Source of the DNA: Cladosporium halotolerans
Taxonomy: Eukaryota
Assembly: GCF_011745625.1 (NCBI RefSeq)
Contig: NW_027191485.1
Location: forward strand, 186,001-250,000
Direction: 5' to 3'
DNA: 64,000 nt
Shown here: in pieces, positions 1-64,000 of the stretch
Layout of the letters: every line of letters begins with the position of its first letter
Position numbering within the stretch: position 1 is the first letter of the stretch
Notes under the pieces: model-generated
The model's database searches: none
Told to the model about the DNA's origin: nothing
Seen by the model: the letters and a program-made list of their open reading frames with translations, nothing else
Position numbers and translations under genes: made by a program

Positions 1-55
1 ATCAAGAAGCATTGATCCTCCTTCGAACGCAAACAGCGGATCAAACCTCAAGACA

Positions 56-466
56 ATGGCATCCTCCATACTTTCTCCAGACTCGCAACTGCTACCCAAC
101 ACAGCCGCAGTGATTAGTCTAATCCCTACAACGCTCGGAATCACCGCGATGCTCCGTCCACGCCACATGCTCAAACTGCTCCACTTTCCAAGCCCAAAAG
201 ATGCCGAAGCGCAAAAGGTCGTCGATAATCTGATGCGAATGTTCGGCGGCCGAGACTTAGCCCTAGGGCTCTTCGTGCTCGCCGCACGGTATTTTGGTAA
301 CCGCGAAGTGCTTGGATGGATAATGGTAGCTGGCTCAGTTGCACCCGCCGTGGACGGTTGGGCTACTCGGCTGCAATTGGGGCAACGAGAATGGGACCAC
401 TGGCCGTTTATTGTGGTTAACTTGGCTCTTGGGGGTGGGATGCTGGGATGGTTTGGCGGGCAATGA
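56..466 (+). CDS. Small integral membrane protein, DUF4267-like
   Basis: 136-aa intronless ORF with about 4 hydrophobic segments and the motifs RMFGGRDLALG and VDGW...HW typical of this family. Confidence 0.7.
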   Translation: MASSILSPDSQLLPNTAAVISLIPTTLGITAMLRPRHMLKLLHFPSPKDAEAQKVVDNLMRMFGGRDLALGLFVLAARYFGNREVLGWIMVAGSVAPAVDGWATRLQLGQREWDHWPFIVVNLALGGGMLGWFGGQ

Positions 467-593
467 AAGAAGCGCGAGAAGGAAGCACCCAGATGAACGA
501 AGCACAGATTTTGACTGCTCGTGGATATTGAATTGGGTATTGGATCATGATTAACGCCTTGCTTTCAGTATCAAAACCAGACAGCCTTGTCTT

Positions 594-1314
594 CTAGCCT
601 CGCTTCTTCGCTTTCTTGCTGCTCTTGCTCGTAGTCTCAGCTACATCTTGGGTCTCACCAAGCGATGCTGAAGCAGTGAGTTTCGTCTGAGGTCCCGGAG
701 CAGCGAGCTCATCGCGCTCGTCGCGGAGGGCGCTCTTCTGGTCAACATCACCGACTGCCTCTATGCTGCTGGCGATCCATTGCTGGAATGGCTTTGCGAC
801 AAAGTATCCGTCTGCTGTGAACCAGGTTGTGAAGGGTGTTTTGATCTGTCTTGTGCTGGGGGTGGAAGAGGAGGAGGAAGTTGTGACGTCGAGATAGTAG
901 GTCGGGTCGTGCTTGTTGGTCTTAGATTGGATGGAGACCTGGTTGTAATGTGTTAGCGTCTCATGTGATCTGTCGCCGAAGGACAATGTAACGCACTCTC
1001 TTGCCATCTTTGCTACCCTCGAACACCAACCCCTTCTCCACAAACCAGAGCCAGTACGTAAAGAAGCCGTTCAGAATTGCATATGCGGCCACAGCGACAG
1101 CGGTCCAGCCTTTTGTCGCTTCCCAGCCGAGCTTGTAGTCTGCCACGAAAGTTGCTCCAGCGATAGCCACAGCAGTATAGCCGACGACAAGCTTGACGTC
1201 GGTCTTGGTGTTGTCCTGCTTAAAGCCAATGCCGCGAAGGTAGTTGCCCAGCGCGTCGTCGGTCGTATTCTTGAGGTCGGGAAGAGAGTACGGCGATATC
1301 TTGGTTTCCGCCAT
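594..1314 (-). CDS. SPC2: Signal peptidase complex subunit 2 (SPC25/SPCS2), 2 exons
   Basis: N-terminus YSLPDLKNTTDDAL, two TM helices, C-terminal PFTTWFTADGYFV. Intron 939-996 (GTGCGT...GCTAAC...CAG) joins the two ORFs. Confidence 0.88.
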
Positions 1315-1572
1315 GATTGCAAGTTCCAGAGCCTCTGACTGAATAGGGCAACCGAGTTTGAAGGCAATCCTTTTCAGGTTGTACGTGAGCCGTGTGTTGA
1401 TCGCAACATTGAAGCTGCTTGGTGGAGGACAGCTAGCGTTCGGCTTCGCTTGGCGTTGCGGATCCGCTGCATGTGAAGCTGGAGGTCAAGTCAGGACGAG
1501 CGCAACCGCACCTCGACTCGACCCGATTGCCGCCTCACCCTTCGACCACCACCCTCTCTCCAACTCGCAACC

Positions 1573-2456
1573 ATGGCCGGCCTGGTGGAACAGCAGATCC
1601 ACCGGGATCCTGCGCTCTTGTACGCCCACCCCGCCGCGACAACAGGACATCACTGACATCCTCCCGCAGCTACTGGATCCTCCTCCCGATCACCGTAGTC
1701 ATGATCCTGACCGGCGTGCTCCGCCACTACCTCAGCACACTGCTCCAATCGACGCCCAAGCGCCAGCCCCTGCCGAAAATCCGCGAGCAGCGCTCGCTGC
1801 AGCGCGCCCAGAACCTCCGCAACAACTACCAGCAGGTCTCGAAAGCGGCCTTCGAGCGCCGCAAGGAGGCCTTCCTCGAGGGCGCGAAGGAGGGCAAGTT
1901 CCTCGCTGACCCGGACGCGAGGGGCAAGGCCAGGCCGAATCCCATGAGCGACCCCGCGATGATGGAGGGCATGATGGGCATGATGAAGGGCAATGTCGCG
2001 ATGATGGTGCCGCAGAGCTTGATCATGGGCTGGATCAATGCTTTCTTCAGTGGATACGTGATCAGTAAGGACACCCCTCATTTCTATACCACGGGCGTCG
2101 TGCTGACAACCACTACAGTGAAACTCCCCTTCCCCCTCACGCCCCAATTCAAGCAAATGCTGCAAGCCGGCGTGGGCACGCGCGATTTGGACGTGCGATG
2201 GGTCTCGTCGCTGTCCTGGTACTTCCTGACGCTTTTCGGCCTGCAGCCCGTCTACAACTTCATCCTCGGCAGCAAGAACGCGGCCAACCAGATGACGCAG
2301 CAGATGCAGCAGGCGCAGATGGGCGCCAACCCGATGGGCGGCGCGGAGGATCCGGAGAAGCTGTTCAATGCCGAGGGCGAGAACTTGGAAGTCATCGATC
2401 ATAGGTATATTTTGGAGGGTGTCGAGGATCGGTTGTTGGAAAAGCTTGGTGTATAG
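1573..2456 (+). CDS. EMC3: ER membrane protein complex subunit 3 (DUF106), 3 exons
   Basis: Spliced start MAGLVEQQIHRDPALFYWILLPI; motifs WINAFFSG, KLPFPLT, LDVRWVSSLSWYFL. Introns at about 1620-1669 and 2065-2118. Confidence 0.92.
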
Positions 2457-2982
2457 AGATAGATCAATGTGTCACATCTGAAGCCTGAATTGCCCCGATA
2501 CTTATTTTACTCTTTGACCACACCGTGAATTATGATTCGGTGAATAGAGAGAAACATTCAAACGCACGTTGAAGTGATTCCGCAGTGAGTTTGAAAAGCA
2601 TCATGCTTTGGTCCTATCGTACGGCTACAGCAAACACCCGATTGCTCCGCTCCCGGCCGCTCCAAAATGATCCAATCTTGTGTGTCCCAGCATTTCAGCT
2701 CTCCAGGCGGATAATAGCTGAACTTGAGTACATGCCCGCACTTGATCCCATTTGGGGTGGAGCTTCATCCTACAAACGACATAAAGAAAATCGCCATCAT
2801 GGCGTGTGTTGTGTAGAGAGATCTGTAACAAACAGCTCTCGAGTGGCGCAGTGACCACATGCTTTTCCGGGGCAAACGACGCGATCGCCCCGCGTTCTTA
2901 CAACCACTTTTCTCTTACGCAAGTCCAGCCCAACGCCCACCTTCGGAGCAGCAGCAGAAGGAAATCACCTCCACTTTCAAAC

Positions 2983-5786
2983 CTAGTAATCCAACTCCGC
3001 CGGCGCCTCTTTCTCCCCACCCGCAGCATCCAAGTCCTCATAGCTCCTCAAGCTCCTGCCCGCAGTCGCCTGCGGCGGCCCAACCAACCCGCCCTCGAAA
3101 CCTCTCGCGCTGCCGAAGCTAGGCTGGCGGCCGCGGCCGTCCGGGCGAGCGTACGGGTTCGCCATGCGGTAGCCGCCGTTGGAGTAGCGGCCGCCATGGC
3201 GCATGGGTCCCACGCCGCCCATCATGCCGGGCACGGGGTTGGTGGCGGAACCCGGCGGGCCCCAGGCAGCCGCCATGCCGGGCGCGAACGTGCCTGGAGC
3301 CGCGAATCCGCCCGGCGCGACAGAGTTGGGCATGCCGGCAGCCATGGGGAAGCCCATTGGGAACTGGCCGCCGAGCGAGAAGCCGCGGGGGGTGCCTGTG
3401 GGCTGGCCGCCGTTGCCGATGGGGAAGTGGCCGTTGGAGTTGGCGTCGCTCCTGCTCGGGGCGATGTGGGCTGGGTCGAGGACGTAGGTGTTGACGAGCT
3501 CGAGGTCGGAGCGGACGCGTGCCAGGAAGTCTTCGTGGCGCTTCTCGACGTGCTTGCGCCAAAACTCTTCGCTCTTAAACAGCTTTGTGCATTCGGGGAC
3601 TTTGCAACGGAATTTGTTGGTGTCCTCTTGTTTGACGAACTGCTTTTGGTCAGTAACATGATACATTTTGCAACAACAGAGGTAGAGAGCCCTCTCACCT
3701 TGCTCAATTCTTCTTCGATACCCTCCTCCACCGGCACGCCTCCGATCTTGCGAACGTTGACGTTCTCCGGCTCCAGGATTTGAAGAATCTTCTCCTCAAA
3801 TGTCTTGACCCAGTTGTACGCACGCTGAAGCTGCTGCGTGTTACGAACAGAAGGCTTCGGTGCTTTACGCTCCTCGGTCGGACTCTCAGGCTCCATCTCA
3901 CCTTCCTCGCCAGCGTCGGCTTTACCGTCCTCGTTCTTCGCGTCTTTGCTGTTCTTCCTCAGAGGGAAAGCTTCGCCTGACGCAGAGGCGCGGGCGGTCT
4001 CCTTCGCGGCACTTGTGAGAGAAGCACGCGGGCGGCGGAGATGGCCACCAGGGCACTTGCGCTGGAGCTCGTGCACGGAGTCAGACTCGAAGACACAGAA
4101 GAAGCAGAAGTTGTAGACGCGGCGCAGATACTCCACGAGGAGATCCAGCTTCTTCTTCTTCATGAGCAACTCCTCATCGTCGGTCTCGTCCTCCTCGATC
4201 ATGCCTTCCTCTTCTTCTTCGCCTTCGTCCATGTCGTCAGGGTTCTGAGCGGGCTTGGTCGGGGCAGCAGGCTGCAGCTGGCCGCTCTCAGCCAGCTGGT
4301 GGACGCGCTCCTCAATCTTCGCCACACCAAAGTACTCCTCACCCAACTCATTGTCCAGCTTGCGAACGAGGCGAGTGGCAAGGTCCAAGTCGCGCTGGAT
4401 ACGCTCAGGCGCTGAGAACAGGTCCCACAACGCCTTCTTGCGCGGAGCATCCGGAGGGCGGTGGAGAGCGCAGTGAACAGTGAAGTTCCCGCGCTCAGAG
4501 TCCTCAATCGTCTTCCCATTCACTTTGTCTAGACCACGCTCGCTCGTTGTGAGCAGGTTGTCAGGTTTACTCGTTTTATTCTCACCATCCTCACCCTGCT
4601 CACCCTCTTCGCCGTTCTCTTCCGGTCGGGAGTCTGGCATCTCCTCCTCGCGAGAGGGCTCAGGGTTGAGAATGATCCATCCCATGCGGTGGCAACGCTT
4701 CAATGGGTTTGGATCGGAGAGAGAAAGGTGCTTGTAGCCACCCTCATCTTCTCCAAGGTGTTCCTTCGCGAAAGCTTCGAGCTTCTCACGTGTCACAGTG
4801 GGACCAATGGTCTTGATCAGAAGTGTGGGCAGCTGGGCAACCTGGTCGCGAATGTCTCCACCTCGCAACGGGAGCAAATCGCCGACACCAAGAACTTCTG
4901 CAGCTGCGCTCGTCTCTCCTTCCTCCTTTTCAAGGATCCCGCCGAGTCCATTAGACTCGGATTTGTAAATACCCTCCAATGTGAACTCATCAAATGTACC
5001 GTTGCTCAAATCCTGTTCCCACTGCTCGAAGAGGCCTTTGCGGAAATCCATCAGCTTGGAGCGGAAAGGCTCGTGGACCTCAGGCACGTAGCGTTCGCGG
5101 AACCAATCCTCATGTTTGTGCAGGCGCACAAATGTCTGAGCCTGTTGCTTTTGCAGATTCTCTTTGTACAGATCGTACGCAGCCTGGATCTTTGGTCTCT
5201 CCGCCTCCCGGTCCGCGCGCATCTCACGATCACCCTTGAGGGGAGCGCGGCGCCCGGTCTTCGCGTAGTCCTTCTCTTCCTTGACACGTTGTTCCGCGCG
5301 CCACCATTCCGCGAACCAAGTGAAGCCGACTTGGAATTCCAGTTTCATGGGGTCTGGGAGTGGATTGACGAGTACAGGCGCGGCATCTGGCTGATTCGGG
5401 ACGTATCGGTCGATGGTGCCGGCGCCCATGCGGTCGGGAGAAGAGCGACGGCGGTCGCGACGGTCGCTGCGGTCATCGTCACGGCGCGAATAGTAGTCGT
5501 CGCGCGGGACGCGATCGGGCTGGTAACGGTCGATCGCAGCAGGCGAGCGGGAGCGGCGGCGGTCTCTGCGGTCACGATCATCGCGGTCACGGCGACGGTC
5601 TCGGAATCGTAAGCTGAAGCGGTGAGTAGAACGACGGTATCTGTTGCGGAACTCACCAGGCTGCGGAGAGCGGCGTCTGTCGCGGTAAGGGTCGGATGAT
5701 CGGTAGTCGTCACGCTCGCGCGTGGAGACGCGCGACAGAGGCGCAGGATCGGGAGTGCCACGCGAGTAATTGCTGTAGGTATCCAT
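2983..5786 (-). CDS. SERRATE/Ars2 homologue (arsenite-resistance protein 2 family)
   Basis: RD/RS-rich N-terminus, HKHEDWFRERY, YLRRVYNFCFFC, C2H2 zinc finger CKVPEC..F...FWRKHVEKRH, C-terminal RSLRSYEDLDA. Intron 3640-3698 restores the frame; the possible first intron near 5600-5656 is ambiguous. Confidence 0.88.
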
Positions 5787-6615
5787 GGCGAAGTAATGAG
5801 CGGTTATCGGTCGGATTCAGAAGGATGTTCTTTCAGCGGCGGCTGAGCTCCATCAGCCGAAGTGAGGTGTGGCAGTGCACCAAGGTCAGACGTCACGCGG
5901 TGTGATGTCCAATGGAAAGCGCTCGGTGATTGTCGTTGTCGGTGCGGCGCAAGGTGCGCAAGTCGTAAAAGACGGAGGAAGGATGGGAGGACTGTTTGCC
6001 GCCGTTAGAAGTGGACAAACGAGCGCCAATGGTACGACGAGCGACAATAATAAGAGCAGCAGCAGTGAAAAGAGGTAGCAGAAATGAATGATAGAAGAGA
6101 TCAAAGAAGATCAAAGAAGATCGCAGTCGCAAGCACCGCCGCCGCAGTAGCGGACGCCATCAGCGTCCGACGACTGCGAGGCGTCGGCGGCATGGGTGTC
6201 GGGCGGCGCGGCGGGGAGGAGGACAATGGTGCAGTGTAGCAGGCGGCTGGGCCCGGAAGGAAGAAGACGCGAAAGGGGAGAGCAACTGACAGAATGGACG
6301 TGTGAGAGGGCGGCGGTGGTGGCCTCGCGCGCGCTGGTGTCGGAGCGGCTGAGGTGTCGTGAGTGGTGAGAGGGCGGAGGTTGTAGCAGCGACTTGGAGA
6401 GCGGCAGCTGGGCGTGCTCGGCGTGGAGACAGGGCAGCTCGTGCTCGCGGAGACGAAGCCTGGGGCTGCTCGGCTGGCCCGCCGCGGCGCTCGGCTGCGC
6501 CGGCAAGCAAGCATGGACCGACGGCGCGTACAGGAAGACACGCTGCCTGGTGTTGCGGGTCTGGTCTCATACGCAAGATAGCACCGCATTCCTGTATAGC
6601 TAATCGCGCGCCAAC

Positions 6616-7343
6616 ATGACCACCTACATCCCCTCGCTGACCCTGCCGGCGATCTTCTTTGAGAGCGCGCCGGCGTCCATCCTGCTGCCCATCGCCGCGG
6701 GCACTGCAGTGGGCTTCGCGACTCGTAGTACGGACACACAGATGTATGACCATGGATAGCCTGATATTAACAGCCTTTAGCGCAAACAAAGGATCAATAC
6801 GCCACCTTGAAGCGACCGGTGAGTCCCCAGCATGATTTGCAAGTTTCACGAAGCCCAAGCTAACATTTCTCCAGTAAATCATCAATCAAGTCCACTGTCA
6901 TGCAAGCTACAATCTAACCACATCACCCTCCCAGCCCCGGAAGCCCTCCCGCATGGCTCTTCGGCCCTGCCTGGACGGTCCTCTACGGCCTCATGGGCTA
7001 CGCCGCTCACCGCGCCTGGACCGTGGGCGCCACCAGCGCCAACCCGCAGACCGTCCAGCTCGCAAAGCACGGCGCCACCCTCTACACGCTGCAGCTTGGT
7101 CTTAACATGGCGTTCATGCCGCTGAACTTCGGTTTCAAGCGACCCATCGAGGCCACCGCCGACATCGTTGCGCTCACTGGCCTTACCGGCTGGTTGATCT
7201 ACATCTGGGGTCAGGTCGACGAGCGCGCCGGCTATGCGCTTGTTCCCTACTTGGGCTGGTTGAGCTTCGCCACCTACCTGAGCGCTGGCTCTGGCTACTT
7301 GAACAACTGGGACTTCACTGGCAAGTCTGGAAAGAAGGAGTAG
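6616..7343 (+). CDS. TspO/MBR translocator protein, 3 exons (second intervening sequence is a nested twin intron)
   Basis: Spliced protein MTTYIPSLTLP...YATLKRPPGSPPAWLFGPAWTVLYGLMGYA...LVPYLGWLSFATYL matches the TspO signature. Introns 6728-6780 and 6818-6934. Confidence 0.9.
6818..6934 (+). other. [D1,2] spliceosomal twin intron (stwintron) in the TspO gene
   Basis: Internal intron 6819-6874 (GTGAGT...GCTAAC...CAG) splits the external donor G|TAAAT; the external part 6875-6934 has TCTAAC...CAG. Only two-step removal gives an in-frame TspO. Confidence 0.8.
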
Positions 7344-7974
7344 AAAGACCGCTTGCAGTAGGAGCCACGGATTAGCGAGTGAGTTTGTGTATGTTATGGC
7401 AATGTGGTTGGTCTAAGTATGCTTTGTATTGGAACTCAGCTCTGAACCAACGTATGGGAAATCACTTCAGAGATGCCCGCGATCATGGGAGAGTGGTACC
7501 ACGAGGAATTCCCTCAGAGTACCTAGGCGCTTCCCTTAATCGTCAAGTAATAAATGATCTGAAGTCGGAGACCCTGATCGGCCGCGGCTGGCGGACAAGC
7601 GGTGGGTGAAGCATCCCCCGTTCATTGATCTGGGGAATGGGAGCATGTAAAAAGTGATGCTTTGCAGGCCTGCTCGTCGTGAACGCTCAGACGAATATCA
7701 AACACCGGCATGTGAGTCGTGCGAGAGAAATCGTATGTTCAAGGTTGTCACCATGTTTTAAGGCCGTAGGACAAAGCCAGGACCCTGGCGCCGGGCCGAT
7801 CACTCGCTGGAGCTCTCCAAACTGATTGCTGCTTTGAGCGCGCGGGCGGAGAACGTCATGCGACAAAGGAAGCACTGCTCGGTCACACGTCGCTCGCGCG
7901 TTTCTTGTCACCATCTTCATCGCTTACCCACCTTGCGCCTGTGAAACCACCTATAGTCAGATTTCACTACCGCC

Positions 7975-9365
7975 ATGCTACAGTTCAAACTGCCGTCCCT
8001 GCCCGACTTCAGCAGCTGGACCGGCGGCGTCGGCGGCATCAAGCTGCCTAAAGTCAAGTCGCACGAGATCGAGAATCAGCCAGAGAAGAGAGCCAGGACT
8101 CTGAAACATCTCCTCAAGGCAAATCACATCAATCACAGCATCATCTACAACAACCTACGATTTCACAACCATCTGCCTCATGTCCTAGGCTCATCTTACA
8201 TTCTCGGTGCGGACGCGGACGAGCTCAACCACGTTTCTGAGGCGGAAAGCAAGCACCTGGAGCCGTGGAGGGATAGTCCCGGCGAGATCGCGAGGCACGA
8301 CTGGAGGGATTTTTTGGGAAAGCGAGAGTATGCTCAACTCTAACCCTGTGTTTGGCTGGTGAACGGCTAATCGACGTTTGCAGATACCAACGAGCGTTTG
8401 TCGACTTCTTCGAAGATCAACTCGTCAAATATGGCTACGACTGGCATCAGCTCCTCAACGAATTTTTGCTTCAAGGCAAGGAACCTCTCATCAACAACCT
8501 CATCTCCGGCCTTGGCCACCCCTTGATCCACCTGGGCTACGCACACGAGCTTTCCTCGCGGACTGTGGCGATAGAAGCGCTCGGTCTCGCAGCGTGCTTC
8601 TACAATGACTGGCACGTCTTTCTGGACGACCCCAAATACACCAAGCCGGCTTCGAACCCTTCAGAAAGCGTTTTCACGATCCTCGACCGCATAACGCACG
8701 ACAAGACGTTCGACAACCTCTTCGACCAACCCGGCAGCGACAACATCGAAACCCTCCTAGCCAACGAGCAAGCCACATCCGCCATTCTCGAATACTGGAA
8801 CTCATGGGACATCAAGCACGCGAAGGACCAATTCGCGGAAAGCCAAAAGCTCGCCGTCGCCCTCCTCGTCACCTCCCACCAATCCAAGGCAACCTCCCCC
8901 AACCCCAAATTCGACTTCTTCCTCGTCCACCTCCTCAACACCTCGCACGCCGTCCGCGTCCTCCTCCCCCTGCTCCCCTACAAACACCACCTCCCACTCG
9001 TCCGCCAGTGGTGGCTCTTCACCATCCTCGTCTTCGTCGCGCAGCTGCGCCCCCGCATCAACATCGACACCATCAAGCTCGTCGAGCTCGAGAGCCACGA
9101 CTGGAAGTACGTCACGGACCGCGCGCTGAAGGGCAAGTACAGGACGGACGCGCACTACGTCAAGGCGCTGCGGAGTATGCGTGAGGCGAGCAACACGTGG
9201 GGCGACCCGAACAATTTCTACCTCAGGGCGGCTGTCAAGTTCGCGGATGAGTTTGATGGCTGGGGTGGGTTTGGGCCGAGAGATGAGGAGCTGCGGGCTG
9301 CTGAGGGTGGGGAGAGGAGTGAGAGGAGGTATTCGGGGCAGGGGGAGAGTTTGGGGGCTGCTTGA
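7975..9365 (+). CDS. Questin oxidase-like / HypA-AflY (DUF4243) oxidoreductase, 2 exons
   Basis: Motifs FHNHLPH, GLGHPLIHLGYA, FDFFLVHLL, DAHYVKALR. Intron at about 8328-8383. Confidence 0.82.
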
Positions 9366-9991
9366 TGAGAGTCTGTAAATTACTGATCGCAATGCAAGCC
9401 TGAAAGATGCCCAGCCCAGACCGTCGATCTCTGATTCATCCGCTTCGCAAAAGATACCACAGATACCGCAGATCGACACTACTCTCGCCCTCCAGTCACC
9501 GCGCTCACACCAGCCACACGCCGCCGACGCTGAAACGCTGACAAGCGAAGGCGCCAGCACAGCAAGCGCCTAGCCCGACGCAGGGCCAAGCTGAGACAGG
9601 GCCGCACCCTGGTCCCTGGCCAACAAACGTTGCACCTTTGTCTATACCAACGACGTCACCTTGCTTTTGCGCGCGCGTGCACGCGAGTCGCTTCAATTTA
9701 TAGTGGCCCTGCAGACGGTATGTTTGCCCAAGAACAGGTTTCACCGCGTTCGCTTGTCGGTGTGAGAGCTGGTGACGCAGAAGGCGCATCGCACTGCCCG
9801 GTCAATGTTTTTAAGTACCGTACCTGCGACCACCACGGAGGCAAGGAAAGGTAGGAATGTCTCGCACCTGACGCGTTGGACTTGTGCCCTTGCATGCGCA
9901 CGTAGGAAACTCAGAATACATACTTCTGGCGAGTGGGCATCCTCTCTCATCGCAACCACCTGCCGCGGCCCCGCTACACACCACATCCACC

Positions 9992-10953
9992 ATGCGCTTC
10001 TCCGCCATCGTCCCCGTCCTGCTGAGCGCAGCAGCGCTCATCCTCACCTTCCTGTGCATCTTCGCCGGCTCCAAGCCAGGCTTCATGGAAGACTACTCCA
10101 TCGTGACAGTACGCAACCAAACCCATCCCCTCCTCCAACCAACCTACCGCTAACCACCCCCTCCCGCCCACAGCTCAACACCTCGCGCATCGCCCAAAAC
10201 CTCCTCAACACCACCTCCTCCGAATCCTCCAACCCCATCGTCTCCTTCTTCGACGACATCACCAACTCCGTCCAAGAAGAAATCAACGACTCCCTCAACT
10301 CCCTCGCCCAAGACCTCGGCCTGCACGACTTCTACTCCGCCCACCTCCTCAACTACTGCGAGGGCTTCTACACGCCCTCCGACCTCCCCAACGCCACCCT
10401 CCCCCGCTCCGCCATCAGCAAGAACGTCACGCACTGCTCCAACCGCACCGCGCTCTTCGCTTTCAACCCGCGCGCCACGCTGCAGCGCGAGCTCGACGAC
10501 GCCGGCCACGGCGACCTCAACCTGACGGACCTCGCGTGGCCGGAGGAGCTCGACGACGGGATCCGCGCGCTGACCGCGGCGTCGAAGGCGACGTTCGTGC
10601 TGTACTGCGTCGGCGCGGCGCTGGCGTTCGTCGCGCTCGTGGCGGCGGGCGTGGGCGTGTTTTTCGACGGCCGGCTGAGCGCCGTGGTCAATGTTGTGGT
10701 TGATTCGGTGGCGTTTTTGGTGCTGGGGATCGCGTCGGCGGTTGTTACGGCGGTTGCTGTTAAGGCGGCGCGGATTGTTAATGAGAAGGGGGAGGATGTT
10801 GGGGTGAGTGCGCAGAGGGGAGGGAAGTTTTTGGCGCTGACGTGGGCTGCGACGGGGTTGTTGTTCGTGGCGGGTTTGGTTTGGTGTGGGGTTTGTGTTG
10901 TTGGGGGGAGGAGGCGGAGGGTTAGTAGGGTCAAGGGCAAGGGGTATGCTTAG
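9992..10953 (+). CDS. SUR7/PalI family tetraspan membrane protein, 2 exons
   Basis: N-terminal TM ending LCIFAGSKPGFMEDY, DFYSAHLLNYCEG, three C-terminal TM helices. Intron at about 10109-10173. Confidence 0.85.
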
Positions 10954-11766
10954 GGATGATGAGTGAGTATTGTGGAGGTGAATCACTTGGTGGGATGGAG
11001 AGGGAGGGGAGGAACGAGAATGATTGCACGAATGGACGACAGCGGGTCATGCGCTGGTCGCAGGCCGCCTTGTTTTGCTTTCTGGATAGAACGCTAGATA
11101 CCCTGTTCTGTTATTAGAAAGATCAGATCGACTTGTTTCCCAGATGGTCTATCGATGTATCATTTGCTCAAGTTCTGCTCCTGCTGACAGAGCCGTTGTC
11201 ATTGCGAAATCAATAAAGTCATCATTCAAACCCTCGCGTCTCAGGCTCTTGGGCAAAATGAAACAGAGCGAGGCGCTACCCTCTCTCCTGGAATACTTCA
11301 ACCCAGTCTTTCCAGAGAGCGCCCCGCAAGCCAAAGTGTCGGATGCTGGGGGCACATAGAAACACAAGCTCGGACCACAAAAGGCTGAGGGACGCGCAAG
11401 AAGAATAGAAGAATTGAATCCTATTTCATTCCCTACCATCGCATCCTCCCGATCTATCCACAACCCATCGTCGCCATGCAATCGAGAAGAAAAAGAAAAG
11501 AATTAAGCAAACCAGTGCGATCCCAGATGTACGTTATCGTCTAAACCGAACACAAGAGCGCCGAGAATCCACCATCTCGGCTTCGTGTCTCCAAAGGGTA
11601 TCCTCCCATTTCCTATTCATCATCCGCCCCCGAACATATGTAGTAAAGGGTCATGTCATGAACATTTTTTGTGCCGCCGCCGCGCTGTCCGTCCCTACCT
11701 ATGCTTTCTGCAAGCCACTTTCTGTGAAGGCTTTTTTTGTTTTCCTCGGCGCGGGAAAGAGGCCGT

Positions 11767-14700
11767 TTAGACCTTGCCCTCGTCGTCGTCGTCCTCGAAG
11801 AAGCTGATGATGCCGCGCACGCCGCTGGGCCCGAGGCCGTGGGGTGGGTAGCAGACTATCGATGTGCGTCAGTATTCTGGCTTGGTGGTGGTGACGGAGG
11901 GAGAGATGCAAAAACTTACCATACACCGGATCCGGCTGCGCGCCCAGCTTCTCTCTGAACTCGCTCTTGTTGATGAGGTGCAAGTCGTTGGCGATGGCGT
12001 GGTAGGCCTTGCTGAGGACCTTGACGCGCGTGCCCTTGAGGTTGTGACCGGGCGTGAAGCTGCTGGAGGCGCCGCTGCCGAAGGTGACGCTCGTCGCGCC
12101 AGCGACGCCGACAGCCTTGAGCGCGTGGATGATGGTCGCCTCGATGGCGCCGGAGGGCGCGCCGGGGAAGTCGAGCGCGAACTTGACCTGCCAGCCGTGC
12201 TCGGGCGCCAGCTGCGCCATGATGACGAAGCAGGCGACGTCGCCCTCCTTCGTTACGGCGTAGTGGTACTGCCTGTGCTCCATGTCCTGCCAGGGGTGCA
12301 CGTCTGTCAGGTGCACCTGCTTGCCCTTGGTCTTGCGGCTGTCGAGCCAGTCCTGGATGCGCTTGTCGACCTTCTGCTTAAGGTCGTCGGGGAAGGTCGC
12401 GCCGATCGCGATGTCGTGGATCTTGATGCCCTCCTTCTCTGCGTGGCGGACCTTGCGCTGCACCTCGGGGTCCTTGGCGCCCTTGATGTCGTTGGGGTCC
12501 ACGCGCTGCTCAGCGGCGACGGAGAACGTGCGCCAGTCGAACCTGGTTGCGAGCACCTCCTGCGTGGCACCACCGCAGAGCAGCCACAGGGGCTTGATCT
12601 TGCGGTCCCTCTTGATGTAACGCAGGTAGGCAGAGACGGTCTTAGTGTACTGGGTCTCGTGACAAAGAGGGTCACCAATGGTCATAGCGAAGCCTTCGTG
12701 CTGCACGAAACCAACAGCCGCACCAGTCTGAGGATCCCGCCAGTGCTCGAACTTCGGCTCGAGCCACGAAGTGTTGGACGCATCGCCGTAGTTGGCAATA
12801 AGCTTCTCGATCGGCTGAAGGGCAATGCCCGCAAGAGCACGGTCCTTGCCAGACCAGGGCGGGTGGAGGGTGCTGGCGTCGGGGTGTCTGAGCTGAGCGA
12901 TAGGCTTCTTCTCCGGAAGAGAGCGAGGGTCTCTGGCGAACATGGTGGCGTGTCTGATGTCACCGAGCTTCAGCATCAACATGAGAATACGCTCCATGCC
13001 GATACCTCCACCGCCGTGCGGCGGCGCGCCCCACTCGAAGCCCTCCATGTACTCCTCCATGGAGCTGGGGTCCATCTTGAGCTTCTCCATTTTCGCAATG
13101 AGGGTGTCCGCGTCGTGGATACGCTGTCCACCAGACAGAATCTCCTGGCCACGGACGAAAATGTCGAAAGAGTTGGTCACCTTGGGGTTGTAAGGATCTT
13201 CCATAGCGTAGAAAGGACGTGCGGAGGTAGGGAATTTGTCGAGAACGTAGTAGTCGGTACCGAGCTTCTCCTTGATCACCTTACCAAGCTGGATCTCGTC
13301 CCTAGTGCCGAGATCCTCATCCTCGGGCAGAGGGTTGCCGTGGTCGTCTCTCCAGCCAGACTCATTCAGCATGCGAATACCCTCCGCGAAGGGAATGATG
13401 GGAGTCTCCTCAAGCCACACCAGGTCCTCAGAGGGGAAGTGGTGCTTGACAATCTCGACCTCCTCGCGGTAGTTTGTATACACATAACTGAAGATGGCCT
13501 TGAAAGTGCTGTCAAGGAGGCGGAGGACTTCGTGGTAGTGCTCGTCAATAGCCATCTCCAGATCCAAGCCAGTGAACTCGGTCAAGTGACGGTGGGTGTT
13601 GCTGTTTTCGGCGCGGAAGACCGGACCGATCTCAAAGACCTTCTTGAAGTCTGATGCGATGGCCATCTGCTTGCCAAGCTGTGGCGACTGCGCCAGGAAA
13701 GCCGGTCTGTTGAAGTAGTTGACCTTGAAGACGCTGGCGCCGGACTCGGATGCAGAGGCCTGCAGTTTGGGTGTGTGAATCTCTATGAAGCCCTCGCCGT
13801 GCAAGTGAGCACGGAATGCCTGGCAGACGGCAGATTGGATTCTGAAAACGCTCTGGGCTGCGGTTGTGCGCAGGTCAATGATGCGGCCATTCTGCCTGGC
13901 GCGATCAGAGATGACTCTGCGGTTGTCATCCTCGCGCGCGACATCCTGCTTGGAGACTTCTGCCTCGTGGACAGTGAAGGGAAGAGGCTGCACGGGCTTG
14001 CCCTCAACGTGCAGCTCGTGAATGTGGACCTCCACGTTCTTGATGGTGCAGCTCTCGACCTCGCCGGACTTCGCCTTGGGTTCCTGGACAACGCCAACAA
14101 CCTTGACGATAGTCTCGACGTGAAGGTGCTCTGCCCAGTACAGGAAATGTGCGGAGATGCTTCCGTGCTCTTGCAAGATGCCCTGAATGGTAGCAGTCTG
14201 TTGCCTCAGCTCAACGAACATGAGATGAGCACTGAGCTTGCGAATGTTGTGAAGTCTGGCGCGGAAGACGACGACCTGACCTGCCATGTCGGGGCTCAAT
14301 TTGCGAATGTCAATGCGGTGGTCTCCAGGCATGTCGCCGGCGTAGTTGTTGACCGGGAGCACACCATATTTAGATCTTTGCTCGTCCGTCTCCTCAGCGG
14401 CAGCCTTTGCCTCAACTTCTTCCTTGCGCTTCTGCTCGGCGGCCACACGCTCCTCGACCTCCAGCTTGTGCTTCTCACGCTCTGCCTGGCGTTCGTGTTT
14501 CCGCGCTTGGCCGCGGCTGATGGGCTGGCCATCTCTGTTCAGTGGGAGGTCCTCCGTCGAGGAGCGAGAGTCGGAGGAGCTGCCGCGGACTTTCCTCCTC
14601 AGAAGGCCCAATGGGCTGTGGGTGGCGCGAGGACGGTGGTGGTGGTCGACGGAGTTGCGGGGCCTGCTGTCGAGGGAGGCCCGGTGCGTCCTATCGGTGG

Positions 14701-14944
14701 CGGTGGAGCCGCGAGGGTGATCGAGAGACTGGCGGAGCCTGTCGATAGAGCCGCGGGGCGTTGTGGCGCCGCCGGACGAGTTGGTGCCGTTGGTCTTGGA
14801 GGAAAAGCCGGTGGAGGTCTTGCTGACGCCGCCACTGGCATTGCTCTCGGCGTCGCTCTGCTGCGCGCTGTTGCTTCGGTCCTGCGAACGCGAGCGGCTG
14901 TGGCTAGGCTTGAGCGACTCGAAGGCCTTCTTGAGGGACGACAT
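11767..14944 (-). CDS. erdS: Aspartyl-tRNA synthetase fused to a DUF2156 aminoacyl-tRNA transferase domain (ergosteryl-aspartate synthase)
   Basis: OB-fold plus class IIb motifs (FLAQSPQL, GPVFRAENSNTHRHLTEFTGLD, PPHGGGGIGMER), followed by a ~330-aa domain with IGDPLC, DFPGAPSGAIE, VTFG, KSEFREK. Last intron near 11857-11918 gives C-terminus VCYPPHGLGPSGVRGIISFFEDDDDEGKV. Confidence 0.88.
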
Positions 14945-17684
14945 GGCGAATGTGGTGTGGTGCGGGTTCGCGCAGCCAAGCTTCAAGGACAAGCTGGTGC
15001 CGCAGCGGTGGGATGAGGAGGGTATGTAAGAGGAAGGCGGCGGGGAAAGGCGTGGTCAAGGCCGGCGACAGTCGGGCCAGGGTGCACGGCGAAGATCCGA
15101 ACCGACGTCAGGTGTGGCTCGCCGGCGATGAGCAAGCAACGAGGGCGATTAGGAGGTGCAGCCGGACTCTGCGGGCGTCTTATGTCACCGGGCGAGGAGG
15201 AGCTGGTGGGCGAGGGCGCGGTGGCAGCGGCCAATGGGAAGCAGCAGGAAGGCGGGCGCGCACGGGCGGGCGTGGATGGGAGCGATGAGGGTGGGCTCGG
15301 ATGCCGATGCTAGACGGACCGGACGCTGCTGGGCTCTGCGAAAAGAGGGCCGCTGAGGACTGCTAACGCTGCCGACGCTGGTTTATCACAATTCCATGTC
15401 GCAGGCTATCTGTAGGTAGGTATGCTGCTGCACGGACATGCACGACAACACAAGACAACATGTTGTGCCCGCGGAGCGTCATCGCAGCGCGTGTTTCCTG
15501 CTGCCGCTCGCTTGCTGCCCGCCCACAACCTGCGTGTCCAAGATAGCGCAGCCCAAGACACCACACACGCACACAAGCTCTGCCTGCCCGCAGAAGCCAA
15601 GTCCTCGCGTCTGTCGCTCGCCTGTCCTCCCAGACTCCACTCTTCAATCCGCCTGCATCTGCCTGCTTCTCCTGATCTCGCGTCACCCAAACGTCAGAAT
15701 GCCATGGGCCATCCTTCTCGCGACCTTAGACCGACCACTACCGCCGACGGTGCCATCGCCCGTCGCCGTCACCACCTGCATGTCCTACACCCTCTGTTGA
15801 TCACGAGAGTGGTGAATTCTCGTTGCGGATTTTGCTCACTCACGCCACCCGGATGCATAATCAACATTCTCTGCTCTGCCGGCAGCCTGCAGACTCCGGC
15901 TTCCGAGCAGCCGGGCTTCTCTCCATGCCCGCGAACCAACCAAGCTTCCCCCTGTCCCGATACCTCTCGTCGAAACAAGCAGCGTGACCATTATAACCTC
16001 TCTCGGCGCTAAGTAAGCACGCCGGTGAACCCGCAGCAAGCGGAGCGACGGCTCCTGCAGAACCGCGCCCTTTGCTGGGTCCCCCAGCCCTGAATATTAT
16101 AGTATTGGAGGCTAGACGTGGTCGCGCCCACAGGGCTGGCGTGGGCTGGCTGCTAGCGAAGCCAAGTGACGCGGGCGTGCATCGCAGATCCGCCCTACTG
16201 TTCATTTCGTGACAACGCCAGACCTCGATGCTCGTGTTCTTCGAGAGAACCCCGTCGGCAACGGCGGGTTCGGCAGTGGTCTTTGTGGGCGTCGGCGACC
16301 GAACGACTCGCGAGACATACTTAGGACCCTCGATTCTACACAATCATCGATGGTGTGGAAGCCATGCAGCCATGTTGCCGTGATCGCGTCTTTGTCTGAG
16401 CTTCTTTTCGTCATATTGCTCGGCTCATGAATTGTTACACCATGGGGGTCGATTTAAGTAAAGCGATCTGCGACACATGACGTACGAATTTGTCTCGCTA
16501 CTTGCTTTCCGCCACGACAGTTCAAGAGTTGTGGCGTCACGTTGAGACAGAAAGCAAGCTGTCAAGCCACATGCTTGTTTTCGACGGCCTGATCTTCACA
16601 GCATGGATGAAGTGGAGCGCACAAATACATAGACGAGGCTTGGAGCCGACTTGGTAGCTCTTCCCGGCTCACTCCCTGAGCACCCGTTAGTCTAAGCATT
16701 TCTAACGGAGGGGTTGCAGCTTCACGTGAAATATCCTCGAGAGCAGTTGAAGTGTACACCCATAGACCTTGACTCGGCCTATGTCACCTTCTTTTGCAGT
16801 GATGGGATCTAATGTTCACTTCTCCCCAGATGCGGATTGCACTCCGGGACATGTGTATCATCACGTCAAACGAAGGATTTGAACAAATTCGAGGAAGCGT
16901 TGTCGCAGATTGTCAGAGTTCCATTCGACTTGTCAACCCTCATCGTGAGGGATCTCTCCTAGTATGTCTGATCAACCAATCGATAGATGTTTATCCAGAA
17001 ACTTCAAAAGAGTCTACCTGCCTCCAAGTCCCTTCCCCATCTGTGCGTGGTGGTCAAGTCTATGACACGGACTTAAGGGCGTAAAACCCGGCACAAGCTC
17101 CACGCCTGCTGGTCGCGCGCAGAAAAAGGGCTGCGCATTGCACGCAGTGCGGCCGCATTCGCGGTATTGACTCATCGTTGCGGCTCCTTCGCCCTACGAG
17201 GCACGCAAAATCGACCTGTGAGAGGCGAGACTGAGGCAGAGAAGGCTGGTACTGTAGCTTGGCGGGCGTCAGTCTGGCCCCTCGTTTGGTCGCGCTTCGA
17301 GGGCTTACGAAAGAGGTCACCGCCGACGCACCTTCAGCTGAACGCTGCCCTACCTTGCCTTACTGCCTGGTCGCACAATCTTCACATACACGCGCCGTGA
17401 CCGCTGAACTTCTTGCGCCCGTGTACGCTCGACACCAGACACTGCACTTCCACATCCAGCCCGCCCAAGCGATCATTTCACACTGCATCATTGCAGGCGG
17501 TCGACGTAAACCAACCCACGGAAACACCCGCTGAGACAGTCCGCATTGCGATTGCGCCGACACTGCAGAGAAAGATAGGTCGTGAGCGCTTTGGTGCGCA
17601 TCATAGCCATCGTGTCGGAAGATCTCTCTTGCTGTGCATACAGCAACGCACGCCCTGCCTGACCAACTCCATCCTCTGTCCACC

Positions 17685-20531
17685 ATGCCGGCAAACCAGC
17701 CAACACCGCCTTCCTCCACATCCTCAAACGGCGCATCGCCCGACAACCAACAGTTCCGCGTAGTGCGGAAACGCAATCGCATACCGCTCTCATGCGGACC
17801 ATGCAGACACCGCAAGCTGAAATGCAACCGCGGCCACCCTTGCGACAACTGCACGAAGCGCGGCGATACCGCTTCATGTAGCTATGCGTCGCCGAAGAAC
17901 AAAAAGCAGGGCTCCGGCGGCGGCGCCAACCAGACGCCGGATGACATGCAGAACCGCATTGACCGCCTCGAGGGATTGGTGCTTTCGCTCATGACGAATG
18001 GAGGGCCGGCTGATGGCGCAGCAGCTGCGCGTGCGGCAATCAATTCGAGCAGAAGCAATAGCCTTAGCACGGCCTCGGATTTGAAGCTTGACGTAGAGGG
18101 CAGTGATATGATACAAGAAGAGAACGAGAACGGAGAAGAGGACAGCGAGGTGGAGCAGGTCTCCAAAGGCATTGGCATTATGAAGGTGGACAACGGCAAG
18201 GCCATATTTGCCTCCGACGCGCACTGGTATGCCATCATGGCGGAGATCGGCGAGGTGAAGAGATATTTTGAGAGTCACAAGGACGATTACACAAGGCATC
18301 TTGCCAAAGTTCAAGCGATACGGGCGAGCGATAATCCTAGCACCGCTTTCCTGCTTTCAGGGCCGCCCGCGAAGGACAAGGACGAACTTCTGGCAGCCTT
18401 CCCGTCAAAAGCGGACAGCGATCGGTTGATCGCGCGATATTTCAACGCATACGACCCTTCAGTGCACATCATCCACGGGCCTTCATTCCAGAAGCAGTAC
18501 GATGCGCATTGGATGAATCCTAGTGCAACTTCTCCGGTTTGGCTGGGCTTGTGCTACGCGATGATGACGCTGGCCCTTCAATCATATCACCGAGCAGGCG
18601 ACGAGCCGCCCGAATATCGCGGGAGAGCCCTCGAGATATCACATGAGCATAGGCTTCTGACTGCGCAATGTATTTTGTTGGCCGACATCACGCAACCTAT
18701 CGCACAGCTGCTGGAAACTATCGTCTTGCATGTGCAAGCAGAATATGGGCGTAGCAGGGACGCAGAGTCCAGCGTCCTACTCTTGACTAGCATCTGCGTA
18801 CGTCTAGCGATGCGTATGGGCTACCACCGCGATCCTGCACCCCATGCCAGCATCACACCTTTCATGGGCGAAATGCGCCGAAGAGTGTGGACTTTCATCC
18901 GACAGCTGGACCTCTTGATTTCCTTCCAATTCGGCATGCCTTCAATGGTACGATCCGACCACATCGATACTCAACCGCCTCGCAACCTCTACGATGACGA
19001 GCTTAACGAGGACACGAAAGTGCTACCGCCGTCGAGGCCCTCGTTCGAAGCTACTCCCATGACTTATATGATCGCGAAGTCGAGGATCACATTCACTTTT
19101 GGCCAAATCGTTGAGAGGACACAGTCATTGACAAACCCGCCTTCTTACGAAGAGACGATGAGTTTCGATCAGCAGCTTCGCGATATCCGCGCAAGCCATC
19201 CGCCGCTATTGCAAATGCGTCCCTTCCAAGAATCTGCCCGCGACCCTGCAAATCTCATCATGCAACGCATAGGACTCGAGCTGGTCTACTTGCGCTCCCT
19301 TTTCGTTTTGCACAGACGGTTCATCGCCAGGGGCAGAGACAACCCTCGATACGCGTATTCCCGTCGAACTTGTATCGACGCCTCACTGGAAATGCTCGCC
19401 CACCAAGCAACACTACACGAAGAGGCCCAACCCGGCGGCCGCCTCCGCAGCGTAAAATGGTACATCTCCTCCCTCACAACCCACGACTTCCTCCTCGCCG
19501 CCGCAAACGTCTGCATGGACCTCTTCCACGGCTGCGAGGCCGAGCGCCGCAACAAATCCGCCTCCGGCCCCTCATCCCCAACCTCCCCCGCCGACGGCCA
19601 CGCCGAGGACCGCCGCGCGAACATGATGGCCGCCGTCGAGCGCTGCATCGCCATCTGGGAGAGCGTGCGCGAGGACAGCATGGAGGCCTACAAGGCCTCC
19701 GTCGCCCTCCGCGTCATGGTCGACAAGCTCAAGGCCCACCAGGCCGTCATGCAGCAGCGCCAGCAGCACCAGCAGGTCCAGGTCCAGGCGCAGCAGCAAC
19801 AACAGCAGCCCGCCTCCGCCACGAATCCCTCGCTGCAGCAGCGCTTCCCCTCCCAGCAGCCCCAGACCCCCTACGCCATGTTTCCCCCGAACGCCGCCAT
19901 GACCTCTTTCGGCAAGGCAGACGACGACCTCCCGCCCGAGCAGAGCGCCGCCATGACCCTAGGCATGCTCTCCAGCGGCGGCCTGTCGCCCAATTTCGGC
20001 TTGGGCGGCGCCGGCGCCGGCGCCGCTGCTCCCACGACCCAGCCTATGGACGGCAAAGGCGGCTTCCCGGCTAGCATGGCGGGCCTGCTCAACGAGCCGA
20101 TGCAGGGCGAGCGCTCGGGGCTGACGCCGCAGTTCTCGGGGCCGGAGATGGGCGGCATGGGGCTCAGTGGCGCGGGCAGTCCGTTCAGTCAGATGTTTGG
20201 CGGTGGGGGCATGGGTGGGATGGAGGGGATGGGGGCGGATATCGATTGGGTATGTTGTTTTCATCCCTTGGACTACGTGGATTGGGAAGTGAAGTGATGC
20301 TGACGACTGTTTACTTTCTTCCAGGGCGCGTGGGACTCCTACATCCAGGGCACGGGCGCCAACAGCATGGATCCCAATTTGTCGATCTGGCCGATGAACC
20401 TCGATCTTTCGCAGATGGATCAGATTCCTCAGCAGCAGCAGCAACAGGCGCAAGGACAGGGGCAAGGGCAGAGCGGTTCTGGCGCTGGGGTGTTTATGGG
20501 TTCTAGCGGCGATGCGCCGAATATGATGTGA
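17685..20531 (+). CDS. Zn(II)2Cys6 transcription factor with fungal-specific TF domain, 2 exons
   Basis: SCGPCRHRKLKCNRGHPCDNCTKRGDTASCSY; middle homology region with EMRRRVW; Q-rich C-terminus. Intron at about 20250-20324. Confidence 0.9.
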
Positions 20532-21457
20532 TTTGGGTGTTTGTAGTATTGAGGGATCTGGTATGATTGTCACGAGTAATGATTTGGCGTTCGTTTGAGT
20601 AGGGCGTTGCGAGAAAGGGTGCTTGCACATGTCCGCTCGCAATGGATTTGTGCATGGATGGGAAACGGGGCACCGATTCTACTCATTTGCTGTTCGATAG
20701 TTTTGGATGTATCATACTATCTTTTCGTGTGTGTAAATGTTATGCAGTGCTCGGCTCAATCGTTGTGCAAGTCACTAGTTATTGACGTTTCGCCAATGAG
20801 ACGTGCCTCGCTGGCTCGCTGGTCTCTAGCCTTTCCTGGTTGCTCGTCACATTGTTCATCGATCAATGAGCGTCTTTGAATACGTCCTCTCTCAAGGGCG
20901 GACCTGCACAATTCGAGACGAGTGCGGCTGGTATGAGCTCACGGGTTATGATCGGAACAGTGAGACTACTATACTCCCATCATTGTTTGTTCGTGCTCAA
21001 TTGCAGGCGCGCATGTGAACGATAACCATGTTTGTCCAGCCAGCTATGCTCTCATCGATGCCAACGCGTGCTATCGTAAGCTGGAGGTCACATATTTCGT
21101 TCTGGAATGGTAGATATGAGGTGGGACTGAATCTCATCTCGCAGCTAACATTGATGGGCGTGGTTGAAAATGTGTCGGTACTTTGGGTCATGGCTCGCCG
21201 TCGGTGCGCACTTCTCAGCACGGCTGCTCCCGACGCCCGCTGTTCGGCGCGTTCAGACGTAAGTGAAGTCCGATATCGGTTCCTTCGCAAGGAAAAATGC
21301 AACGGCTGTGCTTACGATACCAGTAATCGATCAGGCGTTGAAAGCGACTCGAATATGGTCGGGAAAACGGTGAAAAAAATGTAAGGGACATCACTTTCGG
21401 CTACACCTCGCCCTGGGGCTGATACGCACTCGGACAACGACATGAGATGATTTGACC

Positions 21458-21467
21458 AAAACAAAAA
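21458..21467 (-). terminator. Pol III oligo-T terminator of the tRNA-Ser gene
   Basis: Minus strand TTTTTGTTTT just downstream of the discriminator base. Confidence 0.7.
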
Positions 21468-21474
21468 GATTTTT

Positions 21475-21610
21475 CGACACCTGTGTGATTCGAACACACG
21501 CTCCCGAAGGAATTGCCTTAGCAGGGCAACGCGTTAACCACTCCGCTGGGATCGTTGTTAGTGATTGAGTGGAGAAGATGGATACTGGGTGCTTGCTTAC
21601 CCAAAGTGCC
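21475..21610 (-). tRNA. tRNA-Ser(GCU) interrupted by a 55-nt spliceosomal-type intron (21546-21600) between tRNA positions 10 and 11
   Basis: Joined sequence GGCACTT TG GCG GAGTGGTTAA CGC G TTGCC CTGCTAA GGCAA TTCCTTCGGGAG C GTGTG TTCGAAT CACAC AGGTGTC G folds as a full cloverleaf with long variable arm and G discriminator. T5 run 8 nt downstream. Confidence 0.9.
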
Positions 21611-21645
21611 ATGTGTTATTGTTACACTGCTTGCCACTCAATAAC

Positions 21646-21652
21646 ATATATA
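21646..21652 (-). promoter_or_regulatory. TATA-like element upstream of the tRNA-Ser gene
   Basis: TATATAT 36-42 nt upstream of the mature tRNA 5' end. Confidence 0.4.
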
Positions 21653-22922
21653 GTTTTACAAAAAACGGTGAGTCTGCCCTCGTTACCAGCATTCGTGATA
21701 CCAGAGAATATCGCCGAAACATAATGGTCTGCCTATGACAATATTGAGTCAGGATCGAATTTCCAGGTCTGAAATTCGTGGTGTGGCTCGGGCTCGGCGA
21801 CCGAGCTCTTCGTTTGCCCTCAGTCCTCTCCACCTTCGACCGTCTGGGATGGGATAACGCTTGAATGAGCTATACATATGCTATATTACATGAAGCTCAC
21901 ACGATATTATTCCAAGAACTTGCCATTGGGAACGGCATTGCTGACGATGTTACCTTCTGGCAGGCCGACGTCCAACTCTCTGAGCAGGGTGTTCCAAGCG
22001 CTATTGGAGAATCACACAGGAGGAGAGAATCAGAGCTGGGGACGGCATGGGCCTCTTCAGATACGCTCATTGTCAGTACCTTCAGGGTGTCTCGAATTTG
22101 AACGGTTGTTTCGCTAGTATAGTCTCCGTCCGTCACAGTTGATACTCGAGACCATTGAGATCGGAACGATTGGTATCGAATATCTATCACTTGCTTTCGA
22201 TGCCCTCAGGTCTGAAGCTATCACAACTCGCCTCATGTGACAGCGGAGTCAATCGTCACGAGGGGAAATCACGTTCTTGTGCCCAATGTTCTTGGATTGA
22301 ATCAAGCTTAGCGAGAGTGGCGACGGGTATGTATAGTTGAGCCATGGCGTTCTTGGACTTGTCGTAGCTATCGTACGTGAAGTCCCATGTCAACGCAACG
22401 AGAGCGTCAACACACAAAGATTGCTGTGAGATCCAACTTGAAGTCGCCATATGCATGCTGTCAAGATCCGTCGAGATACATTGCATAGTTTTTCAGACAA
22501 TCCGAGAAGCTCCGTAAGAGGCTATCACCACTTCTTTGCCTCCTTTTGATCACACATGGATGAGTGCTGTGTTGCCTGCGAGCTTGGAAGTAACCCCAAC
22601 CCCAACCCTAACGCGTGCCATAGCCCCAACCCTAACCCGAAGATGGTATTTGAGGATTGACACTCCACGACCTGAATATATCTGCATTGAACAGGTAGAG
22701 CAAGAACAAGAGAATTAACGACATACATCCACCTCCAGAGTGTCCCACATTTTCCAGCTGTTAATGATGCGACGAGATCACAACCTCCCCAGACGTCACG
22801 GGATTTCGCGTCGCGCTTTACGCTAAAGCCAAAGTGGACCCTTCTTTTCCCAGTTCATGACGATTGCGCAGGCAGCGACCGCAGCGATACCATAGATCCG
22901 ATCATCGTCAACACACAATGCA

Positions 22923-25643
22923 ATGTTCCGCAAGCCGCGCGATGCTCTGAAGCAGCCAGATGTAGGCCGCCCACCGTCTCCCACCAACGGACCCGCGAAG
23001 ACGCCTTTCACGCTAGCCGTCCCACCTTCCGTTCCGCCACCCTCGAAACCTCTGGCTATGGCGCCCACGAAGACGAATACGAGCAGACAGACTCCGAGTA
23101 CTGTCAGACAGAGCTCTTCCGGGAGCTCCAAGAAGACTGCTGGGGCGTCGAAGATCAAGGCGAAGCCGAACGGGAATATCCTGAGTTTCTTCAAGAAGGA
23201 AGAGACGGGGTTGTTCGTCGCGGAGGACGGGGCGCCTGTTTCTACGGCTTCGCCTTACTTCGAGAATGGGACGAACGGAGTGGATTACGGTGACAGATTC
23301 AATGAGACCGAATCGCCGTCAAAGAGAAGACGATTAAGCGTCGATGAGAACGAGACAAATGAAGCAGAGGGCGAGAGTGCGAGCCTTTTCGGTGAAGACG
23401 AGCCTGCAAAACCGGTCTCGGCTCCTGCTCCGGCCAAGTCTGGCCCTTTCATGGAGGACTCAGACAGTGAGGACGACGAAGAGGAGCACCCCGAAGCGGT
23501 GATTGGATTTGACGAAGGTCCGAGCCATACTTCCGTGACGACTCTCGCAGCACCGGAAGCTTGCGATGCAGCTGAGGATATCTCCACGCACGGCAAGGGG
23601 ACCGATGTGGTTCTGGAAGCTGCACCCAAAGATGAGCCACCGAGCTTCATCAAAGAGGAAACAAGCTATGGACCGGGTCTGGAAGAATTTCAGGATTTCG
23701 AGGGAGTCGAAGGGGACTTCGATGAGGATATCAATGAGGAGGGCGACGAGACATTCGAGAGGAGGTACATGGAGGAGCAGGCAAGACTGGAAGCTGAGGC
23801 AAATGCGGAGGAATACGACTCATTACCACCTGGAGAGAATATCATCAAGGCAGAATCTGGTAGTACTTCGAATGGCACAGAGAGCGCGAGTCCAACCTGC
23901 CCTATTTGCAGCGCGAGCCTCGCAGGCGTCAGTGAGCAGGATGCAGGCATCCATGTCAACAATTGCTTGGACGGCAACCCCACACCTTTACCACCACCCA
24001 AGAAGCCACTGCTTCCGCAGACTGAGGTGAAGCCGGAGAGATGCGCCTCGCCAGCACAGTACAAGCGGCCTGTTCGACCACCCAAGCCTGGCCAGCAGAA
24101 CCCGTTTCTGTTAGGTGAACAGAAGCCTAGTGGCGGGTCGGCTTTCAGCAAGCTTATGTCTGGTCACGCCGAAGACGCAGCATGGGCGGAGGCAGCGGCT
24201 TCGGAAAATGCGGCGAGAGGCAAGCCAGCGTATCAACGGACTTGTCCTTTCTACAAGATCTTGCCTGGTCTCTTCATTTGCGTAGACGCCTTCAGGTACG
24301 GCGCTGTAGAGGGATGCCAGGCTTACTTTCTCAGCCATTTTCACAGCGACCACTACATTGGCTTGACCAGCACGTGGACTCACGGTCCCATCTACTGTTC
24401 ACGTGTCACGGCCAATCTCGTTCGCCAGCAGCTGCGCGTTGATCCACAGTATGTGATCGGCCTTGATTTCGAACTGGATGTGCCTGTGCCGAACACAAAA
24501 GGCGTCAAGGTCACCATGATCTCAGCAAATCACTGCCCAGGCTCGTCGCTCTTCCTCTTCGAAAAGGTTGTCGGCAAGAAAACAAACGGCGAGCCACGCC
24601 TCCAGCGCATTCTCCACTGTGGTGACTTCCGAGCGTGCCGAGCACACATTGAGCATCCTCTCCTCATGCCCAATGTGCAGGACAAGGTCAATGGGAAGAC
24701 CAAGGAACAGAAGATCGATGTGTGCTATCTGGACACCACCTACCTCAATCCCAAATACGCCTTCCCACCGCAGACTTCTGTCATCCAAGCCTGCGCAGAC
24801 ATGTGCGTCAGCCTCTCAAAAGTCTCCCCAGACGAAGACGACGGCTGGGAGCAAATGAAGCGCCAACGCGCCGGCGAAGGCATGACCAAATTTATTCAAC
24901 GCGAAAACTCGATCAAAGAAGAGCCTCCCGAAGATGGCACCGAGGACCACATGAAAGTCGAGCGCAACCCCAAAGCCAGCCAACAAATCATCTCCTCGGC
25001 CAAAGACCAGAAGACTCGCGGCCGCCTGCTCGTGGTCGTCGGCACCTACAGCATCGGCAAGGAGCGCATCTGTCTCGGCATCGCGAAGGCCCTCGGCAGC
25101 AAGATCTTCGCGCCCACCAGCAAGCGCCGCATTGTTGCTGCGCTGGAGGACCCAGAGCTCGACGCCCTTATGACAGACGACCCGCGCGCCGCGCAGGTTC
25201 ACATGACGCCGCTCTTTGAGATCCGCGCGGACACCCTCGACGACTACCTCAAGGACTACTTTCCGCACTTCACCCGTGCCGTCGGTTTCCGGCCCAGCGG
25301 CTGGAACTACCGCCCGCCGAACTCGCGCTTCGTCGAGTCGCCCAGCGTGCAGACGGTGCTGAACTCCGACAACTGGAAGAGCAATTACAGCATGCGGGAG
25401 CTGGTGCCGCAGCGCGGCAGCACGAGCCGCGCGAGCTGTTTCGGAGTGCCGTATTCGGAGCACAGCTCTTTTAGGGAGCTGACGGTTTTTTGCTGTGCGC
25501 TTAGGATCGAGAAGGTCATTCCTACGGTTAATGTTGGGAGTGCGAAGGGCCGGGAGAGGATGAAGGGGTGGTGTGAGAGGTGGGCGCAGGAGAGGAAGAA
25601 GAATGGGGTTTGGCAATTGCCGGAGGGGACAGAATTGCAGTAG
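22923..25643 (+). CDS. PSO2: DNA cross-link repair nuclease SNM1/PSO2 (MBL/beta-CASP) with UBZ-type zinc finger
   Basis: FLSHFHSDHYIGL, ANHCPGS, HCGDFR, LDTTY, VPYSEHSS; CPIC...HVNNCLD finger. Start could instead be Met at 23058. Confidence 0.92.
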   Translation: MFRKPRDALKQPDVGRPPSPTNGPAKTPFTLAVPPSVPPPSKPLAMAPTKTNTSRQTPSTVRQSSSGSSKKTAGASKIKAKPNGNILSFFKKEETGLFVAEDGAPVSTASPYFENGTNGVDYGDRFNETESPSKRRRLSVDENETNEAEGESASLFGEDEPAKPVSAPAPAKSGPFMEDSDSEDDEEEHPEAVIGFDEGPSHTSVTTLAAPEACDAAEDISTHGKGTDVVLEAAPKDEPPSFIKEETSYGPGLEEFQDFEGVEGDFDEDINEEGDETFERRYMEEQARLEAEANAEEYDSLPPGENIIKAESGSTSNGTESASPTCPICSASLAGVSEQDAGIHVNNCLDGNPTPLPPPKKPLLPQTEVKPERCASPAQYKRPVRPPKPGQQNPFLLGEQKPSGGSAFSKLMSGHAEDAAWAEAAASENAARGKPAYQRTCPFYKILPGLFICVDAFRYGAVEGCQAYFLSHFHSDHYIGLTSTWTHGPIYCSRVTANLVRQQLRVDPQYVIGLDFELDVPVPNTKGVKVTMISANHCPGSSLFLFEKVVGKKTNGEPRLQRILHCGDFRACRAHIEHPLLMPNVQDKVNGKTKEQKIDVCYLDTTYLNPKYAFPPQTSVIQACADMCVSLSKVSPDEDDGWEQMKRQRAGEGMTKFIQRENSIKEEPPEDGTEDHMKVERNPKASQQIISSAKDQKTRGRLLVVVGTYSIGKERICLGIAKALGSKIFAPTSKRRIVAALEDPELDALMTDDPRAAQVHMTPLFEIRADTLDDYLKDYFPHFTRAVGFRPSGWNYRPPNSRFVESPSVQTVLNSDNWKSNYSMRELVPQRGSTSRASCFGVPYSEHSSFRELTVFCCALRIEKVIPTVNVGSAKGRERMKGWCERWAQERKKNGVWQLPEGTELQ

Positions 25644-25963
25644 GGGTCTTGGATATGTGGTTATGAGATATGATCAAGCACGCTTTCTGACAAGTCAAAT
25701 GCCCTGTCAGACCTCTGCTGTCACGTTCACGTACTACGTCGGACATTGGCGTTGAAAATAGCTGGAACTTGTGATCGGAAGCTCTCCAAGGTTTCGTCTT
25801 GTCTATCGTATGTGAATTTTATACTTGTACAGGTCGCGCGTTTCAACAGTGCCGTGCCCCATGTATCATGCGCAAGGGTATAGTAATGAGCATCGTGAAA
25901 GGAGAACAGGAAATGAAAATGCCATCGTCGCAGGTGCCTCAGGAATCCAATCCGCCCACGCGC

Positions 25964-27061
25964 CTAGTCCTCGTGACACTTGGTCGTGGCGTTGGACCAG
26001 CCAGTCAGCCTGTTCGCGATATCAGAAACGTAGCAAGCCGTTGCGCCGGCCGCCTCGCTGAGGTTTCCGGACAGCGGAATAAGGCCACTGTTGTAGCCTC
26101 GCGCCGCGCCGTACGCGTTCTTATAGTAGTTCAGGTTCTGCACGAGGCCGTCGCCGTCGCGCGTGCCCTGCACACCGTCTTGCACCATGTCGGAGATCGA
26201 CTGGTTGGCGTGGTGGGGGTTGAACGTGGTGCCGTTGTGGGTTTGCATGAGGCCGGGGTTGACGACGCCAGTGTAGGACTGGGTCTGGTGCACTTTCGCG
26301 CAGCCGTGGGTCTAAGAGAGGATTAGTGAATTTCAACAGAGTGAAGGACGTGATTGACATACCTCTTGCAGAATCGTGGCGAGGATGAAGCGGTGGTCTA
26401 CGAGAGAAATCCTGGCGCGGTTCTGAATGGCGTTGTAGATGGATTCGATTTCGCTGTCGCTGTTGGAAAATGTCAGCGTCGTTCATGCATGGCTGTGACC
26501 TGTTTTCACTTACGTTTGATCCTTGCCGAAGTGGTTCGCGTGGCAAGAATTCTTGAAGAAGTGGAGATTTCCTGCCCACATATCCTCGAAGGAGATCCAA
26601 TCGGTGGCGTTGGGGAACTGGTCCGCTGGTCCAGAGTAGTAGGTGTACTCATCCTTGCCCTTGCCGATTCCGTCGTCGGTCTTTGCGGGATCGTCACGAG
26701 TAGCACCCTGTCCGAAGGCTCCGGAGTTCGTCACCTTCAGATCACCCTTCACAGGCGTGTAGGTGTAAGGCTCGTCTTTGTCTTGTGACAGACCGACGCC
26801 GAGGCCGACCGCAAGACCGATGATCACGCATACTGCAACGGCGCCTCCGATGATGATGAGCTTTCGTCGAGTCCAGCGAGGCTTCTGCGTTCGAGGTGGC
26901 AAAGGCTCCGAGATGTCAAGATCCGAGACCGTCTTAAAGCCATGGTAGTCCTGATAATCCTGGAAGTTGCCCTCAGGCCCATCGGCAGTGTGAACTTGGG
27001 CAGGGTTTTCTACAGGCTCGTAGCTCTGGCTGTAGTAGCGCGAGTTCCTGTTGGCGGCCAT
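25964..27061 (-). CDS. Type II membrane protein with lysozyme/transglycosylase-like (GH23/SLT-like) domain, 3 exons
   Basis: TM IIIGGAVAVCVIIGLAVGLGVGL; spliced core DHRFILATILQETHGC...NPGLMQTHNG...AARGYNSG...CYVSDIANRLTGW. Confidence 0.65.
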
Positions 27062-27867
27062 TGTGTGCTAGCAGTGTGGCGTGCAAGAGCCTCAAAAATT
27101 GTCGCACAAGCAGAAAGATGTTCGATTTGTATGAACGTTACGCCCGCCAGGGACGGGAGAGGACTCGCTGGTTTAAACCTTGGAGGGCGCGGTGGCGCCA
27201 GGGGCACGACTCAGTGTTTGACATTTCTGGATCGGCCGCGTGCGGTGGGCTGCGCGATCCTCATCGCGCATGTGATTGGCGAGAACGGCCTGGATTAGAG
27301 TGAAGTCGCGTCTTCGCGCGAGCCGTGCGGCGCTAGGGCGCCGGGATCCCTGACCCCCAAGCTTTTCCAGGCGTTGGGAACGTCTGCACCGTGCCTTCAA
27401 GCTTGTTTTTCTCTTTGCGCCATAAAGTATGTTGCGCCATATGTCTCTAAGGTTAATTACATACTTTGTGTGTTGAACTCTGTCGTCATCCACGAGGCCG
27501 TCTTCACAATGCTGATACTCATATGTGTGGCGGGATCTACCTGCGGCTGGGCTGCGAGACACGGCCCAGTTATAGAAGGATGCCGCTAGTTGACAGCGAA
27601 ACGCTAGTGAATCTAGAAGGTTTATTTACGGCAACACGGTTGTTGAAAGCCGAAAAACTGCGACCCGCTTCGCTGTTATTTGTGTCTGTCGCCAACGGCG
27701 CGTAACGACATATGTAGGGCCTCGTGTTCTTCGTGTCCTCGCGGCGAGCATCCGGCACATGCTCGAAGATTCAGGCAGCATCGCCCTTATGCAGGCCCGA
27801 AATAACTCAAACTATTGGTGCCTTCCATGGCTGTGCACATGAGCAGTGTCACGCGTTTCTGAGATGC

Positions 27868-29077
27868 TCAGATGTTGGCCAGGATAAGTCTGGCCTCATT
27901 CCCGGCATCATCGAGCGCATGCTGCGCAGATTGTTTGGGCGACCAGCCGATCTTCCTACCACGATCCGCCTGCAGAGAGCACCTGTGACAACGTCAGCTC
28001 CTAGTCACGGAATAACAAAGGCAACCTGAGGCAACATACGCTCCGCCCATCTCTACTGGAACAAACTCTTTAGGGCACCCCAGCGCCTTCGCTGCTTCTT
28101 CAAGGGACTTGTCGCTGGCATCGTGGACCATGTCGTCCTCCACAATACCATTTGCCGCCAAAGCCTTCGCCATCTGCTTGTACAGATCTGCCCAGGCAAC
28201 TGATCCAGAAGATGCCAAGTAGTAGCCACTACGGCCACTCCCGATCTTCTTCTCGCTCAGAATGTTTCGCAAGATGTCGACGTAGAGCGAAACGGTATCA
28301 TCAATGTGGCATACCGGCCACGTCTGAGTTGTTGTCAGCGGTATCCTCCAGCTTTGCGATTTTTTGGTACTTACGCCTTCTACAGTGTCGGGCTTACACA
28401 CCCGACGCAACGCCTTGGCTGCCCGAACGACGGCGACCGTTTGGATCGAGATGCGATTCCCAAATCCTGAACCCTCACCATATACGATGCACGGGATGTA
28501 GATGTAAGTGCTAACGCCGAGTTTCTCGCCTGCTTCGATAATCTCGCTGTTTGCACCGACAGCCTGGACCTGAGTTCAGCTACTACTTTTTTTTCACCGC
28601 GCACGGGAATCATACCGTCTCCATAGGTGGGAACTTTGACTTCGCATTCTTTTGTATCTCACAAAGCTCGTCATCAGCATCGCTAAGCACCCTATCCGTC
28701 GGGTGGCCAACAAAGCTGCTGAACAGCTTCGCGCCGGTGGTGTGGAGGAAATGCGTCTCGATGCCCAGCCGCTGCTTCACGTTAGCGAGACCTTCGACGA
28801 ATTTGAGTTGAGCGATCGCGTTAAAGGCGTTTATCATGAAGAACACGACCGAGATCTCCTTCTCCACTAGTGTGGCGGTGATAGCTGCTTGGTCTTCTAG
28901 GTCGAGGTTCAAAGGCGTCGCATTGTAGTGTGTCTTGACCGCTTCGGCTTGCTCGTTGCTGCGGACGAGAGCATAGACTGTGCCATGTTGTGGTAGGTCA
29001 GAGGTGTGCTTGAGGGTTGCGAGGAGGGAGCCGCCGATGTAGCCAGAGCCGCCGGTGATGAGGATGTTGCGGGGCAT
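27868..29077 (-). CDS. NAD(P)-dependent epimerase/dehydratase (extended SDR), 4 exons
   Basis: ILITGGSGYIG Rossmann motif, YGEGSGFG, CHIDD, final exon RGRKIGWSP; canonical introns join the ORF pieces. Confidence 0.8.
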
Positions 29078-29711
29078 GTTTTGAATCACGTTGTTCCGTT
29101 CTTCGAGTGTCTACAGTAGTCACAAGAATTGAGAGGGAGAGCTTGGGTCCTCTTGTACAGATTCACGAATGCCTGATCACGAAATCAAAATTGACTGGTG
29201 GTGTTGATTATGAAGCTGGCGTCTCCACATGGCGGAGTAATAAAGTGCGTTATTCCCGAATGCATCATCGACGCTATCGCCTAATACTTTGTGCACGATT
29301 GCCTCTTGCTCGGGTCCATCAATGTCTACTTCGCGACCAACCCGTTGTCAGTTCCAGTCATTGCGTTGCTGTTGCATGTGTACCAGTCGTTTCACCCCAT
29401 GAATGCCTGAGGCACTCATGGACGAATGCAATATTTCTGAAATTCGGCACGCGACTTGAAGGCAACTCCTCCACACACGATGTGAGCAATTGCGAGATCT
29501 TACCGGAGTATTCTGCCATGTGCTGTGTGTGATGCCTTCCACGTCACGACAGAGACGATCTCTCTGGGCGGGCGTTCTTCAGCCTGCTGTTGTACTCTGA
29601 CTGCGACTTATTTCTCATTTCACCCTTCGCAAGCCAACTCCAAGAGACAGGACACTGGCAACTGCCGGGAGCTCAATAAAAAGATCTTGACAATTTTCGG
29701 TCACGTGCAGC

Positions 29712-31382
29712 ATGCCGCCAAATCTGCCTGAGGAGATATGGATCTTGATCTTGGAAAATCTCGCATTCCCAGGAGCTACAGAGTTTGGGAACGCCCAGGA
29801 TGAATTGGACTACAAACCAGAAAAGGCCAAGGGCTACCGAGATGGGGTTCTCGAGCGGTTGAAGACGTTACATGATCTGTGCTTGGTGTCGAAGTCACTC
29901 AATCGACTGGCTCATCCAATACTATATCGAGGCCTGGCCACTCGACGGTTACGCGACGAATCAGACTTGGCCTCTGATTTTCTCCGAACAATCTGCATTA
30001 AACCGAACTACGGTCTGGCATTGCGAACACTGCTAGCAGAACCATGGGGATATTTACAGGCCATGGATCAGACGGAAGTCTTTGATCTGCTACAAGGAGA
30101 TGCGACCGTTGTGGCGCTATTCCAGTGGCGAGCGAGGGGTTTCTGGTTTGGCGAAGATGAAGGACACATTGCTTCGCCTGGCGACGGCGACGACAACGAT
30201 GACCATGAGGAGGGGGATGATGACGACGAATTTTCCGATTTCCTGACAGTGCGCTCTCTATGCAAATCTCTTAACCTTGGTCTAGCGGACGCACATGTGG
30301 CGATGATAATGCTCATGTGCCCCAACATCAGGGAGTTGGACATACGATCAACTTTGGGATTAGACGCGACCACAATACTGAAGCTTTTGAACACAGTGCT
30401 GTCGAGAGAATTCCAAGAAAAGTCTCTTCCGCATTCATTACCCGATCCAGAAGAAGAGGAATCGGACTACCTCCTCGCTAACATGTTCGGCGCGGCCTGG
30501 CCTGAACAAAAGTTACAGAAACCACTGATCCTTCAGCACCTGCAGAAGTTGACCATCAGCTTTTCGGCGATTACAGACGCACGCTTCAGTTTCTTGACAA
30601 AGCTTATATCGCTACCCTCCCTACGGAGCTTTACAGCTTACAGCTTGTACACCGAGATGGGAGACAAGTCGGACGGCCTTGAAGGAATTAAATGCCCTAA
30701 TCTGGAGACAATGGAGTTGGTCGATTGCCAGGTACCCTCCAGAGATGTCGTCGCGTTCGTCAAATGCTGCCCCAATCTTCGAAATCTCGCGGTGGAGTGG
30801 GAGTGGATTGCAGACGTTTCGCGGATTGGCAGGCAATCAGCAGAGTTTGCTTTGAAATACAACGATATTGGCAGAGCCATCTCAGACCACGCCCCTCAAA
30901 TGGAACGGCTAACGTTGAGATCCCCTAGCGGAATCCTCGAAGCAGACGAAAGAGTCTGGAAGCATCCTCACGTCTTAGGAGGCACTTTGCTCGGACTATC
31001 TGGACTTCGCCATCTTGAGCTCGATGAGCACAGTATCTACGGCTCAGACTACGCTTCATATCCCTTCTCACTCGCCAGAACCGTGCCCAAAAGTGTGGTG
31101 AGCCTCGACCTCACTTCTTACGATGGTGGCTATAGTGCAGATATCAACGATGTGCCTGTTGATGTCTATCAGAAATGGCAGGATGACGATCTGAACATGT
31201 TCCTCCAAGACGACTCTTTCTATTCCTTGCGGCGCGTCACCCTTCGATGCCGGAAGAGGACTTTCGATAGGGACGTGGCCGAGCGGCATGGGTGGGAGAT
31301 GCATCAAGAAGAGGAAACTGAAGGCCTAGAGCTGGTATTGGTGAACCGCAATCGTCTAGGCACTCGTGATCCCGCGAGTTGA
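29712..31382 (+). CDS. F-box-like / LRR (RNI-like) protein of unknown function
   Basis: N-terminal LPEEIWILILENL and LCLVSKSLNRLAHPILYR; repeated CPNL..L.L motifs; 556-aa intronless ORF. Confidence 0.65.
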   Translation: MPPNLPEEIWILILENLAFPGATEFGNAQDELDYKPEKAKGYRDGVLERLKTLHDLCLVSKSLNRLAHPILYRGLATRRLRDESDLASDFLRTICIKPNYGLALRTLLAEPWGYLQAMDQTEVFDLLQGDATVVALFQWRARGFWFGEDEGHIASPGDGDDNDDHEEGDDDDEFSDFLTVRSLCKSLNLGLADAHVAMIMLMCPNIRELDIRSTLGLDATTILKLLNTVLSREFQEKSLPHSLPDPEEEESDYLLANMFGAAWPEQKLQKPLILQHLQKLTISFSAITDARFSFLTKLISLPSLRSFTAYSLYTEMGDKSDGLEGIKCPNLETMELVDCQVPSRDVVAFVKCCPNLRNLAVEWEWIADVSRIGRQSAEFALKYNDIGRAISDHAPQMERLTLRSPSGILEADERVWKHPHVLGGTLLGLSGLRHLELDEHSIYGSDYASYPFSLARTVPKSVVSLDLTSYDGGYSADINDVPVDVYQKWQDDDLNMFLQDDSFYSLRRVTLRCRKRTFDRDVAERHGWEMHQEEETEGLELVLVNRNRLGTRDPAS

Positions 31383-31751
31383 GTGCCTTGGACGGCACGA
31401 GTCTGCCGACTAGAATTCACCTCTCGTTCGCAGATCAGAGTCTGTAATGGAGATGATATACAGCCTACCGGGCTGCGTCTCTTGCGAAAAATTTGAAACA
31501 GTCACTTAGACATGGGAAGACGTTGCCTCAAATGATTGCCTGGTCAATCGCTTTGTAACCAGGCAAACGCTAGACTGCATGCATCAACGCTCTAAGATGC
31601 TTAGGAAAGGGGCTGCCTTTCTCCCAACGATTTCGACATCGGTCATCAACCCGACGTGGTGTTCCACCGCAAATGCTATGTGTTCAGACACCATCGACAT
31701 CTTCGACTGCACGCCACCGCATTCCGTTCGCCATCCAGGCCAAATCAACAC

Positions 31752-33242
31752 TCACTTTGCAGAAGCGCTGATCTCTTCGAAACGCTTTTCCTTTTTATGC
31801 CCGAGGGTGATCAGCTTGCTGATGAAAGGATCCTTGTCCAAGTACGCGCCCCTCAACCATCTCTCTTTGCCCGCATCAGCGACTTCAAACGCCTTCCGGG
31901 CGTGCAGCACCCGCCTGTTGTCGAAGATGACGCACTCTCCCGGCTTCATCATCCGCTCGTAAATGTTCTCGGGTCTGTGGATGTGCGAGTTGAAGCGACC
32001 CGCCGCCGTGCGCCACCGGCGGATCGCATACTCGTTCCTTTCGCTTAGGTCGCGGTCAAAGAATTGAGTGTGCGGATTGGTCAGCTGGAAGGGTGCTTGG
32101 AATTGCGGAGACCAGGTGACTGCTTCGAGGTAGTCCTCTAAGTTGAAGAGCTTCTTCACCCAGCCTCCCCGGATCCGGTCCTGTGCGAACAGTTGCAGGC
32201 CTCTGTAATTTGGGAAGACCTTGCCGTCGAAATTGAGAGGCGCCAATTCGATGAGGGGCCGCGATTGCTGGTAGTAGTGCGAATCGATGTGGTCGTAGTG
32301 GAATGTTATGGGTATCCTTTCGAGATCGGTGAAGGATTCCCGGTCGTGTTTCCAAAGGTAGCGGACGGCTTTGAAGCTATCAGCGAAGAGGCTGGCGCCG
32401 CCGTTTGCCGAGGAGCGGATGCAGTGGAGAAACTGGAGGTGCGGTGGCTGCTTCAAGTACATGAGATCCATATGGAACCCTAGGTCTTGGCTGGTGTATG
32501 CGACGTTCTTGGCTTGAGGCACAGAACGTACGTCCCACGTGTCGCCATAGAAGGTGTTTTTCAGAGGACCAATGCGCTGCGTGATTCGGGAAACGGACTC
32601 GGGGTCCTCTGGGACGTCTTTGAGAAAGAGCAGACCGTGGGAATGCAATTGCTGCAGAGCGTTGAAGAAGACGTTCTCGTCTTGCATGTAGGCTTTGTAG
32701 GTGATATCGGCAGTCTCAGCTCGGAATTGGGAATCCGTCCAGTATCTACGTCGTGGTAGTTTCGGCAAGATCTTCGAGCTGCCCGTCCTTTTAATAGCAT
32801 CCAAGACCTCCTGGGGGTAAAAGCTGGTATGAGGCCGCTTGATCCCGGGCAGATCAACCAGCCACGTGACTTGAAGGCCGCCTTTGTACCGTACCACTTC
32901 TTCCACACTGATGTCGGGAGGAATCTCGGCTGTGGAAAATAGCTTTTGCCTCGTAGATGGATCGACACACTGTGGACAAGTGCACATGTCTCGCAGTAGC
33001 ATCTTGGGCAATTCGAGGTCGTATGTTGGTATACTCTGGGAGAAAGGACCCGCGAGGGGGTATATGTAGCTCTCCGGGGGCTCTGATTCCTGGTCCTCAT
33101 GTGAATTTCCCGGAAACACGGGCTGCTCTGAGACGTCCGCTCGTTGTGGCCGATGGCTAACATGGAGGCGGGCGTGCTTCACTCGGCTCAGAATGCATTT
33201 TGTGCTTGTCGACCTGGTCCCCAGGCTACGGAGGGTGAGCAT
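31752..33242 (-). CDS. Gamma-butyrobetaine dioxygenase-like (TauD family), probably mitochondrial
   Basis: Basic presequence MLTLRSLG..., LRDMCTCPQC zinc site, AYT..LGFHMDLMY, FDNRRVLHAR, RWLRGAYLD. Confidence 0.85.
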   Translation of the reverse strand: MLTLRSLGTRSTSTKCILSRVKHARLHVSHRPQRADVSEQPVFPGNSHEDQESEPPESYIYPLAGPFSQSIPTYDLELPKMLLRDMCTCPQCVDPSTRQKLFSTAEIPPDISVEEVVRYKGGLQVTWLVDLPGIKRPHTSFYPQEVLDAIKRTGSSKILPKLPRRRYWTDSQFRAETADITYKAYMQDENVFFNALQQLHSHGLLFLKDVPEDPESVSRITQRIGPLKNTFYGDTWDVRSVPQAKNVAYTSQDLGFHMDLMYLKQPPHLQFLHCIRSSANGGASLFADSFKAVRYLWKHDRESFTDLERIPITFHYDHIDSHYYQQSRPLIELAPLNFDGKVFPNYRGLQLFAQDRIRGGWVKKLFNLEDYLEAVTWSPQFQAPFQLTNPHTQFFDRDLSERNEYAIRRWRTAAGRFNSHIHRPENIYERMMKPGECVIFDNRRVLHARKAFEVADAGKERWLRGAYLDKDPFISKLITLGHKKEKRFEEISASAK

Positions 33243-33605
33243 CGTCGCGCTAAGGCAATCGCTATGGCAAGAATGCGAGCTCGTACAAGGTTTGGGTAGC
33301 AGAAACACAAAGGCAAATGTAGGTACTTTCTTTATATTCTGTACCTGCCGCGTAGTGGGGATCCCACAGTGGGGAGCGCGACAACGCGGGCCTCGGCTCC
33401 GGGTGAACGACGTTGTTCGCATTGGCGCGGCTCTGCGAGTGCCCGAATTTCCAGGCGTCCGCGACGAACATCGAAACAACACTTCACATTCACAAACATA
33501 GCCAGCATCCCGTGACCGACGTCAACTCCACTTAGCTGGCGACTGATGGATGTCTCCAGCCGCAGAGCCCCTCCGCGATGAGGTATCCATCCACCCTGCC
33601 AAACA

Positions 33606-34589
33606 ATGCCTTCACAGGATTCTCGGGCTAACAAGCGCAAGGGAACTCGCACGCAGGTCGTCGTCGCCGGCGCCGTCGCAGGCCTGGTGTCCAGATTCTG
33701 CATCGCTCCTCTCGATGTCGTGAAGATCCGCCTCCAACTTCAATACCACTCCCTGGTCGATCCGCTCAGCGTCGCAGCCTCCTTCCGGCGCAAACCACTC
33801 GGCGTCATCGAGGTCGCCCGGGACATTCTCCGACACGAGGGCATTACAGGATTCTGGAAGGGGAACATCCCGGCCGAAGGTCTATATTTGAGCTATGGTG
33901 CGGCACAGTTCCTGGCATACCGCAGCACGACACAGGCTCTTGATGCTTTGACGGAGGATGAACATGGCAAGCAACGATGGCATGTACCAGGCACAGCGAA
34001 GAGCTTCATCGCAGGTGCTGTCGCCGGCACTGCAGCAACGACAGTCACATACCCGCTTGACCTGCTGCGCACACGCTTTGCCGCACAAGGGACTGAGAAG
34101 GTGTACGAAAGCTTGATCGCCAGCATTCGCGACATCAAGCGCAACGAAGGGATGGGAGGCTACTTTCGCGGTCTCGGCGCTGGAGTAGGCCAGATTGTGC
34201 CGTACATGGGTCTCTTCTTCGCCTCCTACGAGGGCCTCAAGCCCGCGCTCGCGGATGTACAGCTTCCCTTTGGCTCCGGTGATGCTATCGCTGGTATCTC
34301 GGCAAGCATCTTCTCCAAGACCGTGGTCTTCCCGCTGGACACTGTGCGGAAGCGGCTACAGGTCCAAGGTCCGACTAGGCAGAAATATGTCGGCGGTCAC
34401 AAGACGCCAGTGTACGATAGGGGAGTTTTTGGGACTTTGACGATGATCGTTAGGAAGGAAGGGACTATGGGACTGTACAGAGGCTTGAGTGTCAGCCTTG
34501 TCAAGGCTGCGCCGGCGAGTGCGATCACGATGTGGACGTATGAAAGGGCGCTTGATGCGCTGAAGAGGATTCAGGAGGAAGACGGCTGA
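33606..34589 (+). CDS. TPC1: Mitochondrial thiamine pyrophosphate carrier
   Basis: Three PX[DE]XX[KR] repeats ([26 protein letters not shown]); [20 protein letters not shown] and [14 protein letters not shown] are TPC1-like. Confidence 0.85.
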
Positions 34590-35182
34590 TCTTCCATACT
34601 TTCATGCACCAGCCAGCTCAATTCAGAAACGCGCCAACTATTCGCTGAGAGTCAATGCTGTGGGCTCGATCATTGTATTAACAGCTTTGCCACATCCAAA
34701 GTCCAAAACTTACCTACCTTTATTTTTATCTCGTCCATTTGATGCTAGCTGACTTCACACAGATTGCAAGCTGTGGGGTATTGGATCAGCATCATGATCA
34801 CATCTTTGACCACACGGGCCTGGCTGAGAAGACAGATGTTCGACAGACTGGATTAAAAAGAAGCGCGCCATGTTTCATTACATTGCAAGGACATATCCCG
34901 CGCAGTCACAAAAGCAATATGGTGGCTGCCTGTGAGATCGGCTGAGCAGTCCCTAGATTTGCTCCCAGGATGCGCCTACAGGATGTGGCGCAACATGTGG
35001 CCACCTGCATGCATCCCGGTCTGGCGTTGCCGCCGAGCTGAGAATGGGGCACCTTCAGCTTCAGCTCCAGAGCTTCCCAGACCCAGTATCGAGAGTGCGC
35101 AGCATAGTGGCGAGTTGTCAAAAACACAAACGTTCTTTCAACGGTGCACGGCTTGCCATATACGGGGAATCGCGGTTGCATC

Positions 35183-37357
35183 ATGGATTACACAAGACTT
35201 CCAATTGTGCATCGTCGCTTCCAGACCCGGTTTCTGAGACTTGTCAAGCTCAAGGCAGGAGAGCCGGGTCACTTCCTCCACTTCGAAGTCGAGATAGGTT
35301 CCATGAGTTATGATACGCCCGACTACTTCGCTCTATCTTACTGCTGGGGCGATCCCTCAAGGAAATCTGAAGTCGTGATTTCTGGACAGGTCGTACAGAT
35401 ATCGGAAAATTTGGAGAGCGCGCTTCATCACTCCGGCCTGGCCGTTGGAGACTTGATCTGGGCCGACGCGATATGCATCGACCAAGGCGACCCATTCGAG
35501 AAGTCCTACCAGGTCAACATGATGGGACTTATCTATGCGAAAGCCAGAAGAGTGATCGCGTGGCTTGGTGCAGAAGCACAGCAATCGCTTCCAGCCGTGA
35601 AACTGGTAACAAGGCTCTCGAAGAGGGTGGAAAGACTTCCACTGTCATCTCTCCATACGATTGGTGGGATCGATGCGGCTTCGCCAACCACTGACATCTT
35701 TCTCGCCTCTCTCTCCGACCTTCCACATCCAGCAAGAGCTCTTCAAGGCCTGGCTGAGCTTCTGTCACGGCCGTACTGGGAGCGTGTCTGGATCATCCAA
35801 GAGATTGCGAAGGCTACAGTCGTCGAGGTACGGTGCGGCAAGCTTCAGATTGATCTGAACGGTATTCTGTACGCCGCCACGCGGCACACGGGACTCTCGG
35901 AAAGACACAGGACCCTCCTCGCGGCTATTTTTGAGTTTCGAGCGCAGGAGCAGCGAAAAGCTGGACGAATGCCTCTCATCCAAGCAATACTCACAAGTCG
36001 CTTCTCGCTTGCAACGGACGAGCGAGATAAAGTTTATGCACTCCTTGGGCTTGCGGAAGATAGTACAGACTTAGTGCCAACGCCTGACTATGAGCAGCTT
36101 GAGCCCGAAGCATTCGAGCAGCTCACGAAACGGATCATAGAAAGCCATCACTCAAGCCCCGTGACGTTGCTTGCAAAAAGAGTCCCTTTGTCTTCTCGTT
36201 TCCCGCAATCCAGTCCCTGGGCTGTTGACTGGGCCGAACTTGCGTGCGATATTCCTCAATGGTTGATCAATACATTGAATTCTGCGCCGAAAATTGAGAT
36301 CAAACCCACCGTTCTTAAAGGCTCGTTGTTGCGTACGAAGGGCCGGCGCCTTGGATCCATCACGTCACACGAGACAGACACGAACTCTTGGATGTCATAC
36401 ACTCCGGACGAAACAGGGCCAAACTCGAGCTTTGGCGCCATGAGCAGGATTGCTTCCGACATCTTGGAGCGACTCAGCCCTGGCGGCTCAGGCATTGCCG
36501 CGGTGAATCCAAAAGAGATGACTCTCGCTCTAGCACGGATGATCAGAGACGCCGACAAAGGCTCTGCGTCTGCTGAGTACAACTTAGCTCGAGTGTGCCA
36601 AACTTTGTATCGGCTGAAGGACGTGCAGCTCCACCAAATGCCAATTTGGGAGTGGGCGAGGAAGGCGAACTTCCACAGACCTGCAGCGCCACGGCAAATA
36701 CAAGAACCAATAGTGACCGATGCGTCATCTCCTTACGAGGAAGAACCCGCCGCGTGCTGCTTACGGCTTTTGGGAATGCGGAAAAGTCTTTTTCGATTCT
36801 CAAGGAGATCACCGGCTCAACGGACTACCATCAGCAACGCCGAGCGAGCGGCTCTGGTCGTTCCCCTGCAAGAGATTCCTCGCTCTTCTCCCGACGAGAG
36901 TCTCGACGCGGATCTCAATGGGAACGCGGCGGGAAAACTCGACGGCGCGACGCCCCTGCCGAGTCTAGTGGCGTTCAAGCTTTGGGAGGATATCCTCGCG
37001 AGTTTCAGTCGCCTTTCTGAGGATCAGCTGCAGTTTGCTATCGTGAGCAACAAGCACCTAGTCATTGTCCCTAGGAACGCCAGACAGGGGCAGGACATCT
37101 ATGAAATCGAGCACTGCACCCTACCGGTGGTGCTTGGAAAAGATCGGGAAGGAGACTATTACCTGGCTGGAGAAGCATACGTCGGTCGACGGCCAGACGG
37201 CGCTTGGCTACCCGACTTGGAGTCATTGTTTCCTAAAATTGAGCGGCTACCTGAACCGGCCGACCCAGCGATCAAGATCAATTTGGCGTACTCCGCAGAA
37301 TTTCTAGGACGCCCAGGACGCTGGGGTAGCCCTGACTGGGACTCGTATGCTAGTTGA
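35183..37357 (+). CDS. Heterokaryon incompatibility (HET-domain) protein
   Basis: HET blocks YFALSYCWG, WADAICIDQ..EKSYQVNMMGLIY, RPYWERVWIIQE, plus ATDERDKVYALLGL and C-terminal Y.L.GEAYV. Confidence 0.9.
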   Translation: MDYTRLPIVHRRFQTRFLRLVKLKAGEPGHFLHFEVEIGSMSYDTPDYFALSYCWGDPSRKSEVVISGQVVQISENLESALHHSGLAVGDLIWADAICIDQGDPFEKSYQVNMMGLIYAKARRVIAWLGAEAQQSLPAVKLVTRLSKRVERLPLSSLHTIGGIDAASPTTDIFLASLSDLPHPARALQGLAELLSRPYWERVWIIQEIAKATVVEVRCGKLQIDLNGILYAATRHTGLSERHRTLLAAIFEFRAQEQRKAGRMPLIQAILTSRFSLATDERDKVYALLGLAEDSTDLVPTPDYEQLEPEAFEQLTKRIIESHHSSPVTLLAKRVPLSSRFPQSSPWAVDWAELACDIPQWLINTLNSAPKIEIKPTVLKGSLLRTKGRRLGSITSHETDTNSWMSYTPDETGPNSSFGAMSRIASDILERLSPGGSGIAAVNPKEMTLALARMIRDADKGSASAEYNLARVCQTLYRLKDVQLHQMPIWEWARKANFHRPAAPRQIQEPIVTDASSPYEEEPAACCLRLLGMRKSLFRFSRRSPAQRTTISNAERAALVVPLQEIPRSSPDESLDADLNGNAAGKLDGATPLPSLVAFKLWEDILASFSRLSEDQLQFAIVSNKHLVIVPRNARQGQDIYEIEHCTLPVVLGKDREGDYYLAGEAYVGRRPDGAWLPDLESLFPKIERLPEPADPAIKINLAYSAEFLGRPGRWGSPDWDSYAS

Positions 37358-39030
37358 CAGCGCGAGGCAAGCTCCAGTAAAGACGATGATAGAGCCTCAA
37401 GGGGTGTGGGTGGACCGCTCAGAGCTTTGCTCCGGTTCCGATGACTTGTTGTTAGACTGGACCGATGAGTATGTGGCGGTTTTGGTCGTTAGAGGGGGAG
37501 CTGCTGTGAGTTAGAGAGCAAGCAAGGCGCAGATAAGGAAGGTATAATGACGCGTCCCCTTCCATGCCGGTCGACTACAGTTCTCCACTCGACTTCTCCG
37601 CCCTCCCCAACGGCAACAACCTGTTCCGGTGCGAGCTTCGCAGCGACCTGGTGAACTACCTGCAGGTGTCTAGCTAAACACCTCGTAGGCACAGCCTGAC
37701 AAGGCGAAAAGTACAGTGAATGTACGGCGCACCATAGACGGCGGCCACTTCCTGCACATCGGTCAACACACGACTTTACGGCGGTTACGCTTGCTTATTT
37801 TCATCAATCCGATGCTTCGATACATGACCAAATGTGGACAACTGGGGTTTTATAGAGCCACAAGGCGCGAAAGCGGAACTCCATTGCTCATTTGTGAATT
37901 GAAAGAGTCTGTGCAGCTTTGTGGTAAGGTGCTTATCTCTAGATATGTCTTTTCCCCAAGAAATCCAGAAATTCTAACGTACTACCCTTTCCTTTGTTCT
38001 ATCGAGATCGGTTTATTATGTACCCGGTGAGCCTATCTTATTAGCTGAACTTAAAGACGGACACGTCGTGGTGGTCCACTTCCTACAAACTTCCGAATAA
38101 GAGGTGACTGCTCAATTTTGCAGATCGCATAGTGATCGATGAATTGGAACCCACAGACTCCATTACCACACATAGCTTCCCGAGTGCTGCATGATTCGCT
38201 CACGATTGCTGCTTCTGCAATCATTCCAGCCCCAGCCGCCGGTATAACACTTCTGATCAGTGAAGCTGAGCTCCGCGAGGCTGACCATTGTATCACGCCA
38301 CCTCCCACACCGACCTGCAGCCGCAAAACAACACATAGGCTAGCATCACTTTGCCAAGGAAACCTCCCACCACCAGCTACCACTCCTATCCCTTACATTC
38401 TGAGTACTCGGAGTACGCGATCTTGCTGCACCGCCGCAGCATGGCCTGACGAACGCCCCAGCCAGCCTTACAACTTACCTGCTGACCAGCGTCTGACCGG
38501 GACCTTTCACTTGTTACAGTCAAACTCAAGTAAGATAGAGCTAAGCTCAAGTGCTATAGCATAGCAAAACGCAAACATCGCCCGAGACGTACATCAGACA
38601 GTTTGGTGTGCAGCCAGCCACGACCGCGGAGTCGACCTTGAAAGGCCAGTAATAATATCAGCAGCGTGGCAGCACAAAGCGTATCTAAGCAGCTTTTGAC
38701 AACGCGGCTGCCACGCGGCGCTTCTCGTCCGCGGGCCTACGCCACCGGCTTGGCTGGACGATGATCTAGTAGATAGAGTCGAGAGGATGCTGAAGGTCAT
38801 GGATGGGCGGTCGTGCCACGCTTGCAGTTGTGGTCTCGCAGTGAGGCTGCACGTTGTGACGCCACTATGGAATACTCAGTGATACTTTAGGCGTCTGGAC
38901 CGTAGTTGGACTTCTGCGCGTATATATGTATATGTCTGCCCGATCTTAGACCTCCTTAACAACCCCTCCCTAAATCCCATTCAGCGTAAGATACATCTAG
39001 CACAAGGCCAATTCATCCAAGGAAGCAACA

Positions 39031-39678
39031 ATGTCTTACACCCCAATCGACCTTCACGATCCGCCCGTGTCCGCCACTTCTCCGACGGACACTACGAAAC
39101 CCCCTTCCCAGCTGCGCCTCTACCAGACTCTCGTCGGCGACATCGACGCGCCGCTGTCAAAACGCTCCGCAGGCCGCAGCCTCTACCAACAGACCGTCGC
39201 CCAGGAACGCAGGGCGAAGCACTGGTTCTGGATCTCGGGTCTGATCTTCGCTGTGCTCGTTACGGCTCAGATCGTCTTTTGCTTGTCGATCGTAAGAAAC
39301 TGAACCCCGTTCCATCGTACCTAGTTGCTGACGCATCGATTACAGTCCATCGGCGCGCAGATGGGCGTCACGAACAACATGATCTCCATCCTCGCGGGCG
39401 TCAACACGCTCGTCGCCGCCGGCATCGCGGCACTGAAGGCCCTCAGCCTACCGGACCGCAAAGCCGCCGAGCGCCTGAGCCTTCGCCAAATCCTCGAGCG
39501 CGTTGAGTACACGACGCGCCGGCTGCGCGCCGGCTTGAAAGTGGACGTCGAGAAGGAAGCGGAAGACATTCGCACGGAGTTTGAGACGGCAGGGGATGAA
39601 GAAGCGGGACTGTTTGCGCATTTGTCGTCGTCTGTATCTATGGGCCCTGCTAGCGGCGGCGCTCCTCAGACCAAGTAG
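39031..39678 (+). CDS. SLATT-like (SMODS/SLOG-associated 2TM) fungal membrane protein, 2 exons
   Basis: Two TM helices then ILAGVNTLVAAGIAALKALSLPDR...LRQILERVEYTTRRL, resembling the fungal SLATT pattern. Intron 39292-39344. Confidence 0.65.
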
Positions 39679-41373
39679 CGGAAGCCCTTGCTCAGCTTCA
39701 GCTTCTCGTCGGCGCTGTCCTGTTCTTCCACCTCGGGCTCGGCCTCGCGCAGCGCGAGTTCTTTGTTCAGGCGCGTGAGCATGAACTTGAAGCCTAGCGA
39801 GCCGATGATCGTCGCGCCGAACATGGCGGCCACGATGCCGTAGCTCTTGCGGTAGGCGTTCGCTTCGTCGAACCAGACGTAGGAGCCCGCGATGTTGCCG
39901 ACTTGGCTGAAGGCGTTGATCAGGGCGATGGCGACGGCGCGCTTGGCAGGGGGTCGAGGGAAGGAGGAGCTGATCCAGGAGTAGAAGACGATGAAGCTGG
40001 GGGGTTTGTTAGTGAGATCTCGAGAGAGAGGAGAGTTTGGTTGGGGACTTGGACATACCCAGCGTAGGAGCCTGCTTGGAGGAAGAGGGCGACATAGCGG
40101 GCGGCGGTATTGGTCGTTGCGATACTAATCACAAAACCGACGAGGCCCATGCAGATGGGAGAGACGATGTGCCAGAACTAAATACTCACGTTAGCGAAGT
40201 ATGATAGGTGATGACAACGACGCGACTGACCTTCTCCTGGTGGCGATCAGAGCTCCATGCGACGAATACAGAGATCAAGCAAGAGAACACCCAGGGCGGC
40301 GAGCTCATGAGCAGAGTCGGCACGTAGCCAAAGCCGAGAGTCTTGGTAAGGGAGGGCTGGGAGATTGCGTTAGTCAGGAAGCGGCAGAGTATGGGAAAAG
40401 GCCGGACTCACGAAGTATGCGTTGAAAGACAGACCAACGACGTAAAGGGCGAACACAATGCACATGATGTACACCTTGATATCCTTCAAAGCCATGAACA
40501 GACCGCCGAAGGTACCGAGACCCTCAGGGTCGACATCGGCAAGACCGACGTCCTCTGTCATGCGGAGCTGGGCGACCTCAAGTTCCTCGGCGGTGAAGCC
40601 GCGGGTGTTGTGAGGAAGATCCGGGAGGATGAAGACAGCCGCGATGGCAATGGCCATGGTGGCAGCACCTTCAACTTTGTTATTTGTCAGTGAGAGTCGG
40701 TCTCATTGGGAAAATCAAACTTACTCCAGAAAAGCCAGCGCCAGGCAGCGTGCCCAAGGACACCCTGCATGTTTGAGAGCACACCAGCTGCGATGAGGGC
40801 CGAGAAGGCGTTGGAGATGAGGTTTCCACAGAACAGGATAGCATTCCTGGTAGTGAGCTCGCGGCGCGTGTACCACTTAGAGAGGATGAGGAGGGCACCG
40901 GGCAAGAATGCAGCCTCCACAAATCCGAGGAAGAAACGAGTGGCGACCATGCCGGAGAAGTTGTGGGTGTTGCCGGATAAGGTCGAGACCATACCCCAGA
41001 CCATCATCACCGCGCCAATATAGAGCGAGGGCCTCTGGATCCTGTTCATGAAGATGTTTGACGGGACCTGCATCAGAATGTAACCGACGTAGAGAATGCT
41101 GAGACAGGTCTGATATTGCGATTGGTTGAGGTTCAGGTCCTCCTCGAGACCTCGGAGCCTGGCAGCGGCAATGTTGTTGCGGTCGAGGTAGTTCATAATG
41201 TAAATGAGGACGAAGAGCGAGCATCGTGCATCCAGCTTGCGCTTCATGCTCTTTTCCACGCGGGCACGGTGCTCCGGTGCCCATCCTGCTGCTCCAGTGA
41301 CGGCGGGCATGTCGGCAGCAATCTCTGTGTGGTCGGCGTTCTTCTCCATCTTGGAGATGTTGTCGGCGTTCAT
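39666..41373 (-). CDS. MFS transporter, allantoate/nicotinate (ACS, Dal5-like) family, multi-exon
   Basis: MNYLDRNNIAAA, EAAFLPG..SKWY, WRWLF, ILPD.P, C-terminal KGFRYLV. Confidence 0.88.
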
Positions 41374-42033
41374 GGTGGCTCCAGATAGCACCTCAGAAGA
41401 TCACTTCGAGCTGGCGAAGACGAAGACGAAGACGAAGACGTGATGAGAGTGGAATGCCTACCTGGAGAGTCTGGGGCCTCCACACATATATAGCGGAGTG
41501 AGAGCGGTTGAGTTCGCGACTCTGGGGCTCTGGGGTTACCCATGGGCACACCCGCATCTTGCCATGAGCGTGGCACATGGCAAGTGTGAGGGTTGAACGA
41601 GGGTCGAAGGAGGGTTTGCACGCCTTGGCTGTAGACAAGGAGTCTGTGCCAGCTGGGCGGCGGTCTTGGTGCTCTCCACGTCTTGCCTGAGCCAGCTAGC
41701 CGCCAGGGCCCTCAGGTCATTCCGCTGTGGGGGGCTGAGAGTGCGCCGCCAATCAGCGCGCTTCGTCGCGGCTGCACGGTCCGCCAGCCATCCGCCCTGC
41801 CGCCCTCAGCCAGACCTCGACGACCGCAGCCAAGGCCAAGAGGTCGGATGTCGACTGAACTCTGCTCACGTTTGCACCTCCACCGCCCGGCTACAGACCG
41901 CACACTCCGGACCTTGAAGAGCAAATCCGGCTCGTCTCCCGGCGCTCGGTCAAATTCCCGTTCGCCAGTGCTGACTATCTCGCCGGGCATGTGGAGCCCC
42001 ACGGGACGGCGTTGTGGACATGTGCCCGAAGAT

Positions 42034-42550
42034 GACTGTCGACCTGGGGTTACGATCCTGGAAAATCTCGACCTTGTAGCTCGCCCAGCACGCGATACTG
42101 CGGACAGCCGATTGTCGACCTGGAACTCTCTAGTCGCTCTAATCATGGGCCTATCGCCTGCGTAGCGTGAGGCTCACTGGCATTGTGTGGAGATTCGACT
42201 ATCAATCTGGGGTTACAACCGCGGAGAATCTGGAGCGCATGGCTGGTTTTGCGGGAGGCTGGCGTGCATTCGTGTGGAGCGTAGACTGTCGACCTGGGGT
42301 GATGTCCACCACCGTAAGTCGGGCGGTAGCTGACTTGGCGGGGAGTCTGCTGTATTCACGTGGAAGAGCCAACTGTCGACCTGGAACAACGACCATGGAA
42401 TATGTCGAGCACAAAGTTGATGTGGCCCGAGGCTGTGCTGTCTGCACACAAGGAGCCGACTGTCAACCTGAACGAGACGGTCATGTGAGGCTATGCGCGA
42501 TTATGTGTGCTGTTGTGGTCGATATGGTGCAGAGTGACTGTCGACTGGAC
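42034..42550 (+). repeat. Periodic array of a ~14-20 nt motif RACTGTCGACCTGG with divergent spacers
   Basis: Copies start at 42034, 42110, 42197, 42284, 42371, 42458, 42536 (spacings 76, 87, 87, 87, 87, 78). Confidence 0.75.
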
Positions 42551-42713
42551 TGGAGATGCTTCCCACGCTACGCCACGAAAGGAGGAACCGTGCAGTGATA
42601 TATCTATGTGACCCCCGTTCCTTGTCGTTCCAATTTGTCCCACCCTCAACAAGGCAACAATCATACATTCCACAGTACAATCCATTACCGCGTAGCACGA
42701 TCAACTCTTCGAG

Positions 42714-44353
42714 ATGGAGATCACAAAGGTGAGCCCACCAGCCACATGGACTTCGAAGAGGATCAGCACACTGACAAACGACGATTCACAGGCCGGCGTC
42801 ATTGGTGCAGGCACCATGGGAGGAGCCCTCGCCCTACTTCTTGCAGACAACGGCGTAGAAGTATCCGTCCACGACATCTGCGAATCGAACCTCCAAAAGA
42901 CAGCGGCCGCCGCCGAAGCTGCAGGTCTCTCCGCCCGCATCAACATCTGCAAGGACTACGACAGCCTCTGCGAGAGCCTTGGGACTCCCAAAGTCTTCAT
43001 CTTCAGCCTGCCCAACGGCCGCCCCGGCGACTCTGTCGTCAAGACCCTCGAGAAATACGTCACAAAGGGAGACATCGTGATCGATGCTTCGAACGAGAAT
43101 TGGAAGGTCACACAAGCGAGGCAGCAGATCTTGAGCAAATACGGCGTTGCCTACATTGGTCTCGGAGTCTCCGGTGGCAGCTATGGTGCTCGCAATGGTC
43201 CATCGATGATGCCGGGCGGTGAGAAGTGGGCGGTCGACATGGTTCTGCCCATGCTGACCCGGATGGCTGCTCGGGACGATCATGGCCGCCCTTGCGTGGC
43301 AAACATCGGTACGGGAGGCAGTGGCCATTTTGTCAAGATGATTCACAACGGCATCGAGCACGGCATCATGTCGGCTCTGTGTGAGGCGTGGGAGATCATG
43401 GACCAGACTTTGGGCATGGACGGCGAGGAGATCGGCGCTATTTTCGACTCGTGGAATACCAAGGGCGGGCTGGTAAGTCTGACGTTTTACTCCTTATGAC
43501 TGTCGCTGACGATAGATGTGCAGAAAGGTAACTTCCTCGTTGAGATCAGCGGCTCAATATGCAGGACCAAAAGCTCATCCGGCGCCGGGTACATGCTTCA
43601 CGACATTCGAGACGCCGTTGTGCAAGACGCCAACGATTCAGAAGGCACAGGCTCCTGGGCAAACGTCCAATCAGTCGAGTCACACGTGCCTGCGCCCAGC
43701 TTAACCGCCGCCCACTACCTCCGAATCGCATCATCCCAAGTAGAGCAAAGACTTTTTATCAACACGTCTCTCGATATTACCCCACCGAAGCGGGAGAAAG
43801 TGACCGGCGCCGAACGATCCGCGGTCCTCCAAGAGCTAGCAGACGCAGTATACGGCACGACTCTCCTGTGCTTCGTCCAAGGCCTCGACGTCCTCGAGCG
43901 CGAAAGCATGAACCAGAACTGGGGCATCGATATCCCGCGCGTGCTGGAGATCTGGCGCGCCGGCTGTATCATCAAATCCGACGCGCTACTGGACATGCTG
44001 CACGCGTCGTACTTGGAGAGCCCTCAGACGCCTCTCCTCTGCAGGCCGCAGATAGCCCAGGATGTCAAGAGGTGTCAGCCGGCGCTCAAGAAGATTGTGC
44101 TCCGCAGTATCGAGAGCGACGCGCGCGTACCCTGTTTGAGCGGCACGCTCGAGTATCTGAAGTATATTGGCGGCGTCGACCTTCCGACGAGCTTTACTGA
44201 GGCTCAGTTGGATTGTTTCGGAGCGCATGGGTATGATCTGAAGTCCGAGCCTGTGAGGCATCTGCTGAAGGGTGAGTTATTCCATACATTGCAGTGTTTT
44301 TCACATTGCTGACTAAATTGCTAGGCTCCTACCATCATGCTTGGTCTGGATGA
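42714..44353 (+). CDS. 6-phosphogluconate dehydrogenase-like (decarboxylating family), 4 exons
   Basis: GVIGAGTMG, GVSGG..GARNGPSMMPGG, GHFVKMIHNGIEHG, IWRAGCII, AQLDCFGAHGY. Introns at about 42729-42791, 43473-43523, 44272-44324. Confidence 0.88.
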
Positions 44354-44796
44354 AGGGATGCGTGACCCTTAGAACAAATCATTCGTCTCCCTATACTCAT
44401 AGTCAGATAATAAATCATAGAATCTGGGATATTAGCATGCAATTAACGATATTAAGACCAAAGTCAAACAAATTTCTCATTCTCATAGAATATTCATGTC
44501 TTGCATAGATGAAAGCCCGAAATGCCGTCATTCAAAGATACTTTGCTAGCATCTAGATTCGCATCATGTGCCGCCATTACCTGCAAGTGATCCTTCGAAA
44601 ACGCGAGAGATCTGAGTGGTAGATGGACATAGGGCTCAGCAAAGTCTAGGCACGTGGAGTGCGGAGAGAGGCGCGGCGCAACTGCACCTCTCCAGCTTTC
44701 ACGAAGTCCCTGGTTGTCCACCAGACATCAACTGACATCCCATGGAATAAATGGTGAGGACGTCCACTCGGACGAGGGAAATCAACTATATTCAAT

Positions 44797-47186
44797 ATGG
44801 ACGTTCGTCGTGCATCTGGATCGACGCCGGGCGTCCAGCAGCCTCAGCAGGCCGATGATCCCAGAGCGTGCCGAGAATGCCGTCGCCGCAGAGTCCAATG
44901 CGACGGCACCATACCGGTCTGCGCTGTTTGTCAACGATACAGGCGCCACTGTCTCTACGACAAGCATAGCAAGACACGCCTGACCCGCAAGTATGCGACG
45001 ACTTCGTTCGCGTGAGTGTCATCTTAGTCGCTAACCCATCAACTAGGCAGCTTACGATCTTGGAAGCGAGGCTGGAGAAGGCCGAAGCCTTACTCAGAAG
45101 TCGATTTACGCCAGAGCAGCTTGCCAAAATGATGGAAGCACCGACTTTGAGGCCTGTAGAGGAGGCTCCGGCTGCTAACACCGGTGCGACGCCCTCCATG
45201 GGCGTGAACCCCTTGACCGAAACGCCCGCTTCTACTCAGATCGCACCCACTCCAGCGTCGCAGTCGACTCTGCATCCTCAGCAGGCTTTTGGTACGGACT
45301 TCAGCTTCGACGACACCTCACTAGGTCTAGCCGCCAGTCATGCTTCACCAGAAGGGGCTTTCGATCTCGACCCTGCTACCGCCGACGACTTCGAATGGGA
45401 CGAACAGGAGTCCTCATGGTCCCAACATGCTGGAGGCGATGGCTTTCCGCAAGCTGTAATGGACGGCATGGCTTCTCTCACTGTCGGCGAACGCAGAGGT
45501 TACCTTGGTGCCGTCTCTGGAGCTGCACTACTGCGCCAAGTACTCTCTGCTGATAACGAAGGAAACTCAACCCACCAGAGAGCTCGCTCGCAACAGTTCG
45601 ACTCGTTATTCCAGCAGCGTCTGGATCAATCCCAACTATACCAGACCCGGACCATGCTCACGCGCGTGGCTGTCGAGAATCTGTTTGATGCCTTCTTCAC
45701 GTTCTACCACCCGACATTTCCTATCGTCCACGAGCCCACTTTCCGAGCACAGTATATCAACAGTCTCCCCCGAGGCGACAACCACAAATGGGTCATGCTG
45801 GCAAATATTGTCGCCGCTCTTGGATCTTTCGCTAGCAGTAATTGCGCCGACGCTACCGACTTGTCTATCTTCCAAGAGGCGCAGAAAAGCTTGTTCTCCA
45901 ACAACCTAGAAGCCGGCAATTTAACCCTCGTCCAAGCTTTTGCTCTGTCAGCTACATATCTGCAGAAGCGTAACAAGCCTAACACAGGCTACAACTACAG
46001 CGGTATAGCGCTGCGGCTAGCGATTGGACTCGGTCTTCACAAGGATTACCAAGAAGGGCACATTTCTCCACTACAGGTAGAGTTGCGGCGGCGAGTCTGG
46101 TGGACGATCTGTGTCCTTGATGTTGGAGCGACAGTATCATATGGTAGGCCCTTAAACTGGCCCCGAGCTGGTACAGAGATCGCGCTGCCCAAGAATGTAC
46201 ACGAAGAGGTAAGTGTGACCTTTTTGGTCGCTTGACCCTGCTCTAAATTTCATCTCGCAGGACATACTATCTGACTCCACGACATCTCCACCCGAAATTG
46301 AAGGCCTGACTTTGTACACATACTTGCGAGTACAGTCATTGTACCACCTCAAGACGATGGGTATCTACACCCGCCTCATCGGCAGACCTTTCCCAACCGC
46401 TGCAGAGCTCATTGCCATGGACGACGAAAACATCGGAGCTTGGCTGGCACAGATGCCACCTTACTACGCCGTCTACCCTCCGGCAGGATCCAAATATGCG
46501 CTCGGCCTGGGAATTACGAAGTGGCGGTACCGCAACTTGCGCATCGTTATGTACCGACCCTTCCTGATTCGCTGGGCTCTGACTCCGCCATCGCAAGGCG
46601 AGTGGGTTTCCTCGAGCACTGAGACCCTGGCCGTGTTCAAATGTCTGGACGCTGCGAAAGAGACCATCCTGTCTATCGAGGAGTACTGGACAACAAGATC
46701 CCACGCGAGGCTTGACTCGTGGTATGTCCTGTAAGTCAACATCACCGCAGCCTCATCCACCGCCAGTAGAACAAAAGCTAATCTTACAACCACCAAAGAT
46801 ACTTCCTATTCCACGCAACCCTCATCCCCCTCCACTGCCTGCGCCAAATGCCCCAGAACTCCCTCGCGCCCGACTGGCGCACGCAAATCCGTGCTTCCAT
46901 CTCCATCATGGAGGCCATGATCGACCTGTGCCCCAACAGCTCCAACTGCCGCGACATCACGCTCAAGCTGAGCTGGCCGCATTTGCAAGAGGAAAATACG
47001 GCTTTCGACCCTTCGGCGCAGGCTGGGCCTGAGGCGGCGGCGGAGATCAACGACTATAACGCGTGGTGCGAGCAGACGAGTATTACTAACGGGGGTGTGC
47101 CGATCTTGCAGTGGCCGGATGTTGATGAGAGCGGGCTGAACTTCTTTTATGGCGCGGGCTTTGGATGGGGGAGGGCGGACATGTAG
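44797..47186 (+). CDS. Zn(II)2Cys6 transcription factor, multi-exon
   Basis: ACRECRRRRVQCDGTIPVCAVCQRYRRHCLY; YHPTFPIVHEPTF; ELRRRVWW. Confidence 0.88.
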
Positions 47187-47317
47187 GGCATTGGAATGGA
47201 TCGTGTAATAATGTTGCCATGCAAAAAGTGCTTATTGACCAATACCGCTTTTGGCTCAAGGGTGAGGTCCTTGATTATAAATCTTTGCGACATCGCGATG
47301 CTTTTTCGACCACCCGT

Positions 47318-48274
47318 TTACTCCCAAGCAAAAGGATCCCACTCGCCCAAATTGCCCTCCTGACCCTCATCCAACTTCTCGATAGCAGCCAAATCCTCCG
47401 CATCAAGCTCCCAGCCGAAAATCCCCATGTTCTCCTTCAACCGCGCCTCCCGATCCGTCTTCGGAATGATGCTCACGCCCATCTGCAAACACCACCGCAG
47501 CACAACCTGCGCCGGCGTCTTGCCCACTTTCTCCGCGATCCGCGCGATCGTCTCGTCGCCCAACCGCTTCCCCTGCGTCAGCGGCGAGTACGCCACCACC
47601 ACGATCCCCTTCTCGCGGCAGTACGCCCGGATCGCCCGCTGCTGGTTCCACGGATGCACCTCGATCTGGTTCACCGCGGGCATTGTGTCGACGCCCGGGC
47701 TCGCGGCCAGCATGTCGAAGTGCTTTGGCGCCCAGTTGCTGACGCCGATCGCGCGCACTTTGCCGGCTTTCTGCGCCTGCTGCAGACCCAGCCATGCGCC
47801 TAGGCGCGCCTCGGGGCCCGGGCGCGGGTTGTGCAGCAGGTAGAGGTCGAAGTACTCCAGTCCTGAGGTCGCGAGACTGCGCTCGAGGCCTGCGAGGGCG
47901 CCCGCCGCGGAGAACGTGGTGTGCCCTGCTTCGCGCGAGTTCAAGGGCCAAGGGCCTTTGGTGCACATCGCCTCGAAGTCGGCGGGCATGTCCGGGCGCG
48001 AGAAGTCAGTTTCCCACAGCTTGGAGGTCACGAAGATGTCCTCGCGCGAGACTTCGGGGTGCTGCGCCAGGAACTTGGCCACGGCCGACCCGGTCTCGCG
48101 CTCGTTGAAGTAGATCTGCGCGGTGTCGATGTGGCGGTAGCCGGCGGAGAGGGCGGCGATGACGGAGGCCTCGCAGTTGGAGGACATGACGCCGAGGCCG
48201 AGTAGGGGGATGCTGCCCTGCCCGGAGGGCAGAGGGAATTTGGAGTCCAGGGTGAGAGAGGTGGTGGCGGACAT
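47318..48274 (-). CDS. Aldo-keto reductase (AKR5-like)
   Basis: GYRHIDTAQIY, IFVTSKLW, DLYLLH, AIGVSNW, VNQIEVHP, AYSPL, IIPK. Confidence 0.92.
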   Translation of the reverse strand: MSATTSLTLDSKFPLPSGQGSIPLLGLGVMSSNCEASVIAALSAGYRHIDTAQIYFNERETGSAVAKFLAQHPEVSREDIFVTSKLWETDFSRPDMPADFEAMCTKGPWPLNSREAGHTTFSAAGALAGLERSLATSGLEYFDLYLLHNPRPGPEARLGAWLGLQQAQKAGKVRAIGVSNWAPKHFDMLAASPGVDTMPAVNQIEVHPWNQQRAIRAYCREKGIVVVAYSPLTQGKRLGDETIARIAEKVGKTPAQVVLRWCLQMGVSIIPKTDREARLKENMGIFGWELDAEDLAAIEKLDEGQEGNLGEWDPFAWE

Positions 48275-48658
48275 GGTGGGTGGTTGTATGGGATGGAGGT
48301 GAGGGATATTAGAGAGGGTTCAGGGGGGCAGCGAGGTTTATATTGTGTTCACACAGGTCCTGACTAACGGCCGTATGAGGATGTCATATGTGAAAGGTCT
48401 GGCCGGGCACTTGACTATTGTTCCCACGTCGCTCAACAAAAGGCGATGTCCCAGTCAGTCCACCGTGGAGTCTTTCGCATTTTAGCGTCTTGCCCCACAG
48501 CCACACCCACGTGGAGACATCGGGACACGCACGCCCCGCGCTTCGACCTTCCAGGCATTTGCTTAGTCTGGAAATTTGGGCATGTCACTGGAGAAAAATC
48601 TCGTGGCTGTTCGATTGACGAGATCTAATGTCGCCTAACGTTTATGTGAGTCATTAAC

Positions 48659-49947
48659 TCAAGCCTCATCCGCCAATGCCTCTCTCCTCGACCTCGACCT
48701 GGGGTCAAAGTAAGGCTTCTCTCCCAGTGAACACACGCGATCACCCGCTCTCGCCGCCCCATAGTCATACGTCGCACAGTGGCCGGTGGAACGGTTGTCC
48801 CAGATGGCCAGATCGTTCTTCCGCCACTTGAAGCGGACTTGCGCGTCGTGGTTTTGGGTCAAAAGCTGCTTTTTGTCAGCCGGGTCCTAGTTGTGGGAGG
48901 AGCCTATTTCTACTCACGTTGAAGAGATATTGCAGCAGCAAGTCTGATTCGTCTTTCGTGACGCCAAGAATACGACGCGTGAAGCCCTTGTTGACGAAGA
49001 CGCTCTTCCAGCCCGTCACGGCTACACGTAGATGTCAGTACTATCTCCACTGTAGTGGATGCTGCTATACTCACGGTTGGTGCGAATTACAGGATGGACA
49101 GCTTCGAGAGCAGAGCCGTGGTTCAATGGTGATCCTCTAGGTGTGGTTCGTAGAGGGTTACCAAGTCTCTCCGCTTCTTCGTGGAAGAACTTCGCATCGT
49201 GTCTGGCGCTGAGAGTCTCCAGGTAAGCGGCCATCGACGGCGACAGACGGTCGTAGACTTCATAGCCAGATGCCCAGAGCTGCGTTCGAGATATATCAGC
49301 AACAGCAACCCATATTTTTATACGGTTTCCCAGCCTGACTTACAGTATCACCACCGGTCTTGGGAAGAGTGTGAATCTTCAGCATCGCATAGTCCGAGGT
49401 CACGTTCTCGAACGTGATGTCGGAGTGCCATCCCACGCTGGCATATCGGCTTGTATCGCTGAGTTGGTGTGTAAGTCCGCCGCCCTTCTTTTGCTTCTCG
49501 GAACTGATCACGCTGATCTGGTCGCCCAGTTCGCTGCCTTCCTCCGTGAGAGGATGCACGTGGAGGGTGGATGAGTCCGGCTAGTATCCAACATGTCAGC
49601 AGGGTATCTTTCTAGACGATGGCCGGATATCGTACAGAGCCGGCTTGCTTGGTAATCTTCTCCATCAACTCGCGCATCTGCACGGGAGTCACATCTTGGT
49701 CGCGGAGGAACACAACGCCACGCTGTGAGATGGTGATGGCCAAATCGCGGATAAGGCTTTCATTGTTTGATGCTAAAATGTCGGCAATCTGAAGGCCCTC
49801 AAATTCGGTGCCGATGACAGGCGTCAGGTCGCTTTGGGTGTAGCAGTCTAGCAAGCCAGAGTACGCCAGTGGCTTGTCAAGCTTCGTGCGGGCGACTTCA
49901 AAGTCGACCCCGACAGGACCCTCGCTGACAGTAGTTGGAACAGGCAT
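48659..49947 (-). CDS. Alpha-ketoglutarate-dependent sulfonate/taurine dioxygenase (TauD/Jlp1-like), multi-exon
   Basis: LTPVIGTE, QRGVVF.R.Q, WHSDITFE, GGDT, HPVIRTN, WDNRST.H.A. Confidence 0.88.
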
Positions 49948-50647
49948 GATTTGTGCTGCGAGTCTCCAACAATATTTTGAAATGATCGCCGCGTACGTGT
50001 CTAGGAGAAAGAGGAATACTCTTCGGCTGACAGCAGCGATTTCGCAGCCACGCGGCCCAAGCCACGTTGGGCCTCGGGTTACATTTGCGAGTCATTACTA
50101 TCACCACGTGTAACAGACCACGACTTTGCATCAGGTAGCGAGAACTCTGATCCTCTGTTACAATGGTCGTGAGGGGTCGCTCGGTGGTTGCTCCTTGGCT
50201 AGACAGCCACGTCCCATCGGGCCCCACCCGAATGTGGGGTCAATGCCGAAGGATAGCCATCACGACATCCACGCTACGTGGATTAGCCACGCAGCAAGCG
50301 AGTATTCGCAATAATTCGCCCGGATGAGATCAGTCACGGGATGCTTGAGTGGTTGGCGGACAATATCAACCACGAACCGAGGCCGAGCTGGCAAATTGTT
50401 CAGGCACGGCCTGGAAGCGGGACGAAAGATGTTTGTGAAGTAATATAAGGACGGCAGCGGATCAGCGCTATTTTGCCTCTGTCGGACTCACTTTTCTTCT
50501 CGGATGACAAACAGTCCACCGCCGATCTGGAACTCTGTAGGCACGCTGGGCGCTTTGCTAGGGTAATAGCAGCCAATCCCGGTGCCAATTTCGGAGTGAA
50601 CGCCCTCCTACTGCTTCTCAGCTCTCGGTATCTTGGAAATTTAGTAG

Positions 50648-51000
50648 CGTGCTACCATCGCCTCTAAATCTTCAAGACTGGAGATTCCACTGAGAACTTG
50701 CATCCTACGAATCTCGATACCCAGGAAGCTTGGTGGCGTGCTACCATCGTCTCTGGACATTCAAGGACTGGGTTTTCCACTGAGAGTTTGCATCCCACAA
50801 GTCGCGGGAAGGCGGCCACTTAATAACGTGCTACCATCGCCCCTGAACATTGAGATAGGATTCCCTCTGAGAGCTTGATCCTGCGAGCTTCTGGATTGAC
50901 GCTCGCTTATAGCGTGCTACCATCGCCTCCCGACCCTCGAAATTGGATTTCTCCACGGAGAGCTTGCGTCTTTGACTGGCCACGGATTCGACGTTCTTCA
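50648..51000 (+). repeat. Four-copy degenerate tandem repeat, unit about 88 bp
   Basis: CGTGCTACCATCG at 50648, 50737, 50827, 50913, each followed by a related ..TCCACTGAGAG.TTGCATC segment. Confidence 0.85.
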
Positions 51001-51002
51001 TC

Positions 51003-52960
51003 ATGGATGCACCCGCTCCGGCACCAAAAGCCGAGCTCGTGCGGACCACGAGTATTGACAAAGACATTGCTGGTGAGGTCGGCCGCGATCACATCCCGCT
51101 CAAGCCCCACGAGTCATACGAAGGCGCTCACCGCTGGGATCCCGAGGCAACATGGACTCCGAAGGAAGAGGCACGCGTCGTCCTCAAGACTGACATCCGT
51201 TTGATGACGTGGCTTTGCCTCATGTTCTTTGGTTTGCAGCTGGACCGCGGGAATCTTAGCAACGCGCTCACTGACAACCTCCTTGACGACCTCGCCTTGG
51301 ACACCAACGACTATAACAATGGCACTACAATCCAACTTTTGGCCTTCCTCAGCGCTGAGTTCCCCGTACAATTATTGATAAAGCGGTTCGGTTTCAAGCA
51401 AGTTCTCCCCTTGCTCATGGTGATGTGGTCCACGGTCTCTTGGGCGCAAGCCTTCATGACTGGACGTACTGGCTTTTATATCACCCGCGCCCTGATCGGA
51501 GCATGCGAGGGCGGCTTCATACCGGGTACCATCTTGTTTGCCACCTACTTCTACACATCGAAAGAGCTGTCGGTCCGGTTGGCTGCATTTTGGTCGACTC
51601 TGAACATTGCCCGCGTCATCTCTTCGCTGCTTGCTGCCGGTATCCTTGAGATGCGGGGCATTGCCGGAAGACCGGGATGGTTCTGGTTGTTCCTTGTAAG
51701 TGATACAGGCGCAGTGCCCTATGTCGTTGGCTAATATCTCTTAGCTCGAGGGTCTCTTGACTTTCCTCATTGGCGCCATCAGCTACATCTACCTGCCGTA
51801 TAGCCCGACACGCACGAAGGGCGTGCTCTGGCGGAGGTCCTGGTACAACGAGGACGAAGAAGTGATCATGGTCAACCGCATCCTGCGAGACGACCCTGCG
51901 AAGGGCATCACTGCCTTGAAAGAGCCGGCTACATTCCGGGACGTTATAAACACTTGGAAAGACCCCTCCATGTGGGGCCTGTATTTCGTCGGTCTGGTGG
52001 CATACATCCCGGCTTCGCCAGTGCAAGCGTATTTGTCGCTCACGCTCAAGCGAATCGGCTTCAGCACTTTCGACAGTAATATGCTGTCGATCCCCTCGGC
52101 CGTGCTGCAGATCATCCTCATGCTGGCCCTAGCGTTCAGCAGCAACTACTTCATGGAGCGGACATTCCACTGCATTATTGGCGAGTTCTGGTGTCTGCCG
52201 CTTCTTATTGCGCTGCTCAAGCTTCCGGAGGGAGGACATGAATGGGGCCGCTTCACCATCACGACAATGATCTCAGGATGTGAGTGAAGCTCCCTTCTTG
52301 AGAGTGTTCTTGTAGCTAACGAATTGAACGCAGACCCGTATTTCCACCCCATCGTCTCCGCCTGGATCAGCGAGAATAGCTTCGACGTTAAGAAACGCGC
52401 CATAACCGCCGCGACGTACAACGTGATCGTTCAAGTGGGCTCAGTGATCTCGTCTCGTAAGTTCCATCTCATCAAAATTTCTTTCTCCATCGCGCCTGAC
52501 GCAGCTTTCCCGAAAGTTGGTGGTTGTGACTCTCTCGGGGCAGAATCCGCTTCTCAGTGGCATAAAAGCGATGATAGCACGCCATTTTGCCTTCTGAGCT
52601 CTGAGATGCCCAGAAGGGTCAAGACAGGCGTGGGCCACCTTGAATAGACACGGTGTCCTAACTACAATCTGATATGCCATATCTTTTCATAATGGCCAAT
52701 GATTGCTGACAATGTTTTCAGAGCTCTACCGCAAAGACGATCAGCCCTATTACTACCGCGGCAACAAAATCCTCATCTCGATCTGTGCGCTGTCGCTGGC
52801 GACTTTTGTCGCGCAGAGGGAGTACCTGCGCTGGCTTAACAGGCGGAAAGCGAAGGCCTGGGAAGCCATGAGCAGCGTGGACAAGGTCGCCTACCAAGCG
52901 GATCAGGAGGCAAGGGAAAAGGACGGCAACAAGAGGCTGGATTTCCGGTTCCAGTACTGA
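51003..52960 (+). CDS. MFS transporter, Dal5/Soa1-like (possible sulfonate transporter), 4 exons
   Basis: LQLDRGNLSNA, EGGFIPG, GWFWLFL, NRILRDDP.K, YYYRGNK, C-terminal RLDFRFQY; divergent from TauD. Long last intron 52457-52721. Confidence 0.85.
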
Positions 52961-52972
52961 GCGCATCGGCAT

Positions 52973-54010
52973 TCACACGCTGGTCTCATAGATTTCCCGC
53001 AGCAAGATATTGAACTTCGTCTCGACGTTGAGGAGTGTATCCGGAGTCAATTGTCTTAGGTATCTTTCGCGAGCGAGATTTCCCCAGGCGTGGTAGGCGA
53101 GCTGATTTGGAAACATGGCGCCCTGCCACTGGGATATGTTACTCTTAATCTCAGTCAACTCTGACGCGTCAACGGACAGAGGCCGGTGCATCGACTCTAT
53201 GTGCTCTCTACTCCATGTGGGCCAGAAAAACGCCGCAGGCGACAGCGTACAGATGGTGTCCGGGAACTCGTGAGCCAGCTGGGCGGGCACCATGACGGAA
53301 TGATGGTTCCACATTTGCGGCCTGTCGTCGAAGCTCTTCCGGTATGCCTCGAGCCATCTGGAAATGAAAGTACTCGCAGGCCGCGCCACGATCACGGCAT
53401 TGCCAAGACCGCTGCGGCTGCCGCCTTCGTATCCCATGAGAACATCCCGAGATGAGGTGAGCAGGGGAGAGAAAGACTGCAGGGCGTAGACGTCCGTGTC
53501 AAGGTAAATCCCGCCTCTCGAGTGCAGGACCTCAAGGCGTAGAATGTCCGTCTGGTGAGGTAGCCGAAGCTTGTGGATGACACCATCGGTGGTGATGAGC
53601 GTTTCACGTCGAGTGTGAATGACAAGCTCTACCCGGTGCTGGATGAGTTGCCACCATTCGTTCTCCTCATTCAACGCATACGTATGCACCTTGATACGCT
53701 CGGGTTGTATTCGTAGCAAAGCGGCTTTGATCGCAAGATACTGGTAGAATTCCAGCTCGGCCCCTCTGTCATGTTCCGCGATAAGAACAAAGTGTACCAC
53801 AAAAGGTATTTGTGACCACTTGTTCGTATTATTACCGCCTTGTTGGCAAGTGATTTCCTCAGGCGTATCAACAAAATCCCAGTCCAGGTACTCATGCTCA
53901 AGTCGAAGGATTTCGGTGGCGTGGTGGGAGCGCCGAATGAGAAGCGAGTATACCCCGAGGAACACGCATATTGCGGAAGCGAGTACGAAAACCTGCAGCC
54001 TCAGCCGCAT
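52973..54010 (-). CDS. Glycosyltransferase family 32 (DXD) type II membrane protein
   Basis: N-terminal TM, IPFVVHFV, DILRLEVL...GGIYLDTDV, NAVIVA, W..HSV. Confidence 0.85.
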   Translation of the reverse strand: MRLRLQVFVLASAICVFLGVYSLLIRRSHHATEILRLEHEYLDWDFVDTPEEITCQQGGNNTNKWSQIPFVVHFVLIAEHDRGAELEFYQYLAIKAALLRIQPERIKVHTYALNEENEWWQLIQHRVELVIHTRRETLITTDGVIHKLRLPHQTDILRLEVLHSRGGIYLDTDVYALQSFSPLLTSSRDVLMGYEGGSRSGLGNAVIVARPASTFISRWLEAYRKSFDDRPQMWNHHSVMVPAQLAHEFPDTICTLSPAAFFWPTWSREHIESMHRPLSVDASELTEIKSNISQWQGAMFPNQLAYHAWGNLARERYLRQLTPDTLLNVETKFNILLREIYETSV

Positions 54011-54236
54011 CGTCCCGCGTGGTGGAGAAGGACTGAAGGTGAGTGAACTATTGATGTTCTGAGTGTATCATGAAGTCTACACAAGATCCGGTGAGGTCGC
54101 TGCGGGTTGTTTGAAATCGACGGGCCGTTCCAATTCCACCACCGCGGCCCCGGGTCCGCCCCTTTACGCGTACGATGATGCAAACACTAGGAGTCCGTCC
54201 CGGGAGTGTATCAGATTGTCTAATTCCTACATCGCC

Positions 54237-55425
54237 CTATAGCCTCGCCAATGCCGCGCGATCTCCACCCCTAGGCAACAGACTGAATTGCTTCGACTGC
54301 CCCAAATGCTCTGGCAACATGCGGTCTCCCTCACGTGACCTCACGCCTTCGAGATCTTCGAGGCTGATTCCACGCGTCTCTTCCGCTGGGTTATATCCAA
54401 GCCGCTCTCTGCCATCGCGCAGGTGTCTCACTTCTTCGTGGCTTGGGGCTGCCTGACCCTCTGAGCGACAGAGGATGACCACGGTGGCTGATCCATCTGG
54501 GCCTTGAGTGTACTGCAAGGCATTCTGCAAGCGAGCGTGTGGCTCTTTCGTCCATCCTCGCAGTCGCCAAACTATTGGACATTGTCAGCCTGATGGCTCT
54601 CTGTACAAGGACTCGGAGCGCTCACCAAATCCACAAAGCCCAGCCATGCCCAATGCGCCGAGGTCTTTGAGCGGCTCCAAGGTAGTCGGCGACTGCTTGG
54701 CCGAATACTCAAATTCCTTGTTCGCAAGGAGCTCACGCCTCGCGCTTGGTGCCGAAAGTTGCCCTTGGATCTCGACTATCTGCAAGTCTTTGGCCTCTAT
54801 TCCTGCCTGTCTAAGAGCAGCCTGAACCGGGGCTCTTGCGTCCTTCGACATCGCGAGAGCGCAAGCCCGTATACGAGCCGCAGAATCCTTCAAGTAGGCG
54901 TGAGCGGTCAGGAAGAGGTCAGAAACAATGACCATGGCGACTACGGCTGGCTGGAGCTTGTTAGACTCTCTCGATTTCGAATAATCTCTCCCCAGTGGGA
55001 CCTGCTCAACTTACCAGCTTGGTACTTCTGGCACGATCTGAAGCCTTCTGTTTGGCAGGTCAGTTTGTGGTCCTGACAACAGGTGATGTAAACCATCTCA
55101 CCAAATCAATCCCAACTAGCAACACGCATTCTGCCTGCTGAGAACGCACGCATGATGCTGCCGTGAACAGCGCCGCGTGGTTCTCAACTTCCGTAACAGC
55201 AGCTTTCTGATTGCCAAACGTTCGGAAACAGCTCTTTGGAACGCGCAACTCAGGTTCACTAAATGTCGCTATGCTCAGGTCGATTTTCGCGTAAGTGATA
55301 CCGGCGTCCAAGAGTGCTTTGGTGCCTGCTGAAACGGCAAGGCTCTCAATGCTCGCATTCGATTCTGTCTCCGACAACGAGATTCCGACGCCGGCTATGT
55401 GCGCCGCTGCTTTGTTGGTAGACAT
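54237..55425 (-). CDS. Degenerate SCP-x-type thiolase-like protein with C-terminal ARL (PTS1), 4 exons
   Basis: IAGVG, AGTKALLDAGITY, CVLLVG, WRLRGW, LGYNPAEETRGI match SCP-x thiolases; canonical introns keep the frame open; catalytic motifs are altered. Confidence 0.7.
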
Positions 55426-56093
55426 AATAGAACTACAATCGCCGAGTGCTCCCATACAATGACTTGCTCAGATTTCTTCGAAGGGGAACGCTGGTCGATC
55501 GACCTCGTTTTTCGACGGAATTCTTCTGGACCCGGAAATCGCGTACGAAGCACCAATTGCTCAAAATCACGCGTCTTGCACCCGAATGCCGATCTGTGAC
55601 GATCATCTTCCGGGAGCTTGTCAACGCCATTCAAACACACACCGGAGTCCGGCCCTTTGATAACCCCAACCCCGCTTACCACCCCGCAAGATGGTCCCTG
55701 TCGCAGCTCCAGCTATAATTTAGAGTTATTTCCGCGACTCCACGGGGTACAAACCCTATCGTGACGTCGTCAAACATCCAGAACGTCGTCGTGTTGATCT
55801 GCGCGTGCCACCAATATTTGGCTCGCTTGCGAATGCCTCGATACGGTTTGCGAGCATAGACAGCGGGGTTGAATGGACGTCCGGATCGAAAGCATCCCAC
55901 ACCCGGTGCAGTCCACAGTCTCAGCCGATATGGCCATCAGATAGTCGACCACCACGGATTGTGTGAGGCTCGCTGGTCGAACACGCCATTCCATAGCAGA
56001 AAGCTGCTCCTACTCGGAAACCCCTAACGATCACCTGCTCGAAGGAATACCACCCGTGAAGCATTTCGACAATAACCCAGAGCGAGAACGACC

Positions 56094-57909
56094 ATGGCCT
56101 CCGAAATGGTGAAGAGCGAGGACGACCGTCCGCCGTCCATTTTGTACGGGCCGACTACACCTGTGCCGTTGCAGATGCCATTCGGCGACCTACTGGATTA
56201 TCATGTCGAAGTTCGCGGAGACCGACCTGCAGTGATCTCCCACCCGCAAGGTCTGACGCTCTCATGGCGGCAGCTGAGCGACAGAAGTATCAAGATGGCA
56301 AGCGCGCTGGCGAAAGATGGCGTTGGCAAGGGTAGCTTGGTCGCTATTTCGCTGGGAAGCAGGGCGGAATACTTCGAGACCTTTTTCGCATGCGCCAGGC
56401 TCGGGGCGGCGCTGGTGATGCTCAATTATGCCTACGCAGAATCAGAGATGCTGGCTCTGTTGAAGGTCGTCTGTGAGTAGGAACCTCTTTGCGAATGCGA
56501 CAGCTAGAACAATGGCTAACAGCGCAATAGCTCCCAAGGTCATGGTGGCATCGCCTGGCTTCACGTTCTACGACAACACGAAAGTCCTACCCAAGATCGC
56601 CGACCAGGTCCCCTCGATTGTCAAATTTGTGATTATGGACGACCTCGAAGGCAAATACAAACTCACCGCTCCACTCGCGCGACACATTCATTACGAGGAC
56701 TACTTGAGACCATACTCGCCGCTCGACAAGGCCGCATTACCAAAGGTCAAAGTCTCACCGCACGACATGGTCAACGTCCAATTCACCTCTGGCAGCACCG
56801 GCCTTCCGAAACCTGTCGCACTTTCGCACTACAACATCATGAACTGTGGGCGGAACATCTGGCAGCAAACAAGAATGACAGCCGATGACAAGATCTGTCT
56901 CCCTGTACCCCTCTTCCACTCTTTTGGCATGATCGTGGGCATCAGCAGTAGCACCGTCGCAGGATCTGCGCTCGTCTTGCCGCACGAGATATTCAACGTG
57001 AAGAAGACATTGGAGTGCATTCAAAGGTACAAGTGCACTGCCATATACGGCGTCCCGACCATGTTCATCACCGAAATGGCGGACAAGACGTTCAAGGATA
57101 CCGATCGCTCGACCATCAAATTTGGCATTATAGCAGGAGCTGCCATGCCGCCCGAGCTGCTCAAGCGCATCACTTCTGCTTTTCCGTTACCTCGACTATA
57201 CACTTGCTGGGGCATGACTGAGCTCAGCTCGTTCGCAACTATGATGCACGAGACGGACACTTTCGAGAAACGCACCACTACCGCAGGCAGGCTCTTCCCC
57301 AATTTTGTCGCGAAGGTTGTACAGCCCAATACCGGGAAGGTCGTGCCTTGGGGCGAGAAGGGAGAATTCGTCGTCAGTGGATACGGACAGATGTCTGAAT
57401 ACCTTCACCATAAGAAGAAGACAGATGAAGCATTGCGAAAACACGAAGAGGATTTGCTGCCCGGCGGCGTCGGCGCGCTCGACGACGGCGGTCTGAGAAC
57501 ATGGATGCACACCGGTGACGAGGGATTTTTCGATGCAGAGGGCTACTTCATCATCTCCGGCCGCATCAAGGACTTGGTGATCCGTGGCGGTGAAAACATT
57601 TCGCCCATGGAGATCGAAGACCGCTTGATCGAGCACGAAGCAATCATACAGGCCCAGATCATTGGCGTGCCTGACGATCGATACGGTGAAGAGCTCGGCG
57701 CTTTCCTCGAGCTAAAGGAAGGCAGTTCTCGTCCCAGCGACGACGAGCTGCGGGCCTTCGTGAGGGAAAAATTGGCGAGATTCAAAGCGCCACGATACCT
57801 CTGGTGGCTTGGTGATAAGGGCGGGAAAGTCCCCAATGAATGGCCAAAGACAGCGAGCGGCAAGGTCTCGAAGCCAGACTTGAGGAAACTGCTCAAGAGT
57901 CTGCTCTAG
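56094..57909 (+). CDS. Acyl-CoA synthetase / AMP-binding ligase (ACSF2-like), 2 exons
   Basis: QFTSGSTGLPK, PLFHSFG, WGMTE, WMHTGD, GRIKDLVIRGGENI, PKTASGKV. Confidence 0.92.
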
Positions 57910-58433
57910 ATAAGCGCAACAGACGAAATCTGCGATATACACTTGTTTCCCGATCCGTCTTGACATGTACACGCCAACAAAGCCACACCGCCGGGAACAA
58001 TGTGGTCGAACGCCCCTTGCCCAACATGTCTACAAGCTCAGATCGCGGGTCCCTGCCGTTGAAGCGGCTATCGTTTCCATACCTGTCAGAAGGGTTCATG
58101 CGGGGTTGAAAGCATATTTCCCCCATGAGGGTTACAACTTACCTCTGTCCCTCCGCAGATCGTCGGGGATAACCATCGTTTACCGAGCCCATGGCTCTGC
58201 ATGGCCACTCCCTCTGACCGAACGCCACTTACGTTCGCCACGAGGATGAACTGGCCCGACAGCACGTTCAGAGCTAGTTATTCCCAAGTTTCGACGCCAG
58301 TCCGAGACCGGCACAGCGAAAGCTCACCTCGGTGCAAGCTGAGGGAAAAGTCGCCTGTAGTACACTAACACTCGCCTCGTTGTGAGCGCTTCACACAGTC
58401 GTTCGCTGTCCACAGTATTGCGCCATCTTCATC

Positions 58434-60379
58434 ATGCCTACCGGTGCCCAAATCATTGCTCAGGCGCTGCACGACCTCGGTGTTCAGGTCATCTTTGGCG
58501 TGCCTGGACTCCCTGTCACCGATATTGGACAGCAAGGTCTGAATCTCGGCATTCGATTCATCAGCTTTCGCAATGAACAGGCAGCTGCCTACGCCGCGAC
58601 GGCATATGGCTATCTCACTGGAAAGCCAGGCGTCTGCATTTCTGTGGGTGGACCGGGCGTCTTCCATGTAATGGCTGGTGTATGTTGGATCCTGACAAGC
58701 TTTCTTTACGGGTGTATCAGTAATGACGTTTAAAAGATCCCTCATGCCGCAGCCAATTCATGGCCACTCTTGGTGTTGAGCGGCGCCACCGAGACACACA
58801 ATGCCGGCAAGGACGCTTTCCAAGACGTCGACGCCATCTCACTCCTGACACCACATGCGAAACTGGCCGTCCGACCTCCGTCGGCAGACATGATCCCCAA
58901 ATTTATCAAGGATGCATACCGTGCTGCATACTTCGGCCGACCCGGGCCGGCATATGTTGACCTGCCCGCAAACTTGATCCTGGGGTCATACGACATTGGC
59001 AAGCCGAAGCTGTTACGCTTGACTGAAGCTCCAATATCGGTACCGCCGGAACGCAAATTGATCGATGTCGCAAACACAATCAGACTGGCTAGATCCCCCC
59101 TTGTTGTATTGGGCAAGGGAGCGGCATACGCGAGGGCTGAGGGTCCGATCAGGGCACTCATCGAGCGGTAAGTCTCACCCGGACTAGTGTGGACAAAGTA
59201 CATTTCTAACGGGAGCATTAGCACACATATTCCTTTCGTACCTACACCAATGGGCAAGGGAATCGTCGCCGACTCCAGCCCATACAATTACTCCGCCGCC
59301 CGATCCACAGCTTTGAAAGAAGCTGACGTCGTTCTCGTCCTGGGAGCCAAGCTGAATTGGATTTTATCATTCGGCCTTCCACCCAAATGGAACGCCAAAG
59401 CAAAGATCATTCAAGTAGACATATCCGCTGAAGAGCTGGGCAAGAACGGTGGAGACCCCACATTGAGTCTTCTGGGTGATGTTGGAGCTACCGTCGAGCA
59501 GCTTTTGTCCCATCTAGGCAATTGGCAATGGCAAGGCGAGAAAACCCAATTCCTGCGCAACCTTCAAGTCGCTCAGTCCAAGAACACTCAAAAGGCAGCC
59601 AAAAAGGCAGCCGTCGTGAAGTCACCCATGATGTTCGAACAAGCCTTTGACATCATCAAAAAGACACTGGATGGTCTTTCGAGCCCTTCGGACGGCGACA
59701 TCGTCTACGTGTCCGAAGGTGCGAACGCAATGGATATCTCCCGCTCGATCTTCACTATGGAACACCCCAGAATACGTCTGGATGCCGGTACATATGCCAC
59801 GATGGGCGTCGGTCTCGGCTATGCGGTCGCCGCGTATGCCGCATACAACTTTCCTCAACCAGAAGGATCCGCTGGCACACACAGCAAAAAGAAGATCGTG
59901 TGCATCGAAGGCGACAGCGCTTTCGGCTTCTCAGGCATGGAAGTTGAGACGATGGCGCGCTTCAATATGGACGTGCTGATCTTCGTCATGAACAACAACG
60001 GCTTGTACCGTGGCGACACCGATTCCGCTGAGACTTACCGTTCGAGGCGAGAGAACACTATCGCCGGCACGACGACCACTGGCAATGGTCTTACTGCGTG
60101 GTCACTCGGCTATCAGACAAACTACCACAAGATCGCTGAGATGGCGGGTGGTATCGGAATCGAAGCCCGCACGCCCGAGGAGCTGAAGAAAGCGACGGAA
60201 GCGGGCTTCAAGGCGAGGGTACCCGTGGTCGTGAATGTGATTATCAACTCGAATAGCGACCTCCCCATGGTATGTTGCTTTCGCTCAAGACGTAGTTTGA
60301 CGTACAAATTGCTGACTGTGAACAGGACTTCTCTTGGCTGGACATGATACCACCTGACCAGGCTAAGCCTAAGCTGTGA
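58434..60379 (+). CDS. TPP-dependent 2-hydroxyacyl-CoA lyase / oxalyl-CoA decarboxylase family, 4 exons, ends PKL
   Basis: [48 protein letters not shown]...NNNG (TPP motif). Confidence 0.9.
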
Positions 60380-60712
60380 TGCGGCATGTCGTAGATATAC
60401 CCACGTAATGAGTGTACATATCAGAACACTTCAGTATCGGAATCTCCCTATCAGCGATGTCAATCGTGACTACCTCGGCATCCGACAAGGAAGCCACATT
60501 CCCCTCACTCAAACCTGAATGTTGGACAATTTTGTGAGACGGCGGTCCAAGCAAGTTAGCACGACTGAGATCACTTAGAGGTATCATTGAGATTGTGTGA
60601 AATCGTAATATAAAGTAATCATAATTCTTGTGGATTCGGCTAATATTGACGGAATATAAGTGAACATGATAACTTGATGAACCAACTCCTTCGTCAACTA
60701 CCAATCAACCAA

Positions 60713-62638
60713 TTACAGACGGGCGTTCATGCTGCCAGCAGAGTGCTTGTTCTGAGCAATGATGAACTCAGCCGCCTTCTCAGCAATACCATAAGCAGGC
60801 ATTTGAGTGTGACCGCTCATGAGCAGCGGCATAATACTGCAGTCGACGACGCGTAGGCCCTTGACGCCACGAACATTGAGGTACTTGTCGACGACGGCCA
60901 TAGGGTCATCGTCCTGTCCGAGCTTGCAGGTTCCGCCAGGGTGGTATGAGGTCGAAGCGTACTTCTGCACGTGGTCGTGCCAATCCGCGTTGGTCTTGTT
61001 CTTGTGGTGCGTCGCACCAGGCGGCCAGGCGCCGGATATGACGTCTTTGGTGCCGAGACCCTCCATCACGACTTCGTTGCCGAAGCGCACGCCCTCGGAC
61101 AGCATGAGCAAATCGCGCTTGTCGGAGAGGTAGCGTGGGTCGGCGAATGGAGGCTCGAAGGGATCCTTGCTCTTGATGGTTACGTAGCCACGAGAGCGCT
61201 GACCGCAGAGGAAGACGCACATCGAGAGAGCGAACTGGCCGGGGCCCGGATTGTCAGTGTACTCACCAGGCCCACCGTAGCAGACGGTATTGAAAAACTC
61301 GCAGTTGGGCTGAGATTCAGTGAGGCCCATGGGGTCACGGCCAGGCTCACGCTCGAGGTTGCGCCACTCAGGCACCTCCTTGTCAAGGCGGTCGTTCAGG
61401 CGAGCGAAACCGAAAGCGCCGAACGGGAAGGTGGCGAGCCAGCCCGTCCTCTTCTCTTGCCACTCTTTGAGTCCATTTTCCCAAGCGTTCGGATCATGAT
61501 TGACACGAGGGTCGTCGGTAAGACCCGGTTTGTTGACCTCGTAATAGGTGAAAATGAGCTGGTGGTCCTGCAAATTCTTGCCGACACCAGGAAGGTCGAC
61601 CTGAACTGGAATACCCAGCTTCTCGAGATCCTCGCGAGGGCCAATTCCGGAGCGAAGGAGCATGGAGGGAGAGTTGTAGGTGCCGCCCGCAAGCAAGACT
61701 TCCTTCGAAGCTGACGCGGTGTATCTCTTGCCGCTGTTATCAAGGAACTCGACGCCGGTGGCGCGAAGGTCTCCGTTCGCGTCACGCTCAAGGACCACCT
61801 TGTCGACGGTCATATCGCACATAATGGTGACGTTCTTCCTTTCTTGGCTCTTGGTAACATAATCGGCAGCCGTTGTCCTGGATCCTTTGTATGTACTTCT
61901 CATGGCGTGGCCACAGCCGTTGGCTGTCTCGCCAGTGCTGAACATATCCGGCCTATATGGAAGGCCCTTGGACTGGAAAGACTCAAAGAAGCAGTCGGCG
62001 ATCGGGTAGACAGGCGCAGGCTCGATGCTAAGTGGGCCGTTGGTGCCATGAGCAGATGGGTCGTGAGGGAACCAATCTTGGGCGTGAAATGTCTCCGCCT
62101 GAAGTGAATAATGTCAGAATGTGTAACCACAAGCCTTGGCCAGCTACGCGTGAACGTACCTTCCTCATTGCGCGAAACATCTCCTCGCCACTCCACTCCG
62201 GGAAACCCCAGTCATCGTAGTCTTGCTTGACACCGCGAATGCAAATTGTGCCATTGGAACCACTGCTGCCACCTAGGAATCGCCCGCGCGGAAGTCGACA
62301 TTCCTTGCCCTTCAAACCGGGCTGAGGCGGGGAGACAATGTTCCAATCAAGAGGTCCGAAGTGGCACTTTGTCCAACTTTCCGCATGTCAGTACGAGGAA
62401 AACTGCTGGAGGTCAGAGTGATACGTACGCTCCGGGCATTTGGATGTTATCCACATTTGCGCTCGCAGAGCCTGCTTCGAGCAAAAGGATCGTCGCATTT
62501 GGATCCTCTGAAAGACGACCCGCAACCACAGGGCCGCAGGTTCCGCCACTATCGCGCAGGGTCAGTGTCTGAAGGCCATCGTTCACCTGCTTGATTTCCC
62601 TACCCAGCAATAATGTAGTCAAATGTCTTCGCCGCCAT
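60713..62638 (-). CDS. GMC oxidoreductase (choline/alcohol dehydrogenase-like), 4 exons, ends ARL
   Basis: FDYIIAGGGTCG (spliced), PRGRFLGGSSGSN, LLRSGIG, VGKNLQDH, YHPGGTC, LRVVDCS; no signal peptide. Confidence 0.92.
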
Positions 62639-63897
62639 CGTAGATATATGCCGTTTGCCGCAATGCCGTGAAATAGAAAAGTTCTAAGTCAACAGCTTGT
62701 CGGAAATGTAGTCCAGCTCTACAACGCCAGGGTCCTCCTCATGTGGCTTTCTACATATATCCGTCCAGATGTCGGGCCCAGCCCGAGAGCTCGATCCTCC
62801 AGACGCACACGCAGCTGCCCGAATCGAGAACTCCCGTGCCCAGCTGCTAGCTGTACTATGGCGTAATCGAGTCTCCCGTTTGTACGAGAGAGTCAGCGAT
62901 TGCTATGGCCGTAGCTTTCGTAAATCTACCCCTCTCGTGCATTGCGGTGCGGCGATCTGGACCAGAAATATGGCGATGAGTGATGCCAGTGGCTGGCGAC
63001 TGAGAGGTCATGGTTATTCCCGGTGGAGGTACCACTGCTTTACCCCAGATTTGCACGCGACATACCAGTTTCAGAGAATGGGTTGCAGACCTAGATTCGT
63101 GACAGGACGACGTCCGTTTAGAGTTCCTGCAATCCGGGGCCCCACTGCCGCAATGGCTGCAGATCCGTTAGTGAGCCTGTGACCAGAACATGGTCCCAGA
63201 CACCCGGTAATTCCCATCGACACGGGCGCCTAGAGGAGGGGAAACGCCAAAGAGGTCCAGAACATCGTGATTAGATAGCTCGGTCAATGCAGCCAAGCGA
63301 AGTGGCTGCCATGTGGAAACGTGGGAACAGCCACGACGTCGACAAGGGACAATAGGATTGCTGCCACACTGTCGCGGTTTAGTCGGTGAGTAGTGCCAAA
63401 GCTACTCCTCTTCCCTTGTGCGCATGTTTGCACACGGAAATCTTCGACCGATGATCGTATCAAGCTATCGAAAGCGAGGCGATCCAATTCCCGGAGCGGC
63501 TACACTTACCTCTGGGCAGGACTCAGGTCCGCCTTCGTAGCTGCATAACATCTCACTGCCTATTGTTCGATCGATCCAAGCACTCGGTGTCTCTCGCAAT
63601 CGGCCGTCGTTGCGCCATGCCGCACCGGGCATAAGATCATCGAGTGCGGACGCCGGCAGGGTCGCAATAAACCTACGTTTGCCCAGCCTTATCCAGCTCG
63701 TCGGAAAGGAGGTGTCCGGTCACGTTCATAGGTGTACGTGACTTGTCTTCAACAACAGTTAAATCATCGCGCAGATCTGCTTTTCCTTCTGCATCGAAAG
63801 GGTTGTCCAGAGGAGTTCCCCTCTTTCTACCGACTTCAAACATTTTTCCTTTTGTCTCTCCACCTCCATCTCCAACAGGCGCATTGGCGATTCAACC

Positions 63898-64000
63898 ATG
63901 GCCGACCATGACAACAAAGTAGATGCTTCGCATCTTGAGCATAGAGCGTCTTCGACCGACGCCGACCGCATTGAAGCGATCACGCACCAGCACCGCGTAG
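63898..64000 (+). CDS. 5' start of a gene running off the window (N-terminus resembles a fungal transporter)
   Basis: CAACCATGG Kozak context, open frame MADHDNKVDASHLEHRASS... to the window end. Confidence 0.35.
   Translation, partial: MADHDNKVDASHLEHRASSTDADRIEAITHQHRV

Follow-up and report, generated by a model that had tools for sequence, protein, structure and literature searches.

The locus described here lies in a 64-kb stretch of DNA, hereafter the window, whose genes are of fungal type and include those for a HET-domain protein and a Zn2Cys6/fungal-specific transcription factor; judged by these domains, the host is presumably a filamentous ascomycete. In a 2.4-kb gap between the transcription-factor gene and a DRMBL (DNA-repair) gene, the minus strand carries the two parts of a tRNA-Ser(GCU) gene separated by an insert (Table 1). 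The anatomy of the gene as given in the table is certain, and coordinates and sequence are as an earlier note on this DNA had described them when it claimed that a tRNA-Ser(GCU) gene is split in its D-arm by 55 nt. On the same strand, five A and then TC separate exon 2 from the T5 run. The small open reading frames that flank the tRNA in the gap gave no Pfam matches, and the window as a whole holds a single T-arm-like hairpin and a single tRNA match.

Table 1 Features of the split tRNA-Ser(GCU) gene, in window positions
Feature	Position	Strand	Remarks
TATA-like element TATATATG	21645..21652	minus	from 42 to 35 nt before the start of exon 1
Exon 1, tRNA positions 1-10	21610-21601	minus	10 nt; 5' acceptor strand, U8, G9, G10
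Insert, spliceosomal-type	21600-21546	minus	55 nt; between tRNA positions 10 and 11
Insert donor GTAAGC	21600-21595	minus	
Insert branch-site-like CACTAAC	21563-21557	minus	candidate branch A at 21558; 11 nt to insert end
Insert acceptor CAG	21548-21546	minus	
Exon 2, tRNA positions 11-73	21545-21475	minus	71 nt; rest of D-arm, anticodon arm, long variable arm, T-arm, 3' acceptor strand
Anticodon GCT	21522-21520	minus	
T-arm/B-box GTTCGAATC	21499-21483	minus	
Discriminator G	21475	minus	
T5 run, RNA polymerase III terminator-like	21467-21463	minus	8 nt past the discriminator
ARAGORN contiguous call (false gene model)	21474..21554	minus	last 9 nt of the insert taken as 5' end

When the 55 nt are taken out and the exons joined, ARAGORN returns an 81-nt class II tRNA-Ser(GCU) with a clean fold, in which the acceptor stem has 7 bp, two of them G:U pairs, the D-stem 3 bp and the anticodon stem and T-stem 5 bp each, with U8 and a long variable arm present. 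The long variable arm, the anticodon GCU and the discriminator G73 are those of a class II tRNA-Ser. The joined sequence is identical (81/81) to three contiguous genes among the metagenome loci listed (L005, L016 and L030), which represent two distinct loci, L016 and L030 having common flanks. Taken as a proxy for the spliced tRNA of the window, L005 covers the full Rfam tRNA model (positions 1-71) with 58.3 bits, about 19 bits above the unspliced locus, which aligns to model positions 9-63 only (38.9 bits, against a gathering score of 29). In that alignment of the unspliced locus, the terminal AG of the insert stands for positions 9-10. The insert can thus replace these two positions, and the proposal that the D-stem GCG/CGC forms only across the junction has to be given up. 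Nor do tRNA finders pass over the gene, as had been thought probable: the partial Rfam match is above threshold, and on unspliced DNA ARAGORN calls a contiguous 81-nt tRNA-Ser(GCU), whose D-stem is defective and whose acceptor stem contains a C:U mismatch.

The insert was compared with the introns of the protein-coding genes around it. A search of both strands of the window with an intron pattern gave 66 intron-like matches, 25 of which connect a pair of open frames that are each 60 codons or longer; once duplicates and matches above 100 nt were dropped, a reference set of 22 mRNA-type introns remained. They measure 49-94 nt (median about 55), with donors of the form GTRNGY (GTAAGT, GTATGT, GTGAGT, GTGAGC and similar) and a CTRAY motif 9-20 nt ahead of YAG. 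With a length of 55 nt, the donor GTAAGC, CTAAC followed by 11 nt, and a final CAG, the tRNA insert falls in the middle of this distribution, in agreement with the earlier note, according to which it shares donor, branch, acceptor and length with the mRNA introns of the window. It has the features of a U2-type GT-AG intron, namely a GTRNGY donor, CTRAY near YAG and a length in the range of the host, and its exact removal in silico restores the product, a full cloverleaf. Of the 895,258 segments with a length of 50-56 nt that the window contains, the real introns being counted too, only 24 (strict version of the pattern) to 32 (loose version) match from end to end, so that a chance origin of the insert pattern is excluded. 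The insert contains no T run longer than 2, its MFE is 0.0 kcal/mol (z +1.4), and no second copy of it occurs in the 64-kb window. An intron-specific pattern had no matches in genome_contigs and viral_contigs, which cover prokaryotes and viruses and are uninformative on fungi. We regard it as very well supported that the insert is, by sequence, a spliceosomal-type intron.

Related genes were sought in public metagenome contigs with a pattern spanning the D-arm to the anticodon loop, which yielded at least 119 loci. Among those listed, 109 are complete tRNAs in which the family 5' end stands directly before the D-arm, and 5 have the same 5' end and lose their 3' side at the contig end. Two more lose their 5' side at the contig end (L051, which retains 9 letters fitting the contiguous form, and L108, which retains none), and 3 have other sequence before the D-arm (L009, L018 and L041). 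The ten letters of exon 1 directly precede the D-arm in many of the uninterrupted loci listed. The last three loci, 3 of the 119 listed, carry a GT...AG insert at the 10/11 site, and the insert of the window is therefore not a one-off. Each of the three contains a further, second insert 51 nt long.

In L009 the family 10-nt 5' end is followed by a 53-nt insert (GTAAGC...TCTAAT plus 10 nt ending in CAG) and in L018 by one of 54 nt (GTAGGT...ACTGAC plus 10 nt ending in CAG), each leading into the D-arm. The contig of L041 starts 4 nt before the D-arm with ACAG, and it carries the second insert too. This second insert lies, in L009 and L018, in the loop of the variable arm and reads GTAAGT...CCTAAC or CCTTAC plus 9 nt, ending in TAG or CAG. 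Cutting out the inserts leaves 81-nt tRNA-Ser(GCU) sequences. The six fully visible inserts, that of the window included, measure 51-55 nt and have the form GTRNGN...CT[AGT]AY, 9-11 nt, YAG. Their donors are GTAAGC in the window and GTAAGC, GTAGGT, GTAAGT, GTAAGT and GTAAGG in the others, and the branch motif, 9-11 nt before YAG, is CTRAY in five and CTTAC in one. By its sequence features, the gene of the window belongs to a family that includes predicted tRNA-Ser(GCU) genes of related fungi in which one intron occupies the same site and another the variable loop.

The interiors of the first inserts show no similarity past the first 7 nt, while the site and the donor, branch and acceptor signals are kept. 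This is the pattern of conserved splice signals around a divergent intron interior that had been proposed as a check on the intron, and it is seen in L009, L018 and L041 relative to the window. The second inserts are still recognisably related (87% over 30 nt between L018 and L041). Across the exons of the four interrupted genes, 8 positions differ, and these amount to 4 fully compensatory base pairs, one in the anticodon stem and three in the T-stem; every pair cell is standard (84/84), and there are 0 differences at unpaired positions. As identical uninterrupted genes exist in other fungi, this exon conservation could in part reflect gene conversion rather than selection. L009, L018 and L041 all come from one metagenome sample. 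A further locus from the sample, L031, has no insert at 10/11; where the T-loop would follow the 5' T-stem strand it reads GTAAAT, and the contig stops after that. ARAGORN reports 0 genes in these four loci, and their Rfam tRNA scores are 37.4 (L009), 32.6 (L018), 27.3 (L041) and 27.0 bits (L031).

TATA-like hexamers stand at -42 from exon 1 in the window, -48 in L009 and -43 in L018, and CTATAT is invariant in the three-way alignment of these loci. The spacing is held to exon 1 and not to the tRNA body, which suggests that transcripts start upstream of exon 1. Among the loci listed, 30 distinct uninterrupted relatives have the same type of 5' end; a TATA-like hexamer lies within 100 nt in 15 of them, and the first such hexamer falls between -53 and -32 in 9 of the 30. 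Another upstream motif, CATC[AG] at -40 to -8, is present in 18 of 32 uninterrupted relatives among the loci listed and in L009, and absent from the window and L018. Runs of T4-T5 follow all four interrupted genes. No insert contains a T run of 4 or more (0/6), as compared with 5 of the 22 mRNA introns of the window, a difference that is not significant.

The A-box region, AGCGGAGTGG, is contiguous in the DNA, the insert ending in AG. All four first inserts end in CAG, and the DNA before C11 accordingly reads CAG where uninterrupted genes have TGG; judged by the A-box consensus, the CAG of the insert retains the R9 and G10 positions. The A and B boxes themselves were assigned by their consensus sequences, and the second insert is placed between them. 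Internal A and B boxes with a downstream T-run make up the arrangement of a polymerase III type 2 gene. Taken together, TATA spacing, T runs and the two boxes point to RNA polymerase III.

It is well supported that the intron is old and has been kept in what appear to be working genes. The earlier note had weighed maturation through the spliceosome against a recent intron gain. The first of these is favoured by our results, and the word recent is disfavoured by the shared 10/11 site, the diverged interiors, the compensatory exon changes and the TATA spacing. The most economical reading, and on balance probably the right one, is that the locus is a working nuclear tRNA-Ser(GCU) gene with a U2-type GT-AG intron at 10/11 that the spliceosome removes from a polymerase III transcript. 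RNA polymerase III would start slightly upstream of exon 1, guided there by the internal A and B boxes together with the TATA element some 40 nt upstream, the A box being nearly whole with the terminal CAG of the intron in place of the TGG of positions 8-10. The polymerase would pass through the T-poor intron and halt at the T5 run. The spliceosome would then excise the 55 nt by the lariat route and join G10 to C11, and the tRNA would be completed by RNase P, RNase Z and CCA addition. The transcribing polymerase, the spliceosomal excision, the order of processing and the use of the product are what we infer from the features described above. A 10-nt 5' exon with its leader, uncapped if made by polymerase III, is unfavourable for normal 5' splice-site recognition, and an A-box-directed start would, from work on yeast polymerase III, normally fall inside the insert.

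The main rival to a working, spliced gene is a silent or dying copy: an intron entered the tRNA gene or its ancestor, polymerase III transcripts are not productively spliced, uninterrupted paralogs supply tRNA-Ser(GCU), and gene conversion keeps the exons intact. Four sequencing runs compared with window positions 19800-23300 bear on the number of copies. In the run that probably derives from the source genome (X1), contigs break within the T-arm (21472-21503), and the ends of three other long contigs match 30-44 nt at the T-arm. One further contig matches 21475-21551 with 8 differences and no gap, reaching 6 nt into the 3' end of the insert, and is possibly a second interrupted paralog. These matches imply that the genome has several tRNA genes with this 3' end (at least 4 other loci), and since such loci may include an uninterrupted tRNA-Ser(GCU), the copy in the window need not be used. 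The one run recorded as RNA (X19) gave 0 contigs on 19800-23300, from which nothing follows about expression, absence or habitat. A second run (X14), guessed to be RNA, reads straight through the intron of the neighbouring gene at 20250-20324 and so behaves as DNA of a relative; it ends at 21112, short of the tRNA. The last (X17) yields short pieces, none of which extends to the tRNA.

Loci in the same genome with the 3' end of this tRNA, and uninterrupted genes elsewhere with an identical mature sequence, agree with a silent copy. Yet the site of the insert, its splice signals, the TATA distance and the terminator are kept in four loci despite diverged interiors and flanks, and the exon differences are compensatory in 8 of 8 cases. 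In the one metagenome sample, moreover, 3 of the 4 listed tRNA-Ser(GCU) loci are interrupted and the fourth (L031) breaks off in the T-arm, and gene conversion would itself tend to erase introns. We consider a non-productive copy unlikely on this evidence, and the three explanations that follow stand further behind.

The first of them keeps the spliceosome and changes the transcript. A TATA box about 40 nt upstream also suits polymerase II, and a cap would explain splicing with so short a first exon; the tRNA might be embedded in a TATA-driven, capped host RNA that is spliced as an mRNA is and from which RNase P and RNase Z free it. We find this distinctly improbable, given that T4-T5 runs stand directly behind all four genes and likewise in the uninterrupted relatives, that the latter, presumably ordinary polymerase III genes, have TATA-like elements at the same distance, and that both internal boxes, A and B, are intact. 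The flanks show no sign of a host transcript that is conserved or coding, their open reading frames being without Pfam match.

Removal of the insert by machinery other than the spliceosome is more improbable still. The canonical class of tRNA intron was set aside on position, as these introns lie at 37/38, and the insert lies at 10/11 and the second inserts of L009, L018 and L041 in the variable loop. A self-splicing group I or group II intron would require a fold of hundreds of nucleotides, and the insert is 55 nt long and unstructured (MFE 0.0); Rfam intron families gave no match in the window at E values up to 10. Cleavage by the tRNA splicing endonuclease and joining by a ligase would instead call for a bulge-helix-bulge-like fold, as in the ectopic introns of red algae, nucleomorphs and archaea. 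Such a route has a precedent in Cyanidioschyzon merolae, where tRNA introns can be ectopic and multiple, the D-arm included, according to the available portions of PMC3728597 and PMC3978253. When the six inserts were scored for a strict motif (3-nt bulges, 4-bp helix), the best scores were 5, 7, 5, 6, 5 and 5 out of 8, with inconsistent registers and no different from those of 5000 random window segments, a crude measure that does not separate canonical fungal 37/38 introns from random sequence and so excludes the strict motif only. The strict motif is thus present at 0 of 6 inserts, and the MFE folds do not place the junctions in bulges. The conserved features are, furthermore, precisely the spliceosomal ones, and it is established knowledge that the fungal endonuclease measures from the mature domain to 37/38 (position from the available part of PMC10275265). 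Least credible of all, to the point of being nearly negligible, is that there is no intron and that the contiguous form called by ARAGORN, in which 6 of 7 acceptor pairs form and the AG of the insert mimics positions 9-10, is the true gene, transcribed from within the insert, with the upstream 10-mer a coincidence, against which stand its acceptor C:U mismatch, missing U8, discriminator A in place of the G of the family and defective D-stem, the exact match of the 10-mer to the family 5' end, and the lack of any such form in L009, L018 and L041 (0 ARAGORN genes).

As regards the spliceosomal reading, searches of full-text literature that covers few subscription journals turned up no tRNA gene described as host to a spliceosomal intron. 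A preprint (10.64898/2026.07.09.736142), in the portion available, uses the wording 'non-spliceosomal tRNA introns', and PMC11146597 has nothing on tRNA genes hosting introns. If the reading is true, tRNA would be added to U-snRNAs and rRNA, the few RNAs other than mRNA known to host spliceosomal introns, and a polymerase III transcript would for a second, independent time be seen as a substrate of the spliceosome, here with a first exon that is extremely short and possibly lacks a cap. It would also bear on the origin of introns, for which the usual idea in the case of U6 is reverse splicing into abundant RNAs. The locus further exposes a blind spot of annotation, with ARAGORN placing the 5' end of the window gene wrongly and reporting nothing in the three two-intron genes, and tRNA gene counts in some fungi may be wrong as a result. 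The claim is directly testable in one fungus with standard RNA methods.

A broader proposal, which we put forward tentatively and hold to be possible rather than probable, is that AGY serine codons in a lineage of filamentous ascomycetes need the spliceosome for their decoding. Most if not all of the tRNA-Ser(GCU) genes there would be interrupted by mRNA-type introns, between one and three per gene (at 10/11, within the variable loop and perhaps within the T-arm), which the spliceosome would excise from polymerase III transcripts, the intron at 10/11 being tolerated as its CAG restores the A-box bases that it displaces. Two splicing systems that textbooks keep separate would then meet on one substrate, and annotation would mis-call or miss tRNA genes in that lineage.

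Among known systems, spliceosomal introns in the rRNA genes of ascomycetes were reportedly described by Bhattacharya et al. in 2000. They resemble the present case in being introns of spliceosomal type in structural RNA genes that are not transcribed by RNA polymerase II, and differ in that they sit in rRNA made by polymerase I. The available part of PMC5855946 names snRNA genes together with ascomycete rRNA genes as non-mRNA hosts of spliceosomal introns. It also relates that the U6 gene of Schizosaccharomyces pombe, a polymerase III gene, contains an intron that the spliceosome excises (Tani and Ohshima 1989) and that other fungal U6 genes have up to four introns (Canzler et al. 2016). As far as that text describes them, fungal U6 genes share with the locus of the window the nature of a small non-coding polymerase III RNA gene with short introns, of which several are possible per gene. 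Unlike tRNA, however, U6 lies in the spliceosome's active site, which explains entry by reverse splicing. The gene studied here has a first exon of 10 nt and encodes a tRNA, for which a separate splicing pathway exists; its splicing is predicted from sequence.

Introner-like elements of Dothideomycetes are found as hundreds of copies, exceed regular introns in length, fold stably and degenerate into ordinary introns, according to the portion of PMC3609843 available. Like the insert, they are, on that account, short fungal spliceosomal introns, able to colonise new sites. Within the 64-kb window the insert has a single copy; it is of regular length, and its MFE of 0.0 (z +1.4) corresponds to no stable fold, unlike the elements as that source portrays them.

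According to the available text of PMC10275265, the introns of eukaryotic tRNAs are found at 37/38, a single nucleotide past the 3' side of the anticodon, and their removal, which takes a protein endonuclease and a ligase, is separate from the spliceosome. Such canonical introns are present in other tRNA-Ser(GCU) loci listed here: in 22 of the 109 complete ones the 3' part measures 87-96 nt, with introns of about 16-26 nt that begin with AT. The insert resembles them as a short intervening sequence in a nuclear tRNA gene, and differs in position (10/11, with the variable loop for the second inserts), in length (51-55 nt against about 16-26 nt) and in its end signals. The closest parallel in tRNA genes themselves is with ectopic introns. 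Nuclear tRNA genes of the red alga Cyanidioschyzon merolae have ectopic and multiple introns (PMC3728597 and PMC3978253, in the parts available), and archaea have non-canonical tRNA introns of the bulge-helix-bulge kind (PMC8450103, likewise in part). So far as these texts extend, the likeness is that introns occur outside 37/38, that a gene can have more than one of them and that standard finders overlook such genes. In contrast to these bulge-helix-bulge introns, which the same passages describe as cut by the tRNA endonuclease, the inserts of the fungal genes studied here have a GT donor, CTRAY, YAG and the length of mRNA introns.

Among the tRNA-Ser(GCU)-like loci listed from public metagenome contigs (L-numbers), three genes carry two GT...AG inserts apiece, the first at tRNA positions 10/11 and the second, 51 nt long, within the variable loop. 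A single metagenome sample is the source of all three (L009, L018 and L041), and ARAGORN detected none of these two-insert genes. In a further tRNA-Ser(GCU) locus of the same sample, L031, the 10/11 site is contiguous, and the 5′ strand of the T-stem is followed by GTAAAT in place of the T-loop, at which point the contig ends (the last 7 nt of the locus). GTAAAT may thereby mark yet another place, the third, at which these genes take up inserts, lying in the T-arm or the B box.

Ordinary introns of 16-26 nt at the canonical 37/38 site occur in metagenome loci such as L006, L022, L026, L036, L054, L064, L069, L110 and L119, the 5′ ends of these relatives reading, for example, GTCACTTTGG or GTCGCTTTGG. 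One tRNA family therefore spans uninterrupted genes, genes with canonical introns and genes with GT-AG inserts. On many AT-rich contigs, which are apparently non-fungal, tRNA-Ser(GCU) lies roughly 5-15 nt behind another tRNA gene, forming tightly packed pairs.

The upstream region of L009 also has in common with the window some 20 nt surrounding the TATA element, made up of TTTTTGTA, a single variable base and AACTATATAT; outside this run the flanks of the two loci are unalignable. The shared sequence would be a promoter module under conservation or else a remnant of the common descent of the two loci.

Features of the window and of the metagenome loci
Feature	Location	Strand	Length (of the feature; for L009, L018 and L041, of the locus)
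tRNA-Ser(GCU) gene, two GT...AG inserts	L009, metagenome contig		828 nt
tRNA-Ser(GCU) gene, two GT...AG inserts	L018, metagenome contig		828 nt
tRNA-Ser(GCU) gene, two GT...AG inserts	L041, metagenome contig		432 nt
tRNA pairs, tRNA-Ser(GCU) second	L002, L004, L013, L020, L032, L034, L045, L053, L066, L071, L080 and others		
TATA run common to L009	window 21645-21668		~20 nt
Intron candidate, GTATGT...CTGAC...CAG	window 20250-20324	plus	75 nt
Long open frame, synthetase and LPG_synthase_C	window 11699-15055	minus	

Elsewhere in the window, an intron candidate was observed at the extreme 3′ end of a Zn2Cys6 transcription-factor frame; the contig from sequencing run X14, which behaves as DNA of a relative, spans it unspliced, with two 1-nt insertions. 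One long open frame combines, according to Pfam, the core of a class II aminoacyl-tRNA synthetase (tRNA-synt_2 plus an OB anticodon-binding domain) with a C-terminal LPG_synthase_C (DUF2156) domain, an architecture that, on these domains, we take to resemble that of the fungal aspartyl-tRNA-dependent ergosterol-aspartate synthase (ErdS).
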